Below are positions 1 to 64,000 of a DNA stretch of 64,000 nt, in pieces. The position numbers were made by a program, and so were the translations under genes. This stretch comes from an uncultured Hormoscilla sp. (GTDB taxonomy: Bacteria > Cyanobacteriota > Cyanobacteriia > Cyanobacteriales > Desertifilaceae). Every line of letters begins with the position of its first letter. Positions within the stretch are counted from its first letter, which is position 1. Location of the stretch: positions 6,752,001-6,816,000 of the forward strand of contig OZ001293.3 of NCBI GenBank assembly GCA_963921275.4, in the 5' to 3' direction. The notes below the pieces were generated by a model. The model was not told the DNA's origin. It saw only the letters and a program-made list of their open reading frames with translations, and did no database searches.

Positions 1-1017
1 CCTAACTCCGTCGGGATGCTGCCAGTCAGTTGGTTGTCGGACAGCAAGAGATTCTCCAAATTGGAAAGATTCCCTAACTCCGTCGGGATGCTGCCAGTCA
101 AGTTGGTTGGAGGACAGCCGGAGATTCTCCAAATTGGAAAGATTCCCTAACTCCGTCGGGATGCTGCCAGTCAGTTGGTTGGAGAACAGCCGGAGATCCT
201 CCAAATTGGAAAGATTCCCTAACTCCGTCGGGATGCTGCCAGTCAGTCGGTTGTTGTTCAGCCAGAGCGACTCCAAATTGGAAAGATTCCCTAACTCCGT
301 CGGGATGCTGCCAGTCAGTTGGTTGAAGCTTAGGATGAGCCTTATCACCCTGTCGCTAGTTACCGTCACTCCATGCCAACCATTAACAACAGAAGCTTCG
401 GGGGGAATTGCGCTGTTGAAATTCCAGTCCCGCCAGCCTGTATTGCTCCTCCAAGAAACCCCATTGGTGCTTTGATAGAGAGCCCTTAAGGCCTGATACT
501 CCTGCTGGGAGATCAATATGCCCCCATAGGCCATCTGAGCTTCTGCGGACAATGCTAAGGGAGTTTTCATCCCCGGAGTTCGCCACTCCAACTTCCAATT
601 TCCGCCCCGGGCTGCTGCCCCTGTCCGGGTAGTAGAGGCGGCGAGGGATGCCCCGGTTAGGGTCTGTAGCTTAGTCATCAACTCCTCTCCTGCATCTCCG
701 GCGGCGACGTTACAGCCGTAGAGTAGGAGTTGTTTTACCTTCCACTTCTGCAGGGTAGAGGCGTAATCTCCTAGAGTATCTAAACTCAGTTGGGAGTTTC
801 CCAGATACAGACAACCAGGGCTGCCGTGGGAAAGTAGGTGCAGGACTTCTGTTTCCTTATGCTGTTGGAGAAGTTCGCTGATCTGTTTGATGCCATCGGA
901 CCGAAGGTCTAAGAGGAAAGATTTGGCCCCAGGCCGGATGCCGTCTATAAGCTGCTGGTAGTTTTCTAGGGAGGCATCCACTACTACGATGGTGTTGGTA
1001 AAAGATTTATGCTTCAT
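1..1017 (-). pseudogene. 5' part of DUF4347 + plant-type LRR surface protein (paralogue of 15319-19290); runs off the window start; 1-bp insertion near 100
   Basis: ATG at 1017 (MKHKSFTNTIVVVDASLENYQ...); near-identical to 18210-19260; 72-bp LRR units at 1-325; one unit reads gtcaAgttgg instead of gtcagttgg (frameshift or sequencing error). Confidence 0.85.
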
Positions 1018-1049
1018 TTTTTGGTTGCTGAATTGATTTTTCTGTCGAG

Positions 1050-1140
1050 GTGCCGGTTCGCATTGCTGGGCTTCAAGACGTTTCAAAACCCGTTCGTCAG
1101 CATCATAAGCTTTGTCTGCGAGTAACGCATCAGCAGCATA
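1050..1140 (-). mobile_element. IS5-family transposase fragment (also copied at about 21430-21520)
   Basis: Translates ADALLADKAYDADERVLKRLEAQQCEP, a DDE 'ADKAYDAD' motif. Confidence 0.6.
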
Positions 1141-1782
1141 GACAAATAAGCGGTTATCCTTAGCTGTCCCCCCACATAACCCTCCCGACCTGGCAATAGG
1201 TCCCTGATTCTCTCCCACCGGTCATCTCTTAAAGCATAGCGACGCATTTCTCAAATTCTCCTGCTCTAACCTTTACCAACTCAATCATCTTGTTATATAT
1301 TTTTGGTGGGGATCCATATCGTTAATCTAACTGATGACACGCCCTAGATCTCGTAGAGGAAATATTGAGCACACTCCGTTCGCGCAGCGTGGCGCAGCCA
1401 TAAGCGTATTTAGTCTGGCTTAGGCTAACGCGCAGCGTGGCGCAGCCATAGAGATGGTTCCTACTATGTTCTGGGCAGACAGCGGTGACTCCTTATCTGA
1501 ACGGCTTGAGCGAATACTACTACCATCAGAGGATGTTTGTAAAGTAGCAAAAAGCACTCAATATGTAAAAAAGGCTTCCTGGGAAAAGAGCTGAAATATT
1601 AAAATCATCCGTTAGTCATTCAGAAAGCCATGACAAAGCGCATATACCACCGAAGGAACCCAACTACAATGGGAGTTGTTAGAATCTCTCTTACCACCGA
1701 TCACTATTATTCCCCAGGATTGGAGCTGGAGCCACACAGTCAGATAATGTTATAATGGATAGTTGTGTATTCTTTGGCAGCT

Positions 1783-3075
1783 GTGACCACGACCCCTATT
1801 CGTCCGGCGTCTTCCGCATGCTCTTGTCCTGAAGGACTCGGCATGTTCCAGACACCGCCAGATAATCTAGTCGCTGTACCCCAACGCCCCGATCGCCTGG
1901 GACGTTTTGGCAAGTTTGGCGGCAAGTACGTACCGGAAACCCTAATGCCAGCTTTGCTGGAGCTGGAACGGGCGTTTCACCAATACCGCCAGGATCCAGA
2001 TTTTCAACAAGAACTGCAAGGGCTACTCAAAGATTACGTGGGACGGCCCAGTCCTCTGTACTTCGCGGAACGCCTGAGCGCCTATTATACTATACTTGGC
2101 AGTACCCCGCAAATTTATCTGAAGCGGGAGGACTTGAATCACACGGGCGCTCATAAAATCAATAATGCCCTAGCTCAGGCCCTGCTAGCCAAGCGGATGG
2201 GCAAGCAGCGGATCATTGCTGAGACTGGTGCTGGGCAGCATGGGGTGGCGACAGCAACGGTTTGCGCCCGGTTTGGACTGGACTGTGTCATCTATATGGG
2301 CGTCCATGATATGGAACGCCAAGCGCTGAACGTGTTTAGAATGGGACTGTTGGGAGCGGAGGTGCGACCGGTGGAAGCGGGAACGGGTACCCTCAAGGAT
2401 GCTACGTCGGAAGCTATTCGGGACTGGGTGACGAATGTGGAGACTACCCATTACATCTTGGGTTCTGTAGCTGGCCCCCATCCTTACCCGATGATGGTGC
2501 GGGACTTCCATGCAGTTATTGGTCAGGAAACTCGCGCTCAAGCAATGGCTTTATGGGGCGAACTGCCCGATCTTCTCCTAGCTTGCGTGGGCGGCGGTTC
2601 TAATGCCATGGGGTTGTTCCATGAGTTTGTCGAAGAGCGTGAGGTGCGACTGATCGGCGTTGAGGCGGCGGGTGCAGGAGTTGATACTGATAAACATGCT
2701 GCTACCCTGACTCGGGGACGAGTAGGAGTCTTGCATGGGGCCATGAGTTATCTGTTACAAGATGAAGATGGTCAAGTGGTGGAGGCCCACTCGATTAGTG
2801 CTGGTCTGGATTATCCTGGCGTTGGTCCGGAACATAGTTATCTCCAAGATACGGGTCGGGCCGAGTATCATAGCGTGACCGACCAGCAGGCTGTGGATGC
2901 TTTTGAGCTGCTGTCTCGCTTAGAGGGCATTATCCCAGCTCTGGAAACCGCTCACGCGATCGCCTATTTGCCTACTCTCTGCCAGCAGCTGACTGGTAGT
3001 CCCCGCATTGTCATTAATTGTTCGGGGCGCGGCGATAAAGATGTGCAGACTGTAGCTAAATTTGCTAGCCATTAA
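1783..3075 (+). CDS. trpB: Tryptophan synthase beta chain
   Basis: [29 protein letters not shown] (PLP Lys), [16 protein letters not shown]; probable GTG start at 1783. Confidence 0.97.
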
Positions 3076-3625
3076 AGCCTCTAGTTCGAGATCGTTCCCC
3101 TGGCTCCCGCCTGGGAACGGGCCTGCTGAGGCTCCCGCTTCTAGTTCGAGATCGTTTCCTGATTGTAGCATTGTCCTTACCCAAAGAAGCAACATTCGGG
3201 TAAATCATTCCTGTTGCCAGCGCGAAATTATTTTACTTACAAAATCTATCTTTTACACGCAAGAGGCAGAGCCTATAAGATAGCATTCCGTGGCTGAGCC
3301 ACGGAACGAGGAAAGGGAGCATTTCATATTTGGGAAGATATCTGTAGGGGCGTTTAGCGGAGCTGCTAGCATTACTGCGACAATCTATGATATAAGTTGA
3401 TAGATATACTAGCGTAATGCTTCGCCCGCGCCAAAGCGAGATGCACCCACGAGGAAATCCCCCGTGTTGCCCGAAATTATTTTACCTACAAAATCTATCA
3501 CCTACACACAAGAGGCAGAGCCTCAAAGATAGCATTCCGTGGCTGAGCCACGGAACGAGAAATACCCGTCGATTTATCTGTGACTGGCGCTGGTGGGCGA
3601 TGCCTACCCTACAGCACAAATAATT

Positions 3626-3943
3626 TCAAGAAGTTGGGGAATCACCATTAGGAGTTTGGCGCATCAGATATTGCCATATCCGCTTGATCTCCGCTCGATC
3701 CACCTCAGCATGGCGAATCGAATTTTCGAGAGTTAGACCTACAGCATCGACAGTACAAGCTGTATTATCGACCTGGCGGGATAAATTATCCATAGAGGTT
3801 TCCATAGCAGCGAGACGCCGTTCCGTTTCTTCCGCAAAGCGATCGAGGCGAGTATCTATGCGCGTGATCGCCTCTGCATGTGCCTGCTGCATCAGAGCCG
3901 TTTGTGCGAGAATCTGTTCTATTTGGTCAAGTTTGCTCGTCAT
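3626..3943 (-). CDS. Small coiled-coil hypothetical protein
   Basis: 105-aa ORF with ATG start, heptad-rich, of a type common in cyanobacteria. Confidence 0.7.
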   Translation of the reverse strand: MTSKLDQIEQILAQTALMQQAHAEAITRIDTRLDRFAEETERRLAAMETSMDNLSRQVDNTACTVDAVGLTLENSIRHAEVDRAEIKRIWQYLMRQTPNGDSPTS

Positions 3944-3973
3944 CTTTTTTTCCTTTTTGTCAGTTATTAAAAT

Positions 3974-4117
3974 ATAATTGACTTATTCTTGGCAAAAGTA
4001 AGCTTAATGTCAGAGATAATTGACTTATTCTCGCCAAGACTAAGCCTATCGGGAGCGAAAATCGACTTATTCTCGGTCGGAATAAATTTATTCTCGGTCG
4101 GAATGGATTTATTCTCA
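3974..4117. repeat. Degenerate ~21-bp tandem repeats (core (G/A)A(C/T)TTATTCT)
   Basis: (g/a)a(c/t)ttattct occurs 5 times at 21- or 42-bp spacing. Confidence 0.55.
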
Positions 4118-4345
4118 GTCAACACCCCCAACCTACCTTGGCCGGAGTTGCGACATGCTATGCGGGGTTGTTCTGCAATAGTGGGGGTCTAAAAGTTGCG
4201 GTTTATTTTATCACTCTTGTGGCTATTGTAACGCTCCTCCAGGATCTACTTATGAGGCGATCGGCCCTGCATCCGAGACAACGAACCACCGGTAAGTAGG
4301 CAAAGGTTTATAGACTTGTAGGATTTGTGGATACCTGAAGCTACG
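4118..4345 (+). mobile_element. IS200/IS605-like end (GTCAACACCCCC...GTGGGGGTCTAAAAG) followed by a probable group II intron 5' remnant starting TTGCG at 4196
   Basis: TTGCGG...GGCTATTGTAACGCTCCTCC and ACAACGAACCACCGGTAAGTAGGCAAAGGT resemble domain I of cyanobacterial group II introns (recognised from memory); no RT ORF or domain V/VI seen. Confidence 0.4.
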
Positions 4346-4519
4346 CGATGTGCAACTTTCTACGGAAGAATAACGGTTTGGTGGTCTTTGGCTGAAAATG
4401 TTGTTCTCAAAACTCCCTAAATCTCGTTGGTTGGAAAAAGTTGCACATGGCGTTGAAGCTTCTCTCAAATGCGAGCGAGTACCAATGGTTTGGGGTAGCT
4501 CAGTTCCTTCCAAAGACCA

Positions 4520-4776
4520 ACCACAAACCCTAGCTAAAAACCGCTAAAGCGGTTTTTAGCTACTCAGGTGGATCAAGCTCACCCGCAAGAATAAACGTTA
4601 TAGGTCAGGACGGGTACGAGGCTAGCTCCAAGCTCTGTCGAGTGTCGTTAAACAGGCAACCGGGTGCTGAATTGCCAATGCGACATTTGCAAAAAGCCAT
4701 TATAACCGATTTTTCCGGAACGGTGCGAAGCCAACTTTACAAGCAATTCCGTTGAGACGCAACAATGTCTAATTAC
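4520..4776 (+). ncRNA. HEARO/omega-RNA-like element (IscB-associated) followed by only the first codons of iscB
   Basis: Perfect 14-bp stem TAGCTAAAAACCGC-taaa-GCGGTTTTTAGCTA (4531-4562), then ordered motifs ACGTTAT..GGTCA, GCTAGCTCCAAGCTCTGTCG, GTTAAACAGG, GCCAATGC, AAAAAGCC..TATAAC, GCGAAGCCAACTTTAC, then ATGTCTAATTAC (MSNY) at 4765. Confidence 0.7.
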
Positions 4777-4871
4777 ACACTTATTTGATCGCACCCAGTC
4801 GAAGAGGACCAGAAATATGGTAAGTTAAGAGAGTTACCGGGTTTCTTAACGAGATCGGATGGTGATTACAC

Positions 4872-5786
4872 ATGCCAAAACAATTTGCTAACATGTTCGT
4901 AGCCCTCATACTTGGCTTGAGTGGCGGCTCTATCTTATATCTGAGAGCATTTCCGAATATATCTTCTTCACCTTTAACTGTGTCTCATCGAACATCTTCA
5001 TCTATTGCGGCCCTAGAGGAACGGGTTTATGCCGAGGTGAATCAATATCGGACATCCCGGAATTTGCCCCCTTTGCAGCTTGATGCTAAAATTAGCGCCG
5101 AAGCCAGAAATCATAGTACTATAATGGCCAGAAGAGGGGAAATTAGTCAGGATGGGTTTGAAAGACGAGTTAAGGCGATCTCCCGCGAGATTCCCTATAG
5201 CAGGGTGGCGGAAAACATCGCTTATAATTCCGGTAATGCTGACCCGGTGAAAGCAGCAGTAGAGGGTTGGATTAATAGCACCAGTCATCGTCAAAATCTG
5301 ACCGGTGATTTCGATTTGACGGGCATTGGCATTGCCAGAAACGAGCGGGGGGAATATTATTTCACTCAAATCTTGATTAAAACTCCGAGATCTATAGCAG
5401 TTGCGGTTCTGGAGGAACGAGTTCACGTTCAGGTAAATAAATATCGGGCTTCCCGGAACTTGCCTCCTCTGAAACTTAATGCTATAATCAGTGAAGAAGT
5501 AAGAAAGCACTCTCAGAGGATGGCGAGAAGAAGGGAAATCAGTCATGATGGGTTTGAAGAGCGCATTCAGGCGATCGGTCGCTGGATTCCCTATGGTGCA
5601 GCGGCTGAGAATGTGGCTTCAAATGCCGGTCACGATAACCCAGCTACTGTGGCAGTAGAGGGGTGGATTAAAAGTCCCGGACATCATCAGAATATGATCG
5701 GTGATTTCGATCTGACGGGCATTGCGATCGTTCGAAACGATCGGGGAGAATATTATTTTACGCAAGTATTTATTAAAGGCAGGTAA
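4872..5786 (+). CDS. Membrane-anchored or secreted protein with two tandem CAP (SCP/YkwD) domains
   Basis: N-terminal hydrophobic segment; two repeats of VNxYR..LPPL..HS..AEN(I/V)A..WIxSxxH..N..G.F..TGI. Confidence 0.92.
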   Translation: MPKQFANMFVALILGLSGGSILYLRAFPNISSSPLTVSHRTSSSIAALEERVYAEVNQYRTSRNLPPLQLDAKISAEARNHSTIMARRGEISQDGFERRVKAISREIPYSRVAENIAYNSGNADPVKAAVEGWINSTSHRQNLTGDFDLTGIGIARNERGEYYFTQILIKTPRSIAVAVLEERVHVQVNKYRASRNLPPLKLNAIISEEVRKHSQRMARRREISHDGFEERIQAIGRWIPYGAAAENVASNAGHDNPATVAVEGWIKSPGHHQNMIGDFDLTGIAIVRNDRGEYYFTQVFIKGR

Positions 5787-5789
5787 GAA

Positions 5790-6413
5790 ATGAAGCAGAC
5801 TCAGGTGCGCGATCGGGATCTTTCTCAGAATATTCTCTCTGCATACCTCTCAGCAGAAGCGGTGGCAGTAGATACGGAAACAATGGGATTGCTGCCCATG
5901 CGCGATCGGCTATGTCTGGTGCAGTTGTGCGATTCTGAAGGTAGAGTAACAGCAATCCGCATTGCCAAAGGACAGACCGAAGCCCCCAATTTAAGGCAGT
6001 TACTGGAAGCAAATAACGTTCTGAAAGTGTTTCATTTTGCCCGCTTCGACCTGGCGATGCTGCGCTACCATCTCCAGATCGAAGTAAAGCCCGTATTTTG
6101 CACGAAAATTGCTAGCCGACTAGCCCGAACCTACACAAATAGACATGGATTGAAGGAGTTAGTACTAGAATTAGAAAAGGCAGAACTGGATAAATCCGCT
6201 CAAAGTTCCGATTGGGGAAATCCGGGGAACTTATCTGCAAAGCAGTTGAGCTATGCTGCCAATGACGTGCGTTATCTGTTGGGGGCGCAACAGAAGTTAG
6301 TAGAGATGCTGCAACGCGAGGAACGATGGGAATTGGCGCAGCAATGTTTTACCTGTTTGCCCGTCCTAGTTTCTCTGGACTTGCTTCAATATAAAGATGT
6401 GTTTGAACATTGA
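5790..6413 (+). CDS. rnd: Ribonuclease D-like DEDDy 3'-5' exonuclease
   Basis: AVDTET, KVFHFARFD, CTKIASRL, SSDWG, YAANDV motifs. Confidence 0.9.
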   Translation: MKQTQVRDRDLSQNILSAYLSAEAVAVDTETMGLLPMRDRLCLVQLCDSEGRVTAIRIAKGQTEAPNLRQLLEANNVLKVFHFARFDLAMLRYHLQIEVKPVFCTKIASRLARTYTNRHGLKELVLELEKAELDKSAQSSDWGNPGNLSAKQLSYAANDVRYLLGAQQKLVEMLQREERWELAQQCFTCLPVLVSLDLLQYKDVFEH

Positions 6414-6649
6414 GAATTGTTAATTTTCAATGGAGAATACACTCATTCCCTGTGTCTCGCAGGGAATGAGAGATCGCTCGTTCCCTGACTCGGGCAGCGA
6501 TCGCGGACTACTCGGCGCGACAAGAAACAGGGTTTCTGCGATAATTGTGGCATTACAACGGATATTTAAGCTTAAGAAACCCGGTTTCTGACCGCCAAAC
6601 CGAAAAGTATTGCCTGTCTGGTATCGATAGAAAGACCTTTTCCCTCCTC

Positions 6650-8836
6650 CTAGTCTTTAGATGACTCTGAGTAATTAAACATGAAGACAAACTTGTTTTT
6701 CGGGAAAATCAGCGTTGGCAGATATAGAGGTTGCTCGTCCCAATCTTTTGCCTTTTCACCTTTTTCATACATCACAACCAACATCGGCACATCTGGATAT
6801 TCCCGTTTTGGCTTAGTTATCCATTTACTGTATGCAAAATTAGAACTCTTCCCCAAAGGACTCCTTCCCCAAGGTCTCAGGCGGTTAGCCAAGTCTAGTC
6901 CCTCACCATTTTTACCTCGGCGAACGTTGAGCATTCCTTCATGAATATTCTCTGCTTTCATAGCCCTGAGAGCTTCCTTGACTTGCTTATCCTCCCATGA
7001 AGCTCCAGCGCAAGGTTCGCTTGGCATATGTTCGAGAACCTGGATTAAAAAGTCAATGTCTACCTGGCGGTATTCCTCATCATCGTTGTATGCAGCTAGA
7101 AGTTCATTGAGGGAGTCTGTATGTTTCTTGACTTCTGAAGCTTTCCAAAGCGGATCGCGAGGGAAAATAGCCGATCCTGGCGTGAAAGCCTCTATTTCCG
7201 CCGGATTCAAAACGTTAGAACGAGTTGGCTTGAGCTTTCGACCAACCCAGACAGGCTTAATCTTAATTTTGCTGGGATCGTCCCCGATCGCCTGGCGCAT
7301 ACCTTCATCAGCCTCATGGATAGCGCAAAAGTCCTCATAAATGTGCTGAGGTACAAACAGACGAGTCACATCTAACAATTCTGGGCGATAACCATACATC
7401 CGTGCGTGTTGATGCACGGTATCCATCAATTTTTGCTTGGGATCGCGCCCGTAGTAAGTAACCATCAACCCCTCAATGGTAACACCGCGCCCTAGGCGGT
7501 TCCCTCCAATCAGAATATTCATTCCGGGGTTATATGTCACTTCTTTATTGGGATTATCTGCATTGATTACTTCTGGGATAGCATTCCGCAGCTTATACTT
7601 TAGCTTCTCGACCAATTCATCAACTGATGGTAAATCCTGTGCTGTTTTGCTTAACTCCCCATGAGCTTGCTTTAAACACTTCAGCGCCTCCTCTTGCTTC
7701 GTTGCAGAGGATTGTCCTCGAATCGCCTTGTCAAGTTCCACAACAAAGTTGCGAATCACTTTTTCCAAATTGCTGTGATTTATGCGCCTGTGGCAAATAT
7801 GGGCGAGGAAAGAATAGACAGCAGAACGATCTTTGGCAGATTTCATCTTGTAAATTGAACCCAAAAAGAAACAGCATAGGGCCAGTTTCAGACCCGGAGG
7901 AATATTCCAGTTATTGCCTAGATTTATATCTCCTCCCTGTTTTTTTAACATATCTAGTTCTTCCGCTTCTACTTCTGTGTAGCAGAAGCTGCGATCGTCC
8001 TTAAAAAACAGGTCTCCTCCCATGTACTTCGCGCCCGGTTGAGAAAGAACACAGAAAGCCGGCTTACATTCATGGTCAATATTTTGCAGCAGCAGACTTT
8101 GGGGAGTAGCTGTAATCTGTAAATAGATATGATTTGCAACCTCTTCCCTAATCTTCCCGATTTTGTCAAAAGTAGAACTATCTGGAACTGTATCTTTCCC
8201 CTTCTTTGATTGCTGGGCCTCATTGGTGTTCAGACTAGCATTGTCAGCTTCGTCATCAAATATAATGGTAGGAACACCACGGGCTTTAGCATCCTTAAGC
8301 ACCTTAAGCAACTTATCTAGGTGATCTTTCTGCTTTGTGGATATCAGGACAACGCCCGTCTCTTTTATATAGTCAAGCAATTGCTGAGTCGCAAATTCTC
8401 CTGGATCCTTTTTCCATTGTTCCCAGTTAAAGACAACCGGTCCACCTTCTAGTTTATTTTTGAAACGTCTAGCAGTTTGTTTCCCGAGCCATACATTATT
8501 AGATGTCAAGACAATAAAACAACGAAATCCATTTGCTTGAGCCATTGCCAGAGTAGCAATGGTAGTCTTAGTCTTGCCGCTTTGGACTTTTCCGTAGATT
8601 ATTCCAGTCGTGCCATTGGGAATTTTGCCTTTGTGAGGCTTACTGACAATACCCGAACCGGTAGCGCCAACATCACCAGCGCCGAAGGTCTTGTCGTAAA
8701 CATCAACACAGTTTTGGACAATTTCCACAGCGGTTTGCTTTAACTGCTCTGCGGCCTTATCCTTTAATTCGTTGCTTACCACCTCAAGCAGGTTATTGAT
8801 GCAATATTCATCAGTCTTAATCGGAGTTTTACTCAT
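6650..8836 (-). CDS. SF2 helicase-like ATPase fused to a Z1 domain
   Basis: GKVQSGKT (Walker A), DDEADNASLN, TATP, YMGGDLFF, ILIGGNRLGRGVTIEGL, QHARMYGYR; ATG at 8836 overlaps the upstream stop. Confidence 0.88.
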   Translation of the reverse strand: MSKTPIKTDEYCINNLLEVVSNELKDKAAEQLKQTAVEIVQNCVDVYDKTFGAGDVGATGSGIVSKPHKGKIPNGTTGIIYGKVQSGKTKTTIATLAMAQANGFRCFIVLTSNNVWLGKQTARRFKNKLEGGPVVFNWEQWKKDPGEFATQQLLDYIKETGVVLISTKQKDHLDKLLKVLKDAKARGVPTIIFDDEADNASLNTNEAQQSKKGKDTVPDSSTFDKIGKIREEVANHIYLQITATPQSLLLQNIDHECKPAFCVLSQPGAKYMGGDLFFKDDRSFCYTEVEAEELDMLKKQGGDINLGNNWNIPPGLKLALCCFFLGSIYKMKSAKDRSAVYSFLAHICHRRINHSNLEKVIRNFVVELDKAIRGQSSATKQEEALKCLKQAHGELSKTAQDLPSVDELVEKLKYKLRNAIPEVINADNPNKEVTYNPGMNILIGGNRLGRGVTIEGLMVTYYGRDPKQKLMDTVHQHARMYGYRPELLDVTRLFVPQHIYEDFCAIHEADEGMRQAIGDDPSKIKIKPVWVGRKLKPTRSNVLNPAEIEAFTPGSAIFPRDPLWKASEVKKHTDSLNELLAAYNDDEEYRQVDIDFLIQVLEHMPSEPCAGASWEDKQVKEALRAMKAENIHEGMLNVRRGKNGEGLDLANRLRPWGRSPLGKSSNFAYSKWITKPKREYPDVPMLVVMYEKGEKAKDWDEQPLYLPTLIFPKNKFVFMFNYSESSKD

Positions 8837-9308
8837 AGTTACTGTCTTGTGATGACAAAAATACGCCAGGCCAGTCACTTTGGGGCACGCTTTGGGCCAT
8901 CTGCTGCCTGCCAGGACCACTTACATGATAGCTTCCGCGAGGTCGCCTCGACACTGATATGTGCTGACCGCCAATCCCAAGGTCTCTGTCTAAGACACTG
9001 CGAAGGCGATCGGCGGCTATGCAGCAAATGCCGTCTTTGTGACAGACTAGGGCCAGGAATACCGAAAAGCCCAGATGCTGGCGATGCAGGGTATTCAGGG
9101 CCGAATCTTCCTGAGAGCTTAAGGTGAAGGACCATGCAGATGTCGGTTTCGTGGACACCTTAAATATAATAGCAGACTGAGTGCGCTCATTTTCAACTAG
9201 GTACAGTGAGGGATGGATCTCTCTGGCATGGGTGATGGTAATTTTGTCTCCATAGTTAATTAGCTTTAAGATGGCGGCACCGTGAAGAAATTCCCGATCG
9301 TTGATCAT
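8829..9308 (-). CDS. 159-aa hypothetical protein, possibly PD-(D/E)XK-like fold, translationally coupled to the Z1 gene
   Basis: ORF with HGAA..., IIFKVSTK..WSFT, LALVC..DGICC, ISVSR..GSY.VSG motifs; 8-bp overlap (ATGAGTAA) with the Z1 gene. Confidence 0.7.
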   Translation of the reverse strand: MINDREFLHGAAILKLINYGDKITITHAREIHPSLYLVENERTQSAIIFKVSTKPTSAWSFTLSSQEDSALNTLHRQHLGFSVFLALVCHKDGICCIAADRLRSVLDRDLGIGGQHISVSRRPRGSYHVSGPGRQQMAQSVPQSDWPGVFLSSQDSNYE

Positions 9309-9387
9309 TTGCAGTCACTTCCCTGACAATTGCATACTATCTCTACTCATAGGTTATTAAAGAGTGCGATCGCCCTTCCCCATATCA

Positions 9388-9954
9388 CTACTCCTGTTCG
9401 CCAAGGCCCGATCGGACCGCAGCGGCAAACTGGGGCGCAACCAGGGCAATATCGGACAAAACCTCTTCCACTGTCATCGGCGGTTTGCGAAGTCCTGCTG
9501 CTTGTTCCCTGACGATCCCCATCATCGTTTCCGAATCTCGTCTAAACAGAATCATCAAGAACTGGTCGGGGGATTTCGCCTCAATCTCGAATGGTGCTAA
9601 CGCCCGATCGGGGAAGTCCTTTAAATTACTCGTTACAATCAATTTTGCATTGTCTGCCACCGCTGCTGCTAAAACATGCCTATCTTTCTCATTATTAGTC
9701 ATAGCAGGAATCAGGCCCTCAAACGCACTCACCGTAACGAAGGGAAAGAATTCGTCCATTCTCCTAACAAGTCTCTGGGCCTGCTGTGGACTCATTCTAC
9801 CAGTTTTTACCAGATTGCGGCTAACTTCCTGTAGAATCATATCACTCCATCTGACTCTATAAAGTTGGGCTTCAGCAGCAGGCAGCAATGGATCTCGTAA
9901 GCTTGCAGGAAAAATAACGCAGGCGTCTAAAACCGCCTTCAATACTTCTGCCAC
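9388..9954 (-). CDS. PIN-domain ribonuclease toxin (PIN_3/VapC-like)
   Basis: AVLDACV, WS..IL.E, KDRHVLAAA, IVTSNLKDFP, PDQFL. Confidence 0.9.
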   Translation of the reverse strand: MAEVLKAVLDACVIFPASLRDPLLPAAEAQLYRVRWSDMILQEVSRNLVKTGRMSPQQAQRLVRRMDEFFPFVTVSAFEGLIPAMTNNEKDRHVLAAAVADNAKLIVTSNLKDFPDRALAPFEIEAKSPDQFLMILFRRDSETMMGIVREQAAGLRKPPMTVEEVLSDIALVAPQFAAAVRSGLGEQE

Positions 9955-9976
9955 CTACAGTCTCCTAATGCTTACT

Positions 9977-10477
9977 CTACTCGGCTGGATTATGCTGCTT
10001 ATTAGTCGGCGTCTTCACCATCGGGTACAAGCCGCACTCCTGGCTAATTTCTGCTAACTCTTGTATACCCCGCCGATGCAATTCCGACAGCTTTTGCTTG
10101 TGCTCCATCACGACATCTAACTCAATTCTCTGCTCCCAACCCGTATCAATAAAAGGAATTTCTCCATTTTTTACGAGGCGCACTACATATTTCCAATCTA
10201 CATTTAGCAAAGCGGCAGCTTCGGAAATTGTCAATGGCTGGTGAAAGGTGGAAATTATTACCCCATTGCCTTTGGTTAACTGATGCGCCGCCTGACGCAG
10301 TAAACGAAACATCGACTCGGGCAGTTCTATTTCTTCTCCCTCTGGGCTGACAAGTCGTGGCAGTTGGGGACCCGATCCATTACTCGGTCCATTCAACAGC
10401 TTCGACAATAAAGCCAACTCGGCGAGTTCTTCGGAGGTTGCCACTATTGGTTCGGGCTCAATGTCAGTATAATTCAT
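9977..10477 (-). CDS. Excisionase-family (HTH_17) DNA-binding protein, putative antitoxin (paralogue 4)
   Basis: GEEIELP, LTISEAAALLNV...GEIPF...RI; directly upstream of the PIN gene. Confidence 0.85.
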   Translation of the reverse strand: MNYTDIEPEPIVATSEELAELALLSKLLNGPSNGSGPQLPRLVSPEGEEIELPESMFRLLRQAAHQLTKGNGVIISTFHQPLTISEAAALLNVDWKYVVRLVKNGEIPFIDTGWEQRIELDVVMEHKQKLSELHRRGIQELAEISQECGLYPMVKTPTNKQHNPAE

Positions 10478-10525
10478 CGGCTTACTGAAAATGCGTTTAC
10501 TCTCTATTCTATACTATTTCCCCAT

Positions 10526-10981
10526 CTAGTACAAACCGCACTCCTGGCTAAGGGACGCCAACTCTTCTATGCCCTGCCTATGCAACTCAGACAGCTTCTG
10601 CTGATGAGCGATCGCATCGGATAGGCGAATGAGGCGCAGTCTTCCATCCTGAATGAAAGGAATTTCCCCCTTGTCAAGCAATTTATTTACATATTGCACT
10701 TGAGAACCGATCAAAGCAGCAGCTTGCCAGGTTGTCAATGGATCGTGAAATATAACAGTACTCATGCCATTCCCCCGCGCTAACTGATACACCTGCTCGC
10801 GCAGCAAGTGAAATACAGACGCCGGCAGTTCTATTTCTTCTCCATCTGAGCTGACAAGTCGTGGCAGTTGGGGACGTGAGCCATTACTCGATCCATTCAA
10901 TAGCTTGGACAATAAAGCCAACTCCGCGCGTTCCTGCTCCGTTGCCACTATCGGTTCGGGCTTGATGTCACTAGAATTCAT
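10526..10981 (-). CDS. Excisionase-family HTH protein (paralogue 3)
   Basis: GEEIELPASV, LTTWQAAALIG..LLDKGEIPF..R.IRLSD, SQECGLY. Confidence 0.85.
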   Translation of the reverse strand: MNSSDIKPEPIVATEQERAELALLSKLLNGSSNGSRPQLPRLVSSDGEEIELPASVFHLLREQVYQLARGNGMSTVIFHDPLTTWQAAALIGSQVQYVNKLLDKGEIPFIQDGRLRLIRLSDAIAHQQKLSELHRQGIEELASLSQECGLY

Positions 10982-11012
10982 GTGCTTACTCAAAATGCGT
11001 TTGCTCTCTATT

Positions 11013-11459
11013 CTATACTATCTCTTCCGATAGGAGTGCCGTCGAGTACAAGCCCAAATCATCGCACATCCGCGTCATTTCTGCCAAACCCTGCCGCCGT
11101 AACTCATCCCACTTCTGCTTATAAGCCATCAGATCTTCAAACCGAATTCGGCGCTCCAAACCATATCCAGTAGAAGGAATTTCCCCATCTTTCAGCAGTT
11201 GCACCAGATGCTGTCGCGGCACATCAAGTAACTTAGTAGCTTCCCAAATTGGTAATGGATCGTGAAAGATAACAGTCATCACGCCATTGCCCCGCGCTAA
11301 CTGATACAACTGCTGACGCAGCAAGCGCAATACAGACGCAGGCAGTTCAATTTCTTCACCCTCTGGGGTGACAAATCGTGGCAACTGCGAGCCATTACTC
11401 AGTCCCTTCAACAACTGGGACAATGAAGCCAAGTCAGCGAGTTCTCGTTCTGTTGCCAC
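11013..11459 (-). CDS. Excisionase-family HTH protein (paralogue 2)
   Basis: [41 protein letters not shown]. Confidence 0.8.
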   Translation of the reverse strand: MATERELADLASLSQLLKGLSNGSQLPRFVTPEGEEIELPASVLRLLRQQLYQLARGNGVMTVIFHDPLPIWEATKLLDVPRQHLVQLLKDGEIPSTGYGLERRIRFEDLMAYKQKWDELRRQGLAEMTRMCDDLGLYSTALLSEEIV

Positions 11460-11522
11460 TACAGGCCGAACTCTTGACTCATTCGAGCCAACTCTTCTAT
11501 ACCCCGCCGATGCAACTCAGAC

Positions 11523-11687
11523 GGATGTGGTCATAAGTAGTTGATAGCCAAGTGCATCGCCCGATACATGTATATAGCCCGCGCAGGCGGGCTTTGTTCA
11601 TGTAGCCGGGCCCCTCGTTCCCACGGCTCCGCCTGGGAACGGGTTCGGGCGGCGAGGTCTCCTACCAACGGGCGCAAGACCACACCC
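11523..11687. mobile_element. MITE (165 bp), ends GGATGTGGTC / GACCACACCC, 9-bp target duplication AACTCAGAC
   Basis: Duplication at 11514-11522 and 11688-11696; imperfect terminal inverted repeats. Confidence 0.75.
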
Positions 11688-11987
11688 AACTCAGACAGCT
11701 TCTGCTTATGAGCGATCGCATCGGATAGCCGAATGAGGCGCAGTCTTCCATCCTGAATGAAAGAAATTTCCCCATCGTCAAGCAATTTATTCACATATTG
11801 CACCTGAGAACCGAGCAAAGCAGCAGCTTGCCAGGTTGTCAATGGATCGTGAAAGATAACAGTACTCACGCCATTGCCCCGCTAATTCTATTTCTTAACC
11901 TTCTGGACTGACAAGTCGTGGCAACTGCGATCCATTACTCAGTCCATTCAACAACTGGGACAATGAAGCCAACTCCGCGAGTTCTTG

Positions 11988-12111
11988 AGGAGCATCTCAG
12001 TTTTGTAATTTAGCCCGCGCAGGCGGGCTTTGTTCGTGTAGCCGGGCCCCTCGTTCCCACGGCTCCGCCTGGGAACGGGTTCGGGCGGCGACGCAAATAT
12101 GAGATGCACCT
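11988..12111. mobile_element. MITE (124 bp), ends AGGAGCATCTCA / TGAGATGCACCT, 8-bp target duplication AGTTCTTG
   Basis: Duplication at 11980-11987 and 12112-12119. Confidence 0.8.
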
Positions 12112-12473
12112 AGTTCTTGTTCTGTTGCCACTATAGGTTCGAGCTTGATGTCACTAGAATTCATCTGCTTACTCAAAATGCGTTTGCTATCTATTCTATA
12201 CCTGTGTTCTGGCGCCAGATGAGTTTTGAACAGGTAAATTTATGACTTTAACACCACCGACAGCAGACCCAAGATTGCTCTATTAATTAAACTAAAAAAG
12301 AGCAGTCGCCAGCGGGGCACAAAACAATGAGGATGAAAGTACACAAGCAGGAAAACTTGGTGTTGACAAACCAAAGTTCGGAAGTTCTAGTCGAGCGAGC
12401 CTGGCCAATAATAGCCGCCCTACCCATTCCTGTAAGTGACAGAAATCACATTTAGTCGGTGACGCTCCATACC

Positions 12474-12570
12474 CGAGCCGAAGTCGAGCCGAAGTCGAGC
12501 CGAAGTCGAGCCGAGGTCGAGCCGAGACCGAGCCATTAGCGAGCCATATACGAGCCGTAGTCGAGCGATA
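12474..12570. repeat. 11-bp tandem repeat CGAGCC-N5 (about 9 units; about 12 units in the copy at 23380-23510)
   Basis: cgagccgaagt x3, cgagccgaggt, cgagccgagac, cgagccattag, cgagccatata, cgagccgtagt, cgagcgataa. Confidence 0.9.
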
Positions 12571-12984
12571 ACCCCGCCTAATGGACTCCCTCCTTACCTG
12601 GAGCCTGCTCTCAGCCCATTCTCAACGCACTGGACCATATCCCCACCCTAGCCTCGCCATAATATATATACCCTCGCCAGGGAGCCCTGGGCGACAACCG
12701 GCACCCCATACCCCAATAAACAAAGCTTAAGTGTAGCAACCTTTTTAACAAATAGAAACCCCCATAAATGAACGCGATCGCCTGAATAAAAGCTCTCTTA
12801 TACTTAGAGTAATTTCCAATATAAATTCTGACAAAGCAAGCTGTACTAGCTGAAATATTTACCGGTTAAGAGAGCAAATATTGCTCTACTCTATCAACCA
12901 CTTTTAATCGCACCCATTCTCCCATTCTCTACTATCAGAGAAAGCAATGTTATCGCTTGGCTCCAATTGCCACCAGTAATGTTG

Positions 12985-13180
12985 TAAATTGGGTTTCGTG
13001 CTGCCATGCCGGAGATGCCCTGTTATGCCGGAGATGCACGGGTTGGGTTTCGTTCTCCAGACCCAACCTACGAACGGATCCATCCCTATTTTGTGATTAA
13101 GCCCGCCCGGACTTAGTTCATGGCCGGAGATGCACGGGTTGGGTTTCGTTCTCCAGACCAAACCCACGAACGGGTGCATT
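12985..13180. repeat. REP-like palindromic direct repeats (GCCGGAGATGCACGGGTTGGGTTTCGTTCTCCAGACC..AACC.ACGAA x2); also at 23925-24120
   Basis: Two ~50-bp copies; the reverse strand reads GT(A/G)GGTT(G/T)GG...GAAACCCAAC. Confidence 0.7.
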
Positions 13181-13263
13181 GAAGAGAGGAAATTACAGGC
13201 TTGAGTTTAGCAACTTGTTCGCAAATGGTATCATACTAAGGAACCTCACATTTGTCACAAACT

Positions 13264-13496
13264 ATGCATCCAGCCAGTGGCGTCATTATCTGTTTAGCTT
13301 ATATTCTGGGCTTGCTATCTACCGCCAGCCCTTGGGGAGGGTATACAGTCCTAGTTCTGGGAGTCGCCGCCGCCGCGTGTAGATTCTGGCGCATGGGACC
13401 GAAACCTGGTATCTGGCTAACAGCAGGACTGGTAGGATTGTTAGCAAGTTTCTATTTGCCAATGCGGGTGCCCCAACCCCTGGACAATGATATCAG
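13264..13496 (+). pseudogene. comEC: Truncated 5' copy of comEC
   Basis: Nearly identical to 24205-24437, then diverges abruptly. Confidence 0.9.
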
Positions 13497-13613
13497 ACAA
13501 AAAAACACTCCCGCAGGCTTGGCCACAGGAATGTTATATACTGGTAGAGTTATGGAGACTCAACCAGTAGAAATCAATTATGGGCATTCTAGAATCTCTC
13601 GGCATTAATATTA

Positions 13614-14625
13614 ACCTAAGTTGCGACCTATTAAAAAAAATATGAATTACCCACTTAGACTTTACAGATATTTGGGATATTTCATAGCTTTTGATACAAA
13701 ATTATATTTTTTTTGTGCTAGACGGCGGGTTGGCTGTTTATAGGTTATAATGTACTAAAATAATAGTTAATTGCTGGGGGATGTAGATGATGGAAGATAT
13801 GATTACAACAATTTTTGTTCTTTGTGACGAGCTACTAAAAGCGTTAAATATAAAAGAAGATCCACAAGTAAAAATGAACAATGCCGAAGTGATGACAGTC
13901 GGATTAGTTGCTGCATATTTTTTCGGAGGACACCACGATCGCTCTTGTCAATTTATGGTCGAACACAAGTATATAAAAAATCTGTTAAGTAAAAGTAGGT
14001 TCAATCGTCGATTACACAATATTGAGGAACCAATTTGGATGTTTTTCTTCCAAGTTATAGCTCAAACATTTAAAGAGCTCAATCCGGGTCAAGAATATAT
14101 TCTTGATAGTTTCCCGGTGCCAGTATGTGATAATATTAGGATTGATAGATGCCAAATTTATAACAAGGAAGAATATCGAGGGTATATTGCCAGTAAAAAA
14201 CGTTATTTTTATGGATTAAGAGTTCATATGTTGGTAAACAAAAATGGAAAGCCAATAGAATTTTATCTAGATCCTGGTAGTTATAATGATGTTAAAGTTT
14301 TGCAATCTTTTGGCTTTGACTTACCATCAAATTCAATAGTTTATGGAGATAAAGCTTATAATGATTATCAATTAGAGGATTTACTAAAAGAGTCGTCAAG
14401 TATAATGTTAAAACCTTTGCGAAAAAAGAACTCAAAAAGAAAAGAATCTTCTTGTTTTGAATATATACAAAAAGTAACAAAAAAACAAGTTGAAACCTGT
14501 TTTAGTCGAATCACAAATTTGTTTTCCAAGTCAATTCATGCTGTTACATCTAAGGGATTAGAGTTGAAAATAATTCTCTTTATCATAGCTTTTTGTATCC
14601 AATTTTTATAGGTCGCAACTTGAGT
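13614..14625 (+). mobile_element. Complete IS982-family insertion sequence (1012 bp)
   Basis: 18-bp terminal inverted repeats ACCTAAGTTGCGACCTAT / ATAGGTCGCAACTTGAGT (16/18), 8-bp target duplication TAATATTA, AT-rich. Confidence 0.92.
13787..14611 (+). CDS. IS982-family DDE transposase
   Basis: SRFNRR, LDSFPVPVC, YFYGLRVH, YGDKAY, VET.FS motifs; uninterrupted 274 aa. Confidence 0.92.
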   Translation: MMEDMITTIFVLCDELLKALNIKEDPQVKMNNAEVMTVGLVAAYFFGGHHDRSCQFMVEHKYIKNLLSKSRFNRRLHNIEEPIWMFFFQVIAQTFKELNPGQEYILDSFPVPVCDNIRIDRCQIYNKEEYRGYIASKKRYFYGLRVHMLVNKNGKPIEFYLDPGSYNDVKVLQSFGFDLPSNSIVYGDKAYNDYQLEDLLKESSSIMLKPLRKKNSKRKESSCFEYIQKVTKKQVETCFSRITNLFSKSIHAVTSKGLELKIILFIIAFCIQFL

Positions 14626-15318
14626 TAATATTATTACCACAGAGTCAGAAGTTAACCGCAAAGATGTCCTGCAACTGCTACGGGAAATACAATATTACTA
14701 GCGCAGTCGCCGCATTCGTCAAGGACATGCCCGCAAACGCCTGCAAGGTAAACCGCCACCGGGTAAAGTACCCTACGGATACAAGCGGGGTAAAAATAGC
14801 TATGCGATCGATCGGGCGGCGGCGCCAGTAGTGAAGGATTTTTTTGCACAATTTCTGCTGTATGGTTCTTTGCGAGGTGCGGTGCGCTATTTGGAGAAGA
14901 GATATGGCAAGAAGATATCGGTTTCTACAGGACGGCGGTGGCTGACTAACCCCGTGTATCGGGGGGATACGGCTTTCCGAGATGGTGAGATTATCTCGGA
15001 TACCTATGTAGCAATTATTTTACGAGAAGAGGCGGCCCAGGTAGTAAATTAGGGGGGCCGAGCTGCGGGAACCGCAAGATTTGACGACCACAATTCGTCC
15101 CCTGCAATGCTGCGGTGCTGAGCTCTAGGTCGGTAGGAGAGGAGTGCTATTCTGATCGCTCACGTAAATCTTTGAAATCCCCTGTAGGGTGACCAGGGTG
15201 TCCCTTTCAAAGTTAATCAAGGTATCTAGGCCCTGATAGACGTGAGCCAAATCTACCGTTCCGGAAAAATCGCGTCCAACCCGATCGCGTTCAGCCCCGT
15301 CCGTATAATCTTCAAAGT

Positions 15319-18300
15319 CTATGATAGTACCATCATGTCCGACTCCAGAACAAAAATATTGGCCTCTGATCCTTCGTAGAGACGATCGCTTCCATGGTTT
15401 CCGTAGACGCGATCTCTTCCATGGTTTCCGTAGACGCGATCTCTTCCCTCCCTGCCGATCAGAGTGTCCTCCTCCTCCTTCTCAAAGAGTGATAAAGTTA
15501 GGGGTTGGGGGTTGAGAGTTAGGGATTGACGAGTATTGCTGAAGTTAAGGTCGGTAGGAGAGGAGTTGACATTGTTGACATTAATAGTAAAAGCCTCCGA
15601 GTAACTAAGCCCACCAGCATCAGTAGTCTGGACGCGGATGCTGTAACTGGACTGGGTCTCAAAGTCAGGGGAACTGTTAATTTGCAGTGAGTTCCCTTCT
15701 ATGGTGAAGGCGTCGTTATCATCGGCATCAGCGCCTCCGACTAACTGGTAGGTAAAGGTATCGGAAGAGTCAGGATCGGTAGTTGAGAAAGTCCCTACGA
15801 CTGCATTATCAGGGGAGTTAGAATCAATGCTGCTGCTGCTAATGACTAGGTCGGTAGGAGACTCGCCGACATCGTTGACATTAATAGTCAAGACCTCCTC
15901 AAAACTATTACTAGCAGAGTCAGTAGTCTGGACGCGGAGGCTGTAACTGGACTGAGTCTCAAAGTCCAAAGAACTGTTAGTTAGCAGTTGGTCCCCTACT
16001 ATAGTAAAGGCATTGTTGCCCGATCCAAGCATGTAGGTAAAGCTATCTCCCTCGTCGGGGTCAGTAGTAGACAAAGTCCCCACAACTGCACCCAATGGAG
16101 AGTTAGAATCAATGCTGCTGCTGCTAAGGACTAGGTCGGTAGGAGACTCGCCGACATCGTTGACGCTAATAGTCAAGGCTTCTGAGTAACTGTTCCCAGT
16201 AGAGTCAGTAGTCTGGACGCCGATGCTGTAACTCGATTTTCTCTCAAAGTCAGGGGAACTGTTAATTTGCAGTGAGTTCCCTTCTATGGTGAAGGCGTCG
16301 TTATCATCGGCACTAGCGCCTCCGACTAACTGGTAGGTAAAGGTATCGGAAGAGTCAGGATCGGTAGTTGAGAAAGTCCCTACGACTGCATTATCAGGGG
16401 AGTTAGAATCAATGCTGCTGCTGCTAATGACTAGGTCGGTAGGAGACTCGCCGACATCGTTGACATTAATAGTCAAGACCTCCTCAAAACTATTACTAGC
16501 AGAGTCAGTAGTCTGGACGCGGAGGCTGTAACTGGACTGAGTCTCAAAGTCCAAAGAACTGTTAGTTAGCAGTTGGTCCCCTACTATAGTAAAGGCATTG
16601 TTGCCCGATCCAAGCATGTAGGTAAAGCTATCTCCCTCGTCGGGGTCAGTAGTAGACAAAGTCCCCACAACTGCACCCAATGGAGAGTTAGAATCAATGC
16701 TGCTGCTGCTAAGGACTAGGTCGGTAGGAGACTCGCCGACATCGTTGACGCTAATAGTCAAGGCTTCTGAGTAACTGTTCCCAGTAGAGTCAGTAGTCTG
16801 GACGCCGATGCTGTAACTCGATTTTCTCTCAAAGTCAGGGGAACTGTTAATTTGCAGTGAGTTCCCTTCTATGGTGAAGGCGTCGTTATCATCGGCACTA
16901 GCGCCTCCGACTAACTGGTAGGTAAAGGTATCGGAAGAGTCAGGATCGGTAGTTGAGAAAGTCCCTACGACTGCATTATCAGGGGAGTTAGAATCAATGC
17001 TGCTGCTGCTAATGACTAGGTCGGTAGGAGACTCGCCGACATCGTTGACATTAATAGTCAAGACCTCCTCAAAACTATTACTAGCAGAGTCAGTAGTCTG
17101 GACGCGGAGGCTGTAACTGGACTGAGTCTCAAAGTCCAAAGAACTGTTAGTTAGCAGTTGGTCCCCTACTATAGTAAAGGCATTGTTGCCCGATCCAAGC
17201 ATGTAGGTAAAGCTATCTCCCTCGTCGGGGTCAGTAGTAGACAAAGTCCCCACAACTGCACCCAATGGAGAGTTAGAATCAATGCTGCTGCTGCTAAGGA
17301 CTAGGTCGGTAGGAGACTCGCCGACATCGTTGACGCTAATAGTCAAGGCTTCTGAGTAACTGTTCCCAGTAGAGTCAGTAGTCTGGACGCCGATGCTGTA
17401 ACTCGATTTTCTCTCAAAGTCAGGGGAACTGTTAATTTGCAGTGAGTTCCCTTCTATGGTGAAGGCGTCGTTATCATCGGCACTAGCGCCTCCGACTAAC
17501 TGGTAGGTAAAGGTATCGGAAGAGTCAGGATCAGTAGTTGAGAAAGTCCCTACGACTGCATTATCAGGGGAGTTAGAATCAATGCTGCTGCTGCTAAGGA
17601 CTAGGTCGGTAGGAGAGGAGTTGACATTGTTGACATTAATAGTAAAAGCCTCCGAGTAACTAAGCCCACCAGCATCAGTAGTCTGGACGCGGATGCTGTA
17701 ACTGGACTGAGTCTCAAAGTCCAAAGAACTGTTAGTTAGCAGTTGGTCCCCTACTATAGTAAAGGCATTGTTGCCGGAGACAAGCATGTAGGTAAAGCTA
17801 TCTCCCTCGTTGGGATCGGTAGTAGAGAAAGTCCCTACGACTGCACCCAATGGAGAGTTAGAATCAATGCTGCTGTTGCTGAGTTCTAGATCGGTAGGAG
17901 GGGAGTTCTCTATAACAATGTCAAAGGTATCTGTCCCTCGATTTCTCGCTCCGTCGATGGCGGCTACCGTCACGGTAAAGGTGTCTGCGGTAGTAGGGGT
18001 ACCGCTGATAACTCCCCGACTGTTGATCGTTACGCCCCCTGGTAAACCGGTAGCTGTGTAATTGTCGATGTTGTTATTGATGTCGCCGAAATTTGCGCTA
18101 ATGTCTATGTTGAGGTTATTACCTAGCAAGAGTTGGACGTCGGGAATCTCGGTTAAAACATAAGGGGGGTTTTCCAATCGCTTTAAGACCCTCAAATCTA
18201 GAACCTCTTGGGGGATGCTGCCAGTCAGTTGGTTGTCGGACAGCTGGAGAAACTCCAAATTGGAAAGATTCCCTAACTCCGTCGGGATGCTGCCAGTCAG

Positions 18301-19290
18301 TTGGTTGGAGTACAGCTGGAGACGAATCAAATTGGAAAGATTCCCTAACTCCGTCGGGATGCTGCCAGTCAGTTGGTTGGAGTACAGAAAGAGAAATCGC
18401 AAATTGGAAAGATTCCCTAACTCCGTCGGGATGCTGCCAGTCAGTTGGTTGGAGTACAGCTGGAGACGAATCAAATTGGAAAGATTCCCTAACTCCGTCG
18501 GGATGCTGCCAGTCAGTTGGTTGTCGGACAGCCAGAGATCCTCCAAATTGGAAAGATTCCCTAACTCCGTCGGGATGCTGCCAGTCAGTTGGTTGTCGGA
18601 CAGCAAGAGCAAAGTCACCCTGCCGTTAGCTACCGTCACCCCACGCCAACCATTAACAACAGAAGCATCGGGGGGAGTTGGGCTGTTGAAATTCCAGTCC
18701 CGCCAGCCTGTATTGTTCGTCCAAGAAGCCCCATTGGTGCTTTGATAGAGAGCCCTTAAGGCCTGATACTCCTGCTGGGAGATGGTCAATATGCCCCCAT
18801 AGGCCATCTGAGCTTCTGCGGACAATGCTAAGGGAGTTTTCATCCCCGGAGTTCGCCACTCCAACTTCCAATTTCCGCCCCGGGCTGCTGCCCCTGTCCG
18901 GGTAGTAGAGGCGGCGAGGGATGCCCCGGTCAGGGCCTGTAGCTTAGTCATCAACTCCTCTCCTGCATCTCCGGCGGCGACGTTACAGCCGTAGAGTAGG
19001 AGTTGTTTTACCTTCCACTTCTGCAGGGTAGAGGCGTAATCTCCTAGAGGATCTAAACTCAGTTGGGAGTTTCCCAGATACAGACAGCCAGGGCTGCCGT
19101 GGGAGAGTAGGTGCAGAACTTCTGTTTCTTTATGCTGTTGGAGAAGTTCGCCGATCTGTTTGATGCCATCGGACCGAAGGTCTAAGAGGAAAGATTTGGC
19201 CCCAGGCCGGATGCCGTCTATAAGCTGCTGGTAGTTTTCTAGGGAGGCATCCACTACTACCATAGTGTTGGCATTGGTATTATGTTTCAT
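15319..19290 (-). CDS. Large surface/secreted protein: DUF4347 + plant-type LRRs + Ig-like domain + 8 cadherin-like repeats + RTX-like C-terminus (C-terminal frameshift)
   Basis: LHLLSHGSPG..LYGCNVA..GGNW (DUF4347); [17 protein letters not shown] repeats; PTDL.LS..VGT.STTDPD..DFE..SY cadherin repeats; GRDRVYGNH nonapeptides. Confidence 0.9.
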   Translation of the reverse strand: MKHNTNANTMVVVDASLENYQQLIDGIRPGAKSFLLDLRSDGIKQIGELLQQHKETEVLHLLSHGSPGCLYLGNSQLSLDPLGDYASTLQKWKVKQLLLYGCNVAAGDAGEELMTKLQALTGASLAASTTRTGAAARGGNWKLEWRTPGMKTPLALSAEAQMAYGGILTISQQEYQALRALYQSTNGASWTNNTGWRDWNFNSPTPPDASVVNGWRGVTVANGRVTLLLLSDNQLTGSIPTELGNLSNLEDLWLSDNQLTGSIPTELGNLSNLIRLQLYSNQLTGSIPTELGNLSNLRFLFLYSNQLTGSIPTELGNLSNLIRLQLYSNQLTGSIPTELGNLSNLEFLQLSDNQLTGSIPQEVLDLRVLKRLENPPYVLTEIPDVQLLLGNNLNIDISANFGDINNNIDNYTATGLPGGVTINSRGVISGTPTTADTFTVTVAAIDGARNRGTDTFDIVIENSPPTDLELSNSSIDSNSPLGAVVGTFSTTDPNEGDSFTYMLVSGNNAFTIVGDQLLTNSSLDFETQSSYSIRVQTTDAGGLSYSEAFTINVNNVNSSPTDLVLSSSSIDSNSPDNAVVGTFSTTDPDSSDTFTYQLVGGASADDNDAFTIEGNSLQINSSPDFERKSSYSIGVQTTDSTGNSYSEALTISVNDVGESPTDLVLSSSSIDSNSPLGAVVGTLSTTDPDEGDSFTYMLGSGNNAFTIVGDQLLTNSSLDFETQSSYSLRVQTTDSASNSFEEVLTINVNDVGESPTDLVISSSSIDSNSPDNAVVGTFSTTDPDSSDTFTYQLVGGASADDNDAFTIEGNSLQINSSPDFERKSSYSIGVQTTDSTGNSYSEALTISVNDVGESPTDLVLSSSSIDSNSPLGAVVGTLSTTDPDEGDSFTYMLGSGNNAFTIVGDQLLTNSSLDFETQSSYSLRVQTTDSASNSFEEVLTINVNDVGESPTDLVISSSSIDSNSPDNAVVGTFSTTDPDSSDTFTYQLVGGASADDNDAFTIEGNSLQINSSPDFERKSSYSIGVQTTDSTGNSYSEALTISVNDVGESPTDLVLSSSSIDSNSPLGAVVGTLSTTDPDEGDSFTYMLGSGNNAFTIVGDQLLTNSSLDFETQSSYSLRVQTTDSASNSFEEVLTINVNDVGESPTDLVISSSSIDSNSPDNAVVGTFSTTDPDSSDTFTYQLVGGADADDNDAFTIEGNSLQINSSPDFETQSSYSIRVQTTDAGGLSYSEAFTINVNNVNSSPTDLNFSNTRQSLTLNPQPLTLSLFEKEEEDTLIGREGRDRVYGNHGRDRVYGNHGSDRLYEGSEANIFVLESDMMVLS
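15545..17880. repeat. Intragenic 585-bp tandem repeat (two cadherin domains per unit, about 4 near-identical units)
   Basis: The same landmark aaaactattactagcag lies at 15901, 16486 and 17071. Confidence 0.9.
18212..18610. repeat. 72-bp LRR-coding tandem repeat (52 nt constant + 20 nt variable)
   Basis: caaattggaaagattccctaactccgtcgggatgctgccagtcagttggttg repeated 5 times; same scaffold at 1-325. Confidence 0.95.
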
Positions 19291-19928
19291 TTTTTGGTTT
19301 CTCTTGTATTTTTCTGTAGAGGTGCTGGTGTAATACTAGCCCGACTATCGTCATATTTCTGACTTACGCCGGAACGAGTGGCACGTTTGTTTATTATAAC
19401 TCAAGTGTTGGTTACCGGCGACATTGGTAACATTTCCTGCTTTAACTACAGTCATTAAAACATATTTTACGGAAATTATCAAATTTATTTGCTACTATAC
19501 CGTCGGAGTTGGGTGTCTTTCAATTTAACCCATATTTCGCAACCTCATACCCCAGCAGGTTTCCTCCGACGCTGGCTTTCTTCGTCTACGATTCTTATAC
19601 GAAATGAATCACTTGCTGTTGCTGAAAAGCGGTCTTTTATATCTACCGGCCCCATTTGTTTCACGCTTCCCATACATAGAGTCCCCCGACTGAGTCAGGC
19701 ACTTCCCCGACTGAGTGCGGCACTTTACCTCAGTAGTCAGGCACTTCCCCGTGCTTCTTTTCTATCGATGTCCTCCCCATCGCAGAAGATTGCCAAAGTA
19801 GGAGGTAGAGGGTCGGAGCTTTCAACTAGATCGTCCTTTCGATGCCTACCTACCGCGCTCCCCTCCCGCACGGCGAAAACTCGGAAGGCATCGCTCAGAC
19901 CTCGCGGTTCCCCCAATCGTGGTAAACT

Positions 19929-21396
19929 TCAATTAACCACAGTGAAATCATCGACATTAATCAGGGTCTCATCAATCCCCGGAAGGGTGGCGATGGTTTT
20001 CGATTCAAAATTAATCCAGGTATCGAGGCCCTAAGAACCTCCTGCTAGCCTGATAAAGTCCGTGCCATCTTCAAAGTCTATGATAGTACCCATCATGTCC
20101 GACTCCAGAACAAAAATATTGGCCTCTGATCCTTCGTAGAGACGATCGCTTCCATGGTTTCCGTAGACGCGATCTCTTCCCTCCCCGCCGATCAGAGTGT
20201 CCTCCTCCTCCTTCTCAAAGAGTGATAAAGTTAGGGGTTGTGGGTTGAAAGTTAGGGGTTGACGAGTATTGCTGAAGTTAAGGTCAGTAGGAGACTCGGC
20301 AACATTGTTCACATTAATAATCAAAGCCTCCGAGTAACTGGCCCCAGTAACGTCAATAGTCTGAACGCGGACGCTGTAACTCGATCTCATCTCCAAAGCC
20401 GGAGAACTATTAATTAGCAATTGGTCCCCTACTATAGTGAAAGCAGCGTTATCATCCTCACCAAAACCAGAGATTAACCCGTAGGTAAAAGTATTTCCCC
20501 CGTCCGGATCGCTAGTTCCGAAAGTCCCCACGATCGCACCCACACGGGAATTAGAATTAATGCTGCCATTACTAAGAACTATATCAGTAGGAGACTCAGC
20601 AACATTGTTCACATTAATAATCAAAGCCTCCAAGTAACTGTTCCCAGTCGAGTCGGTAGTCTGAACGAATATCCTGTAAATCTCCTGAGTCTCAAAATCC
20701 GGAGAACTGTTAATTCGCAGTTGGTCCCCCACTATAGTGAAAGCAGCATTATCATCGTCACCCTCGCCCGAGACTAACTGGTAAGTAAAAGTATCTCCAT
20801 TATCGGGATCGCTAGTAGACAAAGTCCCCACAACTGCACCCTCAGGGGAATCTTCATTGATGCTGCTGCTGCTAAGGACTAGGTCGGTAGGAGACTCGCC
20901 GACATCGTTGACGTTAATAATCAAGACCTCCGAGTAACTGGCCCCAGTCGAGTCAGTAGTCTGGACGCGGAGGCTGTAACTCGACTGAGTCTCAAAGTCA
21001 GGAGAACTGTTAATTCGCAGTTGGTTCCCTACTATGGTGAAGGCATTGTTGCCCGAGACAAGCATGTAGGTAAAGCTATCTCCCTCGTCGGGGTCAGTAG
21101 TTCCGAAAGTCCCCACGACAGTATTGGCTGGGGAGTTTTCGTTGATATTGATGAGTATCTAAACTCAATTGGGAGTTTCCCAGATACAGACAGCCAGGGC
21201 TGCCGTGGGAAAGTAGGTGCAGGACTTCTGTTTCCTTATGCTGTTGGAGAAGTTCGCTGATCTGTTTGATGCCATCGGACCGAAGGTCTAAGAGGAAAGA
21301 TTTGGCCCCAGGCCGGATGCCGTCTATAAGCTGCTGGTAGTTTTCTAGGGAGGCATCCACTACTACGATGGTGTTGGTAAAAGATTTATGCTTCAT
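19929..21396 (-). pseudogene. Internally deleted third paralogue of the DUF4347-LRR-cadherin gene
   Basis: The DUF4347 start is joined out of frame at about 21153 to the last 3 cadherin repeats; premature TAG at 20031 precedes GLDTWINFESKTIATLPGI...DDFTVVN*. Confidence 0.85.
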
Positions 21397-21903
21397 TTTT
21401 TGGTTGCTGAATTGATTTTTCTGTCGAGGTGCCGGTTCGCATTGCTGGGCTTCAAGACGTTTCAAAACCCGTTCGTCAGCATCATAAGCTTTGTCTGCGA
21501 GTAACGCATCAGCAGCATAGACAAATAAGCGGTTATCCTTAGCTGTCCCCCCACATAACCCTCCCGACCTGGCAATAGATCCCTGATTCTCTCCCACCGG
21601 TCATCTCTTAAAGCATAGCGACGCATTTCTAAAATTCTCCTGCTCTAACCTTTACCCTCTTATATAACACCAATATATCCTGGTTGTCAACTCAATCATC
21701 TTGTTATATATTTTTGGTGGGGACCCATATCGTTAATCTAACTGATGACACGCCCTAGATCTCGTAGAGGAAATATTGAGCACACTCCGTTCGCGCAGCG
21801 TGGCGCAGCCATAAGCGTATTTAGTTTGGCTTAGGCTAACGCGCAGCGTGGCGCAGCCATAGAGATGGTTCCTACTATGTTCTGGGCAGACAGCGGTGAC
21901 TCC

Positions 21904-22496
21904 TTAGAATGGGACTGTTGGGAGCGGAGGTGCGACCGGTGGAAGCGGGAACGGGTACTCTCAAGGATGCTACGTCGGAAGCTATTCGGGACTGGGTGAC
22001 GAATGTGGAGACTACCCATTACATCTTGGGTTCTGTAGCTGGCCCCCATCCTTACCCGATGATGGTGCGGGACTTCCATGCAGTTATTGGTCAGGAAACT
22101 CGCGCTCAAGCAATGGCTTTATGGGGCGAACTGCCCGATCTTCTCCTAGCTTGCGTGGGCGGCGGTTCTAATGCCATGGGGTTGTTCCATGAGTTTGTCG
22201 AAGAGCGTGAGGTGCGACTGATCGGCGTTGAGGCGGCGGGTGCAGGAGTTGATACTGATAAACATGCTGCTACCCTGACTCGGGGACGAGTAGGAGTCTT
22301 GCATGGGGCCATGAGCTATCTGTTACAAGATGAAGATGGTCAAGTGGTGGAGGCCCACTCGATTAGTGCTGGTCTGGATTATCCTGGCGTTGGTCCGGAA
22401 CATAGTTATCTCCAAGATACGGGTCGGGCCGAGTATCATAGCGTGACCGACCCGCAGGCTGTGGATGCTTTTGAGCTGCTGTCTCGCTTAGAGGGC
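21904..22496 (+). pseudogene. trpB: Internal fragment of duplicated trpB
   Basis: Near-identical to 2336-2928; both ends deleted. Confidence 0.93.
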
Positions 22497-23082
22497 TCCA
22501 AACCATATCCAGTAGAAGGAATTTCCCCATCTTTCAGCAGTTGCACCAGATGCTGTCGCGGCACATCAAGTAACTTAGTAGCTTCCCAAATTGGTAATGA
22601 ATCGTGAAAGATAACAGTCATCACGCCATTGCCCCGCGCTAACTGATACAACTGCTGACGCAGCAAGCGCAATACAGACGCAGGCAGTTCAATTTCTTCA
22701 CCCTCTGGGGTGACAAATCGTGGCAACTGCGAGCCATTACTCAGTCCCTTCAACAACTGGGACAATGAAGCCAAGTCAGCGAGTTCTTGTTCTGTTGCCA
22801 CTACAGGCCGAACTCTTGACTCATTCGAGCCAACTCTTCTATACCCCGCCGATGCAACTCAGACGGATGTGGTCATAAGTAGTTGATAGCCAAGTGCATC
22901 GCCCGATACATGTATATAGCCCGCGCAGGCGGGCTTTGTTCATGTAGCCGGGCCCCTCGTTCCCACGGCTCCGCCTGGGAACGGGTTCGGGCGGCGACGC
23001 AAATATGAGATGCACCTAGTTCTTGTTCTGTTGCCACTATAGGTTCGAGCTTGATGTCACTAGAATTCATCTGCTTACTCAA
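22495..23082 (-). pseudogene. Truncated duplicates of excisionase-like paralogues with a hybrid MITE
   Basis: Matches 11153-11655, then 12077-12180. Confidence 0.85.
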
Positions 23083-24204
23083 AATGCGTTTGCTATCTAT
23101 TCTATACCTGTGTTCTGGCGCCAGATGAGTTTTGAACAGGTAAATTTATGACTTTAACACCACCGACAGCAGACCCAAGATTGCTCTACCAATTAAACTA
23201 AAAAAGAGCAGTCGCCAGCGGGGCACAAAACAATGAGGATGAAAGTACACAAGCAGGAAAACTTGGTGTTGACAAACCAAAGTTCGGAAGTTCTAGTCCA
23301 GCGAGCCTGGCCCATAATAGCTGCCCTACCCATTCCTGTAAGTGACAGAAATCACATTTAGTCGGTGACGCTCCATACCCGAGCCGAGGTCGAGCCGAAG
23401 TCGAGCCGAAGTCGAGCCGAAGTCGAGCCGAGGTCGAGCCGAGACCGAGCCATTAGCGAGCCGAGACCGAGCCATTAGCGAGCCATATACGAGCCGTAGT
23501 CGAGCGATAACCCCGCCTAATGGACTCCCTCCTTACCTGGAGCCTGCTCTCAGCCCATTCTCAACGCACTGGACCATATCCCCACCCTAGCCTCGCCATA
23601 ATATATATACCCTCGCCAGGGAGCCCTGGGCGACAACTGGCACCCCATACCCCCAATAAACAAAGCTTAAGTGTAGCAACCTTTTTAACAAATAGAAACC
23701 CCCATAAATGAACGCGATCTCCTGAATAAAAGCTCTCTTATACTTAGAGTAATTTCCAATATAAATTCTGACAAAGCAAGCTGTACTAGCTGAAATATTT
23801 ACCGGTTAAGAGAGCAAATATTGCTCTACTCTATCAACCACTTTTAATCGCACCCATTCTCCCATTCTCTACTATCAGAGAAAGCAATGTTATCGCTCGG
23901 CTCCAATTGCCACCAGTAATGTTGTAAATTGGGTTTCGTGCTGCCATGCCGGAGATGTCCTGCCATGCCGGAGATGCACGGGTTGGGTTTCGTTCTCCAG
24001 ACCCAACCTACGAACGGATCCATCCCTATTTTGTGATTAAGCCCGCCCGGACTTAGTTCATGGCCGGAGATGCACGGGTTGGGTTTCGTTCTCCAGACCA
24101 AACCCACGAATGGGTGCATTGAAGAGAGGAAATTACAGGCTTGAGTTTAGCAACCTTGTTTGCAAATGGTATCATACTAAGGAACCTCACACCTGTCACA
24201 AACT

Positions 24205-26523
24205 ATGCATCCAGCCAGTGGCGTCATTATCTGTTTAGCTTATATTCTGGGCTTGCTATCTACCGCCAGCCCTTGGGGAGGGTATACAGTCCTAGTTCTG
24301 GGAGTCGCCGCCGCCGCGTGTAGATTTTGGCGCATGGGACCGAAACCTGGTATCTGGCTAACAGCAGGACTGGTAGGATTGTTAGCAAGTTTCTATTTGC
24401 CAATGCGGGTGCCCCAACCCCTGGACAATGATATCAGTCAGTTTGTCTCCACACCCATTACTGCTTCGGCGGAAAGACCCGTGGTGAAAATAGGGGGCAA
24501 GGTGGCCAGTAATCCCCGTCTCACCCGATCGGGACGGGCTCAATTCTGGCTTTTAGCCCGGGAATTCCACGAAATCAGTGGTTCCGTCCAACCCCTGGTG
24601 ATGGGAAAAGAAGTGACAGGTAAGTTGTACGTGACCGTGCCACTTTTGCAAGCAACGGGTCTGCATCCAGGACGGACCGTAAAAGTAACGGGAACTTTGT
24701 ATAAACCCAAACCAGCAGCTAATCCAGGTGCCTTCGATTTTAAAGATTACCTGGCCCGCGAAGGCTCTTTTGCAGGCATGAATGGCGATCGCCTGAGCAT
24801 GAGTGACGCCCCCAGATCCTGGGGATGGTGGCAGTTGCGACAGAGAATAGTCCGGGCCCAAGTCCGGAGTTTGGGAGTCCCAGAAGGGATAGTTGTCAGT
24901 GCCATGGTGCTGGGACGTAAGGCCGTGGACTTGCCCTACGATATCCGCGATCGCTTCATCAATGTCGGGTTAGCCCACGTGCTAGCGGCCTCAGGATTTC
25001 ACGTTTCCCTACTGCTATTTTTAGTCCTAACTCTGACGCGCCGCCTGCCCGTGCAAGGACAGTTTACCTTTGGGCTAGCAGCTTTAATTATCTATGTCGG
25101 TCTCACGGGTTTTCAGCCCTCAGTGCTGCGAGCAGCCGTGATGGGGTTCGGGGCCTTGCTAGCCATACTTACGGACCGGAAAGTTAAGCCCCTCGGAACC
25201 CTATTACTGGCCGCAGTCCTGTTGCTTGCCATCAACCCCCTGTGGATTAAGAATTTAGGCTTTCAGTTGAGTTTTTTAGCCACTTTAGGATTAGTAGTCA
25301 CCGTGCCAGGACTCCTTCAACGCCTGGACTGGTTGCCACCCGCGATCGCCTCTCTCATCGCAGTACCTCTGGCAGCCTCTATCTGGACTCTGCCCCTGCT
25401 ACTCTACAGTTTTGGTAAGGTCTCTCCCTACAGCATCTTTGTTAACATCATTACTACCCCACTCATTAGCGCGATCGCCCTAGGAGGGTTCATCAGCGCC
25501 CTGGCCGCTGTAATTTGGCCCACCGCAGGCAGCGCGATCGCCTGGTTGCTGTATCACCCCACCCACTTGCTAATTCAACTCGTAGAGTTTTGCAGTCAAT
25601 TGCCAGGTAATTCCCTAGCTATAGGCAATATCTCTCTATGGCAGCTACTCCTACTCTACGGATTAATTGGCGCCGTCTGGCTGTTAGCCCCCAGAAAGCA
25701 AAACCAATTTATCATTAGCTTCAGTCTCGCTAGCGCGATCGCCCTCATTATAATTCCCGCCATGCTGGCCCAGGCAACAATGTTTCGGGTCACCGTCTTA
25801 GCCACATCAGGAAAGCCGGTCATCGTCATCCAAGATCGAGGAGAAATCACCCTAGTTAACAGTGGCAACGAATCTACCGCCCTCTATACGATCCTCCCCT
25901 TTCTCCAACAACAGGGAGTCAATCAAATAGATTGGGCGATCGCCACCAGTCTGGTCCGGAATCATCGCAGCGGCTGGTTTCAGATTTTCAGCAAATTTCC
26001 CATTCAACAATTTTATGATATCTTACATTTAGATGCGGCGGCAAATCAAGTCGAATTTCAGGCCCTGCAAAAGGCCATACAAGAGCATCAGGGCAAATAC
26101 CAGCCTTTGCCCCTGGAAAAACCCCTGCAAATTGGCTCCACATCTGTGACATTAATCAACTTTCAACCACAGATAATCTCCTTGCAGATTCTCGACCAGA
26201 CATGGTTGCTCTTAGCAGACCTCAAACCAGCAGACCAAAACCTATTGCTGGGCGCAGGAAAGCTGCCCAAAGCCGAAGTAATTTGGTGGCCCGGCAGCAG
26301 CTTAAACGATGATTTACTTTCCGCCCTGCAACCACAAGTGGCGATCGCCTCAGCAGGAGCAATTGACGAAAACACCAGATATGAGTTGCTAAGAAGTAAG
26401 ACAAAACTGTATAGTACAGAGCAGAATGGAGCCATCCAATGGACACCAGAAAATGGGTTTGAAACAACTCTTTATTTAGAAAGTAATTTTGCCGAGAATG
26501 GAGAATTGAGAATGGAGAATTAA
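24205..26523 (+). CDS. comEC: ComEC/Rec2 competence membrane channel
   Basis: NPGAFDF, GLAHVLAASGFHV, PSVLRA, GFQLSFLAT; C-terminal degenerate metallo-beta-lactamase fold. Confidence 0.95.
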   Translation: MHPASGVIICLAYILGLLSTASPWGGYTVLVLGVAAAACRFWRMGPKPGIWLTAGLVGLLASFYLPMRVPQPLDNDISQFVSTPITASAERPVVKIGGKVASNPRLTRSGRAQFWLLAREFHEISGSVQPLVMGKEVTGKLYVTVPLLQATGLHPGRTVKVTGTLYKPKPAANPGAFDFKDYLAREGSFAGMNGDRLSMSDAPRSWGWWQLRQRIVRAQVRSLGVPEGIVVSAMVLGRKAVDLPYDIRDRFINVGLAHVLAASGFHVSLLLFLVLTLTRRLPVQGQFTFGLAALIIYVGLTGFQPSVLRAAVMGFGALLAILTDRKVKPLGTLLLAAVLLLAINPLWIKNLGFQLSFLATLGLVVTVPGLLQRLDWLPPAIASLIAVPLAASIWTLPLLLYSFGKVSPYSIFVNIITTPLISAIALGGFISALAAVIWPTAGSAIAWLLYHPTHLLIQLVEFCSQLPGNSLAIGNISLWQLLLLYGLIGAVWLLAPRKQNQFIISFSLASAIALIIIPAMLAQATMFRVTVLATSGKPVIVIQDRGEITLVNSGNESTALYTILPFLQQQGVNQIDWAIATSLVRNHRSGWFQIFSKFPIQQFYDILHLDAAANQVEFQALQKAIQEHQGKYQPLPLEKPLQIGSTSVTLINFQPQIISLQILDQTWLLLADLKPADQNLLLGAGKLPKAEVIWWPGSSLNDDLLSALQPQVAIASAGAIDENTRYELLRSKTKLYSTEQNGAIQWTPENGFETTLYLESNFAENGELRMEN

Positions 26524-26547
26524 TTGTAGGGTGGGCACCTTGAGGTT

Positions 26548-27036
26548 CTAGATAATTTCAAATTCCCGCTCATAGGTAGACAATAAATCACAAGTATCGT
26601 GGTCGTTGATATTCGTATCGCTGAGTTCCAGGTTGTAAAAGTCGATGGACTCAGCAGTGAAAAGCGATCCAGCGTGCCAGGTACCCAGATGCAACTTAAT
26701 AAAACAATTCCCCGGAATCCGAAATGCTACAATATCCTCTAAACCAGGTTTGGCAGCTTGACATGGGGGTGCTACCCCCATCAACCAATCGATAACTGCC
26801 ACAGAACCCAGACATTGGGTACATTGGACATGGCGAGTGATATGATGAAATCTCAGAGCTCTTGGCCGCAGACGCATAATGTAAAATCGCGGTATGCCTC
26901 GATCGAGTACCAACTGGGCATCCTCTTCATCAAAAGGTTTTTCGTTTTCAGCGGCTGAGATAACCTGGCCGTAAGGTGCGAAATTCTCTTTTGTCACCCA
27001 CTCCGCCTGCAATTGCACAATTACCGATTCGCTCAT
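26548..27036 (-). CDS. Ureidoglycolate lyase-like (cupin) protein
   Basis: ENFAPYGQVI, ITRH..CTQCLGS, GTWHAG, FYNLELSDTN. Confidence 0.8.
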   Translation of the reverse strand: MSESVIVQLQAEWVTKENFAPYGQVISAAENEKPFDEEDAQLVLDRGIPRFYIMRLRPRALRFHHITRHVQCTQCLGSVAVIDWLMGVAPPCQAAKPGLEDIVAFRIPGNCFIKLHLGTWHAGSLFTAESIDFYNLELSDTNINDHDTCDLLSTYEREFEII

Positions 27037-27074
27037 ATCTCTCCTGCTGTCCCTATAATACTTGCCAACTCTCA

Positions 27075-27476
27075 ATGGACATTATAGCTACTCTCAAACA
27101 AGATTACCAAAGATTTCCAGCCGATCAGACCTACAGCATCTATGACCCAGATGTCTATTTTCAGGACCCCCTCAACCAATTCCGGGGTCTTGCACGGTAC
27201 AAACGCACGATCAGCTTCATCAGTACCTGGTTTAGGAACGCTAAGATCGATCTGCATAATATCTTCCTTGCAGATGACACCATTCACACCCGGTGGACTC
27301 TTAGCTGGAATACCCCCCTACCCTGGAAACCTCGCATCTCCATCTCTGGACGCAGCGAACTACAGATTAATCAGGCAGGATTGATTATATCCCACATTGA
27401 TTACTGGGATTGTTCCCGCCTGGATGTCCTCAAGCAACACTTTTTCTCCAAAACCAGATACAGTAAAGGAATATGA
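27075..27476 (+). CDS. DUF2358 / SnoaL-like (NTF2) protein
   Basis: DYQRFP..YSIY..DVYFQDP...LPWKP..HIDYW. Confidence 0.85.
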
Positions 27477-27495
27477 ACAAGTTAGGGCAAAACTG

Positions 27496-28668
27496 ATGCG
27501 TGTAATTTTGATGACCGGAAAAGGTGGGGTGGGTAAAACCTCTGTAGCAGCAGCGACAGGGTTGCGTTGTGCCGAACTTGGGTATAAAACCTTAGTTCTC
27601 AGCACTGACCCCGCCCATTCCCTGGCAGATAGCTTTGATTTAGAATTGGGACATGAGGCGCGATCGATCCGCCCCAACCTCTGGGGGGCAGAGTTAGACG
27701 CCCTGATGGAATTGGAAGGAAATTGGGGCGCTGTCAAGCGTTATATCACTGAAGTCTTGCAGGCCCGGGGACTAGATGGGGTGCAAGCGGAAGAACTAGC
27801 CATTCTCCCGGGTATGGATGAAATCTTTGGACTCGTCCGCATGAAACGTCATTACGATGAAGGCAAGTATGAAGTGCTGATTATTGATTCGGCACCGACG
27901 GGCACCGCCCTGCGACTCCTGAGTATCCCCGAAGTGGGTGGCTGGTATATGAGACGTTTTTACAGGCCCCTACAGGGCATGTCTGCCGCCCTGCGACCCC
28001 TGTTTGAACCGATCTTTAGACCGATCGCGGGCTTTTCCTTGCCGAATAACGAAGTGATGGATGCTCCCTATGAATTCTACCAACAAATTGAGGAGTTAGA
28101 AAAGGTCTTAACTGATAACAGTCAGACATCAGTGCGCTTAGTCACAAACCCAGAAAAGATGGTGATTAAAGAATCTTTACGGGCCCATGCCTACTTGAGT
28201 CTGTATAATGTGGCGACAGATATGGTGGTGGCTAATCGGATTATACCCGATCGGGTAACAGACCCATTTTTCCAGCGCTGGAAGGAAAATCAGCAGCAAT
28301 ACCGGCAGGAGATTCACGAAAATTTCAGTCCCTTGCCCGTGAAGGAAGTGCCCCTGTATTCTGAAGAAATGTGTGGAATGGAAGCTTTGGCAAGGTTGAA
28401 AGAAACACTTTATGCAGAGGAAGATCCAACGCAGGTATATTACAAAGAAAATACCATTAGAGTAGTGCAGGAGCAAGGTCAATACAGTTTAGAACTGTAC
28501 TTGCCTGGAGTGGCGAAAGAAAAAATCCAGTTAAATAAGAATGCGGATGAATTGAATGTCCGCATTGGTAACCATCGCCGGAATTTGGTATTGCCGCAAT
28601 CTTTGGCAGCATTACAACCCGCAGGAGCAAAGATGGAGGATGATTATCTCAAGATTCGCTTTTCCTAA
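27496..28668 (+). CDS. ArsA/GET3-family ATPase with C-terminal alpha-crystallin-like domain
   Basis: [22 protein letters not shown] motifs. Confidence 0.93.
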
Positions 28669-28766
28669 AGTAAGTTCGTAGTAAGCGCAGGGCGGGGCGA
28701 TGGCCTCGCCACCCAAACGATCGCCTGCATATCTGCTAATAATTGTTCATTGTTCATTGAGAATTG

Positions 28767-29830
28767 CTAATTACCATGAACTATCAACTGACCACTATCA
28801 ACTACAGGCGTCATCAAGAAGGCATGAGCTTGACCATTAAAAGTCCCACCGCCGACAATCTGCCCACTGCTATTAATATCCCATGCCTCCGATATTTCCC
28901 AGCCTGAATTTTTAGGTAGCAGTCTATTGAGACAAGTCATAGTACCATTGGACCACAAGAAGCCGCCACGATCGCAATTGCCTACCACCTGCCCTGCATT
29001 GTTAATGCCCCAAGCATGAGAGTATTTGCCTCCGACTTTGCCCAGGTTGAAAATTTTGCCATTGGACCACAAACAGCCGCGCCCCTGTCTACTCTTAGTA
29101 TAGGAATAGCCCACTACTTGCCCGACATCGTTAATATCCCTAGCTTCGCCTGGGGTCCCCGCCCAAGGTTCCCAAGTCCTTTATCGTACCCTGGGACCAT
29201 AAGCAGGCGCGATCGGACCCACTGCTACTATAAGCATAGCCCACCACCTGTCCCTGATTATTAATGCTCCAGGCTTCCCTCGAGTGACTGCCCAGGAGGG
29301 TGCCCAGATCCTTTATGTCACCCAGGGACCACAAGCAGGCACGCCTCTGGCCCCTGCTAGTGCAGGAATAGCTTACCACCTGCCCAACATCATTAATATC
29401 CCTAGCTTCACTGTCGTCCCCGCCCAGAGTTCCCAGATCCTTTATGTCGCCCTGGGACCACAAGCAGGCACGCCTCTGGCCCCTGCTGGTCTGCCCACAG
29501 CCAACTATTTGCCCCGAGCTGTTGATGGCCCTAGCTTCGCTGTGTCGCACTACCCGGGGGACACAGCGCTGTACTTGCCGCCCAGGGTGCCCAAGTCGAT
29601 TATGTCGCCCTGAGACCACAAGCAACCCCGCCCCGCCCCGCTGCTAGTTTCCGAATAGCCCACCACTTGCCCCCCGTCGTTGATACCCCAAGCGATGCTG
29701 TAGTTACCGCCCAAAGTGCCTAGGTCAGTGATGGCATACTTTGATGCTGCCCTAGTAGACCGGTGGATTCTCTGGATAATTAAGGCGACTCTAGCACTCG
29801 CCGTCCCTATCACTGCTGCGCTCATCATCA
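28767..29830 (-). pseudogene. HAF-repeat extracellular protein split over three frames
   Basis: Repeated DLGTLGG..S.A..IN..GQVVG; C-terminal GW.I.EAWDINSSGQIVG..HAFLMTP; frameshifts near 29560 and 29150. Confidence 0.8.
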
Positions 29831-30116
29831 GCCTTCTTTCTCCCCAAAGGTGGATTGTCATCGGTGCGACAGTTTGCTGAACGCGCTCCTCTATCCTTAA
29901 CTCAGGCAAAACTAACCTTGAAGTTACGAAAACCAAATATTTGTAACCCAAATTAACAATTTGAGTAGCGGCTCTGGGGAGATTGATGCTTGGCCTGCCA
30001 GTCAGCACCTACCAGGCCGAGTGACCGCTGACCACTGACCACTGCCTGACAGGCGAGACGCCTGTCCTACGCAACTGACCACTGACAACAATAACTGGGT
30101 GCCTTTCGCCATTTCC

Positions 30117-30132
30117 GTTCGGGAACCCGTAC
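30117..30132 (+). promoter_or_regulatory. K-box upstream of groESL
   Basis: GTTCGG-GAAC-CCGTAC matches GTTCGG-NNAN-CCNNAC. Confidence 0.85.
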
Positions 30133-30171
30133 TAAAAAAACCCTTGCCAGTCCTCTCTAGGTTTAGCTACA

Positions 30172-30198
30172 TTAGCACTCAAGAGTTGAGAGTGCTAA
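30172..30198 (+). promoter_or_regulatory. CIRCE (HrcA operator)
   Basis: TTAGCACTC-N9-GAGTGCTAA, perfect match. Confidence 0.97.
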
Positions 30199-30304
30199 CT
30201 CAACCAGTAAACCAGGCAGCAATTGGAGCTACCACAAGGTCAAAAAGTGGTAAGCCCGATCGCACTCCAGAATTGAAAATCTGAGATTGAGGAGTAGTGA
30301 ATTT

Positions 30305-30616
30305 ATGGCAGCAGTATCTCTAACGGTATCGACAGTTAAGCCACTAGGCGATCGCGTGTTCGTAAAGATCAGCGAGGCGGAGGAAAAGACAGCAGGTGGC
30401 ATCATATTGCCGGACAATGCTAAAGAGAAACCGCAAATTGGCGAAATCGTGCAAGTAGGTCCTGGCAAGCGTAACGACGACGGAACTCGTCAGGAAATGG
30501 AAGTGAAAGTGGGCGACAAAGTGCTTTACTCCAAGTACGCTGGCACGGACATCAAACTTAGCAACGATGACTACGTGCTCTTGTCGGAAAAAGATATTCT
30601 CGCAGTCGTTAGCTAA
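30305..30616 (+). CDS. groES: Co-chaperonin GroES
   Basis: [35 protein letters not shown]. Confidence 0.98.
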
Positions 30617-30729
30617 TGGGGTTCCCTGACTATGGGAACGCGGAATGGCGAATGTAAACAAAGAAAAATTCGCCATTACCAATGAATATGGCAATTAACA
30701 ACATCAGGTAATCAAGGAGACTGAAACCT

Positions 30730-32367
30730 ATGGCCAAGCGGATAATTTACAACGAAAATGCTCGTCGCGCTCTAGAAAAGGGCATGGATATTCTGACCGA
30801 ATCAGTAGCTGTAACCCTGGGCCCGAAAGGTCGCAACGTGGTTCTGGAAAAGAAGTTTGGCGCACCGCAAATTGTCAATGACGGCGTGACTATTGCTAAA
30901 GAAATTGAACTGGAAGACCATATTGAGAATACAGGGGTTTCTCTGATTCGGCAAGCGGCTTCTAAGACAAATGATGCTGCTGGTGACGGGACGACTACGG
31001 CTACGGTTCTGGCCCACGCCATGGTCAAGGAAGGACTGCGGAATGTGGCTGCTGGCGCTAACCCGATCGCCCTGAAGCGCGGCATTGACAAGGCGACAGG
31101 TTTCCTGGTAGACGAGATTGCCAGCCATGCTCGTCAGATCGAAGGTTCTAAGGCGATCACGCAAGTAGGATCCATCTCAGCGGGTAACGACGAGGAAGTC
31201 GGTCAGATGATCGCCGAAGCGATGGACAAGGTGGGCAAGGAAGGGGTCATCTCCCTGGAAGAAGGGAAGTCCATGACTACCGAACTGGAAATCACCGAAG
31301 GGATGCGCTTCGACAAGGGTTACATTTCTCCCTACTTCGCTACTGATATGGAGCGGATGGAAGCTATTTTGGACGAGCCTTTTATCCTGCTGACCGATAA
31401 GAAAATCACCCTAGTACAAGACCTGGTCCCCGTGTTGGAGCAAGTAGCTCGTGCGGGCAAGCCCTTAGTGATTATCGCTGAAGATATTGAGAAAGAAGCT
31501 CTGGCTACCTTGGTGGTCAACCGCCTGCGGGGCGTGCTGAACGTGGCAGCGGTGAAAGCTCCTGGGTTTGGCGATCGCCGCAAAGCCATGCTGGAAGACA
31601 TTGCCGTGCTCACGGGGGGTCAAGTGATCACCGAAGACGCGGGTCTGAAGTTGGAAAGTGCCAAGCTGGAAATGCTGGGCAAATCTCGTCGCATCACCAT
31701 CACCAAGGACAACACTACCATTGTGGCCGAAGGTAATGAAAAAGCAGTGAAAGACCGTTGCGGACAAATCCGCCGTCAGATGGACGAAACTGATTCTTCC
31801 TATGACAAGGAGAAGCTGCAAGAACGTCTGGCTAAGCTAGCTGGCGGTGTGGCCGTAGTGAAGGTGGGTGCTGCTACGGAAACGGAAATGAAAGACCGCA
31901 AGCTGCGTCTGGAAGATGCGATCAACGCGACCAAAGCAGCAGTGGAAGAAGGTATTGTTCCCGGTGGTGGTACGACACTGGCGCACCTGACTCCCGATCT
32001 GGAAAAATGGGCCAAGGATAGCCTCAGCGGTGAAGAATTGATCGGTGCGACGATCGTCGCCCGGGCCCTACCTTCTCCCCTGAAGCGGATCGCGGAAAAC
32101 GCAGGTCAAAATGGTGCGGTGATCGCCGAACGGGTGAAGGAAAAAGAATTCGACGTGGGCTACAACGCGGCGAGCAATGATTTCGTGAATCTGTTCGATG
32201 CGGGTATTGTTGACCCCGCTAAGGTGACTCGTTCCGCCCTGCAAAATGCGGCTTCGATCGCGGGGATGGTGCTGACGACCGAGTGTATCGTGGTTGACAA
32301 GCCCGAACCCAAGGAAGGAGCTAGTGCTGGTGCTGGCGCTGGCATGGGCGGCGACTTCGATTACTAA
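30730..32367 (+). CDS. groEL: Chaperonin GroEL (operonic groEL1 type)
   Basis: [25 protein letters not shown]-terminal MGGDFDY. Confidence 0.99.
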
Positions 32368-32432
32368 TATTCTGTAGGGTGGGCATCGCTCACCTGGTAG
32401 CCGGTAGAGTGGGCATCGCCCACCTACTGATT

Positions 32433-32469
32433 AAAACAGCAGCTTTCTGGTCAAGGCTGCTGTTTTTTT
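32433..32469 (+). terminator. Rho-independent terminator after groEL
   Basis: AAAACAGCAGC...GCTGCTGTTTTTTT. Confidence 0.8.
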
Positions 32470-32775
32470 GCTTGCACAATATCAAAAAAATAGTAATATT
32501 ACGGAAGACATTTTCTGCTGAAGTGTGTGCAAATATATAAACAATATTCAAACTGCGCACATCTAACCCTTCACGTCTTTGGCAACTTGCTCAAAAGGCA
32601 CTCAACAACGATTAGTTCAGCGCCAGTAATTTTCCTTGCCACAGGGATGCATCTCACTTTGGCATCTGAAATTTACCATAGATTATTTTCTATAGCAATA
32701 AAAATTATATCTAATATAATTCTGTGGTTTTTTCAGAAAAAAAACATTTTCTGTGATAGGATGACAAGAAACAGG

Positions 32776-33825
32776 GTGAACAGCGACTTTGAAGGAAAAG
32801 TGGAGTTGAAGCCAGCCCTCAAAGTCTGGAACTTGTACTCCTACAATCTGCACAAAGCCACCTACGAAGGACTCAATAAACTGCTCGGACGGGAGAACAC
32901 ACGCAACTTTATCATCGGACGGGGCAGCTATGTTGGTTCTCACCGATATGCAGGCTTGTGGACTGGGGATAACTCTTCGGACTGGGATTTCCTCCAGATG
33001 AATATTTCCCAAGTCCTGTCTCTAGGTATGCACGCCTTGGCAATCACGGGTCAAGATATCGGCGGCTTTGAAGAGGCAGCTTATGATGGCGGCAAGTGGG
33101 CGAGTCCAGAACTGGTGATTCGCTGGACTGCGGCAGGGGCTTTCTTACCCTGGTTCCGCAATCACTACGTTCGCAAAGGGCGCAAAGAGTTCCAAGAACC
33201 CTTCCAGTATGTAGAGTGGTTTAATAACTATAAGGGCGGCAATATCCCAGAACCCCAAGACTTGTACCGCATGGTTCCCGACATTTGCAGGCATTACATT
33301 ACATTGCGCTACCGACTGATGCAGTTGTTCTATGATGCCTTGTTTGAGAACACCCTGGATGGGATGCCCATCTGTCGTCCTTTATTCCTCAACGATCCCC
33401 AAGACGAATCCCTCTACAATGATAAAGACCAATTCCTGAACGACGAATTCTTTGTCCGCAAGGATCTACTGATTGCTCCAGTGTTGCGCCCTCAATCTGA
33501 AGACAACAACAATGGCCGGCGGGATGTCTATGTGCCCAAAGGTAGCAACTGGTATTGCTTTGTGGACAACGTTATGCCTCTTGGTGCTGCGGTAGAAGGG
33601 GGCACAACGATACGGGATTTTGATGCCAATCTGAATACCAATGGCGATCACATTCACTTTATCGTTCCGATCCACGTCCGGGCAGGGGCAATCATTCCCA
33701 CAATTGAGATCGAACAATATGTGGGACAATTGAATGCAGAAGGTAAGCCCAATCCCATTACCCTGAATGTCTATCCAGGGAAGGAAGGGGAATACCACAT
33801 GTATTTGGACGATGGGGAGCGCTAA
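32776..33825 (+). pseudogene. Internal fragment of a GH31 enzyme resembling alpha-1,4-glucan lyase
   Basis: LYSYNLHKAT, RNFIIGRGSY, AGLWTGDNSS.W.F..SQVLSLG, PWFRNHY, YLDDG; 5' half (nucleophile motif) missing; 3' end cut by a MITE. Confidence 0.8.
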
Positions 33826-33916
33826 GTACCTAGGCAAAATTAATTTTATATGAGATCGCCGCCGAGCAAGCGTTACAGTCTGATTCGATATAAAAATAAT
33901 TTTGTACGACTACTTA
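33823..33916. mobile_element. Short MITE-like element (TAAGTAC..CAAAATTA / TAATTTTGT..TACTTA)
   Basis: Imperfect terminal inverted repeat; supplies the stop codon of the GH31 fragment. Confidence 0.55.
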
Positions 33917-33944
33917 CTCGCACTACCCACGAGATGTAGCGCGC

Positions 33945-34110
33945 TAATCGTCTCCACAACCCAGGTCAACGGCTAACCGTGAAGTTCCCTCCAGCTTTTC
34001 GGCATCAAAACTATTCAATGCTAACAGCAGGGTCTTTCTCGGCGGACGGCCACCGCCTGATAATAGGCTACCCAATCTCGGTCTAAAAATTGGCTTTGAT
34101 TTCGACCTTC
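33945..34110 (-). pseudogene. N-terminal fragment of a class I SAM-dependent methyltransferase
   Basis: RDWVAYY..GRPPRKTLL.AL..AVDLGCGD then stop. Confidence 0.55.
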
Positions 34111-35345
34111 TTTATCTTTTGCTATAATTAGCATAGTAACAATTTACCTTCAGGACCAGATTATGATTCTTAGCGATCGTAATTCTTTCACTGCGAAACC
34201 GGTTGTCACCGGTGCAGTTAACATCTATGAGCGATCGACCGGGAAGGAAACCGCTACGATCGTAAGTAATATCAAGTTCTAGGCGATTACTGTTCCAGTC
34301 CCTGTTATACCATTTTGTCAAGATTTGCTACAAATGAAAGTCTGTAATCGGCGATTTTATCAAGAGATCTAACAGCGCTAGATCCCCGCAAACCCCCCTT
34401 CCCAAGGGGAGCAATCAGGCGCCCCCCCAATTGCCACGGGGGGGTTTGGAGGCTTTCAAGGGTATGTTTTTTATTTTTACCATATCCAACTGAGTGGGGG
34501 AGTGGGGAGTGGGGAGTGGGGGAGTTTGAACCGATAAAAGTGATTAATTGTCTAGATAATTATCCCGAAAGTCTCAAGGTTTACCCCCTAACCGCCTCTC
34601 CCCAACACCGCCTCTCTCTCTCAGACAAACCGAAATGTAAAAAACATACCCCTGTAAGGAGTTTGGGGGGGATCGGAGGTGCCGCCGTTGAGGTCTCTAC
34701 TAACTGTATCATCATTTTTTCAAAATGGTATTATTAATTATTATCATCACCCCAAAGACAATGCTTAACTGTTAATAATCATTACCGAAACCAAAATCTT
34801 TTGGGGTTAATATAATTAAAGTCAGGTTAATCGGGGACCGGAGGCGATCTCCGTAGCAGTGGTAGCAGTTTTCAGAGAAATAAAAACCGGGGATAGGTCT
34901 AAGTTCACGATCGTTTTAGCTGGCTAGAGGACAATACTTCACCTCCTGCATCACTTGACACACATGAGACAATATAGTTACGCCATCGGAGCGATCGCCT
35001 ACTTTATAAGTACCGAAGTTACTAAGGACGGCCCGATCGTAGTAAAGATTCGGTTGCACTCCGGACGGGATGATAAGTACCGTGCCCGTACCATGCCCGT
35101 ACCATGCTAGTGTTTCCGGCGAGCGATATAGATTAATATCTATATATTGATTAGTAATTTTAAATTAGCAACCATCATCCACATCCGTGCAAGGCCATTA
35201 AATAAATATTAAATTGCCACGATCAAACAGAATTGTCAGTTAAGGTGCAAAGAAGATAAAATGTTAAGCAGTTGTTAAGTATAGTGAGGGCCAGAGGAGC
35301 GATCGTAGCAAGATAGAATCGTCCGGCTAGAATAGGCAGTAAGGT

Positions 35346-36398
35346 ATGGAAAAGGACAAGCAAAAAGAAAAGGTTCCCAGTTCACTGCTAACCCTAACGG
35401 CGGGGGTGGTAATCACCCTGGTCAGCCTTTGGTATGGTCAAAATCACGGTCTCATGCCAGAGCAAGTATCGAAACAAGCAGTGCTAGTAGACAATTTCTT
35501 CGACATCATGATGACGATCGGCACCGCCCTGTTTTTGGTAGTGGAGGGGGCCATCTTGATAGCGGTAATTAGGTTTCGTCACCGTAAAGGAGATGACACT
35601 GACGCAGTGCCGATCAAAGGGAACTTGCCCTTAGAAGCATTTTGGACGGCAATTCCGGCTATCTTAGTCATTGGCCTGGGAATCTACAGCGTGCAAGTTT
35701 ACGAAGACATGGGAGGATTTGAGGTCAGCGGTCATCACATGATGGCTGCGGGCGATCGGTCCGCGGACGGCCCGAAAAATCGCGCGATCGCGGCCCCAAT
35801 AGCTGCGGACACAGAAGGAATGATAGCAGAAGCGACAGGGTTGCGTGCCGAACTTGGGTATAAAACCGAGAGCGAGTATGGCTTTGGAGCCAGCCCAGAA
35901 CGGGCAGGCAAAGCGGCGGATGTAGTAGTAAATGTTACAGGCATGCAGTTTTCTTGGGAGTTTGAGTATGAAGATACGGAGGTAGACTCAGCGGACAAAC
36001 TGCACGTGCCATTGGGGAAAGACATACTGCTGAACATCTCCGCAGGTGACGTGATCCACTCCTTCTGGGTACCGCAGTTGCGCCTCAAGCAAGATGCAAT
36101 TCCCGGCAGCGACGCGCAGCTGCGGTTCGTAGCTACCAAGACAGGAACCTACCCCATAGTCTGTGCGGAACTCTGCGGCAGCTATCACGGTATGATGCGG
36201 ACGGAAATGGTGGTAGAAACAGAGGAAGAATACTTAGATTGGTTAGCCGAAGAAAGCATTGCCCTCCAGCAAGATAGTCTTCAAACAGTTGCTGTGAACC
36301 CAGCAGATGCAACCCCATCAGAATTTCTGGCTCCTTACGCGGAAGAAATGGGGATTGATCCCAATATACGAGCAATAATCCACCAGCACAATTCCTGA
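35346..36398 (+). CDS. coxB: Cytochrome c oxidase subunit II
   Basis: DVIHSFWVP and CAELCGSYHGMM (CuA). Confidence 0.97.
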   Translation: MEKDKQKEKVPSSLLTLTAGVVITLVSLWYGQNHGLMPEQVSKQAVLVDNFFDIMMTIGTALFLVVEGAILIAVIRFRHRKGDDTDAVPIKGNLPLEAFWTAIPAILVIGLGIYSVQVYEDMGGFEVSGHHMMAAGDRSADGPKNRAIAAPIAADTEGMIAEATGLRAELGYKTESEYGFGASPERAGKAADVVVNVTGMQFSWEFEYEDTEVDSADKLHVPLGKDILLNISAGDVIHSFWVPQLRLKQDAIPGSDAQLRFVATKTGTYPIVCAELCGSYHGMMRTEMVVETEEEYLDWLAEESIALQQDSLQTVAVNPADATPSEFLAPYAEEMGIDPNIRAIIHQHNS

Positions 36399-36423
36399 GA
36401 AATATTAGCAGTCAAAAAAAGAT

Positions 36424-38118
36424 ATGACAGAAGCGCAGATCAAACCAGAAATTCCCGAAAAGCAGCTTCTTGCTGCCCATTCTGGGCAGCAAGAAGCATG
36501 GAAGTGGTATGACTACTTCACATTCAACACGGACCACAAAGTCATAGGCATCCAATATCTGGTCACCGCCTTCATGTTCTATCTGATCGGCGGTTTGATG
36601 GCGATGGCTATGCGTACCGAACTGTATACTCCCGATTCAGATTTTCTAGATCCGTCACTATACAATGCCTTCCTCACCAACCACGGGACGATCATGATCT
36701 TTCTGTGGATTATCCCTAGTTCTATTGGTGGCTTTGGCAACTTCCTGGTGCCCCTGATGATCGGTGCCAAAGATATGGCCTTTCCTAAGCTGAACGCGAT
36801 CGCCTTTTGGCTAAACCCCCCAGCAGGGACGCTGCTATTGGGCAGTTTCTTCTTCGGGGGCGCCCAAAGTGGGTGGACCTCTTATCCTCCCCTCAGCCTG
36901 ATTACCGCTTCCACGGCGCAGTCGATGTGGATACTCAGCATCGTCCTGGTGGGAACATCCTCGATTTTGGGGTCCCTGAACTTTATCATTACCATTTGGA
37001 AAATGCGGGTTCCGACCATGAATTGGGACCAGCTACCCTTGTTCTGCTGGGCGATATTGGCGACCTCCATGTTGGCATTGGTTTCCACGCCAGTGTTGGC
37101 AGTAGGCATGATTCTGCTGTTGTTCGATATCAACTTCGGTACGAGTTTCTTTCAACCCGACGCGGGAGGTAATGTAGTAGTTTACCAGCATCTGTTCTGG
37201 TTCTATTCCCACCCAGCCGTCTATCTGATGATTCTGCCGATCTTCGGCATCATGTCGGAAGTGATTCCCGTTCACGCCCGCAAGCCGATCTTTGGTTATA
37301 AGGCGATCGCCTATTCGAGTATGGCCATTTGCCTTGTAGGTATGGTAGTCTGGGTTCACCACATGTTTACCAGCGGCACCCCGGCATGGATGCGGATGTT
37401 CTTCACCATCTCCACCCTAATCGTCGCAGTACCCACGGGGGTAAAGATCTTTAGCTGGGTAACTACCCTCTGGGGCGGCAAAATCCGTCTTAACAGTGCC
37501 ATGCTATTCGCCATTGGCTTATTGGCGATGTTCGTCCTGGGGGGACTCAGCGGCGTCACCTTAGGAAATGCGCCCTTCGACATTCACGTCCACGACACCT
37601 ACTATGTCGTTGCCCACTTCCACTACGTTCTGTTTGGCGGATCGGTATTTGGCATTTACGCTGGCATTTACCACTGGTTTCCCAAAATTACGGGGCGGAT
37701 GATGAACGAAACTTGGGGTCGGATTCACTTTGTCCTCACCTTCATCGGCACGAATCTGACCTTCTTGCCCATGCACGAACTGGGTTTGAAAGGAATGCCT
37801 CGGCGGGTAGCGATGTATGACCCCCAATTTGTCAGTCTGAATCAGATTTGTACCTACGGAGCTATTTTACTGGGCTTGTCGGTGATTCCCTTCTTCGTCA
37901 ACGCGATCTGGAGTTGGAGTCAAGGTCCAGTTGCAGGTGACAATCCTTGGCGGGCTTTGACCTTAGAGTGGCAAACCACTTCGCCCCCTGCCATTGAAAA
38001 CTTTGAGGGCATCCCGGTGATATCCTGGGGTCCATACGATTACGGCATGAACCATCTGAACGGCAAGAAACTAACTGGCGAAGTCATAGCCCAAGCAAGT
38101 GCCGCTAGCAAGAATTGA
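36424..38118 (+). CDS. coxA: Cytochrome c oxidase subunit I
   Basis: DHKVIG, WFYSHPAVY, VWVHHMF, VVAHFHYV. Confidence 0.98.
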   Translation: MTEAQIKPEIPEKQLLAAHSGQQEAWKWYDYFTFNTDHKVIGIQYLVTAFMFYLIGGLMAMAMRTELYTPDSDFLDPSLYNAFLTNHGTIMIFLWIIPSSIGGFGNFLVPLMIGAKDMAFPKLNAIAFWLNPPAGTLLLGSFFFGGAQSGWTSYPPLSLITASTAQSMWILSIVLVGTSSILGSLNFIITIWKMRVPTMNWDQLPLFCWAILATSMLALVSTPVLAVGMILLLFDINFGTSFFQPDAGGNVVVYQHLFWFYSHPAVYLMILPIFGIMSEVIPVHARKPIFGYKAIAYSSMAICLVGMVVWVHHMFTSGTPAWMRMFFTISTLIVAVPTGVKIFSWVTTLWGGKIRLNSAMLFAIGLLAMFVLGGLSGVTLGNAPFDIHVHDTYYVVAHFHYVLFGGSVFGIYAGIYHWFPKITGRMMNETWGRIHFVLTFIGTNLTFLPMHELGLKGMPRRVAMYDPQFVSLNQICTYGAILLGLSVIPFFVNAIWSWSQGPVAGDNPWRALTLEWQTTSPPAIENFEGIPVISWGPYDYGMNHLNGKKLTGEVIAQASAASKN

Positions 38119-38237
38119 TCTAAGAAACCAGGTAATTCCGGCAACACCTGGTTTCTGGGCTACTGGTTCAGTTGTAGGGTGGGCACCGCCCACCTGACGC
38201 TAGAAATAGCTTAATATTGGAGGAAAGACAAGAAATT

Positions 38238-38867
38238 ATGCAAGGTTCAACGGTAGATCATCCTCAAACACTGCTAGACTCAACGGCCCCTAATCCGGTG
38301 TCAACCCATCACGAGGAACATCCAGATTACCGGGTTTTAGGGTTGCTAGTGTTCCTGATTTCCGAATCTCTCATGTTCGGCGGACTGTTTGCCTCCTATT
38401 TGATTTACAGAGGCGGTGCCGCAACTTGGCCTCCTGAAGGCACGGAGGTAGAACTATTACTGCCTACTATTAACACCATCATTCTGGTTTCCAGCAGTTT
38501 TGTCATTCATAATGGCGATACGGCAATCAAGCAGAATGATGTTTCTCGCATGCGGCTTTGGTATGTTGCTACAGCAATTATGGGCATCATTTTCCTAGGC
38601 GGTCAGGCTTACGAGTATCTAACTCTCGGTTATGGTTTGACTGAAAATGTATTCTCCAACTGCTTCTACCTGATGACTGGCTTCCACGGGTTGCACGTAA
38701 CGGTGGGGGTTTTGCTGATTCTGGGAGTCTTGTGGCGATCGCGCCGTGATGGTCACTATAGCGACACCAAGCATGTGGGGATAGAAATGGCTGAAATCTA
38801 CTGGCACTTCGTAGATATCATCTGGATTATCCTGTTCGCACTCCTGTACATTCTCACCATGTTTTAG
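38238..38867 (+). CDS. coxC: Cytochrome c oxidase subunit III
   Basis: LISE..F, TGFHGLHV, YWHFVDIIW. Confidence 0.97.
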   Translation: MQGSTVDHPQTLLDSTAPNPVSTHHEEHPDYRVLGLLVFLISESLMFGGLFASYLIYRGGAATWPPEGTEVELLLPTINTIILVSSSFVIHNGDTAIKQNDVSRMRLWYVATAIMGIIFLGGQAYEYLTLGYGLTENVFSNCFYLMTGFHGLHVTVGVLLILGVLWRSRRDGHYSDTKHVGIEMAEIYWHFVDIIWIILFALLYILTMF

Positions 38868-39144
38868 AATTAAGAAACCAGGTTTTTATCGAAAACCTGG
38901 TTTCTGGGCTACCATTCGATCGCGCTATACTCCCAAAGAGATTGCGCTGCGCGCACACGGCTACGCCTGCGCTAACGGGGGGACTTCCGGTGTTCCCGAC
39001 AATGGCAGTCAGGGATTCCCCCCTCGATATCTCTGGGGTAGTGCGATTAGCGCGTCCCCTCTGGGGGATATCGAAGCAATGACAATTACAGGAGGCCCCG
39101 AAGCAATTATATACCTCTTTATCTATGCAGCCAGACAAGAGACC

Positions 39145-39714
39145 ATGATAAAAACAGTCCCCAAACCAATGACCCTAGAAGAGTTTCTGGAACAGCCAGA
39201 AACCAAGCCTGCCAGGGAATATCTCGACGATCGCATTATTCAGAAACCAATGCCTCAAGGAAAGCATAGCTTCATTCAATCGGAACTCTTGACAACCATT
39301 AACAGTCTGGCCAAACCCCAGAGTCGGGCTTATGCGTTCCCAGAACTGCGCTGCACCTTTGGAGGACGATCGATCGTTCCCGATGTAGTTGTATTGCGTT
39401 GGGAGAGAATTCCCTCCGACAATCGCGGTGAGGTGGCGAACTCGTTTGAAAGCCATCCCGATTGGACGATTGAAATTTTGTCTCCCGGGCAAAGCCAAAC
39501 TCAGGTCATTAATAAGATTGGACATTGCATAGAATATGGCTGTCAACTCGGGTGGTTAATCGATCCAGAAGAACGATGCGTCTTAGTTTTTTCCCCGGGA
39601 CTAAGCCTAGGAATCTTCTCCAACGACCAAGAGGTTCTGCCAACACCAGACTTTTTAGCAGAACTCGCTCTCACGAGCGATCGCCTGTTCGCTTGGCTGA
39701 AATTGTCGGGTTGA
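39145..39714 (+). CDS. Uma2 (DUF820) family endonuclease
   Basis: TLEEFL..PETKPA, PELRCTFGGRSIVPD, PDWTIEILSP. Confidence 0.92.
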   Translation: MIKTVPKPMTLEEFLEQPETKPAREYLDDRIIQKPMPQGKHSFIQSELLTTINSLAKPQSRAYAFPELRCTFGGRSIVPDVVVLRWERIPSDNRGEVANSFESHPDWTIEILSPGQSQTQVINKIGHCIEYGCQLGWLIDPEERCVLVFSPGLSLGIFSNDQEVLPTPDFLAELALTSDRLFAWLKLSG

Positions 39715-39894
39715 GGTGCTGGCCAAATATCGGACAGCCGCTGCGCTAACGGCAGTCCCGAACTTAAGAGCGATCGCCTTTGGGAAGGAACTCCAGCAAT
39801 TCTCTTAGCAATTCCCGTCAATCTGTGCTAGAAGGAAATAAATCCGCTCTCTATTCCTGTCAATCTGGTTAAGTCGTGCCAAATGGGAGGCGGG

Positions 39895-40152
39895 TTACCA
39901 CTTCAGAAACGCTGCACCCGCCACTCCCCGATCGCGCCTAATTTTCCCATCTTTTTCAAACCAGTCAATCACCTGCTGATGGGTGAGATCTTCGACCAGG
40001 ACAGTATCGGCAGCGATCTGCTTCAATAGTCTTAGAGATGAAATCGTCAATCTAGTCAAAAACTTCTCAGAACTAGATAGTAGGGCTTTGTCTACATCTG
40101 CTGACTCTTCTGGGGTTAAAAATTGCGCTGATGGTTGTGGTCCTGCTTCCAT
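39895..40152 (-). CDS. Conserved cyanobacterial hypothetical protein (duplicate of 48889-49146)
   Basis: QFLTPEESADVDKALLSSSEKFLTRLTISS...LKW. Confidence 0.8.
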   Translation of the reverse strand: MEAGPQPSAQFLTPEESADVDKALLSSSEKFLTRLTISSLRLLKQIAADTVLVEDLTHQQVIDWFEKDGKIRRDRGVAGAAFLKW

Positions 40153-40205
40153 GAAATTTATACTATTGATATATTTACATTAGCTAGCTTTTAAGTAGCC
40201 GTAGT

Positions 40206-40611
40206 TTATTTACTTTTCCCTACCTGCAATACCTGCATTGCTGTCAAAGGTGACTCTTGACCCAATTCTGACAGCAGCGCCGACGCGATCGCATCATCTC
40301 CGGCAAACACTGCTTCTTCATAAAGTCCTGACACCAGAGTCAATACTGTAATCTGCTCCTGTATCGGGTCAACGATCCAATATTCGGCAATTCGGAGGGC
40401 TTGATATTGCGATCGCTTGTAGCGATAATCTCGGGAAGCATTTTCCTGTCCGGGGCTGACTACCTCTACCACTAACTGCGGCCGTGGCATATCGGGCATC
40501 ACGATCAAACGACTCGCCCCTTCCAATGCTTGCGCTAATTCCTCTGTCAGCACCGCAAAATCTGGGAGTCGCACTGACGATCGCGTCCCACTCACCGCCA
40601 CTTCTATCCCA
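40206..40611 (-). pseudogene. 3' fragment of duplicated Uma2 gene
   Basis: Highly similar to the 3' two-thirds of 49618-50238 and 50340-50960. Confidence 0.85.
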
Positions 40612-40752
40612 TTCTCCCCACATATTAGTGAGAAAATCCACACTGGCACCGAGAACCTTAAAGCCAATTTCGTAATAGTCCAGTTCGTGGGTAATGAACT
40701 CTGTTTCAGTCAGCACCGCGACCTTTTTTCCTTGTAGTGCTTTATAGGACAT
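40612..40752 (-). pseudogene. DJ-1/PfpI-family protein, N-terminal remnant
   Basis: LQGKKVAVLTETEFITHELDYY...LGASVDFLTNMWG, then fused to Uma2 sequence. Confidence 0.7.
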
Positions 40753-40898
40753 TTTTTTCTTTGACAATTGAGTTTGAGTATCAGCCAGAAACCCGGTTTC
40801 TGGTTACCCTATCAAGCATATATCAATACTCTGACAAGAGAAACCCGGTTTCTTGGCCGACAGTTGCTAAGGTTGCAACTAGAGCTTGGCTTTAGGGT

Positions 40899-42491
40899 TT
40901 ACCGAACATCAGTAAACATGACTTTTTGTTGCTTGAAACCCGGAATGGGTTGAACCTTCCGACCATTGTCATAACAAGGTTCTATGAGCGAGTGAACCTT
41001 GGCCGCAAACAGGTAAGGACGAATTTGAGTCTTCTCGGGAATTTCTTTAAAGGCAAAGTACAAGGTGGTGGGCAAGTTGTGAATTGCTTGTCCGGTTATA
41101 TAGCCAACGAGATCGTGCTCGAAGCTGTGGAAGGCATTTTTCCAAGAATGTTGCTTGGGGAAGCGAATATCGGGAAGATTGTCCCGCGCATTCACCCAGT
41201 GCCAAATGCCACCATGTTTGTGGTCTACCATATGCTCGAACCAGTAAGCATAGGTGGTGGGCAGATATTTTGCGTAGGAGGGGATCCCGCAAGCTGAAGG
41301 TGGCGGCTGTTTGATCTAGTTCCGCTAAAATCCACCACTCTTTATCCGTTTCCAGTTGGCCGTATTGATTGATGCGCCGTCCCCAAGTCCCATCTTCTAG
41401 AAATGCTTCTTCAAAGATTAAAGGTACTTTTTCTTGGGCAAAGGCCGTGAGTTCGTAATGCCCGGTTAACTTGCCGATTTCATAGATCAACCACAAGGTT
41501 TTAATGGAGTGACCGAAGTCCGTATGGTCGGTTCCCAACCTTTGCTCGATCGGGTCGGTAATCGCACCGAAGAAAATATTGTTGTCTGGGGTGTAGAACT
41601 GCTCGGCCATAATTGTGGCCAGATGCACCAAGTCATCTTCCCATTTTGACCGCAGGGGTTTGCCGTTAAAGGTTTCTGGCAAGGTGGGAGTCAACAACAA
41701 CATATAACCGTAGACTTGGTCTAGTTGAGCGACTAATTCCCGTTGTTCGGTGCTAACTTTTTCTTCCGTACCGTCTGGATTGACGTAATCTACGTAATCC
41801 TCATGGGCCCAAGCGAGCAAATCCCATTCTTCGTCGTAATAGGTGTCAAAAATGTAATCTTTGAGAGCGACTATATCTGCCAATACATCGGTATCGCGGG
41901 TGAGATAGTAGTAAAATCCCAAGCCAGCAACAGCATAAGCCATGTCTTGACTGATGCGTCGAGCTTCACTCGGTAGGCCGACCCCATCTTCAAAGTAGGT
42001 GTAGGCTCCACCTTCTGGGGCTAAAGCGTGTGCGTGCAAATAGTCTACTCCAGCTTTAGCCAGTTTCAGGTATTTGCTCTCTCCGGTGAGATTGTAAGCA
42101 ACACCGTAGGCAAAGATTTGTCGGGACTTGGCGCGGACGTACTCCCGTTCGGGCTTGACGATACCGGGAACGGGATTTTCCAATTCCGGGCAGGGCTCTA
42201 CCATGTTGTACAAAGACCCGTCATTGCAGCGATAGGTGGGGTAGTTGCCAACGGGACTGCCCCATGCTGTCTGCATTTCCCAGAAGGGCAGCAAGTCTTC
42301 TTCCAGTGCTGAAGCCAACGACCGCCGGTGGGAACATCGCTAATAATTCCGTCGATATTATCGACAGGATATTGACGAGCCTCCGAAACGAATGCGGAAG
42401 CCGGTGTAACGCCATATACGCACAGAAGTGCCAAACTCAGCAATAGGCTGGCTGCCATCTTGAATAGACGATGGCGAGTTATGTCGAACAT
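40899..42491 (-). pseudogene. AGE (N-acylglucosamine 2-epimerase)-family protein with signal peptide; two 1-bp frameshifts (about 42305 and 41281)
   Basis: LLPFW, SRQIFAY, DFGHSIK, KEWWILAE, WKNAFHSFEH; leader MAASLLLSLALLCVYGVTPASA. Confidence 0.8.
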
Positions 42492-42561
42492 GAAAACTCT
42501 TCTTTTCTTTTGAGGTTGCCAAAAAAACACAAAGCCTTTTCTCTGGGCTTGGTTCTTCTCC

Positions 42562-42590
42562 ACTATATCCCCCTTATTTTTCAATGTCAA
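42562..42590 (-). promoter_or_regulatory. Sigma70-type promoter for the AGE/DJ-1 unit
   Basis: TTGACA-N17-TATAGT on the minus strand. Confidence 0.75.
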
Positions 42591-42715
42591 GCCCCAATAT
42601 CTACTTTTTTTTAGTCCCTTTATCCACCTTTTGGGGCCTACATGCACAAACTAAATAAGAGGCGAGAATATCTCAGAACCACAACCACCGGCGATCGCAC
42701 TGCAGGAGAATCCCC

Positions 42716-42754
42716 AAAAAAGAGCGATCGCCCAGGAAAGAGGCGATCGCTCTT
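42716..42754 (-). terminator. Terminator hairpin downstream of lodB
   Basis: AGAGCGATCGCC-loop-GGCGATCGCTCT followed by a T run (minus strand). Confidence 0.65.
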
Positions 42755-43070
42755 ATGCTATTTTTAATTTTTGCTGACAATTGGAGCTGGGTTTCCAAAG
42801 CTTTAGCCCCGGGCTCCCAAGATGTCAACTAAGGAGCCTATTTATAGCAATTTTCATGAAAGTTGAATCATGTCCTAATTTATGTTTGCTATTCCCAAGG
42901 GCCCGTTCCCAAAAAGCCTAAAGCCAATAGCATGTATTCAATCAACCTGAAAACCGCTGTAATTGAGGAATCGTACAACGCTCCCAAAAATCTGCCGATA
43001 CAACACCCCTGCTTGCCACAGATCAGTTCCAAACTGAACAGAGATCGCTCTCCTGGGAGAAACTAACAAA

Positions 43071-44465
43071 CTACCGAATAATTTCCTGCCCCAACAGATA
43101 TTGAAGCCCCTCAATCGCTCGATAAGCAGAAACTTTGCCCTCGGTGCGAGCCAGAAATTCCGCTGCTACATCGCTCGCTTGTTTGCCACCGACGCATAAC
43201 TCGCACAGCGTCAGCAAGTCTCGAAGAGGTAAATACATCTTCAGTCGCGGCAAAAATTTCGCATTGTCAGGCGATCGCTCGAAATAGAGAATTTTCGACG
43301 GATCGAGGGAGATTTGAAATCGACGCCGCTGCCAAAACTCAGAATTCGCCCAGCGCTTTTCTAAAGTATAATACTGGCGTCGGTCTTCTAAATACAGTTC
43401 AAACTGACGCCGAGTTTGCGATTCGTACTCGACAAGGGCTTCTCCATCCCCGGTGAAATAGCTGGCGATCGCCTCTGCCGCCCGAATGCCCGAGCGCAAT
43501 GCCTTGTAAATACCTGCCGAAGAAAGCGGATCGAAAGTGCAAGCCGCATCCCCAACTGCCAGCCAACCATCCCCCGCCATCATATCTAAATACTGGGAAA
43601 AAGCTGGTTGAATCTGAAGCTCGGACTTCCGCCGAGGTTGTTTTGCTGCAGGCGGTGAAAAAATAGGAATAGCAGTGGCGCCTGCAACCAGTTCGAGAAC
43701 GTGACGGGTTTTCGCCAGATTTGCCTGCCAACTTTCCCAACGAGAGAATTGATGCTCTCGCCACCGTTCGCGATCGCTCATCAAAGTGACAATGGCGCGA
43801 TTGTCGGGCAAGCGAGCCGCATACCACCAACCCAACTCCGCCGCTTCTACCAAGGTGTAACAATCTTTCTTTGCTTTCTCCTCAAACTCAAACACTGCGG
43901 CAATTCCCAACAGGCTATCCATCCGCACGGGATTGGCGCCTTGTTTTGTCGCAAATACGCACCGACGCCCGGTGGCATCGACGACGAAAGAGGTTTTTAA
44001 CTGGAATCGCAAACCATTTCCATCCAGAAGCACTAAACTCCATTTACCGTTGTTAAGGCGATCGCACCCCACCAGCCGCACGCCTCGCCTTAAAATCGCG
44101 CCCCTTTCTGCCGCCGCCTCTGCCAGGGAGGCATCGAACCGAGCTCGGTTCAAATGCCAACCGTTTCCCTCCAGAGAGAAAAAGAAATCCTGATAACCTA
44201 ACTCCGAGCTACCCCATGCCGAGCGGTTGCCCACAGAGGGGAGATGTTCTCCTGGCTCCAGGATATCTAGGACTCCTAATTGCGTCAGAGGCGATCGGAT
44301 ATTCGGCGGAACCGTTTCGCCGATGCGAAAGCGATTCTGGCAAGACTTTTCCAAAATCGCTACTCGCTTGTCTCCTTGCTGTTGGAGGGCGATCGCAGTA
44401 GCAGCCCCAGCAGGGCCGCCACCGATAATCGCCACATCGATCTCCAATGGGAAGCAATTAGCCAT
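43071..44465 (-). CDS. lodB: LodB/GoxB-type FAD-dependent flavoprotein (CTQ maturation)
   Basis: GGGPAG, VDATGR, GWWY, AVGDAA..DPLSSAGI; overlaps the lodA-like stop. Confidence 0.85.
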   Translation of the reverse strand: MANCFPLEIDVAIIGGGPAGAATAIALQQQGDKRVAILEKSCQNRFRIGETVPPNIRSPLTQLGVLDILEPGEHLPSVGNRSAWGSSELGYQDFFFSLEGNGWHLNRARFDASLAEAAAERGAILRRGVRLVGCDRLNNGKWSLVLLDGNGLRFQLKTSFVVDATGRRCVFATKQGANPVRMDSLLGIAAVFEFEEKAKKDCYTLVEAAELGWWYAARLPDNRAIVTLMSDRERWREHQFSRWESWQANLAKTRHVLELVAGATAIPIFSPPAAKQPRRKSELQIQPAFSQYLDMMAGDGWLAVGDAACTFDPLSSAGIYKALRSGIRAAEAIASYFTGDGEALVEYESQTRRQFELYLEDRRQYYTLEKRWANSEFWQRRRFQISLDPSKILYFERSPDNAKFLPRLKMYLPLRDLLTLCELCVGGKQASDVAAEFLARTEGKVSAYRAIEGLQYLLGQEIIR

Positions 44466-46282
44466 GAGGCAATTCTGACGATCGGGCAACTTCAGCAAAA
44501 TATTGCTTTAGTCCGTCTTTCGGGCCGACATCAAAAACGAATCCCAGTTGATACCATTTTTCCACCATCTCTATATCCTCAGGAAATATCATGTAATCGG
44601 GGCGGTTTTGATCGTAATCCGTTCCCACCCAAGGTACTTGCCGGCCTTTAATCATTTCATCAGTCCTGGCAGGATCTTCCTCCAAATACACGAATAACGG
44701 GCGTTGAGCCGGCCACCACCAAACAATTCGGTCGAGGAGTTGAGCAGAACATTCATTGAAGTCCGCTTGCCAAGGTAAAGCCATAAACTTGGTAACATCC
44801 CCTGGTTCCAGACCCGCGTCCAAGTCCATCCCTAAACTAAGTTCATTTGAAGTCATTGACCTGTGTTTGAGACGGAAAGGTTCCGAGTATATCTTGGGAT
44901 TGCGGCAAATCCAGGTCATTTCAATCCCCGGCGAAAAAGCTCCTCCCACGCAGTTCTCCAGCGATGCAATCGTTAGTTTCTCTGCTGCATCTGGCTCGTT
45001 ATTACTAGAACCATTACTAAATTTGCCCTCTGCCCATTGCTGTAGCAAGAAATACTGAGTATCGGTTAAAGTCAGATATTTAGACGACTTCTGGCTCGAA
45101 CCTGTAGCATCGTCCCCCGCCAAATAGGGCATCATCGGGTAGCCGGTGGTTTTGGACTTCAAAGTGTTTTTCTGATTGGGCGGTCGAATCTGGCTGAAAA
45201 AGTATTGCCGCAAACCGTTGTATTTTGCTTCGGGGTTCCCTAGTAAATTGTAGTCAAAGGTATGGGGTTTAGGCGGCATAGCAGTCACCCAGGGAAACAT
45301 GGAAGCCCGTTCTAGTATCGGTTTAATTTCCTGAGCGAAGTTGGGATGGTAATTATATTGCCAAAAACCATCCTTGTAAATATCTTTCCGATATTTCATG
45401 TTGCGAACTGCGACATCCAGCATCGTGTCGTAAAGCGTCACCAGATTCAGAATCTGGGGAGCATAGGCCGGTGGAGCCACCAATACCCAAGCCGGAGAAT
45501 TTACTTTGACGGAAGATCCGGCGTCATTTAGAAACACTTCTGCTGAAACCGTGCCGTCGGAGGTGTCATCCCACCAACCGTCACTATTTGCATAATCCTG
45601 CATCTCGGGCGGGTCGTTTTTGGAACCGGAGCGACCAAATCCACCAGCAAAAATCAGGTGTCCTTTTACATCCAGGTACATTTCTCCAAGCCGGTCAATG
45701 GTCTTATTATTAATGCTAATGTCGGGAACTTGAGGATATAGCTGTGTCTGCTGCGGCCAGGTTCCTCCGCAATGGCGATCGAAAAGGACCAGTTTTTGCA
45801 CAACCGTCATTTGTGTCTATAGTCTTGCTGCCTGGATCGATGATTAGTCTATGCCTTTCTTCATCACCCTTTACGTCGCTGTTTCGTAAAGGATGGTTGG
45901 GGGCGTATCCATCTTCTCCGTTTTTGGTCTGGAACTGATACCAGCTTGCCTTTTTATTGGCAATCCAAACTGTCCACTTAATCCTAGTAACAGCTTTTCC
46001 ATTGATCTGTGAGTTCAGTTCGACTTCTATGGGATTTGTATCATTTTCGCTTTTGTAGTGGTAAATCCGAAACCGCACGGCTTGTCGGCGCATTTTGCCG
46101 TTGCTATCTCGGAAGTCATTGCGACTGAATTGGCCTGCTTCCTGGATGGGAAGTTTTACTGTTCCATTTTCGGTGGTTAAGGGAGTGGGAAGACCTCCTG
46201 CGGTTTCTGGAGCTAGATAAAACTCCTCACTGTTGCCTACTCGGGCAACGCCGATAGCCGGGAAAATTTTATAAATTCCCAT
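44458..46282 (-). pseudogene. lodA: LodA/GoxA-family CTQ-dependent amino-acid oxidase with one frameshift (about 45780-45810)
   Basis: KIFPAIGVARVGNS, ANKKASWY, WWDDTSDG, CVGGAFSPGIE, PWQADFNEC (Asp/Cys), WWWPAQRP (Trp). Confidence 0.88.
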
Positions 46283-46460
46283 TGTTGTTTCCTCCTTTTA
46301 TTAGGATTCCGGTCAATTGATTGCTGTTGGGAAAGATAGCTGTTGGGTTATAATGGACTTGTAGTTTAATAACATACCGGGAAAGTTGGGTTTCCTTGCA
46401 CGGAACCCTACCTAGGATTTGTTTTCGCTGGTACTTTATTTTTGAGCAAGTCCCTAATTA

Positions 46461-46950
46461 TCAACTCCGGCGGTCTTTAAGGATATCGACAATGTTTTCA
46501 AGGGCATCCTGAATGCCGTGTAAGACCCTCTCCGTCTCCGTCGATTCCGAAAGTTCCTTGATTTTGATTTCGAGTTCGCCTTCCTTGATGTCGATCTCGG
46601 CCATCGGGGCAGCCATCTGGGGAATAGCATTGTCAATGGCATTCCTAACTGTCTTTAAGGTGGCGATCGTCGATGAATACGAAAGATTTGTTCCAGCCAG
46701 GATTGACTCGATCTTTTCCTTGAGTCCTTGTAAAGCCTCGCTGATATTGCTCGAACCAGTTGCGCTGTACTCATAACTCGGGCCAGCAGTAGGACCGAGA
46801 GTTGCATCGCCGTCTGCCATCGCTGGCGTTTGCATCAACTGAGTGGAGAGGGTGGGAAATACGCTATGCATGAGGGTGACAACTACGGTGAAGTATGAAT
46901 CTTCGTCGTTACTGAATATTGCTTCTAGTGCTTCAACCAAAATACTGTCT
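46461..46950 (-). pseudogene. C-terminal remnant of a ferritin-like (VioB/RebD-related) protein
   Basis: LM..V..LSTQLMQTP...GPTAGPSYEY motif; no plausible N-terminus. Confidence 0.55.
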
Positions 46951-47034
46951 GGAGAGCGCTATTCGCACTACTCCTCTAGACATTGAGCGCTAGATTACAA
47001 AAGTGATCTGCTGCCTGCACATTACTTGCGACTC

Positions 47035-47247
47035 ACTATAGTTCCCTCATAATTAACCTTTTTCTCAACGACAATCAACCTTTATCCACCTTTTTCACTG
47101 AAAACATCCACCTATTTTTGCCTACCTGCACAAAATGGTAATTTGTCAATCCTCCTCGAATCAACCTATTTTTGCCTACCTGCACAAAATGGCAATTTGT
47201 CTATCCCCCAAAATTAACCTATTTGGGCATCTAAAATCAACCTTTTT
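47035..47247 (-). promoter_or_regulatory. Promoter region with 7 copies of ATY(A/C)ACCT(A/T)T and a duplicated ~40-bp block
   Basis: Motifs at about 47052, 47074, 47084, 47106, 47160, 47213, 47236; TATAGT (minus strand) near 47035-47040. Confidence 0.65.
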
Positions 47248-47352
47248 GGCATGAGATTCGCCGGTTGGGGGCGCGAGCCCTTTCCATCCTCGAAGGAGGC
47301 GAGAAGATCTCAGAACCACAACCACCGGCGATCGCACTTCAGCAGAATCCAC

Positions 47353-47390
47353 AAAAAAAAGCGCTCACACCGAAAGAAGCGTGAGCGCTT
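47353..47390 (-). terminator. Terminator after the AAA_35 gene
   Basis: AAGCGCTCAC...GTGAGCGCTT followed by a T run (minus strand). Confidence 0.75.
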
Positions 47391-47412
47391 AGTTTCCTTG
47401 TAGAATGCCAGA

Positions 47413-48732
47413 TTACAACTGGTCCCGAAAATACTGCCGATACAACTGGCAGCTAGCCATCACTTGATTGTGCTCCTTGCGGACCAGTCCCAAACAAATG
47501 AGCCCAAATGTCTGTTTTTGCTCTAATACTATCGGGGTTTCTGCTGTCACCACCTGCCGATAAGCCCCCAGAAGATAGGGGAAGTCTTGAAGAACCTGTA
47601 AGAGCGCGTGCAAATGGTCGCTAAAAATTCCCGTATCGGTGGCGGCACTTGCTCGCAACTGGTTCCAGTCCAGCTCGTAACGGGCCGCTTGGTAAAAGAG
47701 CTTGCGCGTTAGATAGGGAAAGCCCCCGACGAAAGACTGTAACTGAGTCAACTCCTGAGATGATAGGGGCAATTGGTGTCGTTGGGCCAAATCCTGTACC
47801 TGCAACGGGGTAAATGGTGGCAATTCTCGAACTAATCCGACATTCAAGGGCGACTTATTGAGTTCTGAATGAATATAAGTATTGGTAGAGTGGCAGGCAA
47901 CGATCCGGAGCTGTTGGCAGACGGGGCAATCTTTGGCCTCTTCGTGCCAGAATTGCAGTAGGGCCAAAAAATCGCGGGCAATGGCTGGATGCGACTCCAA
48001 CAACCGATTCACCTCATCCAGCCCTAAGACTATGGGATGGGAGATTTGCGCTAGGAGATACTTCTGGAAATAGAGATAACAGTTGGTCAAAGTCCCGATA
48101 TCCTCATTCCAATAGGAGCCTAACTCTTCGATATGAGCTTCGAGTCCCAACTGTAGAGTCATGTTGGCGCAGAACCACCGGAAAAACCGAACTGGCGATC
48201 GCAAAACAGTGCTACCGGCGCGATTCAGATTCAAACGGACGGTATGGTAGTGCTGTGTTTCGGCATGGGCCAGTATTCGGGTCAGAAGAGTAGTTTTGCC
48301 GATTTTACCTGGCCCTTTGAGGCTAATTACAGCCCCCGGTTCCAGGATTTCCTCGTACAAGCTCTGCTCCAATACCGGGCGCTCGATATAAAAAGGAGAC
48401 CCTAGGGACACTGGTCCCTCTGGCGATTCTAGCTTTACTGGCCTCACTTTTGTCTTGGAGATGGATTCTCGGCGTTCTTTGAGAATCAAGCCACAGTTGG
48501 CTTTGGTCACTTTTTTCCCAAAGGTCTGTGAAAGCAGGTGCCATAACTGGGGGATGACTTTCTTTTTCAGGTAGTTGGCAGAGTAGCCGCATTCAGAGGC
48601 AATGCGATCGTAGGTTTTTTTTTGGTCTTGGCAACATTCTCGCAAAACGAACTGTTGCATGTCGTTCAGAGATACGCCCATTTGGCGGGATATGGCAGCC
48701 TCGGCAAAGTTTACTAGTTCCTCTGTATTCAT
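47413..48732 (-). CDS. N-terminal HTH + AAA_35 (STAND-like) ATPase
   Basis: TYDRIASECGYSANYLK..LW.LLS...GKKVTK N-domain; PEGPVSLGSPFYIER, GPGKIGKTT, LGLDEV. Confidence 0.85.
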   Translation of the reverse strand: MNTEELVNFAEAAISRQMGVSLNDMQQFVLRECCQDQKKTYDRIASECGYSANYLKKKVIPQLWHLLSQTFGKKVTKANCGLILKERRESISKTKVRPVKLESPEGPVSLGSPFYIERPVLEQSLYEEILEPGAVISLKGPGKIGKTTLLTRILAHAETQHYHTVRLNLNRAGSTVLRSPVRFFRWFCANMTLQLGLEAHIEELGSYWNEDIGTLTNCYLYFQKYLLAQISHPIVLGLDEVNRLLESHPAIARDFLALLQFWHEEAKDCPVCQQLRIVACHSTNTYIHSELNKSPLNVGLVRELPPFTPLQVQDLAQRHQLPLSSQELTQLQSFVGGFPYLTRKLFYQAARYELDWNQLRASAATDTGIFSDHLHALLQVLQDFPYLLGAYRQVVTAETPIVLEQKQTFGLICLGLVRKEHNQVMASCQLYRQYFRDQL

Positions 48733-48888
48733 TGCGCGATCGGTCTCTATTCTGTATCATCACTTATAAATTATCCCTGAGATATATGTCAAGTGTCATA
48801 AATAAGTAATCCGCCTGTACTATACTATAAGGAAAGAAATCGGCTGATAATTCCGATTTGGGTTAAGTCGTGCCAATGGGAAGAGGGC

Positions 48889-49146
48889 TTACCACTTCAG
48901 GAATGCTGCCTCCACTCCCCGATCGCGCCTAATTTTCCCATCTTTTTCAAACCAGTCAATCACCTGCTGATGGGTGAGTTCTTCGACCGGGACGCCCGTA
49001 TCGGCAGCGATCTGCTTCAATAGTCTTAGTGATGAAATCGTCAATCTAGTCAAAAACTTCTCAGAACTAGATAGTAAAGCTTTGTCTACATCTGCTGACT
49101 CTTCTGGGGTTAAAAATTGCGCTGATGATTCTGGTCCTGCTTCCAT
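48889..49146 (-). CDS. Conserved cyanobacterial hypothetical protein
   Basis: 85-aa ORF, duplicated at 39895-40152. Confidence 0.8.
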   Translation of the reverse strand: MEAGPESSAQFLTPEESADVDKALLSSSEKFLTRLTISSLRLLKQIAADTGVPVEELTHQQVIDWFEKDGKIRRDRGVEAAFLKW

Positions 49147-49617
49147 GCAATTTATCCTACTGATATATTTACTTTAGCTAGCTTTTAAGTCTCATGGCCC
49201 CCCGGGGGTTGCAAACCCACGCTATCCCCCGGGAGCTTGATGTCCCCCCTCCAGGGGACGCGCTAATCGCACTACCCCCAAGACATCATAATCGCACTAC
49301 CCGGGGGATAGCGCCGGCTAATAGCTAAAGTCGGTTACCACTTTCGATCTTGCACCATTCTCGATAAGCCTCATGGCCCGCCGTGGGTTCAAACCCACGG
49401 CTAATAGCTTAAGTGGGTTAAAACCCACTGGAAGCCTTGTCGCTGAAAGGATTTCCCCTCGTTCCCCTCGTTCCCAGGCGGAGCCTAGGAACGAGTTCTA
49501 GAGGCGTCCCCTCTAGTTGACAATGGTGCAAGATATGAGTTAAAACCGACTAAGAGGATAATCCTGAGAATAATTGTAGCATTTTTTTCTAAGATGGTAT
49601 AACTCAATAGCCGTAAT

Positions 49618-50238
49618 TTATTTACTTGTCCCTACCTGCAATACCTGCTTTGCTGTCAAAGGTGACTCTTGACCCAATTCTGACAGTAGAACAGAGGCGA
49701 TCGCATCATCTCCCGCAAACACTGCCTCGCAATATTGTCCCGCCACCAGACTCAATACTGTAATCTGCTTCTGGATCGGGTCAATTATCCAATATTCGGC
49801 AATTTGGAGGGCTTGGTATTGCGATCGCTTGTAGCGATAATCTCGGTCTGCATTTTCCCGTCCGGGACTGACTACCTCCACCATTAACTGCGGCGGCGGC
49901 ATATCGGGCATCACAATTGAACGACTTGCCCCTTCCAATGCTTGCGCTAATTCCTCTGTCAGCACCGTAAAATCTGGGAGTCGCACTGATGAGCGCGTTC
50001 CACTCACCGCCACTTCTATCCCAATCCTCAACCGATAAAACTCAATCCCTAGTTGCAGAAAATAGGCAAACAAAAAAGAAGCAATTCGTTGATTTACGTC
50101 GCTCTCACTTGACATAAACAGTAGTCTCCCATCCTCTAGCTCATAACGAGCATCTGTACCATCATCATAGTTGAGGAAGTCTTCCAAGGACATGATTGAG
50201 GATGTCACCTCGTCCCTTGTAGTCAGTGCATTCGTCAT
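49618..50238 (-). CDS. Uma2-family endonuclease
   Basis: RYELEDG, R.PD, VEVVSP, YKRSQY, EYWIIDP. Confidence 0.92.
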   Translation of the reverse strand: MTNALTTRDEVTSSIMSLEDFLNYDDGTDARYELEDGRLLFMSSESDVNQRIASFLFAYFLQLGIEFYRLRIGIEVAVSGTRSSVRLPDFTVLTEELAQALEGASRSIVMPDMPPPQLMVEVVSPGRENADRDYRYKRSQYQALQIAEYWIIDPIQKQITVLSLVAGQYCEAVFAGDDAIASVLLSELGQESPLTAKQVLQVGTSK

Positions 50239-50339
50239 GCTATCATTCCTCCCATAACCTCAGTTTGGCGATCTTTATAAATCCTAGCAATTATCGTGCC
50301 CGCGATCGCAGACATATTTCTGGCATTAGTAGCCGGAGT

Positions 50340-50960
50340 TTATTTACTTGTCCCTACTTGCAATACCTGCATTGCTGTCAAAGGTGATTCTTGACCCAAT
50401 TTTGACAGCAGCGCCGACGCGATCGCATCATCCCCGGCAAACACTGCTTCTTCATAAAGTCCCTCCACCAGAGTCAATACCGTAATCTGCTCCTGTATCG
50501 GGTCAACTATCCAATATTCGGCAATTTGGAGGGCTTGGTATTGCGATCGCTTGTAGCGATAATCTCTATCTGCATTTTCCCGTCCGGGGCTGACTACTTC
50601 CACCACTAACTGCGGCGGCGGCATATCAGGCTTCACCATGGAACGACTTGCCCCTTCCAATGCTTGCACTAATTCCTCTGTCAGCACCATCAAATCTGGG
50701 AGTCGCACTGATGAGCGCGTCCCACTCACCGCCACTTCTGTCTTCACGGTCAACCGAGAAAAGGAAATCCCCAGTCCGATAAAATATACCAACAAAAACA
50801 TTGCAATACGTCGATTTACCTCGCTCTCGCAAGGCATAAACAGCAGTCTCCCATCCTCTAACTCATAAAGAGCATCTGTACCATCATCGTAGTTGAGAAA
50901 TTCCGACAAGGACATGACAGAGGATGTCACATCTTCCCCGATCCTGACTGCATTCGTCAT
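50340..50960 (-). CDS. Uma2-family endonuclease (tandem paralogue)
   Basis: Same motifs; shares about 50 bp of upstream sequence with the neighbouring copy. Confidence 0.92.
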   Translation of the reverse strand: MTNAVRIGEDVTSSVMSLSEFLNYDDGTDALYELEDGRLLFMPCESEVNRRIAMFLLVYFIGLGISFSRLTVKTEVAVSGTRSSVRLPDLMVLTEELVQALEGASRSMVKPDMPPPQLVVEVVSPGRENADRDYRYKRSQYQALQIAEYWIVDPIQEQITVLTLVEGLYEEAVFAGDDAIASALLSKLGQESPLTAMQVLQVGTSK

Positions 50961-51118
50961 GCTATCATTCCTCCCATAACCTCAGTTTGGCGATCTTTAT
51001 CAATCATAACCTGCCTCCCGTAGCGCAGCGATCGCCACCAACAATTGCTTGGTAGCGGATATTTCTTGTTCTGCTTCCCTGAAATTTATACTACCGATAC
51101 ATTTACGCCAGCCAAATC

Positions 51119-51858
51119 CTAACCCGAGTCAGCTTGCTCTTCTGACCGCGCCGAGATCGAATAACCGCACCTATGTTCGCCATCAATAATCCACTGGGTG
51201 CGTTCCACAAGGCAATCTGGCAGCACGGCAGCAAACATCTCCAACTCGTGGCCGCAGACCGTGGGAAAGGAGGAGGCCACGTCGGCAATGGCACAATTAT
51301 GCTCTACCAAGATGAACCGGCTGCTAGGAGCCTTTTCCGATTTTTCCGGAACGGTGCCATCTGTTTGCACGGGGTGCCACTCGGCCATGTAGCCTTCCGC
51401 TTTTCTCAGTTCGACTAAAGTGGCCACTCGCTCCCGCAATGAACCGGTGCTGAGGCGATCGCGATAGACCTTCGCCTTCCGTTCCCACTGCTTGCGCAGG
51501 ATCGAACTTACCTGGTCTTGTCCTACCGTCTCCGCCAGGGTATCCAGCAGGGACACCGCAAATTCGGCGTGGCTATTGCCGAAGCGATCGCGTCCCTGGC
51601 GACTGAGTTGATAGAGGTACTGGGGGCGTCCCATGGTCTGACCAGTCTCTCCTGGCCACCCCTTCGCTACTTGCTGGTCGATTTTTCGGACCGTCCTCGG
51701 TGCGATCGATCCGGCAGCCTGCAAGTCCTTGAGGTGACGACGGATAGCTTGGGGGCTAATCCCAGATATTGGGCCATTTCCTGAGCCGTTGCTTGACCTT
51801 GCTTGAGCAAATATTGTAGAATGCCTTGTTTGGTGGAGGATTGCTGGGTGGTTGTCAT
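51119..51858 (-). pseudogene. sufR: Fe-S cluster regulator SufR with a 1-bp frameshift near 51762 (possibly an assembly error)
   Basis: MTTTQQSSTKQGILQYLLKQGQ | ISPQAIRRHLKDL..MGRPQ..EHNCAI..VCGHELEMF..HRCGY. Confidence 0.9.
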
Positions 51859-51908
51859 CGTCTTCACAAAACTTTACTTGGCGAACGGCAAAAAAAACTT
51901 GACTTAAA

Positions 51909-51963
51909 CAACACATATGTTACTAAACTATCCTAAGATAGGAGTTAAGCAACAAATAGGTTG
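51909..51963. promoter_or_regulatory. Two SufR operator sites
   Basis: CAAC-N6-GTTA (51909-51922) and CAAC-N6-GTTG (51950-51963) between divergent sufR and ftrC-sufB. Confidence 0.8.
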
Positions 51964-52003
51964 TTTAACCTATTATACCCAGTTTCTTAGATAGGTCACC
52001 TGA

Positions 52004-52363
52004 ATGAACTCAGCAAACGGCACCAAACAAGCAACAGAGAAGAGCCTGGAAGCGATGCGGCACTTCTCGGAGAAATACGCTCAACGAACCAGCACCTACT
52101 TCTGCTCGGATCTCAGCGTCACCGCTGTGGTTGTAGAAGGACTAGCGAAGCACAAGGATGAGTTGGGTGCGCCCCTATGTCCTTGCCGTCACTACGAGGA
52201 CAAACAGGCAGAAGTGGCAGCGGCCTACTGGAATTGCCCCTGCGTGCCCATGCGGGAACGCAAAGAATGCCACTGCATGCTATTCCTGACACCAGACAAC
52301 GACTTTGCTGGCGATATGCAAAAGATTACGGCTGACGAAATTCGATCCCATACCAGTCATTGA
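52004..52363 (+). CDS. ftrC: Ferredoxin-thioredoxin reductase catalytic subunit
   Basis: CPC, CPC and CHC motifs. Confidence 0.95.
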   Translation: MNSANGTKQATEKSLEAMRHFSEKYAQRTSTYFCSDLSVTAVVVEGLAKHKDELGAPLCPCRHYEDKQAEVAAAYWNCPCVPMRERKECHCMLFLTPDNDFAGDMQKITADEIRSHTSH

Positions 52364-52453
52364 GACAGTAGGGGAAATTTAGCCAGTAACTGGCAGCCCC
52401 CGATTGTGCTTTACCCCATTCCCACTCCCTGGCAATATTGAGAGAACACCAAG

Positions 52454-53893
52454 ATGGCTACCAGCGTTAAAACCTTAGTAAATCAACCCTACAAGTACGG
52501 CTTCGTCACTGATATTGAAACGGATACCATCCCTCGCGGCTTGAGTGAGGATATGGTGCGCCTGATATCGGCTAAAAAAGAGGAACCGGAATTTATGCTG
52601 GAATTTCGCCTCAAAGCTTACCGCAAGTGGCTGACGATGACAGAACCTACTTGGCCCCATGTCAGCTATCCCCCGATCGACTATCAGGACATTATCTATT
52701 ATTCAGCGCCGAAACAGAAAAAGGAAAAGCTGAATTCTCTCGATGAAGTGGATCCGGCCCTGCTAGAAACCTTCGAGAAGCTGGGTATCCCTTTATCCGA
52801 GCAAAAGCGTCTCTCTAATGTCGCCGTAGATGCCGTCTTCGATAGCGTCTCGATCGCCACCACCTTCAGAGAGAAACTGGCGAAGGAGGGAGTAATCTTT
52901 TGCTCGATCTCGGAAGCGGTAAAGGAATATCCCGAATTGGTCGAGAAGTATCTAGGCAGCGTGGTGCCAGCGGGCGATAATTACTTTGCAGCTCTCAACT
53001 CAGCCGTGTTCAGCGATGGTTCCTTTGTATATATTCCCAAAAATACGAAATGCCCGATGGAGTTGTCCACCTACTTTCGGATCAACAGCGGCGACACGGG
53101 ACAGTTCGAGCGTACACTGATTATCGCTTCCGAAGGCAGTAAAGTTTCCTATCTAGAAGGCTGCACCGCCCCGATGTACGACACCAACCAGTTGCACGCA
53201 GCAGTAGTAGAACTGGTCGCCCTGGATAATGCGGAAATCAAATATTCTACAGTGCAAAACTGGTACGCTGGGGATGCCAACGGCAAGGGTGGGATTTACA
53301 ACTTTGTCACCAAGCGGGGATTGTGTAAAGGGGTCAATTCCAAGATTTCCTGGACCCAGGTAGAAACGGGTTCGGCGATCACCTGGAAATATCCCAGCTG
53401 CGTATTAGTGGGGGATAACTCCGTGGGCGAGTTTTACTCCGTGGCCCTGACCAATAATAAGCAGCAAGCTGACACGGGCACTAAGATGGTGCATATCGGT
53501 AAAAACACTCGCAGCACGATTATTTCCAAGGGCATATCTGCTGGCAACTCCAAGAATAGCTATCGGGGTTTGGTGAAAGTTGGTCCGCAGGCAAAGGGGG
53601 CACGTAACTATTCTCAGTGCGACTCGATGCTAATTGGGGATAACGCCGAGGCGAACACTTTTCCCTATATCCAGGTGCAAGAGAATACTGGTAAGGTAGA
53701 ACACGAAGCTTCAACCTCCAAGATTGGAGAAGACCAACTGTTCTATTTTGCTCAACGGGGCATTTCGGCAGAAGACGCTGTTTCGATGATGATTAGTGGT
53801 TTCTGTAAGGATGTATTCAATCAGTTGCCGATGGAATTTGCTGTGGAAGCTGACCGGTTGTTGAGCCTGAAGTTAGAAGGTTCGGTTGGGTAA
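52454..53893 (+). CDS. sufB: Fe-S cluster assembly protein SufB
   Basis: [30 protein letters not shown]. Confidence 0.98.
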
Positions 53894-54091
53894 AGATTAA
53901 CTTTAATCTGGTTCCCAGGCAGATCCTGGGAACCAAGTATGAGGCTCCCACCTCTAGTCACTCTCTGGTTTTCTGTCAGCATATGTGGGGAGGCAGAGCC
54001 TCAAAAAGAACGTTCCCAGGCGGGAGCCTGGGAACGAGAAAAATGATGGCTCCCGCCAGGGAACGAGAAAATATATCAGAAGAGGTAAGGA

Positions 54092-54895
54092 ATGATCGTT
54101 GAAAACAGCGAAGTTATTTTGTCTGTCCGGAATTTAAAGGCGGATGTGGATGGTACCCAGATTCTTAAGGGTTTGAATCTGGAAATTAAGGCTGGAGAAA
54201 TCCATGCTATTATGGGACCGAATGGATCGGGAAAGAGTACCTTTTCTAAGGTGTTAGCAGGTCATCCAGCTTACGAGGTAACTGGCGGAGAGGTACTCTT
54301 CAAAGGAGAAAATCTGCTGGAGATGGAACCGGAAGACAGGGCTGTGGCAGGAGTGTTTCTGGCTTTTCAGTATCCGATGGAAATTCCAGGGGTTAGCAAT
54401 CTAGATTTCTTGCGGGTGGCTTACAATTCCCGCCGCAAGCAACAGGGACTGGAAGAGTTAGATGCTTTTGATTTCCAAGATTTGGTAGAAGAAAAGCTAG
54501 AGGTAGTGAAGATGAATCCGGCTTTTTTGAACCGGAGTCTTAATGAGGGCTTTTCTGGTGGAGAGAAGAAGCGGAATGAAATTCTGCAAATGGCTTTACT
54601 GGAACCGACATTGGCAATTCTGGATGAGACAGATTCTGGTTTGGATATTGATGCTTTGAAGATTGTCGCTTTCGGGGTGAACCAGTTGGCAAAACCAGAA
54701 AATGCTACTCTCATGATTACCCACTATCAAAGGTTACTCAATTATATTGTCCCCGACTACGTTCACGTGATGGTAGGTGGACGGATTCTGACTACTGGCG
54801 GGAAGGAATTGGCCCTGGAATTGGAGTCCCGTGGTTATGATTGGGCGATCGCTCCAGATGCAGAAGATGCAGTAAAGGTAGGTGCAGCAGTATGA
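54092..54895 (+). CDS. sufC: Fe-S cluster assembly ATPase SufC
   Basis: [30 protein letters not shown]. Confidence 0.98.
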
Positions 54896-56274
54896 GTATA
54901 GCTTCTGTTGAAAGGATTGTGGATGACTCAAAGCGCGATCGCTATCTGATAGAGTTGCTGCAAGAACGTCGCTCACTGAATACGCAAGCAATGAACGCGG
55001 AAATGACGGCGTGGTTGCAAGCAATTCGAGAACATGCGGCGGTGTTAGTGACGGAAAGTATTTTTCCGACTAAGCGGGATGAAGAATGGCGGTTTACGGA
55101 CTTGTCGCCCTTGTTGGCGGTGGAGTTTGCAGGGGTTAGTGGCGATAAGGTATCCTCTGTCAGGGAATTGAGTCTCGCCGAAGCGGATAGTAGTTGCTTG
55201 GTATTTGTCAATGGCATTTATGCACCGCAGTTGTCGGATGTAAGTGGGTTGCCAGAAAATGTGTTTGTGGGTAATTTGCTGGCAGGCAAGATCCCACAAG
55301 CAGAGTTGAAAAAATATCTGGCCAAGCAACAGGGGGCTGAGGAGGTATTTACATTACTTAACACGGCGAGTCTGACGGATGCGGCTATAGTTTGGGTGCC
55401 GAAAAATCAGGTAGTTTCGCAACCTATTCATTTGCTGTTTATCTCAACTAGGGGCGAGGTGGCGACTATTTCTCAGCCTCGCTGTCTGGTGGTAGCGGAA
55501 GCGGGTAGTAGTTTAACCATAGTTGAAGATTACACCGCAGCGGCGAATTGCCCGGATGCCCTGCTTCAGAACCCCTATTTCACTAATACAGTGACGGAAA
55601 TTTGGGTGGGGGAAAATGCTGAGGTCAACCACACGAGAGTGCAACGAGAAGCTGGCGTGGCTTTTCATATTGGTAAAAGCGCGATCGCCCAAGCCCGGGA
55701 TAGCCGCTATACTTGTAATGCCATTAGCTTGGGGGCCAGGTTATCTCGGCATAATCTGGAAGTATGGCAAAATGGTGAGGGTACTCAGACAACTCTCAAT
55801 GGCTTGACCCAGATTTCGGGCCAACAGCTGGCAGATACCCATAACGCGATCAGCTACAATCATGCCAATGGAACTAGCAAGCAGCTGCATAAGTGCATTG
55901 TAGATGGCAAAGCCCATGCAGTCTTTAACGGCAAAATCTTTGTCCCCAAACCCGCCCAGCTAACAGATGCGGCACAGTTAAATCGTAACTTATTACTGTC
56001 GCCTCAAGCCCGGGTGGATACTAAGCCTCAGCTAGAGATTACTGCTGATAATGTCAAATGCGCTCACGGTGCCACTGTCGGTCAGCTAGACCCAGAGGAG
56101 GTATTTTATCTGCAAAGTCGCGGTTTAAACCGGGAAACTAGCCGCAATTTGCTAGTTGATGCATTTGCTGGAGAAATTCTCGATCGCATTCCCGTGGCTT
56201 CCTTAAAGATAAGCCCCCACGCCCGAACCCTAAAGGGTCCGGCTACACGAACAAATCCCGCCTGCGCGGGCTAA
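54892..56274 (+). CDS. sufD: Fe-S cluster assembly protein SufD
   Basis: [37 protein letters not shown]. Confidence 0.96.
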
Positions 56275-56401
56275 TAGGTATCTCCAACATGCCAAGGATG
56301 AGCCATTCGCAATCAGCCATTCACAATTTTCAATTAGCCATTAGCGATTAGCCATTAGCCATTCACAATTAGCCATTCCCAATTCACCATTTGCAAAGAT
56401 T

Positions 56402-57667
56402 ATGATGACTCTCACTCAGGAAATAACTATTGCTGCATTAACTCGCGGTGACTTCCCTATTTTGCAGCAGGAAGTTAATGGTAAACCTCTGGTTTATCTG
56501 GATAATGCTGCTACTTCCCAAAAGCCGATCGCTGTTTTAAATACTTTGCGGGATTATTACTCGGAGTATAATTCTAACGTGCATCGAGGCGTTCATACCC
56601 TCAGCGCCAAGGCAACAGATGCTTATGAGGGGACGCGGGATAAAATTGCCAATTTTATCCATGCTGCGGTGCCGGAAGAAATTGTTTACACCCGCAATGC
56701 TAGTGAAGCGATTAATTTAGTCGCCTACAGTTGGGGCTTGAATAATTTACAAAAGGGAGATGAAATTATCCTCTCGCTGATGGAACATCACAGTAATTTG
56801 ATTCCCTGGCAGATGATTGCTCAAAAAACTGGTGCAGTGCTCAAGTTTGTGGAACTGACTGCTAATGAGGAATTAGATTTAGATCATTTTAAGTCTCTGG
56901 TTTCCGATAAGACAAAACTGGTGGCTGTGGTTCATGTTTCTAATACGCTCGGTTGTATTAATCCCGTACATAAAATTTGTGCGATCGCTCATCAATATGG
57001 GGCAAAAGTGTTAATTGATGCTTGCCAAAGTATCCCCCATATGGTAGTTGACGTGCAGGCGATTGACTGTGACTGGCTGGTGGCTTCCGGACATAAGATG
57101 TGCGCCCCCACGGGCATTGGGTTCCTGTATGGAAAACGGGAATTACTGCGATCTATGCCGCCATTTTTGGGCGGTGGCGAGATGATTGCCGACGTGTTTC
57201 TGGAACATGCTACCTATGCAGATGTGCCCCATAAGTTTGAGGCGGGAACTCCGGCCATTGGAGAGACGATCGCCTTGGGTGCAGCGGTAGATTACCTGAC
57301 AAACATTGGCATGGAGAAAATTCACACCTACGAAGCCGAATTGACAGCTTATTTATTCGAGCAATTGGGTAAAATACCGGAAGTGCAAGTTTACGGACCG
57401 CAACCGAAAGCTAATGGGGAAGGAAGGGCTGCATTAGCATCATTTACAGCTGGAGACGTTCACCCCCACGACCTGTCTACAATTTTAGACCAAGCTGGGG
57501 TAGCAATTCGGGCAGGACATCATTGCACGCAGCCATTACATCGGGCCTTGGGGGTGCAGTCAACTGCCAGGGCGAGTTTGTATTTCTACAACACCCGGGA
57601 AGAAATTGACCTCTTCATCGCCGCATTGCAGGAAGCTGTAGAGTTTTTTGGCAGCATTTTCGGTTAA
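56402..57667 (+). CDS. sufS: Cysteine desulfurase SufS
   Basis: [27 protein letters not shown]. Confidence 0.97.
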
Positions 57668-57719
57668 AATGGTAGGGTGGGCAATGCCCACCTTCCTGTC
57701 GCTATATGGTGAAAAATTA

Positions 57720-58557
57720 ATGCAAAAATTACCTCAAGAGATGAAATTGCTAACCTACGTGCTGTGGGGATATGTTCTTCTTGCAAGCATACTCGTCAAT
57801 TTGAAATTGATTAAAGAGGAATTGGTTGCAGTAGGATTTTTGACTATTACACCGCTAGCAATAATCCTAGCATGGATGTTTACTAGTAAAAATAGTATCT
57901 TCTATGCAGTACGCGACGGAAATATTGATACAGTTAGAAAATATCTAGAACGGAGATGTTAATGCAGCAAAAGATACAGATGGCTATACTATGCTGCACT
58001 TAGCAGCGCAAGACGGGCATCAGGAAATAGTAGCACTACTGATAGCTAACAGTGCCGATGTGAATGCCAAAAGAAATGATGGCGCTACTCCACTGCATTG
58101 GGCAGTAGGTAATGGTCACTCAGAGGTAGTAAATTTGCTAATCCAGCAAGGGGCAGATGTTAACGAAAAAGATGATAATGGCTGTATTTCACTGCATTTA
58201 GTACCAGTTAAAGGGATAACAGATATGGCACTGTTGCTGATTGAAAACGGTGCCGAAGTTAATGCGAAAACAAATAACAACTATACCCCACTTCACTTAA
58301 CTGTAGCCTGTAACGCCGATCAAATAGCAGCTTTATTAATCGATAATGGCGCAGAGGTAGATGCCCAGGATAAAAATGAAAACACGCCACTACATTGGGC
58401 AGCAAGCAGAGGTCTAACAGATATAGCAACGCTGCTACTCGATCGTGGCGCAGATGTTAATGCTAGGACTAATAATGGTAAAACTCCACTGCAACTAGCG
58501 TTAGACGCCAACCACTCGCAGCTGGCAGAACTACTCAGAAGTTATGGCGAAACCTAG
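57720..58557 (+). pseudogene. Membrane-anchored ankyrin-repeat protein with a frameshift near 57950
   Basis: Two TM helices, then SIFYAVRDGNIDTVRKYL | DVNA..; about 6 TPLH..A..G..ADVNA repeats. Confidence 0.85.
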
Positions 58558-58613
58558 GGTTGGCAATTTCAGATGTAGTTAAAATGACTCTGTGTTACAA
58601 TTAAGGTAAATCA

Positions 58614-58895
58614 ATGGAAATTTAGAGCGAGTCTCATACCCGGGAACGGGCGGAAGAACGCGGTACTACTGAAGACGAAATTAGAGATGCGATCCTCACA
58701 GGGTTTTCTATCCTGGGTAAGCGTGGGCGATTGCGCAGCGCGCACGCTTCGCGATTGGGCAAGGGCAAAATCTATGAATTTAACCAAACGAGAAACGGCA
58801 AATACTACGAGGAAAAGCGGGTGGAGGTTTTCTATGTGATCGAGGACAATGTCATAATAACTGTGACAGTATACGTATTTTATGGAAAGTGGTAA
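58614..58895 (+). pseudogene. DUF4258 (RelE/BrnT-like) toxin remnant
   Basis: HTRERAEERGTTEDEI..IL.G...IITVTVYVFYGKW with an early stop and a short palindromic insert. Confidence 0.65.
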
Positions 58896-58896
58896 A

Positions 58897-59240
58897 ATGC
58901 AGATTATCTACAACACCAAGTCAGATTGACTTTACCTGCAGATGAGCGCAAGCAGCAGGTGACTAACCAGGGAAGAAGTTGTGGCGTTGCACAATCACGG
59001 GATGATGGGTCTCTTTGCATAAGTCTTAAACGTAGACTATAAGCCACTTTCAGTTATGTGCAAACAATGACATCATCCCCAAAATGTGCAACAGTTGTCT
59101 TAGATATTGGGGAAAATGATAAGATTGTAGGCATTGAGATTCTGGATGCTTCCCAGAATGTGAATTTGTCAAGTCTGTTGCTGGTGAACCAGGAAGTTGT
59201 TTATCAGAGGATAGATACTCCTGCGATCCAATTAACTTAA
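58897..59240 (+). pseudogene. DUF2283 antitoxin remnant interrupted by a MITE
   Basis: MQIIYNTKSD*LYL ... VVLDIGENDKIVGIEILDAS. Confidence 0.7.
58983..59092. mobile_element. MITE with GGCGTTGCACA..GGGATGAT ends (related copies at 62163-62332 and 62428-62569)
   Basis: Terminal inverted repeats; flanking duplications AGTTGT (here) and ACATT (62158/62333). Confidence 0.75.
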
Positions 59241-59484
59241 CTGCTGTATCCTCGTCCGGTGTCTCTCGGGTAGTGCGAATACGATATCTCCGGAGTAGTG
59301 CGAATGGCGCTTTCCGGAGACATCGAGATCCCGAGAGACACCGCCCGCCTGTCCTACTTCTAGGGGCGATCGCATCCGGGAGATCGATCTGCTTGAATTA
59401 AAAAACCTGTTTTCTGGCCTGGGTTTCCGAGTTTTGTCCTGGGAAACCGGTTTCAGAAATCGCTATCGAGCAACGGGAGCCCTG

Positions 59485-59942
59485 GTGACTACCTACTTCT
59501 TGGATACCAGCGCGATATTCAAACACTATGTTACGGAAATCAGCACTTCCTGGATCCGATCGCTGACTGCCCCGGATACTGGCAACATAATATATATTGC
59601 CGAAATCACCAGAGTAGAAATAATTAGCGCCCTAGCACACGCTACGCTGTTATCGGGAAGGAAGTCAGTCTGCTGCTTAGGTGAACCGGATTATCTCAAT
59701 CCTTCGCATTCACCTCGCTAACCAGTATGATCGAGCCCTGCGAAATGCTCCTAGAATTAGCAGGATTACTGCTATTAGTACATCCGCTGCGTGCCTATGA
59801 TGCCGTACAATTGGCATCGGCAATGTTAGCCCAATTCCGTCTGGAAACGGCATCTCTGGTATTTCTGACGGCGGACGATCGCCTGCTGACGGCGGCGGCG
59901 GCGGAAGGCTTGCTGACGGATAATCACAATCTCCACCCCTAA
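59485..59942 (+). pseudogene. VapC-like PIN toxin, fragmented
   Basis: YFLDTSA..K.Y..E...; HPLRAYDAVQLASA, FLTADDRL. Confidence 0.75.
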
Positions 59943-60079
59943 ACCCGATCGCAAATCAGCCCGCGTGGCTGTACCGGTGGCGGCCTCGGGTCAGGAAAAA
60001 AAATTTTTTGCTCTAGGGGTTGACGAATCAGAAAAAATGCGTCATGATGGTTAGGGGCAGTGAAAACTGCACTAGATAA

Positions 60080-60163
60080 GCGGAACTGGCGGAATTGGTA
60101 GACGCGCTAGATTCAGGTTCTAGTGTCCGCAAGGACTTCGGGGTTCAAGTCCCCGGTTCCGCA
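60080..60163 (+). tRNA. trnL: tRNA-Leu (anticodon CAG)
   Basis: GCGGAAC/GTTCCGC acceptor stem, CTAGA-TTCAGGT-TCTAG anticodon arm, long variable arm, GTTCAAGTC T-loop; upstream TTGACG-N17-CATGAT. Confidence 0.97.
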
Positions 60164-60164
60164 T

Positions 60165-60980
60165 ATGATATTGACCAGTCTGAAAAACCCCCTGGTAAAG
60201 CAACTCAGAAAGCTGCACCAGGCTAAAGGGCGTCGCGAACAGCAGTTGTTTCTGCTGGAAGGCACCCATTTGCTGGAAGTCGCCTGTGCTGTGGATTATC
60301 CCCTAGTGACGGTTTGTTGCACGACCGATTGGTTGGCACGTCATGGCCCCCTCTGGGAAAATGCCTGCCGACAGTGCCAGCGCACCGAGTTAGTCTCTCC
60401 TGAGGTGATGCAGGCGATCGCCACCACCGTCCATCCCGATGGGGTGGTGGCCACGGCCCAGCCGCGATCGCAATCGGTGACGCTGCCGACCAGATTGGGG
60501 TTAGCATTGGAAAAAGTCCAAGACCCTGGCAACTTAGGTACAACGATCAGAACTGCGGTAGCTGCCGGTGCAGAGGGTTTGTGGCTGAGTGCCGACAGCG
60601 TGGATATTCACCATCCCAAGCTATTGCGGGCCTCAGCAGGTGAATTGTTCCGGTTGCCAGTCGCCGTCAGTCCCGACTTAAAAGATATCGTCGAAAGCTG
60701 CCAACGGCAGGGAATACAGGTGGTGGCAACATCTTCCCTAGCTGATAATATTTACTGGGAAATAGACTTGAGCTGTCCGACGCTGATTTTGCTGGGCAAT
60801 GAAGGTGCCGGTTTATCCCCTGATTTGGCAGCTTTGGCAGATCGGCAAGCGAAAATTCCCCTAGCTGGTGGGGTAGAGTCCTTAAATGTGGCGATCGCCG
60901 CTGCCTTAGTTCTGTACGAGGCCCAACGCCAAGGCCGGATAATCGGCAACTCGGTCTGGAAAAACAATCACGGAATTTGA
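60165..60980 (+). CDS. TrmH/SpoU-family RNA methyltransferase
   Basis: QDPGNLGT, GNEGAGL, ESLNVAIA. Confidence 0.95.
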   Translation: MILTSLKNPLVKQLRKLHQAKGRREQQLFLLEGTHLLEVACAVDYPLVTVCCTTDWLARHGPLWENACRQCQRTELVSPEVMQAIATTVHPDGVVATAQPRSQSVTLPTRLGLALEKVQDPGNLGTTIRTAVAAGAEGLWLSADSVDIHHPKLLRASAGELFRLPVAVSPDLKDIVESCQRQGIQVVATSSLADNIYWEIDLSCPTLILLGNEGAGLSPDLAALADRQAKIPLAGGVESLNVAIAAALVLYEAQRQGRIIGNSVWKNNHGI

Positions 60981-61424
60981 AGAATTTTATAGCCCAAGGC
61001 AGATGAGGGCTGTCGCCCTCACAGGGAATTGACTCGCGATGTATTAGTATTAAGGGGTTGTAGAGGAAAAAAGATGAAAACAGCTAACTCAAGTTGCTAC
61101 CTATTAAAATTTATACGTCCCAGACAGCCATTTTTTGCAAATATATCAGAAAAAATGCCATTTTAGGGTAAGTCACAAGGCAATTTTTGCTGATTTTTGC
61201 TGATTTTGGTGTTGAGGTTCTATAGGTAGCAACTTAGGTAAACAGCTACAGCAGGAAAAATAAAATCTCTGACTAGAGGAACAGCAGTGCGGCTGCTGGG
61301 GATCTTCGTCGCCAGTGGAGAGGCGATCGCCTTAAGCTTTGAAGCTCAATTCGCTAAGGAATTGGGGTACAGTGGAGAGCAAGTGGGGTCTAATGGATTG
61401 GAGGTATAAATCAAGCCGCTGTTA

Positions 61425-61761
61425 ACAACAGCGGGAGATCCATCAGGGCGACTCAGGAGGACCAACCTTCATTGATGGAGCGATCGCTGGGATTACTTCC
61501 TTTGGTAACCGGTTGGAATATAGTGATGATAGTGCTTCCTCTGACATTGACAATATCTTGAATTATTCTTTCGGAGAGTTTACTTTTGATACCCGCGTGT
61601 TATCCTACGCTGATTGGATCGACAATATTCTCAATGAGTGGTACAGTAATAACAACCCAGGAGATGGCAGTCCAGGAGATGGGGGCACTCCAGTTAGCGT
61701 ACCAGAACCCAGTACGCTAGCTGGACCCAGACCTGCCCACTTGGCGCAGGTCTCCTGCTAA
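61425..61761 (+). pseudogene. C-terminal remnant of a trypsin-like serine protease with PEP-CTERM sorting motif
   Basis: GDSGGPTFIDGAIAGITSFG..SFGE...TRV..YADWI..VPEPSTLAG; N-terminus and TM tail missing. Confidence 0.7.
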
Positions 61762-62681
61762 GAGGGAAAAGCGTCGGTCTGATCAAAACAGATCGGAAGG
61801 CTAGAGGCCTGATGTCAATTGCAAATTGTTAATCACGAATAGATTCAGGGAATTAACAATCAACAATTAAAAATCCTCATGGCCTGACTCGGAGTGCTGG
61901 GAATTGATAAATTCCTCAATGTCTGCTACAGCTGCTTCTAAGGCACCAGCATCGATCAGTGCTGGTGCTGGAGTTTAGTGGGGGCGATCGCCAGTTCGGT
62001 CGCGAGGCCAGGTAGTTTTTGCTTTCGGCATTTCTTTTTCATCAGCAAGCAGTGTTTCCTGCAATTGGTCCAGGGAGTTAAGAAACTATTTTTGGGCAGA
62101 AACACGCAGATGTTGTTCTTCTTGATTCATAATGGATTGACTCCAGTATAATAAAAAACATTGGCGTTGCACATTTTTGGGATGATAGCAGCCAATTGTT
62201 GAAAATTTCACTTTGGCTAATTGCTAATTGAAAAAAGTAAATACATCTATTCATGACCCAAAATGACTATCGAGATTAACCTTTGAGTATTAGCAATTAG
62301 CAAGCATTATCATCCCGGAGTTGTGCAACGTCACATTAAAGTTGGCCTAAGTTGCATGGATATAGCAGCACCGATAGATTTTGCGATCGCTTGAGCACAC
62401 AGGTATGGTAACGTACCCAGAAAAAAACGTTGCACATTTTTGGGATGATAGCAGTCATGGTTGAAAATTGAAAAGCGGTTATTTGTCTATTCATGAACAT
62501 CTATAACTATTTAAATTGACCATTGACAATTAATAATTTTCAACCCTTATCATCCCGGAGTTGTGCAACACGCTACGCTAAAAACAATTGCAGGTGACTG
62601 GTAGAATAACCTCATGCCTGGTATGCGGGAGGGATTACCTTCGGCTAAGATAAAAGGCGATCGGGCTTGGTGGAGTTGAAG

Positions 62682-64000
62682 ATGTCTCAAGATTTTGATT
62701 ACGATTTGGCGATTATCGGTGCAGGGGTGGGCGGACATGGTGCTGCGATACATGCTGTCAGCTGCGGACTGCACGTGGCAATAATGGAAGCAGGAGAGAT
62801 GGGAGGAACCTGTATTAATCGCGGTTGCATTCCCTCAAAAGCCCTGCTGGCAGCAGCAGGACGGGTGCGAGAACTGCATGATGCCCACCATCTCAAAACT
62901 TTGGGCATACAAATAGCCGGTGTGGAGTTCGACCGCCAGGCGATCGCGGACCATGCGGGTAACATCGTTAGCAAAATACGGGGGGACATGACTAATAGTC
63001 TCAAACGCCTGGGGGTAGATACGATCAAAGGTTGGGGTAAGCTAGCGGGTCCGCAAAAGGTAACAGTGGCCACGGATGCAGGGGAGAAAACCATTACGGC
63101 CAAAGATATCATCCTGGCACCGGGTTCGGTCCCCTGGGTACCTCCAGGGATTGAAATAGATGGCAAAACAGTCTTTACTAGCGATGATGCCTTGAAGCTA
63201 GACTGGCTACCACCTTGGGTGGCGATTATCGGCAGCGGCTATATTGGCTTGGAGTTTTCCGACATCTACACCGCCTTAGGCTGCGAAATTACCATGATCG
63301 AAGCCCTAGACCAGCTGATGCCAGCTTTTGACCCGGATATTGCTAAGTTGGCCAAGCGCGTGCTGATCGATCCTCGTGATATAGAAACTAAGGTGGGCAT
63401 GCTGGCGAAAAAGGTGACTCCGGGTTCGCCAGTAGTAATTGAACTGGCAGATGCGAAAACGGAAGAAGTGGTAGAGGTTCTAGAAGTAGATGCTTGTCTG
63501 GTGGCGACGGGACGCATCCCCGTGGCTAAAAACATGGGGTTGGAATTATTAGGTGTGGAACTGGACCGCAAAGGCTTTATTCCCGTTAATGGCAAAATGG
63601 CAGTGTTGGCGGACGGCGAACCCGTACCCCATTTGTGGGCCATTGGCGACGCAACTGGTAAGATGATGCTGGCCCACGCGGCATCGGCCCAAGGCATTAC
63701 GGTGGTGGAAAATGTTTGCAGGCGCGAACGCTGCGCGAAAAATCAGGAAGTAGACTATAGCAGTATCCCCGCAGCAGCCTTTACTCATCCAGAAATTAGC
63801 TATGTGGGTATGACTGAACCTCAAGCCAAGGAATTGGGTGCAGTCGTGGGATTTGAAGTGGCCTCAGTACGGACCTACTTTAAGGGTAACTCTAAGGCGA
63901 TCGCCTCTGGGGAAACGGACGGGATAGCCAAAGTTATCTATCGTCAAGATACGGGAAAACTGCTGGGAGTCCACATTCTGGGCGCCCACGCCTCGGATCT
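62682..64000 (+). CDS. lpdA: Dihydrolipoamide dehydrogenase (runs off the window end)
   Basis: [54 protein letters not shown]. Confidence 0.96.

What the first reader, a model, noticed from the sequence alone, without database searches (positions are those of the whole stretch)
18212..18610. LRR arrays with a frozen DNA scaffold and hypervariable ligand-face codons (variable-receptor-like)
Seen: across 9 full units in two paralogues (1-325 and 18212-18610), 52 of 72 nt are essentially identical, including synonymous sites (apart from one substitution and one 1-bp insertion). The five x positions of xxLxLxxN vary freely: EDLWLSD, IRLQLYS twice, RFLFLYS, EFLQLSD, ENLLLSD, ENLRLSS, EDLRLFS, ESLWLNN. 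Changes fall mostly in codon positions 1-2, and the last two variable codons always end in C. Known: these positions form the concave binding surface of LRRs, and the LTGSIP consensus is the plant-specific LRR class. Inference: a family of stalked (cadherin) surface receptors diversified by cassette shuffling or gene conversion under positive selection, or by targeted mutagenesis; possibly involved in host interaction.
Basis: partly seen in the sequence, partly recalled or inferred. Interest (0 to 1): 0.7.

Follow-up and report, generated by a model that had tools for sequence, protein, structure and literature searches.

The report
Shuffled hypervariable LRR binders in cyanobacterium
A cyanobacterium carries about 250 almost identical leucine-rich-repeat units in 25 adhesin-like gene copies that differ mainly at five codons on the predicted binding face, likely through ordinary recombination between copies plus selection for new residues; fungal immune-type receptors show the same pattern, but here it is in likely secreted bacterial proteins.

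Summary
The genome holds 250 units of this 72-nt plant-type LRR at 25 loci, plus two smaller pools with their own scaffolds. The genes are DUF4347–cap–LRR–Ig–cadherin–RTX proteins, likely secreted adhesins; four long ORFs checked have no transmembrane segment. The scaffold is not specially frozen: its synonymous divergence (0.10) matches other domains of the same paralogues (0.04–0.13). The five binding-face codons differ at 81% of amino-acid comparisons, hold no stop codon, fit omega about 16–19 in all three pools, and are reassorted within and between loci. A diversity-generating retroelement (DGR) is not supported: no DGR-type RT, no Avd, no adenine-rich template, and synonymous adenines are unchanged. 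Best reading: concerted evolution by recombination plus diversifying selection, like fungal 'high internal conservation' repeats, in a bacterial LRR family with thousands of milder relatives. Only 2–3 of 25 copies are intact as assembled. Variation within the population, expression and ligands could not be tested. The scan reported the same family from three other windows of this genome. Side result: DUF4347 has an invariant His-Gly/Gly-Cys pair and a weakly caspase-like predicted fold.

The parts
15319..19290 (-). Gene P0001, 1,323 aa: DUF4347, N-cap, 6 LRR units, C-cap, Ig (He_PIG), 8 cadherin-like repeats, RTX-type tail cut short by a frameshift near 15,322
18787..19263 (-). DUF4347 domain with invariant His64-Gly65 and Gly101-Cys102; predicted alpha/beta fold weakly like caspase and legumain
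18616..18783 (-). N-terminal cap of the LRR solenoid, 85-96% identical between paralogues
18212..18615 (-). LRR array; variable zones TLLLLSD, EDLWLSD, IRLQLYS, RFLFLYS, IRLQLYS, EFLQLSD on the 51-nt pool-A scaffold
17911..18162 (-). He_PIG Ig-like domain after the C-cap
15769..17900 (-). Cadherin-like repeat stalk, alternating 285/300-nt units
1..1017 (-). 5' part of a second paralogue (DUF4347, N-cap, first 5 of 11 LRR units); a 1-bp insertion near 100-101 breaks the frame as assembled
20031..21597 (-). Broken neighbouring paralogue: half a DUF4347, cadherins and an RTX-type tail, no LRR units

Best explanation
This is one of 25 dispersed copies of a gene family for likely secreted, adhesin-like proteins whose plant-type LRR units are near-identical in DNA and are likely kept so by ordinary homologous recombination, while selection likely favours amino-acid change at the five predicted binding-face positions. 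Shown: the copy number, the contrast between scaffold and binding face, unit duplication within arrays, identical variable zones and multi-unit blocks at distant loci, and reassortment of codons across the fixed leucines. Inferred: the 51-nt identical scaffold is the recombination substrate (unequal crossing-over, gene conversion); new residues arise by point mutation and spread between units; the proteins leave by type I secretion and display the LRR head on a cadherin stalk to bind variable outside partners such as host, phage or other microbes. No dedicated mutator is needed.
For: 250 units at 25 loci. Amino-acid difference is 0.81 at x1-x5 against 0.09 in the scaffold; four-fold synonymous difference is 0.14 against 0.10, and 0.012 at the two Leu codons inside the variable zone. 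A codon-frequency model gives omega_x 18.5, 18.1 and 15.8 in pools A, B, C; it beats the neutral null by 49, 30, 14 lnL and a raised-mutation model with equal parameters by 9, 14, 6 lnL. No stops in 173 x 5 codons against about 35 if bases assorted freely; W, Y, F make up 30% of x2-x4. All 44 pairs of zones differing in one codon differ non-synonymously; x2-x4 and x3-x4 are near linkage equilibrium (60 and 58 of 100 four-gamete tests); 13 zones occur in more than one array; 2- and 3-unit blocks are shared between loci up to 1.5 Mb apart. P0001 and the paralogue at C1:2.456 Mb differ at 3 of 1,653 nt downstream yet share 1 zone (5 and 8 distinct). Zone distance does not track C-cap distance in 18 arrays (Mantel rho 0.01). 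Three scaffold pools 15-18 of 51 nt apart share no zones. HlyB is present above cut-off.
Against: Synonymous diversity at x codons is higher than in the scaffold on some measures: pairwise pS 0.35 against 0.09 (pN/pS only 1.65), same-residue codon differences 0.17 against 0.055. A spanning-tree count with ties given to synonymous steps found more synonymous than non-synonymous steps per site in pool A (10.5 against 5.2), though the reverse in pools B and C. The omega model is my own approximation, assumes free recombination, and was not identifiable when mutation rate and omega were both free. Only 2 of 25 loci pass both integrity tests, with a third intact apart from an in-frame deletion, so selection may be past rather than current.
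Confidence: 0.7

Rival explanations
1. Programmed cassette system: the many broken copies act as silent donors that are converted into a few expressed genes within a clone's lifetime, as in antigenic-variation loci or VLR assembly (recalled).
For: 22 of 25 loci are broken as assembled, yet their variable codons hold no stops. Two solo-unit loci carry ESLRLDG, identical to a unit in a distant array. Near-identical flanks carry different arrays.
Against: Six DUF4347 copies are broken by the same 142-copy group II intron that litters the genome, which fits general decay. No single expression site or donor cluster is evident.
Confidence: 0.12
2. Recent duplication and decay only: the family expanded recently, and x positions vary merely because LRR surface positions are tolerant, with no selection for novelty now.
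For: Scaffold homogeneity equals that of the flanking domains. Most copies are broken. Related bacterial LRR proteins all show variable x positions (median identity 0.15 against 0.71 for the scaffold in 121 proteins).
Against: Tolerance alone gives omega near 1, not 16-19. Third bases stay position-specific while the first two bases take 10-13 of 16 dinucleotides in pool A. Other surface positions of the unit vary far less.
Confidence: 0.12
3. Targeted mutagenesis by a diversity-generating retroelement or similar mutator.
For: The NNC/NNT/NNG codon pattern looks like AAC/AAT/AAG templates. One congener encodes an Avd.
Against: CAA>CAG 0 of 173 and TTA>TTG 0 of 173 next to the variable zone; no A-rich template among the matches. 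x1 ends in A in 36 of 36 pool-B and 13 of 13 pool-C units. No Avd in this genome. All 54 RT motif rows are group II type. Of 93 RVT_1 matches, 42 were inspected: 40 are group II-like and two outliers lack the recalled DGR motif.
Confidence: 0.03
4. Assembly or polishing artefact that homogenised the scaffold.
For: Four indels lie inside arrays whereas single-copy DNA matches three runs exactly, so repeats may be less well polished.
Against: Three public runs hold the scaffold in contigs far deeper than single-copy contigs (a rough check only, and one run may be the source). Named Hormoscilla records carry related pools.
Confidence: 0.03

Closest known systems
High-internal-conservation (HIC) repeats of fungal NLRs, e.g. 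Podospora HNWD/het-e WD40 (PMC13449251; passages and section 12 read)
   Same: Repeats 80-100% identical, a few hypervariable positions under diversifying selection, repeat gain, loss and shuffling, exchange between genes.
   Different: Here LRRs, no NACHT or NB-ARC domain, a likely secreted bacterial adhesin. The paper notes HIC occurs in bacteria, also without an ATPase (5.59% of such repeat proteins).
Ectocarpus ROCO/kinase LRR exons (PMC3341825; passages read)
   Same: Repeated LRR modules shuffled between loci, with positive selection on concave-face residues.
   Different: Eukaryotic, exon-based, intracellular GTPases and kinases; here intron-free units in a bacterium.
Plant LRR-receptor ectodomains (FLS2, GSO1, ERL1, MIK2, PGIP)
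   Same: Same 24-residue LRR class with an N-cap; best sequence and fold matches.
   Different: No transmembrane or kinase domain; plant repeats are far less alike (scaffold identity 0.59 in the one plant hit).
LRR 'eukaryote-like' proteins of sponge symbionts, noted for Hormoscilla (PMC6520454; passage read)
   Same: LRR proteins in the same genus, postulated to act in bacterium-sponge recognition.
   Different: The one passage only records their presence. DUF4347-LRR proteins also occur in Okeania and Leptolyngbya ohadii, so the architecture is not limited to this genus.
TAL effector repeats and lamprey variable lymphocyte receptors (recalled; VLRs also mentioned in the PMC3341825 passages)
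   Same: Constant scaffold with a few specificity residues, diversified by recombination between repeats.
   Different: No injection system or DNA target; no shown somatic assembly or dedicated enzyme.

Membership tests
HIC repeat proteins (HNWD-like) | Repeats 80-100% identical | tested here: met
   123 of 156 internal pool-A scaffolds within 2 nt of the medoid
HIC repeat proteins (HNWD-like) | Few hypervariable positions under diversifying selection | tested here: met
   omega_x 16-19 in three pools by an approximate model; pairwise pN/pS 1.65; spanning-tree count mixed
HIC repeat proteins (HNWD-like) | Exchange of repeats between genes | tested here: met
   13 zones in more than one array; shared 2- and 3-unit blocks; near-identical flanks with different arrays
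HIC repeat proteins (HNWD-like) | Repeat number polymorphic among strains | not testable with these tools
   only collapsed contigs available
NLR (NACHT/NB-ARC receptors) | STAND ATPase domain | tested here: not met
   none among P0001's Pfam hits
Diversity-generating retroelement | DGR-type reverse transcriptase | tested here: not met
   (42 of 93 hits inspected singly; DGR motif recalled)
Diversity-generating retroelement | Avd accessory gene | tested here: not met
   NF033474: 0 matches in G000
Diversity-generating retroelement | Adenine-rich template repeat and A-specific variation | tested here: not met
Plant-specific (PS) LRR class | 24-residue LxxLxLxxNxLxGxIPxxLGx consensus with N-cap and parallel beta-sheet | tested here: met
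   (class name recalled)
Type I-secreted RTX adhesins | C-terminal RTX repeats and tail, no transmembrane segment | tested here: inconclusive
   met in three long paralogues; P0001's tail is frameshifted as assembled
Type I-secreted RTX adhesins | HlyB-type exporter in the genome | tested here: met
   C1:775616, above cut-off
Type I-secreted RTX adhesins | Secretion and surface display shown | not testable with these tools
   needs proteomics or staining
Antigenic-variation cassette systems / VLR assembly | Silent donors, one expression site, switching within a clone | tested here: inconclusive
   many broken copies but no clear expression site; switching untestable
Clan CD (caspase-like) cysteine proteases, for DUF4347 | His-Gly and Cys dyad after adjacent strands | tested here: met
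   H64, G65, G101, C102 invariant in 55 of 55 aligned; motif in 109 of 120 hits
Clan CD (caspase-like) cysteine proteases, for DUF4347 | Caspase-hemoglobinase fold | tested here: inconclusive
   Foldseek E about 2e-4, TM 0.34 to caspase-3 and 0.37-0.41 to legumain; unrelated folds score alike

The most novel reading that the evidence does not exclude
A bacterial symbiont runs a VLR-like repertoire: broken copies serve as a library of about 200 binding-face cassettes that are converted at high rate into a few expressed, secreted LRR proteins, each led by a caspase-like DUF4347 domain that releases or activates the protein, so that one clone makes new binders against host or phage surfaces without a dedicated mutator.
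Probability: 0.13. Interest if true: 0.85.

Novelty: new variant of a known kind. Interest (0 to 1): 0.5.

Why it matters
It is an unusually clean bacterial case of the 'constant scaffold, selected binding face' design known from fungal immune-type receptors and algal LRRs, repeated in three separate pools in one genome. It turns the often-repeated but rarely tested idea that symbiont LRR proteins recognise the host into a concrete experiment: defined variable residues, a few intact genes and a natural library of binders. The mechanism itself is probably ordinary recombination plus selection.

Full report
Observation. The nine units, their translations, the single substitution and the 1-bp insertion are as described. 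They lie in two minus-strand paralogues. P0001 (15319-19290) reads DUF4347, cap, six LRRs, He_PIG, eight cadherin-like repeats and an RTX-type tail. The tail is frameshifted near its end as assembled.

Scale. The window lies in a 7.03-Mb cyanobacterial genome. Most related loci with named records are Hormoscilla, a sponge symbiont according to PMC6520454 (passages); the genus is inferred. A DNA search matched 3 of 4 congeners and 0 of 36 other relatives. The scaffold has 251 matches, one spurious, leaving 250 units at 25 loci; 95 of 251 are identical over 51 nt. The 173 internal in-register units carry 136 distinct variable zones. A protein-motif census found 332 units; the 205 internal ones fall into three pools (156, 36, 13) whose scaffolds differ at 15-18 of 51 nt and share no zone. 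Three named Hormoscilla loci hold related pools, 6.6-7.8 nt from this genome's scaffolds, again with no shared zone.

Is the scaffold frozen? Not specially. Four-fold synonymous difference is 0.096 in the scaffold, against 0.04-0.09 in DUF4347, 0.13 in the N-cap and 0.11 in the C-cap/Ig of the same paralogues. The whole family is young or homogenised. What stands out is the amino-acid difference at x1-x5: 0.81 against 0.09.

Selection or mutator? The Leu codons inside the variable zone are the least variable sites (0.012), which argues against regional hypermutation. A codon-frequency model that I wrote (GenomegaMap-like, recalled; assumes free recombination) gave omega 18.5, 18.1 and 15.8 in the three pools and beat a raised-mutation model by 9, 14 and 6 lnL. 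No stop occurs in 865 variable codons against about 35 under a crude null; Cys, Pro and Met are absent. Against this: pairwise pN/pS is only 1.65 because pS at these codons is also high, and a conservative spanning-tree count favoured synonymous steps in pool A. Long retention of selected codons and saturation would explain both, but that is inference. A DGR fails its tests: 93 RT matches, all 54 motif rows group II type, 40 of 42 inspected group II-like with two non-DGR outliers, no Avd, no A-rich template, and synonymous adenines beside the zone unchanged in 173 of 173 units.

Recombination. Of 200 distinct zones among the 251 matches, 39 recur and 13 occur in more than one array; 2- and 3-unit blocks are shared between distant loci. 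Neighbouring codons x1-x2 are linked (z 9.5), while x2-x4 and x3-x4 are nearly free. P0001 and the paralogue at C1:2.456 Mb differ at 3 of 1,653 nt downstream but share one zone. In 18 selected arrays, zone distance is uncorrelated with C-cap distance (rho 0.01) and weakly with N-cap distance (0.15, p 0.12). So units and parts of units move faster than their genes.

Protein. The model of cap-LRR-Ig is confident (pLDDT 91.8); x2 and x3 lie in the parallel strands and x1, x4, x5 flank them. Best matches are plant receptor ectodomains. That this face binds ligands is established knowledge for LRRs (PMC3341825 passages), not tested here. Four long ORFs have no transmembrane segment, three end in an RTX-type tail, and HlyB is present: secretion is inferred. 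DUF4347 has invariant His-Gly and Gly-Cys (55 of 55) and a confident model with weak similarity to caspases and legumain; a self-processing protease is a lead only.

State of the family. Two of 25 loci run from N-terminus to RTX tail in one frame; a third does so with an in-frame deletion. Six DUF4347 copies carry the same antisense group II intron at one site. Other breaks are small indels in repeats and may partly be assembly errors. Variation within the population could not be read from the available contigs.

Comparison. The LRR module belongs to a very large family: 7,977 of 7,992 scored candidates matched. Among 121 proteins measured (P0001 plus the 120 best hits, three more of them from this genome), median scaffold identity is 0.71 and x identity 0.15; 23 reach 0.80 and 3 reach 0.90, two from this genome and one from Okeania. 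This genome is the extreme of a continuum. It works like the HIC repeats of fungal NLRs (PMC13449251) and Ectocarpus LRR shuffling but is not an NLR. My ten paper searches listed no description for secreted bacterial LRRs. Earlier scan notes reached a similar reading on other windows of this genome; they are not independent support.

Verdict. Real; a new variant of a known kind; recombination plus diversifying selection (0.7); interest 0.5.

Noticed in passing
G000:C1:2454750-2455622 (L059) and genome-wide: An approximately 870-nt group II intron (RF00029) with no ORF over 80 aa has 142 near-identical full-length copies; 61 have no mismatch. It sits antisense at one site in six DUF4347 paralogues, and its 5' end also appears inside pool-C LRR arrays.
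   Followed up: partly
G000 genome-wide: 93 RVT_1 matches, nearly all group II intron RTs; one split retron-like RT at C1:1227407 and one divergent RT at C1:4242457.
   Followed up: partly
window 18787-19263: DUF4347 looks like a clan-CD (caspase-like) cysteine protease: invariant His-Gly and Gly-Cys, weak fold matches; a PDB entry with this domain (9qpe) is the top fold match.
   Followed up: partly
G000:C1:2453829-2454344 and 3981014-3981529: Two small ORFs with a single LRR unit (ESLRLDG) between an unrelated N-terminal piece and an RTX-like stub, each 1-2 kb upstream of a full array.
   Followed up: partly
L024-L055 (named Hormoscilla record): About 20 dispersed copies, 88-99% identical over roughly 3.7-4 kb, of another LRR plus beta-propeller-like gene region in different gene neighbourhoods, many frameshifted.
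   Followed up: partly
L058 (G003:C502): A DGR Avd gene above cut-off in a congener, on a 2-kb contig; no link to the LRR arrays examined.
   Followed up: no
window 43071-45810: Adjacent LodA-like (lysine epsilon-oxidase) and flavoprotein/halogenase-like genes.
   Followed up: no
window 12473-12572 and 23373-23509: Short tandem repeats with an 11-nt unit CGAGCCGAAGT between genes.
   Followed up: no
window 1020-1250, 13787-14611 and 21400-21597: Transposase remnants directly upstream of two DUF4347 paralogues (motif recalled, not scanned) and an IS982-family transposase.
   Followed up: partly

Follow-up and report, generated by a model that had tools for sequence, protein, structure and literature searches.

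Organization of the locus

The window, as we call the whole 64,000-nucleotide stretch of DNA analysed here (contig OZ001293.3 of assembly GCA_963921275.4, from an uncultured Hormoscilla sp.), contains an array of short repeated sites within a run of genes that all lie on the minus strand, as do the features described below unless indicated. In the order of transcription, an intact gene for a 439-aa protein with HTH_VMAP-M9 (PF26355) and AAA_35 (PF14516) domains, a Walker A motif GPGKIGKT and a Walker B motif LGLDE (47413-48732) is followed by a terminator-like hairpin at the boundary between gene and array (47359-47390), the array, promoter-like hexamers, an ORF of unknown family, a LodA-like oxidase gene split into two frames (45716-46282 and 44458-45810, together 44458-46282), and a flavoprotein gene identified in a domain scan as an FAD-dependent oxidoreductase (43071-44498), which we take to be the usual LodA partner. 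The array is therefore found past the 3′ end of the ATPase gene and its hairpin, and not in the ATPase promoter. The first ORF downstream of it, hereafter the first cargo ORF (46461-46940, start position uncertain), had no family match in Pfam/NCBIfam-type domain searches, and its leader carries a short dispersed repeat (46940-46990) with about 30 BLAST matches in the genome. Two copies of an 80-bp direct repeat (unstranded, from a repeat search; 47296-47375 and 42659-42738, 88% identical) flank the array and its cargo. Further on lies an AGE-like gene (40899-42492; domain scan), fragmented in this strain and a single ORF in locus L022 and in genome G001. Contigs of runs X1-X3, from one study that is possibly the source of the assembly, are identical to 45186-47198, and those of X1 and X2 also to 41000-42699; assembly errors are therefore unlikely to account for the array up to 47198 or for the LodA-like and AGE-like frameshifts. 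X1-X3 also contain deeper contigs with about 85-90% likeness to the ATPase, flavoprotein and LodA-like genes, which points to a second organism in these samples with a related cassette. Runs X5-X8 contributed only short low-depth pieces; in X6-X8 some loose ends could be matched to the copy of the L020 type.

A seven-site array and its promoter

The sequence-only reading had described a 10-mer, ATY(A/C)ACCT(A/T)T, repeated seven times in one orientation, and the count is exact: the matches begin at 47052, 47074, 47084, 47106, 47160, 47213 and 47236, all on one strand, and the remaining matches in the window are at 42622, 62275 and 29855. The genome holds 153 matches in 7.03 Mb, a rate at which the Poisson probability of seven or more in 200 bp is about 5e-23. 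The seven sites do not amount to seven independent events, because a 54-bp tandem duplication (47106-47224, unstranded; 2.2 copies with 87% matches in a repeat search) supplies one of them. On contig C1 there are 152 matches against 125 expected, and some 32 of them lie in the modules described below, which leaves the rest near background; the possibility, raised with the original observation, that the motif merely occurs at background frequency genome-wide thus holds outside the modules, and inside them the motif is strongly clustered.

Read towards the promoter, the array begins with a distal site, AAAGGTTGAT on the transcribed strand (site 1, 47236-47245), placed by motif search and with a homologous distal site in other copies, and continues with site 2 (47213-47222), 23 bp from site 1, and site 3 (47160-47169, slot -86), 53 bp from site 2, both placed by motif search and copy alignment. 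Copy alignment also reveals, 11 bp past site 3, a degenerate partner site, AGGAGGAT (47149-47156), adjoining a conserved TTGACAAA block (47142-47149; 0.25 parsimony steps per column) that could be read as an upstream -35-like hexamer or as the site of a second factor, and whose duplicate at 47198-47203 reads TAGACA. Motif search then places site 4 (47106-47115, slot -32) and, 22 bp from it, site 5 (47084-47093, slot -10). Site 6 (47074-47083, slot 0) comes 10 bp after site 5 and overlaps by its final base the start of a -35-like TTGTCG (47069-47074; TTGTCA in most copies), and site 7 (47052-47061) sits between the -35-like and -10-like hexamers and occurs only in the subtype of the window (the window, L002 and L023). 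The -10-like TATGAG (47046-47051) lies 17 bp from TTGTCG, in the register of the whole family, these last three assignments again coming from copy alignment. A second -10-like TATAGT (47035-47040), evident from the sequence, lies 11 bp beyond TATGAG. This TATAGT (47040-47035) had been taken as a -10 box with no good -35, and it indeed lacks one at 17 bp, but the combination TTGTCG(47074-47069)-N17-TATGAG(47051-47046), seen on aligning other copies, had been missed, as had the conservation of a -35-like hexamer in 20 of 21 copies.

An echo of the array upstream of the AGE-like gene was also correctly noted, TTTATCCACCTTTT being present at 42619-42632 and CCTACATGCACAAA at 42637-42650, together with TTGACA-N17-TATAGT at 42590-42562 on the minus strand. 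The region (42562-42653; nhmmer E 0.1) is a degenerate module that retains one good site and decayed proximal sites in front of these hexamers, and a full-length homologue occupies the same locus in G001. In L021, a group II intron-like element, judged by eye, begins at about 6480 inside the AGE module, immediately past a conserved TTTGTGCA.

A family of portable modules

The sequence-only reading had not seen that the array is one copy of a control module of about 150 bp, other copies of which stand at unlinked places in the source genome and in further genomes, ahead of genes that differ from copy to copy. C1 has five further motif clusters with four or five copies each and one with two, all homologous to the window array; a profile search of the source genome found five full modules plus fragments, including the AGE promoter at E 0.1, the unlinked modules lying at about 2089.9k, 2667.1k, 4295.7k and 4769.0k of C1. 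Modules occur in all four other Hormoscilla genomes, and two Prochloron-group genomes have one each, immediately following an ATPase gene 90-92% identical to that of the window. Full modules counted by BLAST without the pattern number two (plus a fragment) in G001, two in G002, one in G003, about twelve in G004 (four of them nearly identical) and one each in G427 and G428. A 21-base pattern is found in 5/5 genomes of the genus, 0/9 other genomes of the family and 1/27 further genomes, this lone outside match lying inside a gene and being dismissed as chance; a second pattern matches one of 401 genomes of the phylum, namely the source genome, in a sample without any other visible member of the genus. 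The JGI metagenomes searched for the motif gave no match. The closest relatives of the ATPase gene are in Hormoscilla, Prochloron and Ca. Paraprochloron, the latter two forming one GTDB genus.

Across 111 sites the consensus on the transcribed strand is an A-rich stretch followed by AGGT(G/T)(G/A)AT. Site offsets upstream of the -35 element are 0, -10, -31 to -33 and -83 to -87, with another site 23-24 or 33-34 bp further, corresponding to spacings of 10, 21-23, 51-57 and 23-24 or 33-34 bp, close to multiples of 10-11 bp, so that the two module subtypes differ in their distal spacing by one helical turn. Taken together, the site positions fit best to a period of 10.9 bp (R 0.58, from non-independent points), and the 10-bp step is not an independent finding, because it was built into the first search pattern. 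The proximal site overlaps a TTGTCA-like hexamer by a single base, its own last and the hexamer's first, and the -35-like and -10-like hexamers are 17-18 bp apart, in fixed register to the sites, in 20 of 21 copies. The TTGACAAA block, some 10 bp past the -86 site, shows conservation equal to that of the sites and may be an upstream promoter or the site of a second factor. Weak nhmmer matches to a TTGACAAA...TTGTG motif without sites (G000:C1 3291778, 2042166, 25554, 4170764 and 6307582) possibly mark the site of a second regulator. At one locus shared by G003 and G004 (L185 and L199), two tandem sites stand alone ahead of TTGTCC, with no upstream module.

The genes downstream of the modules vary from copy to copy. 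They include a subtilase-family PatA-like protease (Pfam S8), presumably a cyanobactin protease, a DUF3865 gene, a PixA-like protein, pieces with a Tc TcA C-terminal domain, an operon whose second gene is MACPF-like, a GMC oxidoreductase with a ferritin-like gene, the LodA-like operon of the window and, by eye, LRR, RHS-like and signal-peptide proteins; a few copies (L002, L071 and C1:4296569) face insertion sequences or no gene. L014 and L015 share an upstream gene and differ in cargo (a DUF3865 cluster and an RHS-like gene), and the closely related L004 precedes Tc-like pieces. Homology among copies stops at varying distances past the -10, and capture is accordingly not tied to a specific site. 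In G004, several copies retain the 3′ end or the terminator of the ATPase gene which, with the 80-bp repeat around array and cargo, indicates that copies arise by duplication from the ATPase-linked locus. In the Prochloron-group genomes the ATPase gene is accompanied by the two tandem Uma2 genes found at 49618-50960 of the window, with 90-94% identity. Transfer between Hormoscilla and Prochloron is plausible because the two share some sponges, according to the available text of PMC7313196; its direction, inferred from copy number, would be out of Hormoscilla, the existing copy tree grouping only close copies.

A different reading makes the arrays ends or attachment sites of mobile elements, or iterons or DnaA boxes of an integrated replicon. 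The copies at C1:4295547 and 4296569 face each other around one gene, the 80-bp direct repeat brackets array and cargo, and the block has moved between lineages; but homology boundaries differ from pair to pair with none fixed, the flanking ORFs examined have no transposase, integrase or rep gene in common, the register to the -35 and -10 elements is constant, and a single one of the seven sites is within one mismatch of the DnaA box consensus, the others being three or four away. We consider such an origin very improbable. As to a structured RNA or riboswitch, which we rejected, there was no Rfam match at E<=1 and the folding z was -0.13.

Selection on the sites

On a 20-copy tree, from which the truncated L005, near-identical G004 duplicates, the interrupted L198 and the AGE-type copies were omitted, parsimony steps per column were 0.64 for the sites, 0.25 for the TTGACAAA block, 0.60 for the -35 element and 2.38 for the spacers, and the two upstream sites alone, which lay outside the first search pattern, gave a permutation p=0.002. 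Between-subtype pairs in the source genome have 0/28 site differences against 40-44 differences in 82-83 spacer positions; for the window and the C1:4769k copy the figures are 0/28 and 44/82 (p=3e-8), and from this contrast between diverged copies we infer that the sites are under selection. Over 16 pairs, the site-versus-spacer test gave p<0.05 in nine and not in seven. Copies with decayed sites are harder to detect, which inflates apparent conservation, a bias that the p=3e-8 for the window and C1:4769k is judged to withstand. The sites look like selected, helically phased putative protein-binding sites beside a sigma70-type promoter, and the module as a whole is very probably a real, selected and portable transcription-factor operator-promoter.

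No dedicated regulator would be needed if a strong promoter with phased A-tracts (bent, UP-element-like DNA), read by RNA polymerase alone, had been copied about through duplication and insertion sequences. A- and T-runs do flank each site, and the several G004 copies with the ATPase 3′ end or terminator are recent duplicates; yet the best-conserved bases are GGT-GAT and not the A-runs alone, the sites are unchanged between subtypes whose spacers have diverged at about half of their positions, and sites are kept 86-160 bp upstream, beyond the usual footprint of the polymerase. This explanation therefore seems improbable to us. The bases of the sites also invite comparison with Pho boxes read by SphR/PhoB: ATTAACCT is one base off the SphR consensus CTTAACCT given in the portion of PMC1906773 at hand, and the period is near 11 bp. 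In the native pstS promoter, however, the repeats have a TTAA core, follow one another at exactly 11 bp and read on the coding strand; the array is oppositely oriented, is spaced 10/22/54 and has TC(A/C)A as the core of most of its sites, and a genome scan for three tandem boxes gave three matches, none of them in modules, so that we give this reading hardly any credence. The native Pho-box-like sequence, at G000:C1 ~6593690-6593735, repeats the TTAA core four times with an 11-bp period in front of pstS, and a second pstS copy nearby is fragmented.

The adjacent HTH-AAA_35 protein

The 439-aa protein consists of an HTH at residues 1-92 and AAA_35 at 104-436 (PF14516 E 2e-116), with no room for a sensor, and in precomputed domains for the 120 best hits listed the order is likewise PF26355 then PF14516; databases contain at least 598 relatives with this pair. 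G145, K146 and D239 of the Walker motifs are invariant in the close clade. The full-length model (pLDDT 87) matches STAND/NLR/Avs/Orc1/Cdc6 folds in Foldseek, and the MalT-MalY entry 8bob at E 9e-6. That the N-terminal domain looks like an HTH had been proposed from the sequence and agrees with its assignment to PF26355 (HTH_VMAP-M9), the ten best atlas hits with a family all belonging to PF26355 or its clan (scores 0.89), and with the predicted LuxR/NarL-like fold of its model (pLDDT 91.6), whose top eight structure matches are NarL/RcsB/DosR (LuxR-type) HTHs at Z 7.4, rmsd 2.6 A and 65 aligned residues, where a Z below 8 may reflect a common arrangement. Foldseek with the N-domain gave no match at E<=0.001, a Pfam scan of the protein gave no LuxR match and a PDB sequence search with the HTH profile no useful one; the LuxR-like assignment is a lead rather than proof. 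The ATPase gene is disabled in four of six related copies, with dN/dS of 0.33-0.52, which counts against it as the reader of the array. Our literature searches, largely confined to open-access main texts, found no paper on the motif or on a DNA target of PF26355 proteins; the available parts of PMC7159879, PMC8195603, PMC6520454 and PMC3161199 contain nothing on the module, and the VMAP supplements of PMC7159879 may say more on the domain.

Does the ATPase read the array?

The proposal of the sequence-only reading that the sites serve the adjacent AAA_35 protein stands in part: phased and selected sites, a predicted HTH and co-occurrence of clade and module support it, but sites persist where the gene is broken and arrays are missing beside distant homologues. 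The full array follows the ATPase gene in the window and in four of six gene-length relatives (L020, L022, L023 and L024); in the other two, L019 and L021, the gene runs into the degenerate AGE module. A recognition-helix signature occurs in three of 151 genomes of the order, all array-bearing, and the nine other family genomes have neither a close ATPase orthologue nor the array pattern. The pattern occurs once in G427, beside the ATPase gene, and the one copy found in G428 is likewise beside it; within the genus, genomes with an intact gene have the highest numbers of module copies. This co-distribution of ATPase clade and module goes back to only two or three independent events (one origin and one or two transfers), and any gene takes its neighbour with it.

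None of 107 distant AAA_35 loci (27 from genomes and 80 from metagenomes, the latter spanning 557 kb) has such an array alongside, so that a general rule placing HTH-AAA_35 genes beside arrays of their own was discarded. Arrays of any kind occur in 6/280 intergenic regions at distant loci against 182/2936 in the genome control; even L086, 56% identical and with the same helix signature, has none alongside. Autoregulation of the ATPase was also discarded, no site lying within 400 bp upstream in six related copies. Other short-word arrays are seen upstream of L055 and near L049 and L092, all distant homologues, at no more than the control rate.

Gene loss offers a further comparison. At the syntenic locus of G001 the ATPase gene is missing, with a likely 3′ remnant before the AGE module (2/1000 shuffles), and 5/11 sites are intact in this genome against 46/52 in G000 and G004 (Fisher p=0.004). 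In the sites of its copy L180, change goes on at the spacer rate (sites 3/28, spacers 11/81), in favour of the ATPase as binder; its copy L009 keeps its sites (1/28, against 25/82 in spacers), which counts against it. G428, with an intact gene, has one of four slots intact and no site-over-spacer conservation (sites 3/28, spacers 15/83), and in G002, G003 and G427 the gene is broken and the sites are nearly perfect. Pooled, genomes with intact genes retain 47/56 sites against 19/27 with broken genes, a difference without significance (p=0.16).

These exceptions would be accounted for if the array were a real operator read by another trans factor, such as an HTH_VMAP-M9 paralogue, a response regulator or a sigma factor, with the ATPase simply the neighbour of the ancestral copy. 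Three further proteins with a PF26355-type HTH are encoded in the source genome, in G002 an array and one of the paralogues are 5.7 kb apart, arrays remain where the ATPase gene is broken or lost, distant ATPase homologues lack them, and the TTGACAAA block, conserved like the sites, makes a second factor possible. The paralogue tested (C1:938401), however, is present only in G000, G003 and G004 and not in G001, G002, G427 or G428, paralogues and arrays show no recurrent adjacency, and the pattern is absent from nine sister genomes, which would be expected to share general regulators. We regard another binder as unlikely, if far from negligible, and the adjacent HTH-AAA_35 ATPase as a candidate on which our own opinion is evenly divided.

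Proposed mechanism and significance

The explanation that we favour, and to which as a whole we assign a probability of about one half, is that the adjacent HTH-AAA_35 (STAND) protein binds the phased 10-bp sites cooperatively. It would line up, as monomers or as an oligomer assembled with ATP, on one face of the DNA over the head-to-tail sites through the N-terminal LuxR-like HTH, bringing the proximal subunit against the -35 element and into contact with RNA polymerase, and the ATPase would thereby switch on the downstream gene, predicted to have a defence, secreted or biosynthetic function. The protein lacks a sensor domain, so a partner protein or its own nucleotide state would have to supply the trigger. 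Copies would have spread by duplication, and gene and array would have moved once or twice into Prochloron-group symbionts. As for the mode of action, activation seems somewhat the better guess, and repression a serious contender. Activation is favoured because TTGACA stands at the proximal -35 in copies with decayed proximal sites (42590-42585, C1:2666830-911 and G001) and in none of the 21 intact modules, a pattern that may reflect shared ancestry; repression is favoured by the near-consensus hexamers and by the extra site inside the promoter in the window's subtype.

If true, this would provide the first DNA target, a 10-bp site of defined geometry, for the PF26355 and PF14516 pair, and would explain the control of cyanobactin, other biosynthetic and host-interaction genes in uncultured symbionts, the module serving as a mark of such genes. 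Even with another binder, the module would be a selected cis-element defining a regulon in an uncultured genus.

Comparison with known systems

The HTH of MalT is of the LuxR type. The array differs from iterons in that no rep gene was found among its scanned neighbours in the window. The cyanobacterial Pho box of SphR, in the available part of PMC1906773, resembles it in having direct repeats that end in ACCT with a period near 11 bp; unlike the array in orientation, core and spacing, it is composed of three tandem 8-mers (CTTAACCT) with 3-bp linkers. The VMAP ternary conflict systems, as presented in the accessible text of PMC7159879, have the same Pfam domains, cyanobacterial occurrence and conflict-type gene linkage, but no MoxR or vWA gene is found among the 24 ORFs between 30.7 and 61 kb of the window.

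Among transcriptional regulators, SARP-LAL proteins (PimR) and AfsR, which control secondary metabolism, bind direct repeats cooperatively as monomers at 10-11 bp, according to the portion of PMC5930380 available to us. Like them, the protein of the window couples a predicted N-terminal DNA-binding domain to an ATPase; unlike them, it has no SARP domain in Pfam and NCBIfam scans, its N-domain being PF26355, and the contiguous SARP-LAL heptamers with 3-4 bp spacers (in the same portion of that source) contrast with sites of 8-10 bp at 10, 22, 54 and 23/33 bp. MalT of E. coli undergoes ATP- and ligand-dependent oligomerization and binds several promoter sites cooperatively in activation, as described in the available text of PMC10427625. 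The likeness to MalT-type activators drawn in the sequence-only reading survives in the predicted STAND fold with intact Walker A/B motifs, in a promoter with several predicted sites and perhaps in the putative LuxR-like HTH; by domain order the protein is not a MalT/LAL member, its HTH being N-terminal rather than C-terminal after an arm and a sensor, neither of which its 439 aa contain. The site sequence is also different, a -35-like hexamer has been retained, and the presumed targets are effector and biosynthetic genes that change from copy to copy. By analogy, the HTH-AAA_35 protein could work like MalT or SARP-LAL regulators, its domain order differing from theirs. More tentatively, the abundant HTH_VMAP-M9-AAA_35 proteins of cyanobacteria might be sensor-less, reverse-order MalT-like switches for transcription. 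In Hormoscilla one such protein would govern a plug-in regulon, with copies of its phased operator-promoter placed before recently acquired effector and natural-product genes, and regulator and module would pass as a cassette between co-resident sponge and ascidian symbionts, taking on new cargo there.
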